A DNA stretch of 55,873 nt, the filler included, from Platydemus manokwari (lineage: Eukaryota): NCBI GenBank assembly GCA_037951405.1. It is 5 parts of 5 records of this genome, joined end to end, with 100 filler letters (N's around TTAATTAATTAA, not from the genome) between each part and the next. Parts side by side here need not be neighbours in the genome. Positions count along the whole stretch, not along the records: positions 20,550 to 31,093 come from JBBMOY011125552.1; 4 more parts are not named here. One strand, written 5' to 3'. Below the pieces are notes generated by a model. That model saw only the letters and a program-made list of their open reading frames with translations. It searched no databases and was not told the origin of the DNA. The translations under genes and the position numbers were made by a program. The first letter of the stretch is position 1, and the number at the start of each line of letters is the position of its first letter. Below are positions 1 to 55,873 of this stretch, one piece after another.

Positions 1-2753
1 TGATTTGCTACAGCACACACACAAGTGTTTACATCTGGTGTCAAATTCCGGTTATTAAGTTATAGACCCAATAAATAGCTAGATAGTTTTGAGTTTTTAG
101 TAATTTTGTTTTGTAACAGCTATAAATTGTGCTGGAATCTATGGAAACAGTGTAAAATAGTTGTAATAATGTATAGTTTTGGTAAGAAATAGAAATAATA
201 TTTAATATTTTAAGCATGGCAAATATTTAATGAATTATTTCTTATATTTTATAATTTTATGTACAAGCCCCTTTGTAACCAGGAAACCGTTGCAAATAAA
301 ATACCCCTATATTCGTAAATAAAATAACAGAAATTATTTTCCTATTCAAAATACTCACATTATTTCACCTGCCAACTAAGTTAATTTCCAAAATCATCCA
401 TATAAAATAGATTTAACCCTATTTTACTTCAGTAAAATCCATGTATTCTCCATCACAACAAAATAGCTAAGTGATTTAACAATAAATTCCAGAAAGATTA
501 ATAATAAATTACCTCGATAAATTGAATAATAGCCGAATAAATAATAAAATACACCTCATTTAACTCACGAAAAAGGTTTAATATGAATGCAAGAACTGTA
601 GAAGATATTCAATTATTGCCGAACACATCCATTTCTAAAATTTCCCATAGAACTAAGTAAGCTTAAAGCTTTATAAAATCAAGTATCTGTGTTACACGTC
701 CGTGTTATTATGGAGCTTTGTCACAAAATCTTAAAACAATTTTGTCACAGTATTACCAAGGAATTTATGAACAACAATATTCCAAAGGGGTTGTAAAGCG
801 TTGAATAGAAATAATATAAGAGTATTACATAGCATAATCGTAAATCATTGCATCTTTCATTTAGTGCATCTTTTAATAATCGTAAGTGCGTGGTCAATAT
901 ACGTACTAGTCCAATTCAACTTGGTTATTGTTTCGATAAAGAAATCATCCATTATCATTCATCACTGATTAATGAGGTTGAACAATAAGAGACTGATAAT
1001 AACTACAATAAAATACAATAAACAGAGTCAAGTAAGTACAAAAGTTATACTTCAAAATTATTGTAAAAATCAAAAATACACAACAATGCCATATCTATGT
1101 CGTTCCACTTATCTATACACAAGTTTTTAAACGTCGAGAAAGAAAATCAAATAATTACTAGCTGGTGATCAAACAGAATTCAAGAGACTGGTTTAAGACA
1201 TAAATGACGAGGAAAAATAAATAAAGAAATAAGAAATCATAATAGGAATAATTTTTAAAAAATCTCAAAAGAAACATAAATAAGAAAATAAATCAATAAA
1301 ATCCTCTGTTAAGTACATCATTTTACTGGTTACAGAATTCTTCATGAACAATTACACGTTGACAAATTGCAAGCAATTGAGTACAGTTAATGCCATTTAA
1401 ATTAACTCCCTGGGTAGCTACGAATAATATAGAATATAATTACTTTCAAGATGTGACCCAAAATAAGAACTTAAACGTATACTTCCATAAGAGACCTTAG
1501 CCCCCTAAAGATTAAATGTTCCAGCGAAACTAAGGTTCTATATAGGATTATAAATTTCAGGTTATTTGTTTTTTTTGTTTTTTTTTAATTAAAGAGTCAT
1601 TTGTCTATCACTTATATGCTATTAATAAGTATTGTTGTTTATTGATAATTATTATTAATATTTAGAATTGTTATATCCATTATATTTTATTGAATATTTA
1701 TCCTTAATCAATCGAAATTAATTTATTCTTAATCATATTTACTCACTTCTTTGGAGTCAAATTGCATAGAAATCATTAATCATAGAATTAGATAACAAGT
1801 GCCAATAAAACCTAAAAATTTGGTTATAAATAAAAACTATAGCAAACAATAATATTAATATAAAGCGTCTAGAAACAAATTGGCGCGACATTCAAAATAC
1901 TGACTCTGATTTAAACTACCAGCATTGTCTAACAAGCGAAAATGAGGTTATTATGTCTGAAATATTTAATAAAGATAAAAATGAAAAATATCTTAAAGCA
2001 AAATAAAATAACAGAATATTTTAAGATATTTTTAATTTATTTTTATTAAGAAATAATGGAATTGAAGAGAAAATCTCTTAGAAAACATAAAAGAGAAATC
2101 CAAAATCTGAAACTAGAAATTTACTCTGCAATATCATTTGCAGAAATCATAGGGATTTAATTTAATACGCTTCAAAAGTATTTATGAATAATTATCTTAC
2201 ATGACAGGCCACATTAAGTGCTTAATTATCGAATAGTCAGTAGTGAGATGAGGTTGATTCGATATGGCCATAGTTTCATCGATTTCCTCAGGACAATCTT
2301 TACGAGTAACCCTAGTAAGTTAAGATGGAAAATTTAACCATTCGACCATTAACAGACAGTTTAAAGATATCGATAAAAATTGGAATATTTTTTAAATATA
2401 AAACCCCAACATTAGAATAAATTATGACTACTAAAATTATTATTGCGACAGATAAATTTGTATAAAATTAAGAGTTGAATAATATTTGAAAAATATTATT
2501 AATAGATTATCTACTGTAAAAATATATTGTAAAAATGCTTAAGGAATGTTAAAAATGTTGATGATATGGATATATTACATAGATCTCGGGCATTCAATGG
2601 TATAAATAAAATGCTGCAATGAAGTTATAAATGATAAATAATTGTTAAAGTAATTGATGTTGAAAATTATTCATAAAAAATAACAAGTTGAGATATGGTT
2701 TGAAGAACGGTGCACGACTTCTATATATTTGTACTCCCATAAACAACTATATA

Positions 2754-3303
2754 CCGTGCGGGTTCATAGGTCTCCCTCTCTAAAACTAAAATAAAACAAC
2801 AAAACATAATATAATTTATACTCACACATTTATACTCACTGATATTATTTATTATTCACTCATTAATGTACTTTTTCTTATTTCTTATTGATCAATTGCA
2901 TTATTACAATATGGTGAAAGCAGCTGGCGATGTTAAATTTTCGCTTGCAGAGAGTGTTTAGTCATCCAATAGTGTACCAGAGTAGTACCAAAACTTGCTA
3001 TCAATTTCAACAAAATTTCAATCGTGCACCACCAGCTACGACAACAGTGTAATACTGGAAACAGAAGTTTAAAGAAATTGGAAACTTATCCCCTAGGTTG
3101 CGATCAGAAAGATCGACTGATGAAATCATGAAGGAAGGGTGGTAAATTTTGTAAAGATTGAAGGCACATTCAACGAGAAACTACACGAGTGTGTATGACT
3201 TCACAAACTTCTGTTCTCAGATATTCCAAGGGAAAAAAATTAAAACCTTTTAAATATTCTTTTTTAATTTTAGTTTTAGAGACGGAGACTTATGAATCGC
3301 AAG

Positions 3304-3304
<1 letters not shown>
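2754..3304 (+). mobile_element. Non-autonomous Tc1/mariner-type DNA transposon (internally deleted)
   Basis: Imperfect ~38-bp TIRs: CCGTGCGGGTTCATAGGTCTCCCTCTCTAAAACTAAAAT at 2754 versus the reverse complement of the right end, TCTTGCGATTCATAAGTCTCCGTCTCTAAAACTAAAAT, ending 3304. Both ends are flanked by TA. No intact ORF. Confidence 0.7.

Positions 3305-3341
<37 letters not shown>
3305..3341. repeat. (TA)n(TG)n microsatellite
   Basis: Directly visible; it abuts the TA target site of the upstream transposon. Confidence 0.9.
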
Positions 3342-6300
3342 AAGTGCTAAGTAGTTCAAGCTAATTCAACTAGTAATAACTCGTTGAACGAACTGTAAGT
3401 TAGAAAGATATGATTAAAATCAGAACAATGGAGATTCCAAAAGTTCGTGAAAAACTGAGAATTTTGTAATGAAACTTTGTATTTGTTGTATGACAAATAG
3501 TAATCTTGGTGGCACATTTATTTATGAATTATTTTCACTTGGAGCTAGTATCGTCATCATACTTCTCTAGATAGTGCCAGGTCATACAGTAACACGACTT
3601 CATTCATGTGATATTATTTTTATCAAACTGTAATGAAAGAACTTGTACGTCTTCTTGAAAATAGATCGGTTTAAAACTAGCCTTTATATAACCAAGTAAC
3701 AATAATATAAGATACAATGCAGCTAAAAACTATGAAATTCACGTTTACAACAGTTACCAAATGGATTGCTAAATTGTTGGAAGGAAATGAATGGCTTGCT
3801 ATCTGTTCTAGCTATGAACATGTTCCCAAAAATGAATTATCACAAATAATTAACAACCCCATGAAGACCTCTAAGTTTCTTTCTGATGGTTCAAAAACCA
3901 ATTTCATTATCTGTCAGAAGATCCCATCGTTATGTTATAATTGCTTCATTATCATTCTCCATGGCCTGAATTAATCACAAATAACCGGTTTTCTCGAGGA
4001 TAATCAAAAATAAATATTCCGCATAGCCCATTCTTCAAGCTTTTGACATGTTGCTATCCATCGGAGAGGCTTTTTACCCCCAAATATTGCGCCGTATAAA
4101 GATACTTCTTTTTTAGATTAGTCTTTGGTAAACCTATGACATCAATTTGCGAACCCAAAGTTTTTATCCAAATTTTAATTCTGTAAATTCCATGATTTGC
4201 ACATTTTTGTTCTATTTTTTTAATCCTATCTTTGTTGACTGTATTACCAAAGAACTTTCCTTCAAATAAACCATATTTAACAGATTTAGGCCAGGTGTAA
4301 TAATATTACAAAGTACCTCATACTATCATGACTTTCCAAAGATTATGAAATAACACACGTAGACTATCGCACCTTTAGATATCAAGATTTCCAATAATTT
4401 GTATGAAGTTTTGATAGTTTGAGCCTAGTAAAACTAGACAATTTATACTAAACGATGTCACGTGTTGTTCATTCCTAGTAAATTAAATGTGGTAATACTA
4501 TTGATGGAGACCTATTAACGAGAAATATTTTTCCGATATAAAACAAACGAAAGTGTAATCATAGAAAACAAAATTCATGAATATATCGATCATGTAACAC
4601 CAGTTGATTTATTGGATGTTAATAACAGGGAAGTTATTACACGTGTAATTACTGGATATATTTATGATCTTTAGTAACCAATCATTAAATAATAAGAACA
4701 CAATTACTCCTACTTGTTCTGTGATTGAATCGTTGATTGTGAATCAGTCTTCAACTGTAAGTGTTGCCAATATAAGCGTTAATATTAAGACGATTAGGAT
4801 TGAATTATCTCTTTTAAGTCTGTTTAGTGGGATTACTTTGATTTATACTCAGTTTCTCTGATAAATATCTGGATTTGATTTTAATTGATTATCTTCAAAG
4901 CAATAGAAAATTGAATTGAATGTTTTGTGCTGTGATTGTTACTTGCTATTTTTTCATGAAAATTTAAAGCATAGATTATTCTTTATTTTTCTATATGATT
5001 ATAAAATTTTCAAAAATAATTCATCGATAATTAATTAATTTATTACTATTTTAAACTTGAAAAAATCTTATTCTATTGATTATTTTTTGATTTTACGAGT
5101 TATTCATTTCCTCATTCAAAATACAAGACCGTCGCTTACTTCTATGGTTAATCTAATCTGTGAATATCTATAATAAAATAGTTGTAAAACATGTACGATT
5201 ATTTCTAAGTTAAGACCGATGATAACAAGTCAAGTTTTGTTGTCCCTGGTAAATGCAATAATTGCCATCATAAAGTCAAGCATTAAAAGATTTTTCCTTT
5301 AACCGGATTCCTTATGTGAAGTTTCTGCTGCCTTGGTAGCAACATTCAAAGGGTTGATACATAAAATTACAATAAACACTCTTTCTAGTAACCAATTATA
5401 GGCCTTAAAATTAACAATCTGACTGGATTTAAGTTTTAAATTGGCCAGTAGGCAACAAACATTTAGATGCACTAATAACATGAGAGATTCAATGGTTCGA
5501 CGGCTCTAATAATGAAAAACAGACCTGCAAGACAACAAGACAATGCATTCAACAAATCCATAACAAGAGTTGAGTCTCGAAGACAATTACCAGACCCTTT
5601 ATCGTAGATAAATCTGTGGTTAATTTTTTATCTTTCCGCTGCTGAATCCACTGTTTGATTTAATATTCTATATTTGGGAAAACTTTTATGTTGTTGACGA
5701 TATTGATTGTTTTCTAGTAACTAATTAACTATATTAGTTTCAGTGTTCTAATGATAAGATCTCAATAAACTTAACATTTAGTTCGTACTCTAAATTAAGG
5801 CAAGTGTTGGAAACTTCTAGAACCACATAACACACGAGCAGTCTCACAAACAGGTACATCAACCAACCAATGGCCAGATAAACATATAATAAGATATAGG
5901 GCAATAAGAGGCTCAGAAAATTAATCAAATAACTCTAAAAACATAAGGATCCAGTAAAAACTCTAAATAACATATTTATGAAAATCACAGGAAAGCATGG
6001 AATCACTATAAGAATTGAGCAATTTTTGTCTCAGAGCCAATTGGTAATCAGTATTGATTAAGTTCTATTTGTCATTAAGTCTTTGATTTTCATTGAGTAA
6101 GTTTACTGAGTAATTGTTTCAAAGATTCGTAACGAAAGTATTGAAAATTTTATTTTTTATTAAAAAATGCTGTACATTTTCGATATTTTAGATTTAATTA
6201 AAGAAAAAGAAATCAATGGAAATCAATGTAATGCTATTGTTTATATTTTTGTATGTCGAATGAAAATTTCTAAACTTTACACCTTGAAACAAACTATTTT

Positions 6301-6811
6301 GTAATATGATTACTTTTTATATCAAATAATTTATTTAATTAATATTTTAAATTGCTTCATTTTCAGTTTATGGTCTTTTATTATATTATTTTGATGATAT
6401 TCATAATAGAATATTAATATCAACATATATTTATTATATACTTTCTATGAAAAATCAATGTTATTATACTTTTAGCTTTGAAACCTAATTATGCTAAAAC
6501 TTTTAATGATCCTACCAAATCATATTATAAATTTAGTTGTTTTCAATTGAAGAAATCAAAATTTTTTTTGAAAATAATTAAATAGTAAAACTATAAATTT
6601 TATAATTCTGAACTAATTAATACGAAATAAAATTTTAAATATTTAATAATCAGCATCAAAACTATAATATGTGTAAAATTTATTTATGAATTTGTTTAAA
6701 ATAAGTAATAAATATTAAATTTATTATATAAATTCGACTATCAACTAATTATAATTTTCATAAAGTTTGATTTATTATTTTTCAAGATTTTAGTATTGTG
6801 AAATGTCATAA

Positions 6812-7195
6812 ATGCCCAAACCAATAAGACCCAGTATATTTAAGGAGCGTCCTGATATTTCAAGCTTATTTACCAATGAAGATCCAACATTTATTTATAC
6901 CGATTTGAGGCAAATTGGCTGTGGAAACTTCGGAGCAGTTTATTATGTAAATTATTTTATTAGCTGGAAATAATTTTCACTTAGCAATTGTATTAATTTT
7001 ATCCATTTTCAGGCCAGAAATGTTAATACACAAGAAATTGTAGCTATTAAAGAAATCAAAGTTGATGGTAAAAAGAAAAAGTCTGAAAGAGAAGATTGGG
7101 AAGATATAGCTCGAGAAGTCAGATTTTTAAGGGAATTGAATCATAAAAATTGTTTGAGTTACAAAGGATGTTATTTAAAAGATCAGAATGCTTGG
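6812..7195 (+). CDS. tao: TAO-family (STE20 group) Ser/Thr kinase, coding exons 1-2 only (6812-6946, 7013-7195)
   Basis: Spliced translation MPKPIRPSIFKERPDISSLFTNEDPTFIYTDLRQIGCGNFGAVYY/ARNVNTQEIVAIKEIKVDGKKKKSEREDWEDIAREVRFLRELNHKNCLSYKGCYLKDQNAW resembles the TAOK N-terminus ([23 protein letters not shown]...YKGCYLREHTAW). 66-nt GT-AG intron, donor GTAAG at 7196. Later exons were not found in the window. Confidence 0.92.
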
Positions 7196-9626
7196 GTAAG
7201 ATTTGATGCGATCATGTATTTGATGAAGTTTAAATTGTGATAAAAATCAAAGTTTTAGTGTTTTTATTAAAAATTTAAAAAAACTCTTGTTGCAGCCTTA
7301 TTTAATCACATCTGAAATGATCTCTAATATATCAATATTTGATCTATTTTATTCAACATGAATAATTGAACTCTGTAATGAAGGAAACGAATGGAATTGT
7401 TGATGAATTTGAGTATTTGTTTGTAATGATTATGTTTTTCGATGAATGTTTGATATGATTTGATGGAAACATCAATATATATATATATATATATATAGAT
7501 GATATTTTATGGGATACATTTGGTGTTGATGGGATAAACTTGATTATTTTTACATTGATAATATTTTCATTGATAAATGATTGTCATGGAAATATCTATT
7601 TAAATCTAACCTTGATATCAATAATAAAAACATTCAATGAAATCAATATTCAATATAATATCAAATGGGAACTGTTTCATTATAAAGGGATTATATATTG
7701 ATTGGAATTATAATATATTCCTCTCGTTGATTATTAATGAATATAATGCATTATATTTGTCATGATTATTATTTATCCCAACAACAGTGTAACAAATATA
7801 TCCTCATTGAAATATCCCATACATATATAGATATAGAGATAGATATGAATATATTATTATAATTATTATTAATAATACTGATCTATTGAATTGGTGTTCA
7901 GTTAAGTGTTCAGTTCCGTGTTGTTGTTATTATTATTCGTTTTGTCATTCACAATTAACATAAATTCCACTGATTCGGTGTTAGATGAATGGAAATGTTT
8001 TTTTTGTTTTTCCATTTTTCATTGTTTGCTTAATCTTTTGTTTTGTTGATTTGATTTGATTTATATTTATTTTTATCATTGATTATAAATGTGAACAGTT
8101 TTATTTTATTATAAATGCTTGTTGATATATGTGCTGTGGGGCGTATAGAATTACATATGACACACACACACATACATACATACAGACCACTCATCAAATC
8201 ATTTTCATATTATTATTATTATTATTGTCTCTAAATATCTCATTTATTTATTCTCTTTATATTTTCCTTGAATATCTATTAATATTTTATATGATTTGTG
8301 TTGAAATAATCATTTTCATGTCCATTTATATATTTCTCACCTTTTGATTCCAGACTCATTCCATCATTATAATTATTAGTTTTAATTAATTATTAATTAT
8401 TTTCTTGTCATTACATGCATGAAATATTATTTGTTTTTATAAAAACAATGATAAATTATTGACAACATATAAAGCAAATGTGTATTATATAAGCATAAAT
8501 ATTATCAATTGATATTCAAGAAATGATCCAATATATACATGTTTGTGTGTATGTGTGTGTGTGTGTTTGTAGCTTGAAGCATGATTGGATGAGATTATAT
8601 ATATTATATTATATATGTTTTATATATATATATACAATTGGTATAGATGTTGATATGATTATTATGATGATGATGATGATGAGGTTAATGTTTGATTTGA
8701 TTGATTATCACCAATCGAAACCTTGATTATTATTTTTGAATTATTATTATTGATTTTATCAGATAAATATAATCAATATTTCATTGTTAGATGTGATTGA
8801 TATTGATATTATTTGATCATCTAATTCCATTATTGATTGATATGATCGATCTAGCCATCAATACTCGTTATTATCAGGGGATACCAAATCAGATTTGTCG
8901 ATATTTTTGAATTTAAAAAAATGGATTTGATTAATTTTGTCAACTGATTAGATTGATTTGAAATTGAATTGCGGATAATTTGTTTAGAAAATCTCTTGTT
9001 ATTGATTATATAGAATTATGAATGAAATATTAAATATATTATCAATATTTAATGATATATAATGAACATTTATTATTATTATCAAATTTTATTTATATTT
9101 GTTATAAATGTTTCAGTTTTTTTTTAAATATTTTTAGAATTAATAAAATATTTTGAAAATGATATCAAATTTGATTATAATAAAATATTAATTAATAATA
9201 ATAATTTATTAGAAAATGATTATCTTTTCCAATATAAATATTGAATATGATTTCTGTTGTTGCTTGTATAATGATATATATTGGAATAAAGCATGATTTC
9301 TGTTGTTGATTTGTCATTGATCAATGGTTGTATAGAGAGAGAGAGAGATCGACAATAAGAGAGCTTTCAATGATCTAGATTGATATATTTATTTTATCAT
9401 TAAACCACAATATTATATGATTTCAAATTGTCCAGTGACTTGATCATTCTCTAATCATTTCGTTTCGTTTCTAATGTAATTTTAATCTTTCCGCTATTCG
9501 ATAGCTTGTTGCTAGATCGACGACAAATATCATCATCATCACTATCACTATCACCATCATCTTATTATATATTCAATCATTTAGTTATGTTGTTAAATTT
9601 AATTTTATACTTAAAGTGTTTGTCAT

Positions 9627-9726
9627 NNNNNNNNNNNNNNNNNNNNNNNNNNNNNNNNNNNNNNNNNNNNTTAATTAATTAANNNNNNNNNNNNNNNNNN
9701 NNNNNNNNNNNNNNNNNNNNNNNNNN
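9627..9726. other. Assembly gap/spacer (N44-TTAATTAATTAA-N44)
   Basis: 100-nt N run with a six-frame stop linker; an assembly artefact. Confidence 0.97.
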
Positions 9727-10676
9727 GTTGTCAAGCTTGTATGATTATGTAGGTGTGCCAATGTTTAAATTGCTAAAACAAGGGTTTCAAGGTACGAAAT
9801 CGTATTTCTTTTTCAGGATTTTGTCTTCACTCAACAATAGTGTGTTAATCCATTTTTAATAAAATAGAAGAATACGTGAAGCTAAGGATACATATTCGTT
9901 ATAGAAGCCTTGTGTTATATGCCATTCGACTTTGTCATTATTTTGATCAAGTGAGCTAGATTGATACTGAATAATCAATATTATATACCTTATTTGGTTG
10001 TATCGTCATAATATAGAGTTGTGTTTCACAACAAACTCTTATGGGTGTGTACCTTAAGGGGTTGATCAGAGCTCACAGAGACTGGTCAAGACGGCAATGA
10101 TCCATAATAAACTATAAAATACAGAGACTGATAATAAAATTAACAAAGCAACCCCCAAACACAACAAAAAATTAATACTTTATTTGATAATTCGACATTA
10201 ATAATGTATTGATATTTTTGTATTCGCTTTATGTTATGATAGTTTTTTCAGATATGAAATTATCAATAATTACTTTGAAAGAATATCTTAATGTTTGTGT
10301 ATTATTAACCGGAAGATAGAGATTTTAGAGAACGACGCAATATTAATTGATAATTAAATGATAAATCACAATAGCAATAATAACGAATAACAAAAGATAG
10401 AATATAGCAATCGGACGGTCGAACCACATAAATAATATTAATACAAGAAAGGGAGAATGAGAAGAGCAAATTATGTTGAATAATAAAAATATAACGGCGA
10501 TAATAACAGTAATTATAACTACAGTGATAGTAATAATAAAAGTGCAATTAATAAAGATAGAATAAGTATTTAAGTTTCATCTGATCAGAAAGAAAATACA
10601 TATAAAAATATCAAAGGAACAAAAATGGTAACAGAAAAATAGTCTGATTTTATCTGATCAGAGAATAAGCATATGT

Positions 10677-12829
10677 CAATGGTTCTCAACCTTTATAGGC
10701 AATGCCCCATTAAAGTCTCTTTAAAATCCAGATGTCCTCCATATACAGAACAGATCGAAAAAGTTCTATTATCTTAGTAAAAATAATGTATTTTATGAAA
10801 AACAGGAACCACAGAATCAAGATATGCAAAGCAATGCTAAACAGCATAAATATAAAAGCGATTTAATTAAACCATTTCAATAAACCATCGTAATTTTAAT
10901 TATCCTTCACTAAATTGTACACGTTTAGTGAGATCCTCGTGCTTGATGTTTACTACTACACATAGATCTTATGTTAGGTACCAATTTAGAAAGTTTTAGT
11001 CTTAAGTCTCCTCTTTCAGTGATATCCAGTTGATTTCATTTCTTCAGTAGCAAATCAATAACAGCACTAAAGCCACATTCAGCTAAATATGACGAAGAAA
11101 ATGGCAGCAACAATTTCATTGAAAATTTGATCAAATTGGTATATTTAACCTCTGTCTCATAACAAAACCATCTCATTGTTCCTTTCAAACAAGTCTAATA
11201 ATGTGATGATATCAAATATCTTTGTCTTTGCATCAACAAGAGTCTTGTTTGTACTCCGAAGATGTTTATTCAACACATTCAGTTCTCCGAAATATATGCC
11301 AATTAATTGACAAATGCTTTACCATCCGTGGTTAGTAGATTTTTCATTTCAGTCCTATCTCTTAAAAATTCAACAAGAACATCAAATAGTTGTATGAATC
11401 TTTTTAAGCTATTCCCCTTCGACAGCCACTGGACCTCAGTGTGAAGTAAAAGTCTCACATGGTCTGCATTCTCATATTTACAATACTGCTTGAAGAAACC
11501 CTCACATTTGTCATTGGTTTTGATGACATTGATACATTTTATTACTGATTCCATAATATCATTAAGCACAAGAGAAACATTTTTGGCCACTAAGCTCTCT
11601 CTATGAATAATAGAGTGCACAAGAACCATGTCAGAATTCGCATCTTTTATTAATTTTAAGCAACACGGTTTCTTCTCCATCATAACCGGAGCACCATCTG
11701 CGGCACAAGATGTTATGTTTTCCATTGGTATGTTATTGGTATCCAAATAGTCTTTGAGCTTTTTGTATTTATCATACACAGTAGTGGTGATCTCTAAAAA
11801 TTTGCAGATTCTTCACTAAATCTATCTTTATTAATATATCTTATATAGGTTAGCAATATGGCCTCACTATCCCTTACCGTTGATTCATCCAGCTGTAGTG
11901 AGAAATTTCTTGATTTCAGCTTTTTAGCAAGTTGTGTTTCAATGTCATCGCACATTTCATCTATTCTTCTTCTGACAGTATCATTACTAAGTGGCACGGC
12001 TTTCACATTTCTGTCATCTTTTTCCAGAACTGTTTTAACATATGCAGATATTGCCAGTTTAAGTAATTTCTCCAATATGGTGTGATTTTTCCCAGATTTA
12101 GCAATGAGAAAGTAGATTTCATAGCTAGCCTCAAGAGTACAGTGAGTGTAGTGAACAGAGACTTCGTTGTTGATCGATTTTCAAACATATCCTTCGAAGA
12201 CTTGAAATAATGTAAATCTGAATCTACATATGCACTATTTTTTGACATTAAATGCGCCTGTAAACGACCTTTTTTAATTGATTCATTAGACAACCATTGA
12301 TGGTGTAAAAGGCAGAAAGGCAAACGTTTATCATGGTTGGCCGGTATGAAGCCCCATTTTAAGTATTCATCTGAATATTGACAAACTTTATTTTTCCTCG
12401 CAGTAATTATGTCACTGTTAGACATTGAGCTCATTTCTAAAGAAATAAACATATAAAATGCTCATGAAAATTTAATAAAATAGACCGTTATTTTAGAGAT
12501 GTGAAACAAGTATTAGGCTTTAATTTACACTAGTAACTAGTTAATACCACCAATTTTAAACTATCAAGAAATCGGCCTAAAATGTAATTTGACGCATTTA
12601 AACACAATAGTATAGATTAATTAGCCATTGAATCATAGACTATAAGCAAATAGATGAGGTAGAAATGGACTTTTGCATTATGATTAAAATATATTACATG
12701 TAAATTTGGAATATAATGCAATGTTAGTAACTAATTCTGAAATAGCCTCTTCAAACAAAAAATATCCCATTGGCCCCAAAAATGAAATTGCCCCCTTGTA
12801 GGACATACGCTCCACCTTGAGAAGCACTG
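10677..12829 (-). mobile_element. hAT transposon, Buster/Charlie subgroup
   Basis: TIRs CAATGGTTCTCAACC (10677) and CAGTGCTTCTCAAGG (reverse complement, ending 12829). Degenerate 8-bp TSD GCATATGT/GCATAAAA with the central TA typical of Buster elements. Decayed transposase inside. Confidence 0.88.
10925..12452 (-). pseudogene. Frameshifted Buster-type (ZBED8/SCAND3-like) transposase
   Basis: Motifs YSDEYLKWGF, VPLSNDTVRRRIDEM, FSLQLDEST, AADGAPVM, HSIIHRESL, LLLHTEVQWLSKG; C-terminal LLLPFSSSYLAECGFS and end KHQARGSH*. Several frameshifts and an internal deletion. Confidence 0.9.
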
Positions 12830-15800
12830 GCATAAAAAAAGAAAAATAAATATAGTAACGACCATTATGCCTTATAATTATATAGAATGAATTTTATCAA
12901 CAAAGAATAAAAATGGCGCCATTCATAGAAATGCGACCATTGAAAACACTATAGAAGAAACACGATAAGTTAAGCATTCACCCAAACTTTTACAACACGC
13001 AGTTGAAAACGTACAAGACCGATATTGAAATTTACCGAGTGACGACAAAGCCGATATTGTTCTTTTGTACAGATTTTATTTATTATTATTATTATTTTAT
13101 TTACTGCATAAAGAAGCAATTATTAACCTAAATTAATGATTCTCCTGATCTCACTCCGGTACCAGTTATTTTGGATATCATGTAAGTATCTGCTTGCGCA
13201 GTGTACTGCATAATTTGCCAGACTTGTTTTTTATTTTTGTATAATCTTGTTTTTCGTTTACCTAAATAAATATTTATTAACAATTTGTGTAATCTCAATT
13301 ATCAAACAGTAAAATTTAACACATTCATATTATAGGCTTCACTGGTGCAACGGGACATTGCGAATCCTTGTTGCTACAATGAATAATATTTTGGGTTTAT
13401 CATTTCAGACCTTTATTTAGTCTTATTCCGGTGCCTTTGTCTCCATACTAGCAATTGAAACCCACATTGGAACCAGATAAAATAATCAAAACCCATAACT
13501 CAATAAATTAATTGATAATTTATTTAAAAATCACAGGCATTTCTTTCAATATTGTTGGGGTTTTATAAGATTCGATAAAAGTAAATGAAATTGAAACGAA
13601 ATTTTGGTGTTTAAAACAACCGCACAGCTACCGAAATAGCTGTGAGCGCATAAAAATATAAAATTTTACTCATCATGATTTCTGAATATAAATAGTTGAA
13701 TTGGGACTGAAATTTTCTTGTATGCTTCTTGTAAATAAGACTCGATGAGATTGTTCGAATAATTCTGGTTCAAATTAAACTGGTTAATACAAATGCTTCG
13801 TAAATAAATAATTTGAGAAAATTGCTTCGTTAAAATGCTTCGTGCGGAAAAGTTTCGCTGAATAAATAGCTTGTAATACAGTGCGAGTATGAAAAAGTGC
13901 AATCAAAATAAATTATCTTGCTCTTATATACTGATTTTGTAGGTCACATGGGTCATTCTAGTGTGTTTATTTTTGTTCTCATTTGTTTCTAAATTTAGAA
14001 ACACTCTAGACGTCATGCCTAAATTTAGCAACACCCTACTGTTTTTAGCTACTTGAGTTGCTAAATTGACCTACACTATTTTTGGCAATGACGTAGTTGC
14101 TAAAAATAGATTTATGAAAATTTTTCTTCTTTGACTTTGATTTGCTTTAAACAAAAGAATTTGTTGCGAATAAACAAAATCTTTGTTTTATTTATTTTTT
14201 TAAAATAATTTTTTGTAAAATTTTTTATTCTATTTATTTTTATTTTTTCTGTTGAAAGTAAAAATTTTTTAAATTTAAATTTTTTATATTTTTAAAATTC
14301 TTTTTATTCTTATATATTTTTATCTGTATTTTATGTCTTAGTGTTTCGGGTAGGGTTGGATTCCACAATATTAAAACAAATCTAATTTTCATATAACTTC
14401 CCTCTCCCGTTGTTTTTGAGATCATTTTTAGCTACTGAATTCTTCGAGGTATTGGCTGTCCATAGAAATCAAGAAGCACTTGATTTAGGGTTCAAAATTC
14501 TGTGAGGACCTTCATAACGATCTTTTTTATCTTGTGTGGTTCTTACTTCATTAAAACTTTTTCTCCAACTGCGAAAATTCTACAACCTCTTTTTTAGTAT
14601 TAAATTTCCTTAGGTTCTTGGCTACTGATTATAGCATGCCATCCGTTTCTTTGACGATCTGGTCGTGGTGGCTTGGTTTATTTATTAGTAACCCATTCTT
14701 CGCCCAATCATGTTTCAAAAGAAAAAAATTGAAATTTTAGAAAATTTAAAAATTTCAATTTATAAAGTAAAAATAATTTAATTCAAAAATAATGCTGAAT
14801 TAAATTGTTTAAATCATTGTAATTACAAATCTTGAATTGCAAAAATACATTTCGAAATATAAATTCCATCATCTTGTTTTGTTTTTTAAAATACTTTTTC
14901 TGTGTCTATATTTTAGACGTGTTTAATAAGTTCTGATACCTATTTCATTAATAATTCAAATCAGACTTATAAACTCGATAATTTCGATTTTGATATTTGT
15001 TTTAATTCATGTAATTAACTTGGAAATTCTTAATTTCGTGTCCCATTAACTGATTTGAATTATTAAGGTCATAAAAATTTAGTTAAAATTACATGTAGTA
15101 CTCTAGAACAAAATATGAAATCTCTAATTAAACAACTGAAAAGCTGTGACGATAACAAGTTCTCAACGATGTTATTCATCAGGTACAAATCTGTAGAATA
15201 CTGAAATATTAAAATACATCTAAGATAATTTTATAGTACTAAAGAAATTTTAGATTCAGTGATATTGAGCCTATAGAAATATTAAAAATTTAAATGAAAA
15301 TTGTCAAAACATGAAATATTTTATATTAAATTTATACTTAAATTATAAAACTAATTTATGATGCATAATTATTTTTATAATTAAATAAATTATACTATTT
15401 TTTTTAGATTTTCTAACAAGAATATTTATGAACATTTGTTAAAGTTTGTTATAATTTCTGAATTGTATTTCATTATTATATGGATATGTTAATGATTTTG
15501 TTTTATTAAATAATTTTATAATTCATTGAGGCGGGTAGACGAAAATATTTATCACTTCGTTTTTGATTCTCAGTTTGTAATATTAATTATCATTATAGTT
15601 ATTATATTTATTAAAATCTCTTTATTAACTGGAGGTTATCTTTATGGATCATAAGAGAAACAAATATTCTAAGGATGATCATTCTCATTTAGATAATGTT
15701 TGTGATCTCGGCGATTGATCGAAACACGAGATATATTCATCTCGGTAAAGTGGTGATCTTGCTATCGATTAGGTTATTCTTCTGATGCATTGAAAATGGA

Positions 15801-18800
15801 GTGATAGAATCACATATTGGTATGATTTTCTCTAATGCTTTATATATTCGATGACATAATATTTTATGTTAAAGATATTTATTCCAAAATGGTTTAAAAT
15901 ATGACAACATTAATAATTGTATCTCTATATCCTGCTTAATAGATAATTCGATAATTTTAGATACGGAGCTAAATATCTATCTTAAATTGATATTTTTAAA
16001 ATTCGGTGCAATGATATGGAAATAATTACAATTCTAATCTTTTTCCTCTTCCTGGATGAGCCCCCACCTGTTATACTGCAACGAATTCGAATACAGATAG
16101 TCCCCCTACCGCAACCCAGAGCATCCAGTTTAGGGGTGGACATGCGCATGACTGTCATCACGAAAGCGAACAGTCGGGACCATCCGTGGATTTAGTTTTA
16201 AATATTTCATTTTATATTTTATCTTTATTAAACATTTATAATATTATTGATTTTAACACTATTACCCAATAACAACATAAGCTTAAATGGTGATAAATCA
16301 AACTCACCAATCAACGCAACTAATCCTCATCTCATCTCATCTCCACAACCTATTTATGAGTAATTAATGGACATTGACTCTCACGTATCCACAAATTCTC
16401 AGCATGCACCAATTGATCCGAACATAACAATAAAACATGCACATATTTAAATACTAAATGAACAAAATATTACACTACCTCATGTCAATTACCACAATAA
16501 TCACCATATAGTGTAATCCGTGATGATTTGATCTGTTCCATTGTCGATGAACTTGCCGGTGTTGATCCCGATGATGTTGACTTGTCCCAATCCTCCGATG
16601 ATTCTAATGTAGAATTTATCGCACACACCCCAATTAAAATAGATAACCACCTCATGTTAATCTGCACTTTACCGCCCAAACTATGTGGAAGCGCATCAAC
16701 CTTAACAACTTATGTTAATGTTCTATGACAAATCCGCAACATGTACTGTTCGACAAAACATATTGTTACCCCATTTTCAAACACTAAGAACATGCCAAAA
16801 AATTATGCCGACAAACAACCAGGATATTCCATATGACTCCACCATATTATGCTATTGGGGTTTAGATTATATCCAACACGATCTACACCCAGAATCCTCA
16901 GATCTTAAGCTGCTCCAAAACTACAAATTCGAACCCAAAAACACTATCCGACAAATTTTCCCATCCTGTGCTCCACTATCACTTCCATCTACAGATAACA
17001 TCATAATTCACTTCACTGTGCCATCCCACCGCTAATTTCAGAAGATCTCAGCCAGTCTTATTAATTAATTTAGATTTTATTTCATTCGAAAGTGTCATGA
17101 TGCATATAATTTTTTTCAATGAACAAGAATTCTGTCGAGAATTGAATATAGCTTGGCATCTTGTTTATGAATTTAATTACAAGACTTTCATTCCTAAATT
17201 AATATTTCAGCGTTTCGTTAACATGTAATAGTTGAGGACAAATTGTGTGTGAGAGAGAGATTTACCTTCTCAAACATAATAGACTGTTATTAAAATTTTG
17301 TTTTCATGATAATTTACATTTTCCTTATTATTTATCGTCAAACCGTTTTAAATAGAACTATATATTCATTCCATCTTTACATTAATAAATTTAATATACT
17401 TGAGATATATGAATGTAATTAAGATCGAAAAATGTACATCTTGAATTATAATTTCAAGAAGACTGATAAAATATAATTCAATTAAAAAGGTTTATTGTAT
17501 GAATCCAGTGCCTAATAATTTCAAGAAATATATTTTTCAAATACCTATACAAATTTAACAGAGTTCTAGATTTTTTATATTTCATAGACATGTTCAGTTA
17601 GTATACGGAATCATTTAATGATTCTCTGAGTGATTTGGTTTTGTGGTGAGGAACTATTATTTAGAGTTATTTAGAAAAGGTTTTTATTGGTTGTTCGCTT
17701 TAATTGTACGTAATTTTGAAAGCCGTTATTTATCAATCGAATTTTAGGACAAACTCAATTAAGCGACGCAACATTATTATCAGTATTCTTTCCATAGATC
17801 TTATAATTTTAAATATCATGATAGGATTGATGTCGATTGTTGCCGAAATTTTTTACAAGTTCCTTCATGCAATTTTTGATTCCATAAGTTCGACAATTGA
17901 TTACGGCTTTGTGATCTCTTTATTTATGTTGGACCACTATTTTTGTGATTGTTTGGTTACTTGATTGATGTTGTTATTTATTGAAAATTCTTTAGCTTTG
18001 TAGTGTTGTTATGGATAAGCTGTCATTTACATGTTTTATCATCAAAATATTTTAATTTTGAATTCTTGTTTTTAAAATTGAAAGCATTATATATATACTT
18101 ATTGTAAATTGAAGAAATTATCATTTGTTACAAACGTACAATTCATTTCTTCTGTAGCAAAAGAATAACCTAATCAATCACGAAATCACATTTTTAATAT
18201 TAAAACAACGGTTGGCGTTCTTGGAATTCGAATCATCTCTGTGCTACTAATCTAATTATAATATAATCGTAATTATAATTTTATTGTCTAGTGTAAAATT
18301 GTTTGATTTGTTGTTTGGGTTCATATTCATTGTTGATCTCATACTTCTGGGTACTCTGAAATCTGGTCAGTATTTTGTGTCAAACAGACTACAATGCTCA
18401 ATTTAGGATCGAGGTATATTTTCTTTCTAAGTAGCAAGTTATATAATATTTATAATTACAAGGAAATAAATTTATAAAACTTGTAATCTCTATTAAATTA
18501 AACAATAACATTATATTATAGCATTATAATCTTAAAATATTCGAGTCAGATTTAAACAAAATTATTTAATAGCATGATTAAATAAGAATAAATATAATAA
18601 TATTATTAAAATTTATCGGCTTTTTGTTTATTTTGAAATGATTGGAACACAATTATATTGGTGTATTATTATTATTATTTGATTATTCTTCGCCATTATT
18701 TGTAAATGTATTTGTTTATTAACTGTCATTATCTAATTCATCAGCGGACTAGCTTATAATCAGCCAGATATGCTGGTAATAATGTTATTGTCTGATGTAT

Positions 18801-20449
18801 CCTATTGTTATTGTCATTGACTCAATTATTTGTTACATCGATTATTATCATATCGTTATCTTGTTTGCGCTTATTTTTATGTATTAGATATTTTCAAAGT
18901 TAATGCGGAGAATCTCTTGGTTTTTCACTAATGTTCATTTTCAAACTCGGAAATTGCAAATGTTTATCTTATAACGGTAATCGATAATCTTTTAATTGAT
19001 TTAAAACTATTATTTATTATCAATCACTCTTTCCGGCTATTTTAATAAATCTAAACACAAGCTCGCAGTGCTTTTCTGCATTTTGGTATATATCAATCTT
19101 AAAATTGTCTAATAAAATTATCATGTGAGTCATACATTACTGTTAGCCAATATTCGATTTTTTAATCATACATGTGTTTTAACAGTTTTAATTCAAGCTT
19201 TGTCATACAAGGCTACTGGAATTTTTTTATGATACTCACGTCAGCAGGTACATTGTTTGCCAAGGAATTATTGATACTCAAGATGCTTGATAAATTTAGT
19301 GTTATTGGTTGGGTTTTTTCAAAAATTCCGACCAATCTGCAATGGATTTTACTAAAATTACTACTTGAGATATCGGATCTGTTGACATCTAAACAAATAT
19401 AAATTTTAAAATGAAAAACTAGGTTTATCCAAGTGGGAAAAATTATTTTCACCGTTTATTTACTTTTTGCAGATTATTAAGGATCATATGAGATATATAA
19501 TTTTGAAAAATATTTACGATTTCAATATTTCTCATTCCAAATGGCTTTTAGTATTTAATTATTTTATAATATTCAGTTGTGCTAATTTATTATTAAGATT
19601 ATTAAATTCTTCTATTTCTTTAGTATTACGAAATAAATCTTAATATATTTAAAACTGTACATCTTCATTGATTTGAGCGAATCGATATGGCATGAATTGT
19701 TTCTGATTGTTTTATTTTTTTATCATTTCAACATTTTTATAATGAAATTGTATTGGAATTATTGTTTTCTTGATTTCTTTCTGTTATAAAACCGCCGATT
19801 ATTATTAAATTTCTTTTTAGTTTATTTAAACCAGAAGAGTTCGGGATTTTCTGAAAATTAGATTCCATAGTTGTTTTTATAGTCTTTTACTCTATTCAAG
19901 AACAATCACTGATTTCATTATAAATTACTTTTCTTATCAAATTTGTTTTGTTCTTGAAATATTTTTATTATTTTAAATACGATATTTTTCTGGTATGTTA
20001 TTATATTTTATCGAAGCACATCGCTATTTAGTTTCGGTGAGCTTGGTGCATGTGAATATTAAAATTTTTAAACTTCGTTTTTCATCCATCCCGAGTTGGG
20101 TGGATTGAAATTTGATTTCATCTTGCTACCAAAATATTGTCACGGAGTTTATTTATTTTAAATGAAAATGAGCGAAAGTTTTCTTATCAATATTGGAATA
20201 ATTGTTTTAATATTATATAAAGATATGAACTTTTATTTTTAAAAAATTATTTTTCAGATTATTTTAAAATTATTTTTCAATTTTTAAATTTGTAAAATCA
20301 ATACTATTTTTAAAATTAAATTAAATTAAAAATGTATTAAAAATATTTAATCACAAAAATTATAAACTGCAATAAAATATAAATAATATTTCTTTATTCT
20401 ATATAACAATATTTAATTTATTAATCATATTTATTGAATAAAATTATTT

Positions 20450-20549
20450 NNNNNNNNNNNNNNNNNNNNNNNNNNNNNNNNNNNNNNNNNNNNTTAATTA
20501 ATTAANNNNNNNNNNNNNNNNNNNNNNNNNNNNNNNNNNNNNNNNNNNN
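20450..20549. other. Assembly gap/spacer
   Basis: N run with TTAATTAATTAA linker. Confidence 0.97.
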
Positions 20550-20704
20550 TCTTAACGAAAATTACCATTAAATTTTAAATTAATTAGAAGTAATAATTTA
20601 AACTTTCATTATTTCGTTATTAATTTCAGTTGGTAATTATAATTTGTTTTAAATTATTCAAGTTGTTTATAATAATTTATTAGGGGGTTCCATTTGTTGA
20701 TAAG

Positions 20705-23293
20705 ATGTCGAAAAGGATTTCAGAGGTTTATTTTTTGTAATTATGAGTTAGATTTTAATTATACATATATTATTTGATAGAATGAGAATGTAGGAAGTGG
20801 GGGTAAAAGAGTAATTAATCTTATTTTTAATATATTACTGATATTGTATGTGTTAGATCTGTATTGACAAAGCTTCTAGAGTTTTGCATATTAGAAATGT
20901 TTCTAGTGACGTTTTGGAGCGAGATATTGCAAATCTTGCAATCCCTTTTGGTTTGATTAGCTATTTAGTTTTAACCCGCAAGACAGGCCAGGTAAAGATT
21001 TAGTATAAAATTTTGTCTTGGTTAAAATTTAAGTTAGGCTCTAATGGAAATGCATCATGAAGAGTCTGCTCAAGCGATGGTTGATTATTATTTAAAATGT
21101 CCTCCACAATTTTTTGGTAAAAATATTGTCATCCAATTTTCTCGCTATGAAACATTGTCGGGTAGTGGAATGCATCCAGAAGCAGAAACAGCTGTAAAAG
21201 CTGCTAATGAAGATGTTAGAAAATTATGTGAAGGTGAACCAAAGCTTGTTCTCCACGTAACTGTGGAAAATTGGGAAGGAAATCGTTTAGGCCATTTGCA
21301 TTTTTATAAAGTTAATTTATTACTCATTGATAAATGTATTTATTAATCACGATTTAGCTATTTCATCGATTTGGTGCTGTGTGTCGTATTATTGTGTTTG
21401 TACAAAATCAAAGCCCACAAGCATTGATTGAATTTGAAAACGAAGTAGCGGCTCATGTTGCTAAATTGGTAAATATTTTCTGATCTTAAATTATAATTAT
21501 GAAGTACATATTTAGCAACTAGGTGGTACAAATAGTTTTTATAACCATCCGGTGAGGATTGAATTCTCGACTCGAAAGTCTCTTGATATTAAACACGAAA
21601 GTGATACTGGACGTGATTATACAATTAGTCCTGTTCGAAAGGAAGAATTAAGTAGCATACCAAGTTTTAGTAATAATTACAGCTCGAATGAGCATTCCAA
21701 TGGCAATTATATTCAACATAATGATTATTCGATGATGCGTCAAAGTTCTATTAGTAATAGCCAAATGACACCAGCTGAAGCCATTGCAATGCTACAACCA
21801 CTGCGTATGAGAATTTTCCATGATATATTCGATAATGATGTCAATATTTTTATAGTTCAACAAGCATCTAACAATCCTAGTGATACTTTGCCCATGTTAC
21901 AAAGCTTAGCTCCAACATTGACAAGTCTTCTTAATCAAAGCCAAATGAATTCAATGCATCCTCGTGAAAGTAGTCGATCAAATATGTCCAGCAGTAAATC
22001 ATCTCAACAAGGCAACAGCAATTCTGTTGTGATAATTGCTAATCTTAATGAAGATGTAAGACATTTTACATTATCATAAACAATAACTATGTGATATTTG
22101 CTTGATTTTAATAAGGGTTATAATTTGATTAAAAATGACTATCGTCAATTTTAAGCATTAATTTATTGGAATGAACTCACTTAGAGATTTTTTCGTCTTA
22201 GGGGTGGTTAAGTCTCAGGTTATTGATTAAATAAACAATGAAAAATAAAAATAAACATTGGATAATTACATAACAAGTCAAGCAAATTTCACATAAATAA
22301 AATTGTCTTTCTGGGCTTTTGTCTCTAGATAAAATTGTTACCTGTTAATCTGATACTAAATGATTTAACTTTACTCATTTATTTCATCCTTTAATTCAAT
22401 TCCTGGAATCTGCTATCAATATGGTCAACTGTGTCTTTTCTGAAATGCTGCTGATTATTTAATCTGATAACTCGTCTGATCTTGCTTGAATCTTATCTGC
22501 GGCTGTTTCTCATAAACAGCGGATAACACCAGATGCGCTATTTATACTCTTTGGTATGTTTACTTCATTTGTGTTTCTTCTTATTTTCTTATGGATTTTT
22601 TGTATAATGCGTTGTTTTATAGGAGTTTATGGTGATGTTCAACGTGTTAAAATACTCTATAATAAAAAGAACACAGCTCTTATTCAATTTACTGATGGTG
22701 AGCACGCAGCAAGAGGTATTGAATCATATTAAATGTTATCATTGATTTGACAAACTTTAGCTGTTACAAATTTGAACAACGTCAACTTGTATGGAAAGCC
22801 AATGCGTGTCAATTTTTCCAAACATACAAGTATCAGCATGCCGAAACCGGAAGAACAAAATTCGGTGCATTTGAATAAAGATTATTCGAATAGTAGATTA
22901 CATCGATTTAAGCGAGCAACTTCTCGAACAGTGCAAAATATTTATGCTCCTGGTACTGTTTTGCATCTTGCTGGATTACCTGATTCTTATGAAGAAGATG
23001 ATGTTAGAAATCTATTTGATGAATTTATGGTTACTAAAGTTAAAATGATTAATCCGTAATTTTTATTTTTATAATTTTGAATGAATGACATTTTTTATGT
23101 TTTGCAGAAATCAGCGAAAAATGGCTCTCGTTCAATTAGAAAATGTTGACATGGCTATTGAAGCTTTAATAGTAATTTATTTTCTTATTTTGATATAATC
23201 AACATGATATGTCTATCACAGAAATTACACGATCACGATGTCGGCTCAACAAAACTAAGAGTTAGTTTTAGCAAGGGTTTCATTGCGAATTAA
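20705..23293 (+). CDS. ptb: Polypyrimidine tract-binding protein (PTB/hnRNP I family, 4 RRMs). Exons 20705-20725, 20781-20810, 20857-20991, 21038-21310, 21358-21468, 21516-21804, 21856-22055, 22520-22553, 22623-22715, 22761-23055, 23108-23171, 23222-23293 (538 aa)
   Basis: All introns GT-AG and the joined exons total 1617 nt in one open frame. Motifs [10 protein letters not shown] (RRM1), [12 protein letters not shown] (RRM2), [33 protein letters not shown] (RRM3), [27 protein letters not shown] and [25 protein letters not shown] (RRM4). The first two micro-exons are less certain. Confidence 0.95.
22329..22622 (+). promoter_or_regulatory. Putative splicing-regulatory region around the 34-nt PTB cassette exon (AG-exclusion zone and UCUU motifs)
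   Basis: No AG from 22329 to 22517; TACTAAA at 22354-22360; TCTT motifs upstream and TTTCTTCTTATTTTCTT downstream of the exon. Confidence 0.65.
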
Positions 23294-23333
23294 ATGTTTC
23301 TGTTTTTAGTTTCTGTATGTTCATTTATTATTT

Positions 23334-23339
23334 AATAAA
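23334..23339 (+). promoter_or_regulatory. Probable polyadenylation signal of the PTB gene
   Basis: AATAAA 40 nt after the stop codon, followed by a GT-rich tract (GTTTGTTGTG). Confidence 0.55.
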
Positions 23340-26009
23340 GTTTGTTGTGAATTTAGTCAATTAGCGAGATTTACTTTTTATTGGTGAACTCTTGAAACAA
23401 GCCAAATTTAATACCCAGTAAAAATATCTTGTTTATCGGTATTGACAATAAATAACTATGTGCAATTTGCGCATAATATCGAATTATGGATAACTGTGAT
23501 CGGTAATGTTTGTCTATCCTAACAATTCTGTTTAAATCGCTCTAGTTTGTATTATATATCAGTAGATAATATTGTCAATCAGCTTTTTTTCCAATTATTT
23601 TGAATATATCAGTTACAAAAATATATCAAAACACTAGATAATCAATCAAGATAATTTAATTCTTTATTATTAACTTACAAGTTTAGATTTCTAATTTTTA
23701 TGTAATAATGGCACTTATGCAATGTAATCTTAAAAAGTTGTCATCAAATGTTGTTATCACCAGTGTTCAAGACATGACACTAAATATGATAATAAAACCC
23801 ATAATAAAAATAAGACAATATTTGATAGTTAATCGTTCAAAACTGGATAATTTTTTATTTGAACATTTTAGTATTAATCATATCTTTACAATCACTCCTG
23901 CTGGATTATCACGCATAAGAAATTTGATCAATATCTAAATATATAATTGGAAATTTGCAATAACAGGTGTATCATTAGCTCCAACATTAGTGTTTTTGAA
24001 GTCGCACTTCAGACCGAGACAAGTTAATCTTTTAAAATCTATGGTACTACATTTACGTTAAATTTTATTTATTATAATACTCTCTTTGGTTTGTACTATT
24101 TATAGTCTTTAGCTATTTCAGTGATTTTACACGCAACCTAAAATTTGAGATGAATCAGACTTTAGAATCCAGTATTAAGAAAAAATCTATTGATTAATAA
24201 ACAAACACGAATATTTAATTTAACTCAATCGCTACAATGAAGGTTTAAAACAATGGAATCGTGAACTCTTCTAGTGCATTTCTTTGTGCCTAGTCTTACA
24301 ATTACAAATAAATTCTCATTATTCAATATTCATTAGAAATCAGGACTCTTCTCATGAAAGTATTTTTCAATATGTCAGCAATTTTTTGCTCTACCTTTTA
24401 ACGTTTAGCAATAATCTGTGAATGGTAATAGAATGTTTAACGATCATTTTATTGATTAGATTGATTTAATTGTTATTTTTGGGGTTAAAGTGCTGTCTTA
24501 TGTAGGCATCAATGAGTCACTCGTAGAAATTCTCTACCATTATTTATTTAATGCCATGTATATTTGTTTTCGTATTGGAATTTAATATTGCAAAGTAAAG
24601 TTTATTACTATTAAATTTATTATAGGAGAGAAAAATTCTCTGTGATTAAATTTCAGATCTTGAATATTTTATTTACTGCTACTATTTATTGGGAGTGATA
24701 ATAAGTTACAAGTTATTTGATAATGTTATTGAAATATGTTACGGCTATTTGTTAATTTTATTTTATGGGTAAATTTATTATAAGCAAAATGTTAATGGGT
24801 TTTCAGATATTATTATATTATATTTTTATAAGATTTTGATCATCAAATATTTGTGTTCGATAAAGTATGGTGATTCTAATAAATAATATAAATATCCAGT
24901 ATTGTATTTTATAAATATATTGCCACCAACTTCCAGGAATTGATATTGTTGTCACATAATAATAAATGCATGTCAAATTCAAGATAAGAAAAATATAATA
25001 AATAATTGCTAGATTTTTCACCAAGATCACTAAGAGATTATTACGGATTGTTCTGATTTGGTTTAATAGGATTAGAAGACAGCAACGTTGCTATCGTAAC
25101 CTATAGTTTAAAATACAACTGCTTTTAAACATGACAGAATAAACATTTAAGCTACCTTTGAAGAGCACCAACCAACAACCAACCAACAATTAGCAATATT
25201 CTAATTATAATTTCCATTTAACAATAAATTAACAACATCTTCATATAACAACAATATTCTTAAATACTGACATTTTTATTTTCTGATAACAGCAGCAGTT
25301 CGTTCAAAATTCCCAGATCTTTGACTTCTTATTCGAATAACAAAGCAATTCCTAGCCCAGCAAAATTCAAAATATGATTTTTAATATTTGACCAATAATA
25401 TCAATTCAATTTATCTTTTTCATTTCATCGATGGTGAACATTAATTTTATGAATGTTGATATTTATTTCTTATGAACTTTAAACAAGTTTGTATTGACTT
25501 GAAATTGATCTTATTAATGATTTTGTGTTATGAAAAATAGAATTGATTCAATGACAATGAACAATAATAAGAATGATATTGATCTTGATTAGATATTGAT
25601 TAGTTGTATTGTTTCTGATTTATTTTTATAAATGTCAGATTGGGGAATGATCCAAAAGAAGAGTGACAATAAATTAAATTAATAATATTATTACATAAAA
25701 CAAATAAAATACTTCGATAAAAAAGCGCCGTGAATTTAGAGAAATTTAAATAAAGTAATATGAATGAATGAAAGAATATTAAAAGAAAACAATGATAAAC
25801 GAATTAATCGATAGTTATTACTAGATTAGAATAGTCAAAGAAATTAATAACAAAATAATAATACTGGTAAAGCAAAATTATTGTTTGTAATAATTAAAGC
25901 GAGAAAATGAGAAAATTGAGTCAGGCAAAAAGAAATATAAGCCAGAAGTAAGACTTGCTGGACTATAGAAATCTAATAAGGCGAAACTATCGAACAAATC
26001 AAGGAAATT

Positions 26010-26150
26010 GAATATTGACAAAACGGCGAAAATCTCATTACCATGCGTACCAAAAAATTGTATAAAATATAATCGAAAACCAGGGTAACTAGCCTGGAAA
26101 TTTCCAGCACAAGACTAAACTGAGAGATCATTGAAATTTTGTGTAGGAAC
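26010..26150 (+). mobile_element. Possible decayed Tc1-type transposase catalytic fragment
   Basis: Frame-broken pieces resembling QDNAxxH and WPAQSPDLNxIENLW (..TAKSH.., WKFPAQD..IIEIL). Confidence 0.3.
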
Positions 26151-27247
26151 ACTCATCTAAATTACTTGAAGACTCGACGAAATTATCGGAAGAAAACAGA
26201 AATTTACTATTTACTCCTACTATTTTTACTCGAAAGCTTTTTTGATCGTGCGTAATTTGTTCGGTGATTTAAGTAAATTTTAAGTCATTTTTAAACGAAA
26301 TTTCTAGATCATCTCATCACTTTTCTGGCTTGGTTTTCTAATATTCCTCATGTGGATATTTTGTGATTATCTGTTTGCGCAGTGGGTCAAGCATTTAAAC
26401 AAAATATTTTGTTGTTTTTACAGATCAATTTTTCATTTTTTTCTAAATAAATAAAACCTCGTTTCAACAATCTTTTAGACAACTTAAGATATCTTTAGAT
26501 TGTTCTAGTTATTATTCTGCTAACATCATCATACGTGTTACTGAAGCCCTATAGGACTAGTTACAGGTGCCATAAAATGTTCAAACTCAACCTTATGGTT
26601 AATATTATAATAAAAATAGTTTACCAGATTCTAAGAATTTTTCTCAAAATATTAGAATATAAAAACCTCTTGGCGGTAATCCAAATTTCAAAAATAATTC
26701 ACCGATAAATTTCGATTTACTCAAAAGCTTCCAGTTAGAATTTTTTTTATCGAGAATTAACGGAAATTTATTTTTTGATGAATTTTCGTGAGTGTCAACA
26801 ACAAATTTTGAATTCACTTATGTAGTGATAATTGGTGTTGGTGTATCTCATGAAATTATAATTAACTAATTTTTTCCGTCTGATAGTTTTATTAAAATTT
26901 TGTTATTATTTCCCACTCATAAATTATAAACAAATATTTTATTTCTTTCAGTCGCTATATCAAATGATTTGTTTTAAATTTGATCATTTTCTCTCATATT
27001 TTCTAAACCGATTCACTTCTAATAGGCGGCAATTTTTAATTTGGTATTTTGTTTTTGTGAATTTAGAGAATAATGAATATTTTTTTCATATCTATCGATT
27101 TATAAAATAATAATAATAATAATTTAATTGTCTACCGCTTTTACTTTAAATTAATTTGTTTATCGAGTTTATATTTTCGCTAATTTTTTTTGTGCTATTC
27201 ATAAGCACCCATTCTCAACACAACATAATCCAACATAACATTGTGAA

Positions 27248-27848
27248 TGTAAGCTGCTACTTTTTTTAAAAAACGCATCGAAAACGAATTCAAAAGACTC
27301 GACATTCAATTCTATTCAAAGACGATTATTTAAACAAATAAATAAAATTTAATAGCAAATTAAATTCAATATAAATTCTTTTTGATATTCTCACATCCTC
27401 CTTTTTTAAAATCTTTGATTTTCATTGTATTCTTGATTGTCATTGTATCGAATACTCGTAATATTCATCCACATAAAGCTCTCTTATTCTTCTATCTTTT
27501 ATGACTTCTCTATATCTTCTTTAAATCTAATCTACATCTTTTTATACTCTTGATATATTCTCTATATGGCATCACATGTTTCTACTTCTTTTCCTGAATT
27601 TACACTCATCAATGTTCTCAGAATCGAATCCATATGTGTGGTCGCCATGTAAGCTGCTACTTTTTTTTAAAAAAACGCATCGAAAACGATCTCAAAAGAC
27701 ATGTCATTCAATTCTATGCAAAGATAATTATTTAAACAAATAAATAAAATTTAATACCAAATTAAATTCAATATAAATTAAAATTCAATATAAATTCAAA
27801 TTCAATATAAATTTAAATTCAATATAAATTCTATTTGATATTCCCACA
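27248..27848 (-). mobile_element. TRIM-like miniature LTR retrotransposon (601 bp)
   Basis: Direct repeats 27248-27395 and 27648-27848, both TG...CA. Perfect 5-bp TSD GTGAA (27243-27247, 27849-27853). On the minus strand: PBS TGGCGACCAC next to the 5' LTR and PPT AAAAAAGGAGGA next to the 3' LTR. The 252-bp interior has no pol. Confidence 0.92.
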
Positions 27849-30800
27849 GTGAATATAAACAAAACTTAATTAGCTGCATGCATAATTTGAGAAAAAAGGT
27901 GTTCCTAGTTTGACTTCGTTGACATTGCGAAAAAACATTTCAATGTAATTGGTTGTGTTAGTTATCTAAACTGTCTGTCCTGTCTTTAAATTGTAACTTA
28001 CTCAAACAAGAAATGTAATTTAAACAAGTCTGTATTAAGTTAATTAAAATTCTGAAAATACTACACGACTAGCACAAGCACAGAAGGTTGTCCAGACAAT
28101 GATCAAAGTAACTTGAAAATAAAGATGAGAGGTAAGGAAACACTTAGAAAACATAGGTAAACTAATTTGTAAGACATTAAGTAAAAACATCCAATTCAAA
28201 TGTAGATATTGCTGATTCATATCTAGAAAATTAAAGAAATTCTGAAACCAAAATCCATTAAATTTTACTCTGGTACTAATTCGCTGGCATAATAATTCAA
28301 TGATTTAAGTTCAACAAAATGGTCCTTAAATTAAAATTAAAATTTGTTGAGTGGATTGTAAAATCTATGTAGTTTATTTAATTATATTCTTTAAAAACCT
28401 TTTCAAGTTTTTACTTAGGTACTTAAGAAGAATTTTAGTTGTTTGAGATAAAATGTTTAATATAATAGAGCTTCAAAATCTCATAAAATTTGATTATTTG
28501 AAAAACGGGCCATGGTGTATCAATTTGCAAATCAGCGAGGACCTCCTTTTGAAAATTAGAAGCAAATTGAAGGATACTTTAAATTTTTACAATTATTTTG
28601 ATAAAAAATAAGTGATATTAGATTATTAAACAAGTCTGGAACTTTCTAACTCGATTTATAGCTAAAATTCAAAATCAAAAAAATCATATGGAGTTGTAAT
28701 TTAAATAGGAACTTGATTTAAAATTCTATTTAGTTCCTATCAGACACCATAAAACAAAGAAATCAATTTTAACAAAATAATAAAAAATCAAAAATAAATA
28801 TTTAAAAAAATATTGTTATATAAAATTTTATGATTTCTTGATGTGTTCTCCTTTCTATTTCAAAGTTCAGATAGGAAAAAAAAGTTCATAGAGGAAAACA
28901 TCAGGTAAGATAAATATAAAAATCAAAGTATTACTTTGTATTTAAAACATTGAATCGACATTAAATTGTGATAGAATTTCACTGTTTTTATTCTTTTTCA
29001 TCTCAAATTGAATTTCAAGTCAAAATATGATAGAAATATCATTATGAATGAATTTGAACTTAAATAATACACGAAAAATCATTACATTAAAATTAAATTG
29101 AACTAGTTTTTTACTCAATTCAGTAATCAATTATATTCTATTGGGTGTTAGCTGCTTAATTATATTGACCACATTGTTTTGCTTGACCCATTTGGTAAGT
29201 TCGATTGGAATCAATTTTATACTAACCATATCTCTAACAAATCAACAGTAACTCAAATTTTATTGATTCAAAAAACCTTCTAATATTTAATTGGCCAATA
29301 AAAGATTCATTCAATCAAATTAATTACTGTTAAAAGTCAGATAATCATTGGGAAATCTCATTCTTTATCGATTATTGTCACTGATTTAGATTAGCGAGTA
29401 TTATCTATAAGAAATTATGAAAAATACTTCCTCGTACAGACATCAATGTAAAATCCCATAAAAATCTTTCACTAATCGTAACTGGGAAATTTAAATCCTC
29501 TATTAAAATTTCATTCACAATTTGGCCTTGGGCACTTAAAAACACTATATCGATTGATAGATATAAACAAAGAAAATTATTATTTGCGAATAAGAAATTA
29601 TCAAATCGATCTCAAATTTGATTGGTAGACGTCAATGATAAAATAAATACTATGACATATTAGTAGTATTGAAAACTGATTTTTGGTAAGTAGATTTTTT
29701 TTAATAATATTCTTTTTTAAATGTCATGATATTGTTGAATATTCGTTTAAATTATTAGCATAATCAATACATTTTGGTTCTCATAAATATTTTTCGTATA
29801 ACGAATTGGATTTGTTTGAGTTTTTATTGGTTTGAATGAGATATTTGAAATAACATTGATCCGGTCGATATATTGGTGGATATAATAAAGTCTATCCAAT
29901 CTGTTAGTATTCGTTGTTATTATTAACAATCTAATAATCGATGGCATTCATTTGAATGGAAGACTCGATGCCATAAATGAGATTCATTTCCAATGGGTTC
30001 AGTGTATTGTGTGAGTATAAATAGATATCATATTCAGTTGCAAAATCATTTTGGTGGCTATTACGAGATCTGATTATAATATCGGCTGATAGACTTTTGT
30101 AGTTTTAAAGCTAATTTATATGAAAACCTATGATTCATTCATGTTCCTATCGACAGTATATGGTAATAGTTGTATAGGGAGAATTAAATCGTTATCAAAA
30201 AGTGTGACAACATATAATTAAAAATGTGTGAAATTTTCGGGATTTAATGATCACCGGTGGACTCAAACCGAGGTCAATTTATAGAACTTACAATAAGACT
30301 CACAAAGATCATGAAGTCAATGAAATTGTTTTCCGCTTATCAAACCATATATCTACATTCGATATCACAGACTAAGCAGAATTCATAAACACCCAGTTCG
30401 TCGGGAAATTCTATGCCACTTACCTTATTCTTAACCATTTAGTCCTTACCACCAGTATACCAGAGAAAGACAAAATGACATAATACCTGGTCACCGGTAT
30501 ACCAGTGAGAAGATACATGTTATATTATAAATACAATCATATCTTTTGTGGTCACTATTCTGTTGACCGGGATATGATTAATTATTTGTTCATTCTGGCT
30601 CAGGAGCTCAGGCAAGAGGGGAAAAATATCTCAGGACCTCAAGTTTCAAATGTTTGAAATGACATGTGAATAATATTCGGTGATATGTTGAAAAATTTTG
30701 AAATTTTTAACTTTTACTTTAGTTCGCTTGGAGTACCGGTAAATTTATATAGGTGGTCTCGTAATAAATGTGTTACATATTGGTCCCATTTGTTTGACAA

Positions 30801-31018
30801 TGACATAAATGATAATGTACTTCCGAGCTTTCGTTTAGTTAACAATTTGCATTGATCTCAGAACAAGCAAACTGAAAATGCTTTTTTGAAAGATAAAAAT
30901 GTTATCGTTCAGAACAAATTGTTGGATATGTTTTGTCTAAACGAAAACGATTTGTACATAAATCGCCAATTTTTTGGGTTACGTAGAATTTTCTTCTGAA
31001 ATGACTGGACGAGAGTAT

Positions 31019-31028
31019 ATTATTATTA

Positions 31029-31092
<64 letters not shown>

Positions 31093-31093
31093 T
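31019..31093. repeat. (ATT)n microsatellite at contig end
   Basis: Directly visible. Confidence 0.95.
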
Positions 31094-31193
31094 NNNNNNN
31101 NNNNNNNNNNNNNNNNNNNNNNNNNNNNNNNNNNNNNTTAATTAATTAANNNNNNNNNNNNNNNNNNNNNNNNNNNNNNNNNNNNNNNNNNNN
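31094..31193. other. Assembly gap/spacer
   Basis: N run with TTAATTAATTAA linker. Confidence 0.97.
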
Positions 31194-31569
31194 TCTGCAC
31201 AGATCATGCAATCTAATTGAGTTTGATTTTCCATCATTTATTCAATTTGTTGATTTTCATAATTTTTAATTTCAAATAAAATATATAAAAATAATTTCAT
31301 TAATTATCAAAATTTCTATTGGTTAAATTAATTATTATTAAAATTAATTATTTTTTATAATTAAATTAAAAGTAATCTAAGCTTAAAATAAATTAAACAT
31401 AAATGAAATTACATTATGAAACAAGATCACTATCTTGGCAGCAATTATAACCATGTTAAATGTCATCATTTACTTTCTAATATTGAATGATCGGATTTAT
31501 AATACTGACTGATAAACAAAAAGAAATTGAAATGGATAATAAAGTTAATAACAAAGTTAATCTTCATTT

Positions 31570-33210
31570 AAATAGACACACAATGCCGACATTCTTAACA
31601 TTACACTACCCAATGTTATTGGAAGAATTATTCCCACACATCAGAGCAGCTTTCAGTCTACATAAGAGGGGTAAATTCGATGATATTGTACAAAAATGTC
31701 GTCTAGCAGAAATAGGCGTTCGTAATGGACAACAATTTTGTGCCTCATGTGAAATGAAACTGAAAAAAATGGAACAATAACAAGGTATGACAAAATAAAT
31801 AGGATAATCCAATCAATCATGAAACATCGAGCAATAAACCAAATAAATCTGAACAGGAATAACTTTTGCGATACATGTGAAATGGACAACCACAACACAC
31901 AGGAATGCAATGCCATCACAGGCGCAAGTGGAAACAAAATTAAATCATGAAACAAGCGATCACTCTAGGAGTAATTCACAATGTAAAATATGTGGAAAAC
32001 GCGGATTCCTTTAGTAATTTGTCGATCCAAAACAGCATCAGTAAAAAGAGAAGATACCAATATAGCACCAATTAAGGAACGTTGGTAGTAACCATAAATT
32101 CAGACTAGCTTGCAGACGAGAAATGAATGAAGTCTCAAAAGCATTTACCATCACTAGGTAATATGAAACAAAGAAACCCGGTTTTTGGAAGCTAATGAAG
32201 AAGTTGCTAACCCCACATTCAATGAAGAAACAGCTATGTTTTTTTACTAATGATGACACTCAATTTTGTCCTATTATTCGAGCAACGAGCTCTTAACCAA
32301 AATTTAGAAATTACGCGACAGTAAACGGGTCCTATAACTCAAAATAATCAGGAAAGCACAGAAGCGAAGCAAACCCAAGTTACTTGATGAAGACGATCAA
32401 TAATCAATTGGCGATATCTTAACCCCAACGGATAAAAGTTATGACACAATTCAATTAGAACCGCAGAAAATCACGGAAGCACCAACAGGTCCTATAATCT
32501 AATATGATTACAATGAAATAATACAGGATTACCTAAAAAGGATCAAAAGATTGTCTAATCTTAAAATATAAAGAAAAAAGAAGAGAAAAAAAACGAAAGA
32601 ATCAAGATAAACTACAGGCCAATACTCGAACCAACTCGAGAGAAAATCGAAGCATCACAGCGTAGTATTAATAGAAAAGCTGATAAGATATATTAATAAA
32701 GCCAATGAGGCAGAAATCCAATAACAGCACAAGTGCAGTGAAGTGCAAATATTATTACAAAGACATGGATTAATCATCAGATCATCACAAGACGCCGCAC
32801 CGTTAACCATATTAATAAAAACATGAAACGACGAAAAATCATAAAGCAATTATATAGGGGAGAATAAGAAAAATAGTGAAGGAAAACTCAAGAACCATCT
32901 CAAAAAACAACAGATACAACGCGGAAAGAATAATTTCCCTTAGACTTAGATGAGGAAAGGACGGTTTCACACAGTACAATCGGAGATGAAGTAAATGAGG
33001 AATTATCTCAGCCACCACAAATCACAGCACTAGATTCAATCAATAACAGTGTTGTAGAGCAACAGAAAACAGTTGTATGTGAACAAAGCATGAGAGGAGT
33101 CGCATAAAAAACCTTATTTAATCCCCTTAACTTCTTAAGATAACACCACTTTAGACAATTTACACTTGGAAAAGCTTCCCTCAAGTTCAACAAGGAAAAA
33201 TGTGAAATAT
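31570..33210 (+). mobile_element. Decayed LTR-retrotransposon gag-like remnant
   Basis: CCHC knuckle CDTCEMDNHNTQEC (31867-31908) and a second degenerate CKICGKRG; many stops. Purine tract AAGGAAAAA followed by TGTGAAATA near 33200. Confidence 0.5.
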
Positions 33211-33873
33211 AGCTTTTTGAAATGAATAGATGTGCTTTGCACTCTTAATTCATTGAAGGAATGTATTGTTCAAGACCAAAGCAAAGATTATATAGCCCAT
33301 ATCCATGAGTGCAATAGGATGCCAGGAAGACAAAATAAATATTATCATCTTTAGTTTCGATATATTTCCTTTATTTCGGTAAAATAAATGACGTATTATT
33401 AACAAAAACAAGAGAAAATTTATCTGGGTTTATTTTACCCCAATCAGAATAGAACAGATCATTATTACCAGGGTTGTTTGTTTTTATTTTATTTTCCAAT
33501 CCAGTGAGTTGTCACGAGTTTCGCTACTGTACTATGCATGTTTTTATTTTCTTTTGTCTATTTAATTTAATTTTTTTTGAAATTAATTATCAATAATTTT
33601 CAATCACTATTATTAAATTCGTGTATTGATTTTATTATAATCGGAATTTTATTGTTATTAAAATTTAACACTGTGTTTTATGTTTTTTGAACTTTTTAAT
33701 ATATTTTAAGAATTGTTCATAGACTGTACATTTCAGTAAGTACATATGAAAGTGTATCGCATTTTAAGTGTTGTCCATTTCGTTATGATCTTTTTATTTA
33801 AAGTGGTTACATATGAAAATATATTTATAAGTTTATCACGTTATTATTAATATATGTTTGAAATAAAAATAAT

Positions 33874-35200
33874 TGTTTCACTCTTAAATCTTTTATTGCT
33901 ATAACTTAGCTACATTACATGTTTCTTACATTTATTTATCGGGTCTCTACTGTATCTGTGTCTGTTATTCCCGTGTTTATTGTATCATACATATATCCCC
34001 TCTACACGATTAGATAATTTTGTTTCACGCAATTTTTAAGCAATATCTTTACGAAAAAAACTGTCTTAAAAAAGTCGTGAAACAGAATTGTCAAAATATA
34101 AATCAATATGTGATTAATGTTTCTTCTTCGTTTTCTCCATCTCCTCTGTTTTCAAATTCTCCGATAGATTGATCATTTCCTCATTGTGATCGAAGCGCGT
34201 ATCGATGAGAAGTAACCACAGTAGTTTGAAATTGCTCATTTTTTGGGATCTTTTTTGTGTCCTTGATTTCGTTGCAGTCAGCGTTTAATGTCAGTTCTTT
34301 GCCAATATAATTTTTGCAACAATTTTCATATGCCCATATCGGTTTTGTTCCAAGTTTTTTTAAAGATCCAATGACTAAATTTGTATCTATGGCTCTTTCT
34401 ACAATATATGGTCCTTTAAAAGGTCTTATTAATTTTTTTGCATGTTTTATTTCTAGCACCAATTTGTCTTCTACTTGTAGTGGGTAATCTTTTGTTTTTG
34501 GTCATAAGCATCTTTTATTGGTTCCTGCGCAAATTTGATGTTGTGCGAGGCTCTTTGCCATGTTTCTGTTAACCTTTCTTTTATTGTGATCATATAATCT
34601 TCTTTATATAAATATTGAGAAATTCGTGGTGTAACTCTGGTATCTATTTGCATATTACTGTGTCTTAAATATATTAAACAGGACAGTGAATATCCGGTGC
34701 CCGATTGTTGTGTATAAGCGTGATGAGATATGTACATTCAAATCGTTTTAAGCTGCATTTATATCCGATGTTAGCATACTCGTTAATGTTTCGTTGATTC
34801 GTTCTACTTCTCAATTGCATTGAGGATGATATGCTGTGATTGTTAATTTGGTTATTATGAATTCCTTATTGATGGCATCTAGACTTCAAGTGAGAAACTC
34901 TGTTCATCTGTCGATGCGTAGCAACGTGGTGCTCCGTTTGTATATACAATTTCTTCAACGAAAACATTGGCTGTAATGTTGACTTTTTATCTGGTATAGC
35001 ATAAGCTTCAAGCCAGCAAGTTAAATGACCAATAAATTATGTATTTATTACCATTTTTGCTTAATGATAAAGGTCCTAGTCTATCTATTGCTATACGCTG
35101 TAAAGGTGCGCTTTATATTGGTAAATGTTTTGATACCTTTAATTTATTCCTTATGTTTCCTTTTGTTTGACATACTTTCAATGATATACACCATAATTTA
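33874..35200 (-). mobile_element. Ty3/Gypsy integrase remnant with PPT and short putative 3' LTR
   Basis: PLQRIAIDRLGPLSLSKNGNKYI, WLEAYAIPDK, TAYHPQCN*EVERINETL, GPY/F motif PFKGPYIV, end HRYALRSQ* at 34181. PPT AGAGGGGA then TG at 33991. Confidence 0.85.
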
Positions 35201-35570
35201 ACATCCTTTTTCATCATGATCTCAAAATAATTTTGATTAATTTTGGACTGCGTCTTATTTGTTGAAAGATATTCATTTATTGTGATATCGTAAATAATGA
35301 CGTAAATAATGACATCATTTATATACCATTTCATGATGTACATCCATGAACATAAAATTCATTGCTCTTTGAAAATTCACTGGTGCCACGTTGAGTCCAG
35401 ACAGCATTACCATATATCCAATGGTTTGTATAATCCAATTCCATCAGGAATTAATTCTTCATACATTTGGATAGTTAGATAAAAAATGAGTTTTGTTTTA
35501 ATATTAAAATGCAAACGGTGTGACTTTGAAAATAGAATAAAATATTGATGGAAACGACTTATGTTTTTAC

Positions 35571-36596
35571 TGGCGACCACGCCGAAATTAACGCTCTGAC
35601 TAGAGCTAATCGAAAAGAGAGTCAGAAAATTTTGCAAATCTACCACAAAAAACGCAAGAGTTATTAATTCCAAAACCATCATTCTTCGATTCATCAATCC
35701 AAGACGCTGAGAAATGATTCCAAACTACCTAAGATTTCGCGACCTTCAATCAAATGAAACTGTCATTTGCATTTGGCATGCTTTTGAGAGATGACGCCAA
35801 ACAGCTGTGGCAAGAGTTCAGCAGTTTCAAAGAGGCTGTTTTAAATGAAGAAATTGAGAAATGGTTTTTAGAAACATTTTTACATGCCAAAACAGTGTAC
35901 AACAAGGTTCAGGATTTGGCAGCAATGCAACATAGACCTGATGAAAAATATCGCAGTTGAGTCAATAGGACATATGTCAGCTAGAGATAGAATAGAAGTA
36001 AAGAAGAAAGACTGCAAGACGAAGATGAAGCATTCACAGATGTATCAGAAAGCAGATGGTAGACAGTGGAGTAAAATTGAGTGCAACGGTAAACCTATTG
36101 AGATGTTATGTAATTCTGGTGCATTAATAACAGTAATGAAAGAGAGCGATTGGAGGCGCATTAAAAATTCTGATGTTCGATTGGCTGGTATATTCTCTAA
36201 TACACACAAATCGTGTCTACAGAAAATAAGGATCCCAATAGTTTGGAACAACAAAATTCAAGTAAAGTAGATCATTGTAGTAAAAAAAATATCACCAGGA
36301 TTTATCGGAGGGGTTAATATGATGAAGATTTGTGGAATATTCCTTGCAGGGATAAAATCAATTGATGCCAAAAATGTGGGAAAGATATTTCATTGAATAG
36401 GTAAATAAAAGAAAATGGCTGAATTTGTATGGCTTCTCGGTTCGATTTAAAACTAACAGATTTGGTGAAGCACGAGATCCGTACAAAAGGGGAACCTATT
36501 GCTCAAAACCCCAGAAGGCAGCCAATAAATTTAGAAACAAAAATTCAATAATTGATAGAAAATCTTATGGAAAGTAATGTCACAACACCTTTCAAG
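35571..36596 (+). mobile_element. Ty3/Gypsy PBS-gag-protease remnant, truncated just before RT
   Basis: PBS TGGCGACCACG at 35571; gag-like LLRDDAKQLW; protease IECNGKPIEMLCNSGALITVM (catalytic D appears as N); pre-RT linker LVKHEIRTKGEPIAQNPRRQPINLETKI..LMESNVTTP. Confidence 0.8.
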
Positions 36597-36817
36597 AGAG
36601 TAGTTATATAATGACTAGTTAAATGCAACACCCAAGAAATCATCAATTTTACAAAAAACTCAATTTATCAATACCAGTATAGCCCACAGACCCCTAAAAA
36701 TGCACATTTTGCAATCTATCAATCCATATATTAGCATTTAACTAGCCATTAAATCACTACTCTGGTTATCTAAAAGTTCATAAAAATAAAAAATTAATAA
36801 AAAGAATAAATATAAAA

Positions 36818-36952
36818 ATGAATGAACGCAAAACTGTATTTTATTGCGAAAGATGTAATAGATATTTTAAAACAAAAACAGCAAAAATAGCTCATGAAAA
36901 ATCTAAAGAACATATTGCGAAATATAATGCTTCTATTAATAACTTTGCATGA
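36818..36952 (+). CDS. Small C2H2 (JAZ/matrin-like) zinc-finger ORF of the Polinton
   Basis: MNERKTVFYCERCNRYFKTKTAKIAHEKSKEHIAKYNASINNFA*: Cx2Cx12Hx5H. May be the 5' part of a longer broken gene. Confidence 0.6.
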   Translation: MNERKTVFYCERCNRYFKTKTAKIAHEKSKEHIAKYNASINNFA

Positions 36953-37798
36953 TAATACAAGTGACATTATTAAATTTGTTAAATTTATTTAACATTCGCC
37001 AGAAAATAAAAATATAATTTAATGTATTTCAGATAATATTTTAAAATATATGAATAAGGAGGAAGGTGTTAACTTTCGAATAGTAATTGAAATTATATTG
37101 GAAAATCTTAATTATGTTCGAAAAGAATATATCATTACGAAAGAAGTATATTCAAATAAAATATCAAAAATTGAAGGGAATAAAATTACTGAAAACCATT
37201 TATTGTGGTAGGTTCGATTTCCCACCGATGCATTTTTCATTTTGTAAATTTCTACGCCTCGCTCAATCATTAACCACCACATATTTTTCGTGGAAAATTT
37301 TGAGATAAATAATCGAAAAAATGAGGAAAAATTATTATTGTTATTATTATTATTGTTGTTGTTGTCATTATTATGATTATTATAGTTATTATTATTATTT
37401 TTTAGATCTTTTATTATGAAGAAGACAGGAAAAGTTTCAAACTAAGGTGATTTTAACGCAAAAAGAAAATTTTATCAAAAAGAAGGAAGAAAAATAAAAA
37501 TAATTCAAATCCAACGAGGCAGATGAAAAAAATTAGGAAAAATTTAATGACATTGGAAGTGACTTTAAATTTTCTGATGTGTAAATACATTTATTTTACT
37601 TTTAGTTACAAAAGAGTTTTAGAGACGCCTGGAAATTTTATAATAATAATAATAATTTTACAATGATAATAATAATTTTATTTTAAGTATCAAAATGCGT
37701 TTTTAAAACACTTGAAAATTTTGATAATAAATTTCATAATAATAATAATAATTTCTTTTACAGCATCAAAGCCAAAACATCCAAATATTTACATAATT

Positions 37799-38555
37799 CT
37801 AAAATTTTGTCTTAATCAATTCTTGACCATAAAATCTTCTCGATATCTTTTCTCTTTTTAAATCAATCAATCTATAAGTTGCGGGTTTTGTTTTGCAAAC
37901 CTCTTTAATAATAAATATTTCTTTCGAAAATTTTGTCGTATATCCTTTCTCAAATTTATTTTTATATTTGAAAATTCTCACTCTATCTAGAACTTTAAAT
38001 TTTGGTTTTTCATTTAAATTATTATTAAAAATATTCCATTCTTCAATTTTTTCTTTAATTATTTCAGGGTTTTTACTAGCTTCAACAGGTGTAACCTCAA
38101 TACCAGAATGAATTTTATTATTATATTTATTAACAACACTTTGCAAATAAATTATTATTCCATTTTTGATTTCCTTCACCTGTAAAATGTTTCCACATAA
38201 TATTTTTCAAAGTTCTAATAAATCTTTCTGAAAAAACAGCTTTACCTTCATTTTCTGTAGGATATAAAATGATTTTATTTTCATCACAAAAAATTTTAAA
38301 AAATTTACTTCTAATTCCAGATTCTTTATCAAACCATATATGTTTTGGAATTCTTTTGTCTTTTTCAAAATAACTTTCAAAAGCTTCCACTAAAGTTTCT
38401 TGTATTTTATCCTTTAAGGGAATACACCATCCATATCTTGCACATAAATCAATAACAACCAAAAAATAGATAAATCCTTCTGTAGATTTTTTAGGCATTA
38501 TAACTAAATCAGCACTATGAGTTATATTGAACAAGAAATATTTACACCAAATCAA
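37799..38555 (-). pseudogene. Polinton retroviral-like DDE integrase (frameshifted)
   Basis: HSADL..YFLVVIDLCARYGWCIPLKDK..IWFDKESG..KAVFSERFIRTLK then YNNKIHSGIEVTP..KFKVLDRVRI..FEKGYTTKFSKEIF..FYGQEL, the typical Maverick integrase layout. Confidence 0.92.
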
Positions 38556-39130
38556 AAAGCACTGTCTGCAAATTCTATTTTTCCAATATTAGAAACAATA
38601 GAAATGAATAACAAGGTTTTTAAAATTTTAAAAATTTATTCTACACATTTCTTGATTACAAAATTGAATGATAAAAATTATATTACTTATACTGGAGATG
38701 GAAGCAATTTTGAAATTACGAATAATTTATTAAACATTATTTTGGGTGATAAAAATGCAAATAAAACTGAAGGAACTTCGTTCAAAGAAGACATCAAATC
38801 CTATTTCAAAATTTTGGAAAAAAGAAATGTAACAAAGGTAGCCAACTATAATAAATTTGCATATATCAATTATTTAAACCAAATTTTATATGAACCTAGT
38901 TCCTTCCCTTGGATTAAAAATTAAAAGGAAGAGAAAGAATTAAATAATGAAATTAATAATATTTTAAATCCGATAGAGTTATTTTATGAATTAAGAAAAT
39001 TATAAGCTGCTAAGAAAGGTGGACATAATAATGTTTATAATTCAATAAATAGTATTTTAATAAAATTATATAAATTAGGATATATAACTAAAGACAGAAA
39101 AAATAAAATATTAAAAAAAACTTTAAAATA
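38517..39130 (+). pseudogene. Conserved Polinton uncharacterised gene (broken)
   Basis: C-terminal LNPIELFYELRKL*AAKKGGHNNVYNSINSILIKLYKLGYI resembles the recurrent Polinton motif DPNELxxRLxLLxAxxxAGNxxxxxEIxxILxEL. Confidence 0.6.
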
Positions 39131-39156
39131 TATTTTTCCAATTTTATTTTTAAAAA

Positions 39157-39860
39157 ATGGGGATTGAAAAATTATATCAAAATATTTATAAATTTAAACA
39201 TAATATTAAGAAAGAAGATTTATATATTATTAATCAATCATCAACAACGGCCACTAATTTAAATAAATCAACAGAATTTAAATAAATCTCAACAAACTTC
39301 TAATCCTGTGGATATTTGCAAAATATTTTTAAGATACAATATTGAAATTGAATTTAAAAAACAAAGGAAAATAATGTACAGGTTGATCAAAATATTACTT
39401 TAGAAAATAACTTCTTTCCAAATTTATTTAACTCTATGAGATTAACATTTGGAACTCATGAAATTAAAAATTTTGAAAGTGTCGGAGAAGTATCTAGTTT
39501 ATTGAATTTTGTATTAACAGACAAAACAGATGAAGAAACTGGGGAATTGATAGGTTGGTTATCAGATGAAACGAAAGAAGATCCAGATAAGGATAATAAA
39601 GGTTTTCAAAGAAGAAAAGCTTTTTATAATAAAAAATTAACATTTACAGGAATATTTCCCTTAAAAATATATTTGGATTTTTGGAAAGTTATAATAGAGT
39701 ACTATTTCTTAAGATGATTAAATTAACTTTAAATAGAAATATTAATGACAAGAAAATTTTTTATAGAACAAAGGGTGAAGGAAAATTAACTATTAAATCT
39801 TTAGAATATTGTATGCCAGAATTGGTTTTAAATTCAGAGAATGAATTAAGTTTATTGTTT
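39157..39860 (+). pseudogene. Polinton major capsid protein (double jelly roll), N-terminal half only
   Basis: ITLENNFFPNLFNSMRLTFGTHEI..GEVSSLL..IGW..GFQRRK..FPLK/IFGFLESYNRV..LTLNRN..KLTIKSLEYCMPELVL follows the Polinton MCP pattern (LF..I.Y..NG.EI..GW..PL..FGF.E.Y.K..L.L.R..W.MP.V). Confidence 0.78.
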
Positions 39861-39939
39861 TATTTAATTCTGTTTATAATATTAATGATAATAATAATAA
39901 ATTATTATACAATGACAAAGAATATTTTATTTCACCGGA

Positions 39940-40462
39940 TGCTATAAAAATTCCAGATATAAATGAAAGTTTACGTAACCTTCTTGGTGAGTACTAAATT
40001 GAAAATGTTATTCAAAAAGATAAAAATAGTGCTAACGCTAATGCTACAATATATAATGTTTCTATAGAACCTGATAAAGTAACACTTAAATGTAAATTAA
40101 TCACAAAAGAAAATTTAAAATTTATTACTTTGGGTTCTGTTTTAAGATTTGAAAATAATAAAGTATACACTCCTGGAAACCATTTGTCAGAAAATAAAAT
40201 AAACATCACTGATCTTGTATTAATAAATGTTGAATGTTCAATTGTAAATGGAAGCTATGTAAATAACAATCTAGCTAAGGAAAACATCAATGCCGAAAAT
40301 ACAAATGTTATTTATAGTTTTCCAGCTAAAAGTATTCCACCTGGTTATTTATATATAAAAGAAGTAAATCAAGTAATCTATTTTCCAATATCTACTAAAT
40401 TCATTTCTGATATTACCTTTAAAATGACAGATCAAAATGGTAATTTAATTGATTTTAATTAA
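39940..40462 (+). pseudogene. Polinton minor capsid protein (penton)
   Basis: PGNHLSENKINITDLVLINVECSIVNGSY..IYSFPAKSIPPGY..IYFPI..ITFKMTDQNGNLIDFN, the characteristic penton C-terminus. Confidence 0.82.
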
Positions 40463-40528
40463 GAAAAAAATATCATTTCACCTTCGGTCTAGTTTCAAAT
40501 TTAGTCCTAAAAAATTATCGAGATTCTT

Positions 40529-40954
40529 TTGTTATTTTTTCTAGCTAAATATGGAATTAATAAAACAACCAATTTTGATACAAAGGATATTGCTGATGAT
40601 TTAAATTTAGATGTAAAGATCATTATGAGAGATGAATTAAAGAATGTTACTGACATGGCAAAGCCAATATATATCATTATGAATTTAGAAACTACAAAAG
40701 ACAAGAGTTCTCATTGGGTTTCAATAAGTAAACGTCATAACATTTATTTCGATCCTTATGTAATTTTACCAACTAAAGAGGTTTATAATTTCTTTAATAA
40801 AGACAAACTAACCTATAATAAAATTCAAATACAAACTGTAGGAGAATTATGTGGACAATTATCTATGTATGTTTTATATTGTTTAGATAAAGGATTAAAA
40901 TTTGATTACATTATTAATAATATGCGGAATGAACTTCAACAAATTTTACACTAA
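40529..40954 (+). CDS. Adenain-like cysteine maturation protease of the Polinton
   Basis: MRDEL..IMNLE..SSHWV..YFDPY..IQ..LCG: His-Asp-Gln-Cys catalytic order. Start codon uncertain. Confidence 0.88.
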   Translation: MLFFLAKYGINKTTNFDTKDIADDLNLDVKIIMRDELKNVTDMAKPIYIIMNLETTKDKSSHWVSISKRHNIYFDPYVILPTKEVYNFFNKDKLTYNKIQIQTVGELCGQLSMYVLYCLDKGLKFDYIINNMRNELQQILH

Positions 40955-41069
40955 AAAAATATCTGCAAGAATGTCTAACCTGGTTAATAAGTTAAGTAAA
41001 TAATATGAAAGATATTCAGTAAATGTTTAATGCTAAGTTTATAACTAAATAACGAATTTACGATAGAAA

Positions 41070-42132
41070 ATATATTAATGAGGAGGGTGATAGTATGAAG
41101 GGTAATTTAGAGTTAAACAATTATAGAATAACAAACTTGGGTGATCCTGAAAATGAAACAGATGCTGTTAATAAGAAATATCTTGAAAAAATTAGGGATG
41201 AATTAAGGTATGAAATTGAAAAAATTAAAAATAATTTTGAGAAAGAAATTTTTGAAACTAATAAAAACTTGAGGATTTCTACTTATATATTAAGTGCAAT
41301 GACTTAATGAAAGAAAACAGAAAAAGTATTGATAAACTTGATTCTTTATGTAAATCGTTAATTACATTCTTAAATGATATTAAAAAAATAAATGAAAAAG
41401 AAAAAAAATTAATCTCGGAAAAGTTTGAAATTTATAGAAGGAAAAACAGAAGCAGAATTTATCGAGATAATGAAGGTAAAATTAAATATTCTGACCGGGG
41501 GAGAATTAGAAAAAATACTAATGATATAAAAAAATTAAAAGAAACTATTAATGATCTAAGAAAACCAATTAATGCTAATATTTTTAACGAGGGAAGAAAA
41601 AATATTTTGTCTGTTCAAAGTTGGAGGTGGATAATATTAGTTATGCTTTAAATGAAAATCTGTTTTCTGTAAAAAGAATTACATTGGGGTTTTTGGTAAT
41701 TTTATTTATGAATCATATTTTCCTAAAGAGTATGTGGGATATAAATTAGAGAGCTTTAGTGTTGTATTCCCTGTTCAATATGTGGAAGGAAAAGGAAGTT
41801 GGATTGGAAGTGCAGATGAAACTGTATTCTTGGATAATAATCATGGAACAGAGTATGTATGTGTTAATAAATGTTCTTTTTCTTATTTGAGAAAAAAATG
41901 GGATTTAATGACTACAAAACCTAGATTATAAATTTATGAATTTAATAAAATAAATTATTGTATTTACTTAAATGGTAAATTATTTAAAGAATTTGATAAA
42001 CCATATGAAATAAATTTATTTATTGGTAATATTTTTCCTAATAAACCATTAAAGAGTAATCTCTTGGAATTTATAGAGATTGGAGATTTTTTATATGATG
42101 GTACAAAAAATGAAATCAAGAATTTATCCTGA
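41070..42132 (+). pseudogene. Probable fibre/spike gene: stalk repeat, coiled coil and beta-rich (LamG-like) head
   Basis: GDSMKGNLELNNYRITNLGDPENETDAVNKKY, then K/E-rich helical ORFs. ORF 41734 continues in frame past one TAA into CIYLNGKL..NLFIGN..LLEFIEIG..EIKNLS*. Confidence 0.55.
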
Positions 42133-42261
42133 TTTGTTGTATTATTAAATTATCGAATTAAGGTAGTGATTTTACTTTTGAAGAAAAAGTTCCTAGAAAA
42201 TTGCAAAGATGTATGAAGACGAAACTTCAAAAATATTTCTTTTTGTTTTTGTTGTACAATT

Positions 42262-42716
42262 ATGAACGGAAATTCCTTTAACAAAGTTCCTTTAAATTTT
42301 TTTTACAAAAATGATGGTATCTCAGAACTTTATCCTAAACTTGATGAATTTAAATCTGCATCAGCTCCAAGTGACTTAGGTTATGAAATCGATCGAGTAA
42401 AAAACAATATTAATTAACTTAGGATTAGAATTACATGAATGAGAAAAGAGTTTTAGAAGAATTACTATTCCTCTATAATAAATTAAAAGATAAACGGACA
42501 AAAGTAGATAGTACTTTGAAATATAACAATTTTAGGTGTTGGTGGTATGCTAACTATTTCAGCAACTCTTTTACCTACTATTTTAGGAATACGTCTTTTG
42601 TCAACAATTACTTGACATTGTGCTGTAAGAGCTGGATTATTATCAATTATATTGGTTTAACTTGTAAAAAGAAAAAGATTTATATAGAAATATGTGACGC
42701 TATTAATAGAGTATGA
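42262..42716 (+). pseudogene. Polinton membrane-type protein with N-terminal LYPxL/xSAP motifs (broken)
   Basis: ELYPKLDEFKSASAPSD, a helical segment, hydrophobic ITILGVGGMLTISATLLPTILG and AGLLSIILV, then basic KKKK; contains stops and frameshifts. Confidence 0.55.
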
Positions 42717-44681
42717 GATTTTAAAAGCTAAAGATATTATTAAAGATTTGCGTGAGAAAATTTTAAAGATTAAAAATAACAATATTAAATTAGAAAATAA
42801 ATTACAGAAGAAAGTTAAGCGTGATCATAATAAGGAGTTGAAACAGAAATATCACTTCACAATGAATTTATTAAAATTGGCAACAGCATTTCCGAAGATT
42901 GAAAGTTTCATTGAGATATTTAAAAACGAATTTCAAAGTAATTACATTGATATGTAACATAAATATAAGGTTTTGAGGAGATCAATAAAAAACGAAGCAA
43001 CTTTTATGTCTAGAGTTCATATAATAAAGATATTAACAAATATTTTTTATGATTGGCGCTTTTCTAAATTTTCTAAATTCTAAAAATAAAGTTCACCGCA
43101 ATTAATTCCTAAAATAAAAATTTGCAATTATACATTTTTATTAACATGTTGTTTACCATTGAATTTGTTATTAAATTGATTTTTATAACAAATGGTAACT
43201 TTAATCAACTTATTATTAAAAAATTAATCCAAATTTTTTCTTCTTCAACACACTATATTAGATTTTTATTAATCTCAGGAACAAATTAATTGCCTGCATT
43301 TTCTTTTTAATTACTTAATGACATTTCACTCAGAAATGCCTCTCACTCAATCTTCAATTTTAATTGTATATTCTCTACCAAACGTTTTTAATTACAAATT
43401 ATCGTTTCTTTAACATTTTTCATATTTTAATTTAATTTTCTTTAATTTCTCAATTTAATTCTTTAATTAAATCTTTTAAAATGGAATACATCAGGATAAA
43501 ATTCATTGAAAAATTTATTCATGAAATTATTATCAGTAATTACTTGTTGTAATTCGTCTTCTTCAAAACTTAAATCTCTTAATTTCCTACATTTTATACC
43601 TATTCATACTTTAATTCAAACTCTTATTCCTATTTAGATTTGTCATGTTTAGCTTCATTAGATTTTGAAATTTCTTTATTATAAAATTTATGAAACTTCC
43701 ATAATCGATTGGCATACTAAAAATGGCATTTCTATCAAGAAGAATATCGAATTTTATACCATTGATTTATAAGTAAATTATCCAAAGAAAGTATAATAAA
43801 AAATATTTAAAGAACATAATAAATTTGATCAGGGGTTAACTCTTGGAGAAATTTTTGAATTTCATGCAAAAAAGTTTTCTCAAAACCTAATATGACTGTA
43901 ACCATGACGTATAAATTTGATGAAATCATGAATCCTTTTAAAAGTCTTTAATAAATTATGAGTGCTTATTTTTTAAAAAGTATGCCCACAATACCTAATT
44001 GAGTCACATTCGGAGTGAAAACATAATGAAATCTTTATCTCGCCATCCTAAACCACCAACAACACCACTATTTAAACCACAATAATCACACCATTATGGA
44101 GCTCATCTTGTCATACATAATTCTCACTATCATCATCATTATCACGATCATCCCTAATAAACATCAATCACACTGTCATATTACTCATCACCTCATTAAT
44201 TTGTCACATAATCAATTCCAAATTATTGATCTTAGCTTCCAGTTACCGATTTTTACATTATCTTATCAGACTTGATAAACCCTACCTACTAATGACTCAG
44301 TCTTCACTTGCTATTCTCTCTGAGCAATATTTATTATAACTATATCAACCATATGGTTCTCCTCGACGGATAAGATTACGAATTTTCAACAATAAACTGA
44401 ACATATTTGAAAGAAAACGATATTTTCTTAATTATTGAAGTTCCATTCTTATATGAGATCTGTGAGACTCTAATAAAATGTCACTCGAAATCATAATTTA
44501 TAAAGTAATTTAGAAAAAATAAATTCAAAAATTGTTCTTCACCGAATAATATTTAAAATTTTAAAATACAGTTTATGATTGGGAATCAAATAACAATTTC
44601 CAATATATTCTCCACTTGTTTTAATCATTCAATTTATAGATAAAAACATTGGTTTCCGCAATTGAAAATCAATTTCAACCA

Positions 44682-45082
44682 ATGCTTGTTCTCGTTTATT
44701 TATTGATTTCTCTGTACACGTACTCAATCGACGGACTTGACTGTAATTGTGAACTTGAGAAATGTGCAGAACCTGATTGTCCTGTTTCTGATCATGTTAA
44801 GAATATTTGTGGCTGTTGCAATGTCTGCGGTAAACAGGAAGAACAGGAATGTTCCAGCGGTCAGCCTGGGTAAATTTAATTTGAAATTATTATTAGTTAT
44901 AATTACTGATTTGATATAGATGTATAAATGGTCTTCGATGCGAGACTAGCAATGGATGTCGATACAGAAACAGATTGCCATTGTACACACCTGTAACTGG
45001 TAAATGTGTGAAAGAGCTACCAGATGAAGAGAGGACACCTTTAAAATGCTATGTCCCTTTATTTCTGAAAAGTTCACAATGA
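44682..45082 (+). CDS. Secreted single IGFBP-domain protein (SIBD/perlustrin-like), exons 44682-44869 and 44920-45082, 116 aa
   Basis: Signal peptide MLVLVYLLISLYTYSIDG, then LDCNCELEKCAEPDCP..ICGCCNVCGKQEEQEC..GCINGLRC..TGKCV. The 50-nt GT-AG intron keeps the frame. Confidence 0.88.
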
Positions 45083-45330
45083 AAACTTTATAATTATTAA
45101 AGAATGCGTGCCTTCAAATGATTTAAATTGCTAAAAATCAATTTTATAAGAGCAATTTTAATAATGAAGAATATAATTATCATTATTTTATTGATTTTGT
45201 AAATTAATCAATTATATTTTAATATATTAACATCCCGAAATAATCAATCATCATATATAAATGAATAATAAATCATTAATAAATCTGAAAATCAAATATA
45301 ACTTAAATAAACTGAAAATATTCTCATTAA

Positions 45331-45785
45331 TGTTCTCTGGATTAAATCTATCGAGATAGTTTAGGCATTCCCTGGCATTTTTTTTGTTACTCAGCAACTA
45401 ATAATAAATACAGAAATTGATTTAACGAGATATTATTTTAAATTTAATGAAATTTTAAAAAATATTTTATATTTTAATTTGTCGTAATAATAAAAATAAA
45501 AAAAAGTTGTAAAACATCTTCTAACGACACGCATAATACTGGTGTAAGCCATACATGTTACTAATGTATTAACCATTGTGCTGTTTTCAAAATGTTGATC
45601 AATAATCAATGAAATTCAATCGAAATATTTCAAAGCATTGGAAATAAGAAATTATCAATACAAAAAAATTAGATATGATTTAATTAAAATGTTCAGCTAT
45701 GTTCTGTGGCTTAATTCAATCGAGATAGTTTGCCTGGAATTTCTTAATCTTACTCAATAACATATAATAAATTCAGAAATATTAT
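45331..45785 (+). repeat. Diverged ~90-bp direct repeat pair (about 45331-45420 and 45700-45785)
   Basis: TGTTCTCTGGATTAAATCTATCGAGATAGTTT..TTACTCA..ATAATAAATACAGAAAT versus TGTTCTGTGGCTTAATTCAATCGAGATAGTTT..TTACTCA..ATAATAAATTCAGAAAT. Confidence 0.65.
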
Positions 45786-45978
45786 TCAATCTGATTTATG
45801 AATCAATTTCAATAAATTACCTCATTGTTATCCATGGTTTGCAATTTTAAATGAAATCCCAAAATATAAGAATAATGTGGATATAATTGGGTCAGAATAT
45901 ATTTTTATAAGATTTTTGCTTATTTATTATAGAGGATCTTGTATAAGATTAATATACCGATATTATGATATATATATA

Positions 45979-46250
45979 TTAGGCTGAGTCAAAAGTTATT
46001 CATGTTATTTAGTTGTTTAAAGTTTTTGTTTTACCAAATCATTTAAACATAACATAGCTACGCAACATTTGGTACCATTTAAAANNNNNNNNNNNNNNNN
46101 NNNNNNNNNNNNNNNNNNNNNNNNNNNNTTAATTAATTAANNNNNNNNNNNNNNNNNNNNNNNNNNNNNNNNNNNNNNNNNNNNCGTTATAACAATTTGT
46201 GTTAATAAAATACCTGCATAAAAACATGAATAACTTTTGACTCAACCTGG
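45979..46250. mobile_element. Mariner-like element whose interior lies in the assembly gap
   Basis: 28-bp TIRs TTAGGCTGAGTCAAAAGTTATTCATGTT and (reverse complement) CCAGGTTGAGTCAAAAGTTATTCATGTT, 25/28 identical, each flanked by TA. Confidence 0.82.
46085..46184. other. Assembly gap/spacer
   Basis: N run with TTAATTAATTAA linker. Confidence 0.97.
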
Positions 46251-46509
46251 TATATACATTTATTGTTAAATTTTAGAAATTTTAAAATGTTGCATTTAAA
46301 AGTTAATTTTAAAATCCTCGTTTTTAAAAATTTTTCATTTTCTCAACATAAAATATTATCACCTCTTTCCCATTTTCATCAATAGTCATTCGGCCATTTA
46401 GAAAATATATTTTATTATTTCAATCGTTTTTCATTTTATATATTTCCTCAATGTTTCGTTTAATTTCTTCTATCTACTTTGCAATTTGAATGGCAGTGTT
46501 AACTATTTA

Positions 46510-46690
46510 TTTCCTTCCCAAATATAACTTCTGTGAGATAACAGGATTTTGTACTGGAACACAAACAATATGAATTCAATCTCTGGTGATATTGAAACCC
46601 AGTTTGTGTGTTGCCTTTACTGTATTGTCGCATTCAAACAGTCCCTTGTTATGAATTGTTTTCCAATTATTTCATTAGCATACGGACTCG
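46510..46690 (-). mobile_element. Possible piggyBac transposase fragment
   Basis: MRQYSKGNTQTGFQ..CLCSSTKSCYLTEVIFGK resembles RQYxxxKPxKxGxK..LCxSxTxY....YxGK. Confidence 0.3.
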
Positions 46691-48962
46691 AAAATACAAA
46701 GTCGGTTCTAATTTTAAGAGTGGTTTAAGTAAAGTACGTCTTTATTAGATTAATTTTTAAAATAAAAAATTATATTTTTCAAATTGTTTATAATTTCAAA
46801 ATTAATACATCTCCCATACGTACCAGGTTGAAGAAATAATTGAAAATTATAGAGTACCATAACATTGATCTCCCAATTCTGCTTGAAGGTCATATAACAT
46901 TCTTATATTATTTAAAGTCTGATTACATACTATTCGGACACCATTAAAATACCAACACTATCTCGTAGAAAAATTAAATTTTTAGTTTAATATTTGAAAT
47001 ACAATACGAAGATCTCAATATTTGTTAATATTATTATAAGATTAATAAATAATTATTAAAACAGTGGATTATAACGAATAAAACCACTTCAAATAATGTA
47101 TACCACTTTAAGCCGTATAATTTAAACAGTAATCTTAAAATGTTTATTTAATATTGGTTTAGCTATTTTATGAAGAGTCAGAAAAGATTCGCTATAAAAT
47201 ATTTTGAACAATAAGTTATTGGATATATTAAAGAGAAGAATAACGTTATAAAAAAATCCAAAACGTATATATGTGATCAAATCAATTGGTATTTTAAAGT
47301 GGTTTGTAAGTTACGATTAAAAAACACTAATCGTCAAACAATCGAACAAATCGATTACAGATAATATTCTGTTATAGGAATTAATAAACTTAGAAGTGCA
47401 TGAAATACTATTTCACATTTTTTTCTACTATAAATGAATATAATATTAGATCAAGTAGGAAAACGACTAAATTAACGGTAATAATTGAAGACCAAATATA
47501 GTTACTCGTCTTTTGAAATCGGTGCAATTCTAAAAACCATGTAATAACACAACCAATGGAGAATATTGAACAATGGGGGGGTACAAATAAATTTTTTTAA
47601 AAAACTTAAACTAATTTTATGGAATAATTTAATTAAGTTTCAAATTTCCAGGTGATGAAACAATTTGTTAATAAGATGTGTTATGGAATTGTATCGTGTG
47701 TCATATTAATAGTTTTAAATATAACATCGAAATCAAGTACTTGAAGGGCTTTTATGTGTTAATGAAAATTTATAGTAAAAGACTTTTAAAAAAGATTAAA
47801 TACACCATTGACAATTTTTCTGTTTCTTTACCGAGGTTACTATGAATCTAAAAATTGGGTAGCCAACAAAAGGGTTACTAATGCAGGAAATCATAGTATA
47901 ATATTGTGTATTGGTAAGTACACCATATCTATACAGTTTACGACTTAAAATATCAGGTATATTAACCAGTGATATAATAAGCTTGCCATCGTAACTAACA
48001 ACTACACCAAAGGACTCATTTAAAATACAGTTTGGATCAAACTGTATTATTCCTTGTTGGTTCAGCACTTATCCACATTTGGACAATCAAGATCTACTTT
48101 ATTAATCATTAAGCAATATTCGCCAAACGTTATTCAACTATTTGCGCCGATAATTTTTTACTCTCAACCATTGTCAGCAAAGTATAACCAGAGTACCTGT
48201 TAATTTTTTATCACTGATATAACATTCGCAAAATGCTTACTCCTGTATTAATGGTTTTATGTCTCTGGACTGGGTTTTTTATTGTTTTCCATTCTGCGTT
48301 TCTCAATTGGATATTAGTGAGTAGGGATTCTCTGAGCACCACGTCCAAAGCTGCCAAGTTTTGTATTGACTTAAATTGGACGTTTTTTACTTTCACTGTA
48401 TTTAGGTAGTTTATCTTCGTTTAAGCTATCAAACCCCTCCCCCTACAACTAATTTAAAAAGATATTTTTATAATAATAGCACCAACCAACAAAATGGACA
48501 AAACACATGATTTATTTTACAGAGCTGTTACAACATAAAAAGATATTTTCATCCACTTAATATTAAAACTTTATATATGTTGTTTATTAAACGACCGCAT
48601 AAGATATTCACAAAATATTATCAGTTTAGTTGGCATTTAATCAACATCACTACGATAAATCAAGTAAGTAAAGATATGAAAATTGTTAAAAAGTTTAAAG
48701 TATTAGGAATAACCGTTTGCTGAATTGCATTAGTTGATTTCATAGTTTGACTTCTTTATCAACATCTATCGGAAAAATATCTATTGGCGATACTCTAGGC
48801 TTAGTCTGCTATTTATCGAAGTGCGATTCTTTTTTCCCGAAATTGATGAATACCAAGACATAAATTGCGAATCAATAAATGCGATTTTTCTCCCATTCAG
48901 CTTCAATGATGGGGCTTATCAATATTATAACAAGCAACTTGTTTTCTTTGTTCATTAGATAT

Positions 48963-49020
48963 TGTAAGCTGCTACCATTTTATAAAACACGCATTGAAAA
49001 AAGACTAAAAAATCACGACT
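48963..49020. repeat. Diverged fragment related to the TRIM LTR end
   Basis: TGTAAGCTGCTACCATTTTATAAAACACGCATTGAAAA versus TGTAAGCTGCTACTTTTTTTAAAAAACGCATCGAAAA at 27248. Confidence 0.7.
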
Positions 49021-49589
49021 TGAACTTGACTAATATGTCCACTTGTTGGCATGGATCGAACTCATAGTTGTTATGAGATTTGATAAATTAAATACCATAG
49101 CATGTCTTTTTAAATTGATTTTCGAATTGTTAATAAAAGTTGTTATTATTATTATTATTGGGAGTACAGCTATCAATTTCATAAATTTAGTTAAGGGAGG
49201 TGACGGATCAATTGTGTTTATTGAGTGGAATTTTTGAGGCTGATAATCATAAATTTAGTTTTAACAAACCTTTGATTCGATTGAAACGAAATTACACTGT
49301 TAGAAATTTAAATCCAATACAGCCAAGCAGTATTCTAAAATTATATTATTTTATTTATTTGCCTTCTATGTCTTGTATCTATTCATGCAAATTTGTATAA
49401 TGTATAAACGTAATATATTAACTGCAGATCCCATGCTATCCCCTCATCATATATTAGTATTCTTGTTAATTCAAAATTTTATTTTTGATAGTGAGCTGAT
49501 ATTGATATAAAATTACAGTTATCGAACAGCTTGAGATATTCAACAATTGACATGTTGGGATACTTCTGAACAAATGACTTATTACTGAC

Positions 49590-50020
49590 TCAAAGAACTA
49601 GGAGGCTTACTTTGTTTTCAAGTGCGTACTGCTGTGTATGACTTACAAAATAAATACTCTCAACATACTTCTCAAAATATATACAAAACCTTTCTTCCAA
49701 CTGGGAATTGGCTACCTTTACATCAATATTTATATACAAGTTCTGGGTGTAATATTTTGTGTTTTGTTGTATGGCATTTTGACTCGTTCTTTGCTTTTCC
49801 ATTTTCCTATTTGGTTTTTAAGTTTTTGCATGAGTGGGTTTGGTCAACCCTTATGTGTGTTGCTGTGCAGCCATGTCTCTTTTTACAATTGTCGTTTACT
49901 ACCTAGCTCGCTGTAATCAGTTGGTTGTTATGCTTATATGTTTGTGTAGGCACAAATATTCTAAGTGCTTAAACAAGTGTTCCAATGTGTAAATGCGTTT
50001 TTTCTTTTTCAGAATTTCAT
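49590..50020 (-). mobile_element. Possible 3' remnant of an RLE-type non-LTR retrotransposon
   Basis: Ordered but frame-broken TLEHLF..KKRHG..IDVKVAN..EKY, recalling the CCHC/RH/PD-D-KY C-terminus. Confidence 0.3.
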
Positions 50021-53000
50021 CTCCCTCAACAGATATATTTGGTTTATTTGTACATTTGTATTGACTTCACATTCAATATCTATGGTGTTTTCTGGTTTTA
50101 TGTGTTACAGGTTATGTGACCAGAAAATGGGTTTCTTTGTAAAATTATAGATAATGTGGAAAACAATAAATGAAATTAGATTTCAATTCAGAAAACTGTA
50201 ACTCATTTTAAATAAATTTAAATAAAAAATATTAAAAATTTCATTTTTGACTTCATCAATTAGAATCGAGTACAGAAATCCCGGACCATTGTTGAGACTG
50301 CAGTATTATATTCACGAGAATTTTATCTCAAGATATATTATTATTACTTTTTTATTGATTTTTACCATAATATTATATCCCGAAAAATAATCACAGATGG
50401 TTTTTACCGTCTGCTGAACGTCATAAAATTAGTCCTTTCATCTCAATCCGTTATTCGTATAATGATATCATATTGAATCTAACAAACTTCAATTACATAG
50501 ATCTGTCTATCTCACAGTTTAGATGAAAATCACATTTGTTCTAAAATTTGTAGACAAAACTTCTTCAAATTTCTTATCAAAAAACTTGAACAAATTTTCA
50601 TAGCAAACTCTAAAAGCCATAAGTTGTTTGATTATAATCAGTTACTTAAGAGACTTAAATGATTCAAAAATGATGCGTATGTCGAGTAGGTAAAAACATA
50701 AACTTTTAAAAAATAATTAAAAAATTCTAAATAAATATACTTAGAAATATTCTAAAAGAAAATCATTAATAATTGGCTTAAATCAAAATATAAATATTAA
50801 TAAAATATTCGAGAACGATTTGTATAAATTAATCAATGTAATAATGTGTGTATGGATATTATAAAAAGAGCACATTTTGACAACAGTGGCCAGTCTGTTT
50901 GGTCGATAACTTCAGTGCTTAGCTTATATGTGGTTTTAGTAATCAGTCTTCTTGATTACTCTTTATTCTGTTTTGACTTTCGAAGGTGATCCCGTCTTGA
51001 GTGATTTACTTTGTGAATTGTGTAAAGATTTGCTGTTGATGTGGTTGAGACTTTGAGTTTAGTATTTTAGTTAATACAAATTTTCATATCTAAATTGTTG
51101 ATTGATAACCCAATACATGTTATACGACAGTTGGAGTTTATCAGAAAATAAAAAAACCTTTCACAAAATAACTGAACCAGGATACTAATTCAGTTAAGAA
51201 CTATTATAATGAAAAAATTTTTAAGCAATTTTTTATATTTCTGAACAAGAAAATTATATTTCAAAGCTATTAACAAAGAAATTGTTTTAAACCTGGTTAA
51301 ATCTGTGTGCATAAAAATTTATTAATATAAATACTATTTTTTGTGTACTGAGTATGAAATATTTTTATATTAAACATATAATTGGAATAATTTAAAAAAT
51401 AGTCTCGTAGGAAAATGTCCAATCTCAAATTTGAAAAGTATTTTAATTCTACATATATTTCCAAACACAATTCATAAGGAATATAGTTTCTGAAAATGAT
51501 ATTTATTCGTCATTAAAGTGAACATTTTTCGTCAAATTCAGCTCACATCTGTTTCATGTGACTACGATTTGATAATAGATCAAATGCAATTTTCCCGCTT
51601 TATAATAGCCTAAAATAGAATTAACTAGGAATTTCAAACTCAACAAACAGAACAACATTAATAAAAGCGATCAATTCTAATATTTAACCAGTTGTCGTAT
51701 TCATTATTCGTCAATTCTGTTATCAATCTTTTAATAGATTTGAACTACTGAATGACAGGAGAATAACAGGAGAATTCTGGTCAGACTTGTAAAGAACCGT
51801 CAACCTAAAAGTGTGGAAAAGTCCCTGATAATTTCTGACATAACACATGATTTTGTAATAAATTTTGAATTATTATTATTAATATAAGTTTTTTTAATAA
51901 AATAAAGTTGATATTAAATAGGAGAACCTAGGAGACACTGAATTACTAACAAATATTCACAATGGTTCTCTTAATTGGTACGGATGTTAAAAATTTTATT
52001 TTTATTTTCAATATTGCGGACTATCGTGATAACCACTCTGTGGAGATATCATTATTACACTTTATTTCCCAATAATCTTCCAATGGGTATTGTTCATTAA
52101 AACAATAGTTGTTTAATACAACAACCATTGATTTGTTACTCCACATTCCTCTCATTAGTTCCTTGATTTTATGGTAATTAATTGCTGTGAATTTCGTTCA
52201 TAATTTGAATCAGGGTTTCAAGAAATTACGTGACTCGGAGATACTATTTTTGTGAAAGCGACAAATAGAGCGGCTAATTCAAACGATTTATTAAAATACG
52301 ATCAAGAAAATAAAAATAACAGATATGGACAAAGCAGAGATGAATTATTTCCCAATGTGTTTATTTCATATTTCCGCGTGTGTCCTTTATTCACTGGAGT
52401 GGAAATAACTCATTGTTTATAATTTATTTATTCATCTGTACAAATGCAATGTGATGGCCTGCTCAATTAATGTGGTTGACGAAATATTCAACAAACATAA
52501 CTGAATATTTCATAACGAATTATTTCTGTCAAGCATCTCGATTATTTTATATTCAATTTAAAATATCTTGATTCTCGATTTTTGCAATTGATATTATTAT
52601 TAATGTAATTATATCTTAAAATAGAGGCTTTAAAAATAAGTATTTAGACCGATTTTGGGATTTCAAATTCTTAATTCCCCAATATATACATTCAGTGTAT
52701 AATTCAAACTGTAATAAGAACGCTGAATCAAGTCATTGATATATAATCAATTATAGTAACTAGAGTTTATAATCACTTTATTATTAATGTTTAAAAATTT
52801 TCAGAGAAAACATCATAAGTTCTAAACATAACAAAATTTTGGTTTATAATTTTATCAGGAAGTTAATTTAAAATTTAATCAAATTATTTCTGGGCAACTA
52901 AAAACTTTGGTTAAAGTTAAAATAAAGGGTTCTAAAATGAAATTTTAAATTTGCTCAGTGTATTGCAAAATTCTATATAGTTTATTTAATTATATTCTTT

Positions 53001-55084
53001 AGAAACGTTGAATTTTTGTAGTTAACTCAATCGATTTATCATTATAAAAATTTAAATTTAAAAACTCAAATAATCATATAGAATTGTTGTGATTAGAATG
53101 TAAACTTGATTTTAAAACTATGTTAGGTCACTATTAGACCTCTTAAAAAAATGAGATATTGACTGAATCATACGAATTTATCATGCATCGCAATTATTTA
53201 TAAAATTAAGTTATAAAATTATTTCATGCACGAAATTTCATTATAAGGAAAGTAGGTCAAAGGAACCTTTTTCTTAACTTAAGCCAAAACTTTTAATTCA
53301 AACTTTATACGATTTAGTTTAAATTGAATATCATAAACTAATATTAAAAAGAATCGTTTAAATATTTTTGAAATATTATAGGGTTTTATTAAAAATAATT
53401 ACAAGCTAAATGTAATATTAAAATTCAATTTAAAAAATTATAAGATTAAAATAATGTTTTTTGAAAAAACCTATTATTAAAGTCACAACGGATTTATTAA
53501 ACTAATAAATTCCAACTTTAAAATAATATCTTTATCAAAAATAAATTTAAATTCGTTTACTGAATAGATATTGATAAAAATATTATCAGAAATTTAATTT
53601 TAATTATATATTATTACGAGATTAAACCAATAAATATAGTTTGACAAATATAAAATTATAATTTTAGCCAAATTCGATGTTTATTTCTGAAGAATATTTC
53701 TCTACAAAACTCTTTCAACTTATCAGCTTTCATAATGAATGGTTGGTCAATTGTGAAACGAAATAGACATGAAATATTTCATCAAAAAACTGAAACTGGA
53801 AATTAGACTCGTTCATGATATTCGTTTTTTGAAATCGACCTGTGAAGTTTAGCCAGATCTAATTTTATGTTGTCTTGTTTTAATTTCAATTTTTCCGTTT
53901 ATATAAAAATAATAATATTAATAACAATTATTCTTAGCACTATTATTAAAACAAATTCATGCTGAGGCAAAATAAGTTCATTGATAATTTAATATTTCAC
54001 AAAAAAACAAAATTTTTAAAAAATCCAAGGACAATCAGAAATAGACATTTTCGATTTATGTTGAATTCTTTTGAAATGTTCTGTCGAAATGGCACTTTTA
54101 CATTTTCATTCAAATCTTCAATAATAATCCCACATATTTAAATAAATATTTTGTTTCAAATTTTGATTTTAATTTAATTCAATTGTTGCTTTGTAGAATA
54201 TATTTTTCTTTCGAATTTGCTCGTTAGATTGATTATATTTTTTTTTCAATTCATGTACTTATTAATTTTCAAATTAATTGGGCTTGTTGTCACGCAATTT
54301 GCTATAAAAAATTAATGTAAAATTATAGTTAAGAAATGAAAAGTAAATTTCAGAAACAAAATTTCAGAAATCAATTATAATTAATACATTTGTTTCAATG
54401 TAGATACACGAAAAAATTCTAGTTTGGTGCTAATTTATAATGTAATCCAGTAATATACATACACATAAATGTTTGTATAATATTATACTGATCTTCGTAA
54501 ACATGTGTGTATTAGGATGACACACAAAAAATGGGTTAGAAAATAAAATGCATATCAGATAAACAACTTGGACTTGATCTAAATAAGCTAAACAAGATCA
54601 TAAGCTTTTAAATGCTACTTACAATATTGTAAAGCCAATTTTCTAATTACGATGAGATAAATTAATATATCCGAAATATTGATTTTAAATTTTGAATTCA
54701 TATATTTGATTTTAAAAGACATCATTTATTGTAATAGCAATAAGGAGGAAGATTTATTCAGTTTTCATGTCAACAATAGCCAAATTATACAGACTCAAAC
54801 TCTACTACGAAAAAATACCGGAATATTCAATACAAAGCGAGCTTTTATTAAAACTTTGTTAAGATAAAGTTGAGAATTGTTGAGGAAGCATGGTTTCTCA
54901 TCAAATCTCTTATGTAGGCATAGTCGAAAATCGATAGCGAATTCATAATCAGCTCTCAAACATCTAAGACATAGCCAGTAATGCTCTGGGCCGGGGGACG
55001 AAGTTCTATCGAAAGTTTTATGGTGATATTAAGAGGAGTAGATATTGGAACAGAACAAGTAAGGCTTTGATTGATAGAAAGGTA

Positions 55085-55145
55085 CTGTGCATAATACTGA
55101 CATGTGATGAATCTTGAATTATAATAAATTATGATAATGTGGAAT
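55085..55145 (+). mobile_element. Possible mariner transposase fragment
   Basis: IILTCDES*IIINYDNV resembles the IxTxDExWxxYDN first catalytic motif. Confidence 0.3.
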
Positions 55146-55873
55146 CTGATATCAATAATCGAATTCGTGACCACCACAGTTAAAGGAAATTAGGTATTCT
55201 ATATTTTCGATTAAAGCAAATATCGAAATAAATAAAATCCATTAAAAATGTCAGCTAGATAAATTAAATGGATTTGAATATCGAATGAAATAAATCAAAG
55301 ACTTTTCTGAATAAATATAAATCATATTGAATTAATCATGAAACCACAACCCATGTTTATAAGTAAGAGTGTTGAGTTGAAAAGTGAGAAACTAATTGGG
55401 CTGAAACCCCATTTGAAAAACGAAATAAAACAAATTTTTAAACCTTTGACAACTAGGTTACTTTATCAATGATTGAGAAACATTAATAATATAGTTTGAT
55501 GGTTATCTATAAGATTTTTATCGTAAATTCATCGCTTATAACATCTATTGCTCCAATTTTTTCGCATTTCTCACAAAGGCAATCGGTTGTATTATTTCAA
55601 ATTTATCGTGTGCGCTGTTTTGTATGTTTGATGTGTTTATTGAAACAATTTATTAAGATTGTTATTGTTTTTAGTTATTAAAATTTCAAAGATAAATAAT
55701 AGAACCTGAATTTCTCATAAATCGAATCGAATATAAAGTACAGTTATTGTTAATAGAATTTATATTAGTGAATAAACTAAACAATTCTTAGTTAAGTTTG
55801 ATTTAAAGAATTTTTATCATTTTGAAATTTTATATTTATGTAGAAATCGAACACAATAAGTATATAAAATAAA

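Follow-up and report, generated by a model that had tools for sequence, protein, structure and literature searches.

Positioned in the third RNA-recognition motif (RRM3) of a polypyrimidine tract-binding protein (PTB) gene of Platydemus manokwari is a 34-nt exon (22520–22553, + strand) that is orthologous to PTBP1 exon 11 and PTBP2 exon 10 of vertebrates and is probably a regulated cassette, a reading to which we give a probability of about 0.55. Alternative exons have a master repressor in PTB, whose level in mammals is set through the skipping of exon 11 in its own transcript. That exon is the autoregulatory AS-NMD cassette of human PTBP1 (Wollerton et al. 2004, as cited in PMC1940037 and PMC1431707), its skipping being driven by PTB and leading to NMD (PMC1940037). 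The window analysed here is a 55,873-nucleotide stretch of joined P. manokwari records, of which a 10.5-kb piece (20,550–31,093, from JBBMOY011125552.1) carries the gene.

The PTB gene spans 20705–23293 on the + strand. Its reading frames were followed through exons 1–6 (20705–20725, 20857–20991, 21038–21310, 21358–21468, 21516–21804 and 21856–22055) and exons 7–11 (22520–22553, 22623–22715, 22761–23055, 23108–23171 and 23222–23293) to a TAA stop codon at 23291–23293. Individual exons matched RRM_5/RRM_1 in a domain search and matched PTBP1/PTBP2 structures, the segment 22763–23053 aligning with RRM3–4 of PTBP1/PTBP2 at E-values of 9e-20 to 2e-18, against just 1e-4 with hnRNP L. Membership of the PTB/hnRNP I family is further indicated by an RRM3–RRM4 pair with the PTB-specific linker (KDY.NS.LHRFK) and by a C-terminal LRVSFSK motif. 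All database searches used single exons, and exons were concatenated solely by script, to find where the skipped reading frame first meets a stop. Nine of the splice joints were recovered in spliced RNA contigs of a related species (run X1).

The gene has an animal-type structure, with eight intron positions and phases in common with Gordionus, Adineta, Xenia, Exaiptasia, Ranatra or Uria; the amoebozoan PTB gene of Pelomyxa shares only the intron preceding the 34-nt exon. The best full-length relatives (only 38–55% identity) come from mixed eukaryotes. A tree of a 97-residue piece gave no resolution and placed the window sequence on a long branch beside protists, a placement that we read as an artefact because the introns are of animal type. 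A protein atlas returned nothing beyond generic PTB clusters. The 10.5-kb piece shows a single PTB gene, and no recognisable gene was found in its remaining 7.7 kb.

The 34-nt exon is bounded by AG (22518–22519) and GT (22554–22555), and comprises 11 codons and one further base, the first of a Gly codon, encoding helix α1 of RRM3. Preceding it is an exon that ends in phase 0 and supplies the β1 strand of the same domain (21856–22055), and following it is a 93-nt exon (22623–22715), its constant partner in animals. The initial annotation had read this 34-nt and 93-nt succession from the sequence; a script check confirmed it, and both junctions, 22055>22520 and 22553>22623, are present in X1 contigs (the former recovered as 22045>22520, with 10 diverged letters between). 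As spliced contigs carry both junctions, the exon is real and belongs to the main mRNA in the related species. Its proposed homology with the vertebrate PTB exon also holds, on the grounds of the same codon and phase in RRM3, the 93-nt partner and the comparison of intron positions.

Skipping disrupts the frame as had been claimed: the script showed that joining 22055 to 22623 gives 35 out-of-frame codons and then a TGA (22773–22775), 280 nt upstream of the 23055 junction and followed by two junctions in all. The stop lies this far on because the early stop usually derived from the RVK codons is missing in this lineage (GTT AAA). Within the cassette, 33 of 34 bases are identical in the relative L001, and third positions have changed at 1 of 11 sites, compared with 72 of 148 outside it (p about 0.008, binomial), a pattern of synonymous constraint inside the exon.

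Flanking the cassette are an upstream intron of 464 nt (22056–22519), about 10 times the usual length in this gene, and a downstream intron of 69 nt (22554–22622). These had been described as the two longest, which is true of the former; the latter ranks third, after intron 1 (20726–20856, 131 nt). The remaining introns measure 45–52 nt. The 3′ part of the upstream intron forms a conserved block of 217 nt (22303–22519) that is 93.5% identical to L001, and the 5′ half (22056–22302) could not be aligned to it. In the downstream intron, identity to L001 is 86% over the first ~40 nt (22554–22593) and about 54% over the rest. Elsewhere in the same comparison, other introns are 44–52% identical and not alignable, and 49% of third codon positions differ; some 217 nt of upstream and 40 nt of downstream intron are thus conserved far above synonymous sites. 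Run X1 shows just four mismatches and one indel over the 274 nt from 22276 to 22549, the intron block diverging at 1.8% of positions compared with about 13% in exons.

At the upstream edge of the conserved block is a pyrimidine-rich element (22303–22328) with UCUU, UUCU and UCUCU motifs, all 26 bases of which are the same in L001. It ends at the AG that bounds the AG-free zone described below, and it may serve as a binding site for PTB or as a decoy 3′ splice site. Below the cassette is a UCUU/UUCU cluster (22575–22590), a tract that remains pyrimidine-rich in L001, as three of the five substitutions are T-to-C. Clusters of TCTT had been reported in both flanking introns: the downstream intron does contain three in 69 nt, ~6.6 times the density of the piece (Poisson p about 0.01), but the five in the 464-nt upstream intron, against 3.0 expected, are not significant. 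Canonical PTB motifs show only modest enrichment upstream, where the dominant repeat is UCUG/AUCUGAU. In the conserved block UCUG occurs 7 times (0.57 expected) and CUGAU 4 times (0.27 expected), and the most enriched words are UCUG, AUCUG, CUGAU and UGCU, with optimal PTB motifs not among them. The repeat may form part of branch points or be the site of another factor.

Immediately upstream of the cassette 3′ splice site is an AG exclusion zone of 189 nt (22329–22517). No longer stretch without AG occurs on the + strand of the 10.5-kb piece. Only 67 of 200,000 mononucleotide shuffles were AG-free (p about 3e-4), and L001 retains a zone of 192 nt. Owing to the length of this zone, a distant branch point is predicted, and it is best placed at 22350–22360, where CUGAU overlaps UACUAAA (CUGAUACUAAA) ahead of a U-rich tract, putting the branch A at about −161 to −167. 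This position near the 5′ end of the zone matches that of the −351 site of human PTB exon 11, which has an AG-free zone of 381 nt, a verified branch point at −351 and a conserved upstream region (PMC1431707).

The locus therefore resembles PTBP1 exon 11 in the 34-nt length, the position and phase within RRM3, the VYGDVQRVK exon that comes next and the premature stop on skipping. It resembles it also in the long AG-free zone with branch-point-like UACUAAA/CUGAU by its 5′ end, the conservation of the upstream intron and, in part, the pyrimidine motifs on both sides. It differs in the length of the zone (189 nt here, 381 nt in human, 590 nt in Fugu), in the distance to the stop (35 codons, compared with 8 in the vertebrate and insect skipped ORFs found) and in the dominance of UCUG/AUCUGAU upstream; the present locus is known from its sequence and from the RNA of a relative. 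The near-invariant flanks (98% in X1, 93.5% in L001) most resemble those of PTBP2 (nPTB) exon 10, a homologous 34-nt exon whose AG-free zone measures 438 nt and whose flanks show very high conservation (PMC1431707, PMC1940037). PTBP2 exon 10 is repressed by PTBP1 and by PTBP2 itself, whereas the single PTB gene of the piece comes without evidence of a cross-regulating paralogue. PTBP3 (ROD1) has the same 34-nt exon as its exon 10, but there the branch point is conventional and evidence of regulation is lacking (PMC1940037); in a bird its AG-free zone measures only 53 nt. The regulated exon of PTBP3 is exon 2, near the 5′ end and also 34 nt (PMC4477659), of which the window gene has no counterpart. 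With the unproductive splicing of SR and hnRNP genes (Lareau and Brenner 2015, PMC4379411), the locus shares a splicing factor as its product and a frame-disrupting choice embedded in unusually conserved non-coding sequence. The SR circuits are described there as conserved between kingdoms yet evolutionarily flexible; here, one and the same exon persists in cnidarians, probably in sponges, and in vertebrates.

In every animal PTB gene mapped, a 34-nt exon is entered in phase 0 and the next exon measures 93 nt; the genes are those of two cnidarians (Xenia and Exaiptasia), a rotifer (Adineta), a nematomorph (Gordionus), an insect (Ranatra) and a bird (PTBP3). AG-free zones of 94–130 nt precede the 34-nt exon in the invertebrate genes, ranking first or second within each. 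In the short-intron genomes the introns flanking the cassette are outliers, measuring 176 and 96 nt in Gordionus (median 50) and 170 and 640 nt in Adineta (55). Beside the cassette, UCUU/CUCU/UUCU density exceeds that of the remaining introns 2–4-fold in four species out of five; in Gordionus no pyrimidine-motif enrichment was found. In the bird gene the exon lies at 21032–21065 of L007 with its 93-nt partner, and the zone before it is just the 53 nt noted above. The deposited bird PTBP3 model omits the exon, which was located by pattern search.

Skipped transcripts also occur outside vertebrates. In insects they comprise an intron-less dipteran cDNA contig (L009), an annotated isoform of Anopheles atroparvus and exon-skipped ORFs of Lygus hesperus and Diaphorina citri; a Geodia-like contig (L010) is probably from a sponge. 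All the skipped transcripts found end in the frameshift tail predicted from VYGDVxRVK. Among the results of the word search were PTB fragments from human and apes as well, and an ape entry was used as a pattern control. Owing to its occurrence in insects and probably a sponge, the skipping event itself is old. The feedback loop is not universal in invertebrates, given that the C. elegans ptb-1 cassette exon, as assayed on arrays, introduces no PTC and is unresponsive to loss of smg-1 (PMC2265522).

We tentatively consider, at slightly less than even odds, that the exon 11-type switch, comprising the 34-nt RRM3 cassette, distant branch point, AG-free zone and pyrimidine flanks, is ancestral to animals. 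One same exon would then have been kept from sponges and cnidarians to vertebrates, and the window's fast-evolving lineage with short introns would be holding the switch under stronger constraint than its own protein. The second intron, which makes the exon a cassette, would be later than the amoebozoan split, since Pelomyxa has the first intron only. On this reading the switch would rank with the oldest AS-NMD circuits known at the level of a single exon; should the same exon work alike in distant animals, the loop is more than 600 million years old and fixed at the level of the exon. No paper on this exon or its skipping outside vertebrates was found in a literature search of one collection, which is no proof of novelty. 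The compact locus, with introns of 45–52 nt, one of 464 nt and about 260 nt of near-invariant flank, would be a handy model for the control of very short exons by distant branch points and repressor sites.

The deeply conserved AS-NMD loop put forward in the initial annotation is borne out as far as exon homology, regulatory hallmarks and skipping in other animals are concerned; for the feedback itself, we infer autoregulation of PTB through the 34-nt exon in P. manokwari by analogy with human PTB. The predicted branch point, about 160 nt upstream of the exon (CUGAUACUAAA, 22350–22360), would be used for its inclusion, and proteins bound to the conserved pyrimidine- and UCUG-rich elements would block use of the exon. 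Such elements are found upstream of the branch point (22303–22328), between branch point and exon, and downstream of the exon (22575–22590), and PTB itself would be the likeliest binder, as it is in human. Skipping would yield an mRNA that codes for RRM1–2 only and would be removed by NMD, lowering PTB output when PTB is high.

The forms present in X1 are the inclusion mRNA and intron-containing RNA. The skipped junction 22055>22623 was absent from the contigs of this single RNA run from a relative, and such contigs drop rare variants; as a contig runs unbroken from the 34-nt into the 93-nt exon, the skipped form is rare in X1, if present at all. NMD would itself keep such a form rare. The presence of inclusion and unspliced forms alone suits a constitutive exon, one inherited at 34 nt and always included, with no feedback. 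The AG-free zone and conserved blocks would in that case be enhancers, or a special branch-point arrangement, helping so short an exon in a genome of 45–52-nt introns. Vertebrate PTBP3 offers a precedent, retaining the same exon with a conventional branch point and little evidence of regulation (PMC1940037), so exon homology alone is no proof of regulation. However, this constitutive vertebrate homologue is without a long AG-free zone, which here reaches 189 nt; more than 250 nt of near-invariant intron, together with synonymous constraint in the exon, exceeds the needs of splice signals; and skipped transcripts are known in other non-vertebrate animals. We regard a constitutive exon as unlikely.

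Equally improbable, in our judgement, is that the cassette is regulated but not by PTB, another RNA-binding protein using this frameshifting skip to switch PTB on or off according to tissue or stage. One candidate would be a CELF- or MBNL-like protein on the UCUG, CUG and UGCU repeats, and the richest words of the conserved block (UCUG, 7 compared with 0.57 expected, AUCUG, CUGAU and UGCU) are of this type. The UCU core is what the PTB RRMs contact in PTB–RNA structures; UCUG includes this core, CUGAU also suits the branch-point consensus, and UCUU/UUCU/CUCU clusters are present at 22303–22328 and 22575–22590 and still pyrimidine-rich in the relative, all of which speaks against this alternative. 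Mammalian precedents for other factors exist, RBM4 also acting on PTB exon 11 (PMC3087008) and MBNL1 and PTB cooperating at the UGC/CUG clusters of Tpm1 exon 3 (PMC3643581). A far more remote alternative is that the conserved block adjoins the exon by chance and is an independent element, for example a small RNA encoded in the intron, an enhancer or an opposite-strand gene. Conservation by itself names no function, and the block holds several CUGA (D-box-like) words. Yet conservation is continuous through the splice sites and the exon into the next intron, substitutions are without codon periodicity, and AG is specifically avoided, which only a constraint from 3′ splice-site scanning explains. 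The upstream intron had no Rfam match at E-values up to 1, and structured RNA in the block was discarded as a candidate because 22276–22560 folded no better than shuffles (z = −0.06). The sole Rfam match in the piece is a weak SNORA33-like one at 26549–26680, far under threshold.

The PTB gene lies on an AT-rich 10.5-kb piece (G+C ~27%). Reading of the three forward frames gives a single + strand gene, from ATG 20705 to TAA 23291–23293, composed of 11 exons separated by introns that all have GT..AG boundaries. Its exon pieces match RRM_5 and RRM_1, and the 97-aa piece 22763–23053 matches the solved RRM3–RRM4 structures of human PTBP1 (E=9e-20) and PTBP2 far better than hnRNP L (1e-4), identifying the gene as a PTB orthologue. 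A library-wide search with the 97-aa piece returned one close relative, encoded by a 1371-nt genomic contig (L001), the rest being PTBs at 34–55% identity. A tree of this short piece did not place the gene; comparison of intron positions across animals found eight in common with it, indicating an animal-type gene.

Within RRM3 is a 34-nt exon (22520–22553, +), comprising 11 residues plus one base and directly followed by a 93-nt exon (22623–22715, +). Its flanking introns measure 464 nt upstream and 69 nt downstream; intron 1 is 131 nt and the others are 45–52 nt. The exon sizes, coordinates and arithmetic of the initial annotation are correct on reading the sequence, and its description of the flanking introns as the longest in the gene holds for the 464-nt intron but not for the 69-nt one, which intron 1 exceeds. 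Joining 22055 to 22623 produces 35 out-of-frame codons and a TGA at 22773–22775, 280 nt ahead of the next junction and with two junctions downstream; this predicted outcome of skipping was confirmed by frame reading and by script (searches were run with single exons, which were concatenated only in the script locating this stop). Most animals meet a stop after 8 codons of the skipped frame, because the V-K codons of VQRVK (GTG or GTA, then AAR) yield a TGA or TAA there. The window and L001 instead have GTT AAA (window 22641–22652), which removes this early stop, and the frame continues for 35 codons, to 22773. Two introns, 21805–21855 (51 nt) and 22554–22622 (69 nt), have lengths divisible by three and contain no in-frame stop, and their retention would leave the frame open; the former is spliced out in the mRNA of a relative, and the L001 counterpart of the latter is not a multiple of three, so the open frame seems to be chance.

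Ahead of the acceptor is a stretch of 189 nt without any AG (22329–22517), the longest such run on the + strand of the piece, and mononucleotide shuffling of it gave an AG-free sequence in only 67 of 200000 trials; the L001 counterpart is 192 nt long. Near the 5′ end of this AG-free zone, followed by a U-rich tract, is the predicted element CUGAUACUAAA (22350–22360, +), a likely distant branch point (about −161 to −167). Within the zone there are two copies of the 11-mer UUAAUCUGAUA (22344–22354 and 22459–22469) and four of CUGAU, which may serve as redundant branch points or be bound by some other factor. At human PTB exon 11 the AG exclusion zone spans 381 nt and the branch point has been verified at −351, and such zones have been argued to predict alternative splicing (PMC1431707). 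A length of 34 nt and a conserved upstream region are common to PTB exon 11, nPTB exon 10 and ROD1 exon 2, and PTB represses all three, giving non-productive mRNAs (PMC1940037). The window locus is a miniature version of this anatomy.

Alignment to L001 begins at 22303, and the intron block 22303–22519 is 93.5% identical, with 33/34 identities in the 34-nt exon and 86% identity over 40 nt at the start of the downstream intron; coding exons show 78–87%, and the 5′ half of the long intron and the remaining introns are at noise level, 37–54%. Third codon positions differ at 72 of 148 sites across the coding exons, compared with 1 of 11 within the 34-nt exon (binomial p ~0.008). Against X1, an RNA-like public run from a related species, 5 of 274 intron positions differ, versus ~13% in exons. 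As judged by these divergences, both flanks and the synonymous sites of the exon are under strong purifying selection. Opening the conserved block is a 26-nt pyrimidine element (22303–22328, +; UCUU, UUCU and UCUCU), identical in L001, and the downstream 69-nt intron holds three UCUU in a tract that remains pyrimidine-rich in L001. Upstream, the most enriched words are UCUG (7 versus 0.57 expected), AUCUG and CUGAU. A structured RNA was rejected for the conserved intron block, which matches nothing in Rfam and folds no more stably than expected.

Genomic loci of named matches were fetched and their exons mapped by script. All six mapped species have the 34-nt exon in phase 0 followed by a 93-nt exon: the cnidarians Xenia (L002 8401–8434; AG-free zone 118 nt) and Exaiptasia (L006 7949–7982; 100 nt), the nematomorph Gordionus (L004 8407–8440; 130 nt), the rotifer Adineta (L005 2936–2969; 110 nt), the insect Ranatra (L008 14048–14081; 94 nt) and the bird Uria, in PTBP3 (L007 21032–21065; 53 nt). 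This same exon, phase and 93-nt partner support the proposed homology, and orthology of the window exon is practically certain. In 5/5 invertebrates the zone is the longest or second longest of its gene, and skipping leads to a stop within 5–35 codons in every gene tested by script. As in the window, the flanking introns are outliers in short-intron genomes (Gordionus 176/96 nt, median 50; Adineta 170/640, median 55). In Xenia, Exaiptasia, Adineta and the window, UCUU/CUCU/UUCU is 2–4 times as dense in the flanks as elsewhere among the gene's introns; Gordionus flanks show no such enrichment. The short Uria zone is in line with published work, which has no evidence for regulation of this paralogue's exon (PMC1940037). 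The deposited Uria aalge PTBP3 model (P0024) omits the 34-nt exon, extending the next exon upstream; the genuine AG/GT-bounded exon (AITPDGLFILF) does exist in the DNA, at L007:21032–21065. Near the 5′ end of the Exaiptasia gene is a second 34-nt exon (L006:3104–3137; RTSDDLLANMA), resembling the regulated 34-nt exon 2 of vertebrate PTBP3/ROD1 (PMC1940037, PMC4477659) and without counterpart in the window gene. In the PTB of the amoebozoan Pelomyxa (L003:2401–2519) a phase-0 intron lies ahead of SITCQKLFILFG and none behind, the 34 nt forming one exon with the sequence that follows; the upstream edge of the cassette is thus older than animals, and the intron on its downstream side arose later.

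A profile of N-terminal halves ending in ...SNLNxx was compared with a word-indexed protein collection, keeping truncated proteins in a length window. Among the matches listed, 17 of 120 ORFs end just after the ...SNLNxx strand with an 8-residue tail that fits G-VYGDVxRVK read in the +1 frame, the hallmark of a transcript lacking the 34-nt exon. Vertebrate controls carrying it come from an orang-utan (a PTBP1 isoform) and a frog; non-vertebrate carriers include an annotated isoform of Anopheles atroparvus, a transcriptome-derived ORF of Lygus hesperus and an entry of Diaphorina citri. An intron-less dipteran-like cDNA contig of 2043 nt (L009 1–2043) also carries it: here ...AACGAGGAG abuts the VYGDV exon, and RRM3–4 go on in another frame to the natural stop. 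As this skipped form is a full-length assembled contig of public run SRR20950095, the unproductive isoform can be abundant in some dipteran samples. The last carrier, JGI contig L010, encodes a product sharing 99.5% identity with a PTB fragment of Geodia barretti. It has no introns from RRM2 to RRM4 and retains what looks like an intron behind RRM1; partly spliced RNA is the most likely source and a retrocopy a less likely one. Skipping is thus documented in insects and probable in a sponge; a search of one literature library found no report of it outside vertebrates. The feedback loop need not be universal, as a ptb-1 cassette exon of C. elegans contains no PTC and was insensitive to smg-1 in an array study (PMC2265522).

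The window locus was found in two public runs only: X2, possibly the source DNA, where the stretch is present whole and identical, and X1, which has exons 84–90% identical and includes spliced contigs. A 1125-nt X1 contig extends from the first exon through 30 nt into the 34-nt exon with all exons joined, and one of 618 nt begins at 22520 and continues across the 93-nt exon and later exons. Nine predicted introns were all recovered as joints, including the 51-nt in-frame one, and these joints place the 34-nt exon in the main mRNA of the relative at a word depth of ~200. A third contig (366 nt, depth 18), unspliced and spanning 22276–22549 in the 3′ half of the long intron, accounts for the two mRNA contigs breaking inside the 34-nt exon. 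It amounts to ~9% of mRNA word depth, other introns being too diverged to compare, and could reflect slow splicing or retention of the long intron, or library DNA. The 22055–22623 joint is absent from the X1 contigs, and the 618-nt contig crosses 22553/22623 unbroken. A skipped form in X1, if present, is rare; contigs lose rare variants, so absence is not implied.

The window locus bears strong, independent marks of a regulated cassette, and we put the probability of regulated skipping in this species at roughly 0.7. Use of the 34-nt exon would involve the distant branch point at 22350–22360, and proteins on 22303–22328, on the UCUG/UCUU-rich stretch before the exon and on 22575–22590 would repress it. 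PTB itself is a tentative candidate for the repressor. The skipped mRNA would undergo decay, and coupling of skipping to NMD is reasonably probable. Alongside the observed AG-free zone, frameshift with its stop, anatomy common across animals and skipped transcripts in other phyla, we infer on good grounds a PTB feedback loop in the window species, as initially proposed. This exon-level switch is probably as old as the origin of animals.

The 7.7 kb past the gene (23300–31093) contain no recognisable coding sequence; a SNORA33-like match on the − strand (26549–26680, E=0.49) is sub-threshold, and an AAT/ATT repeat at about 31000–31093 closes the piece.
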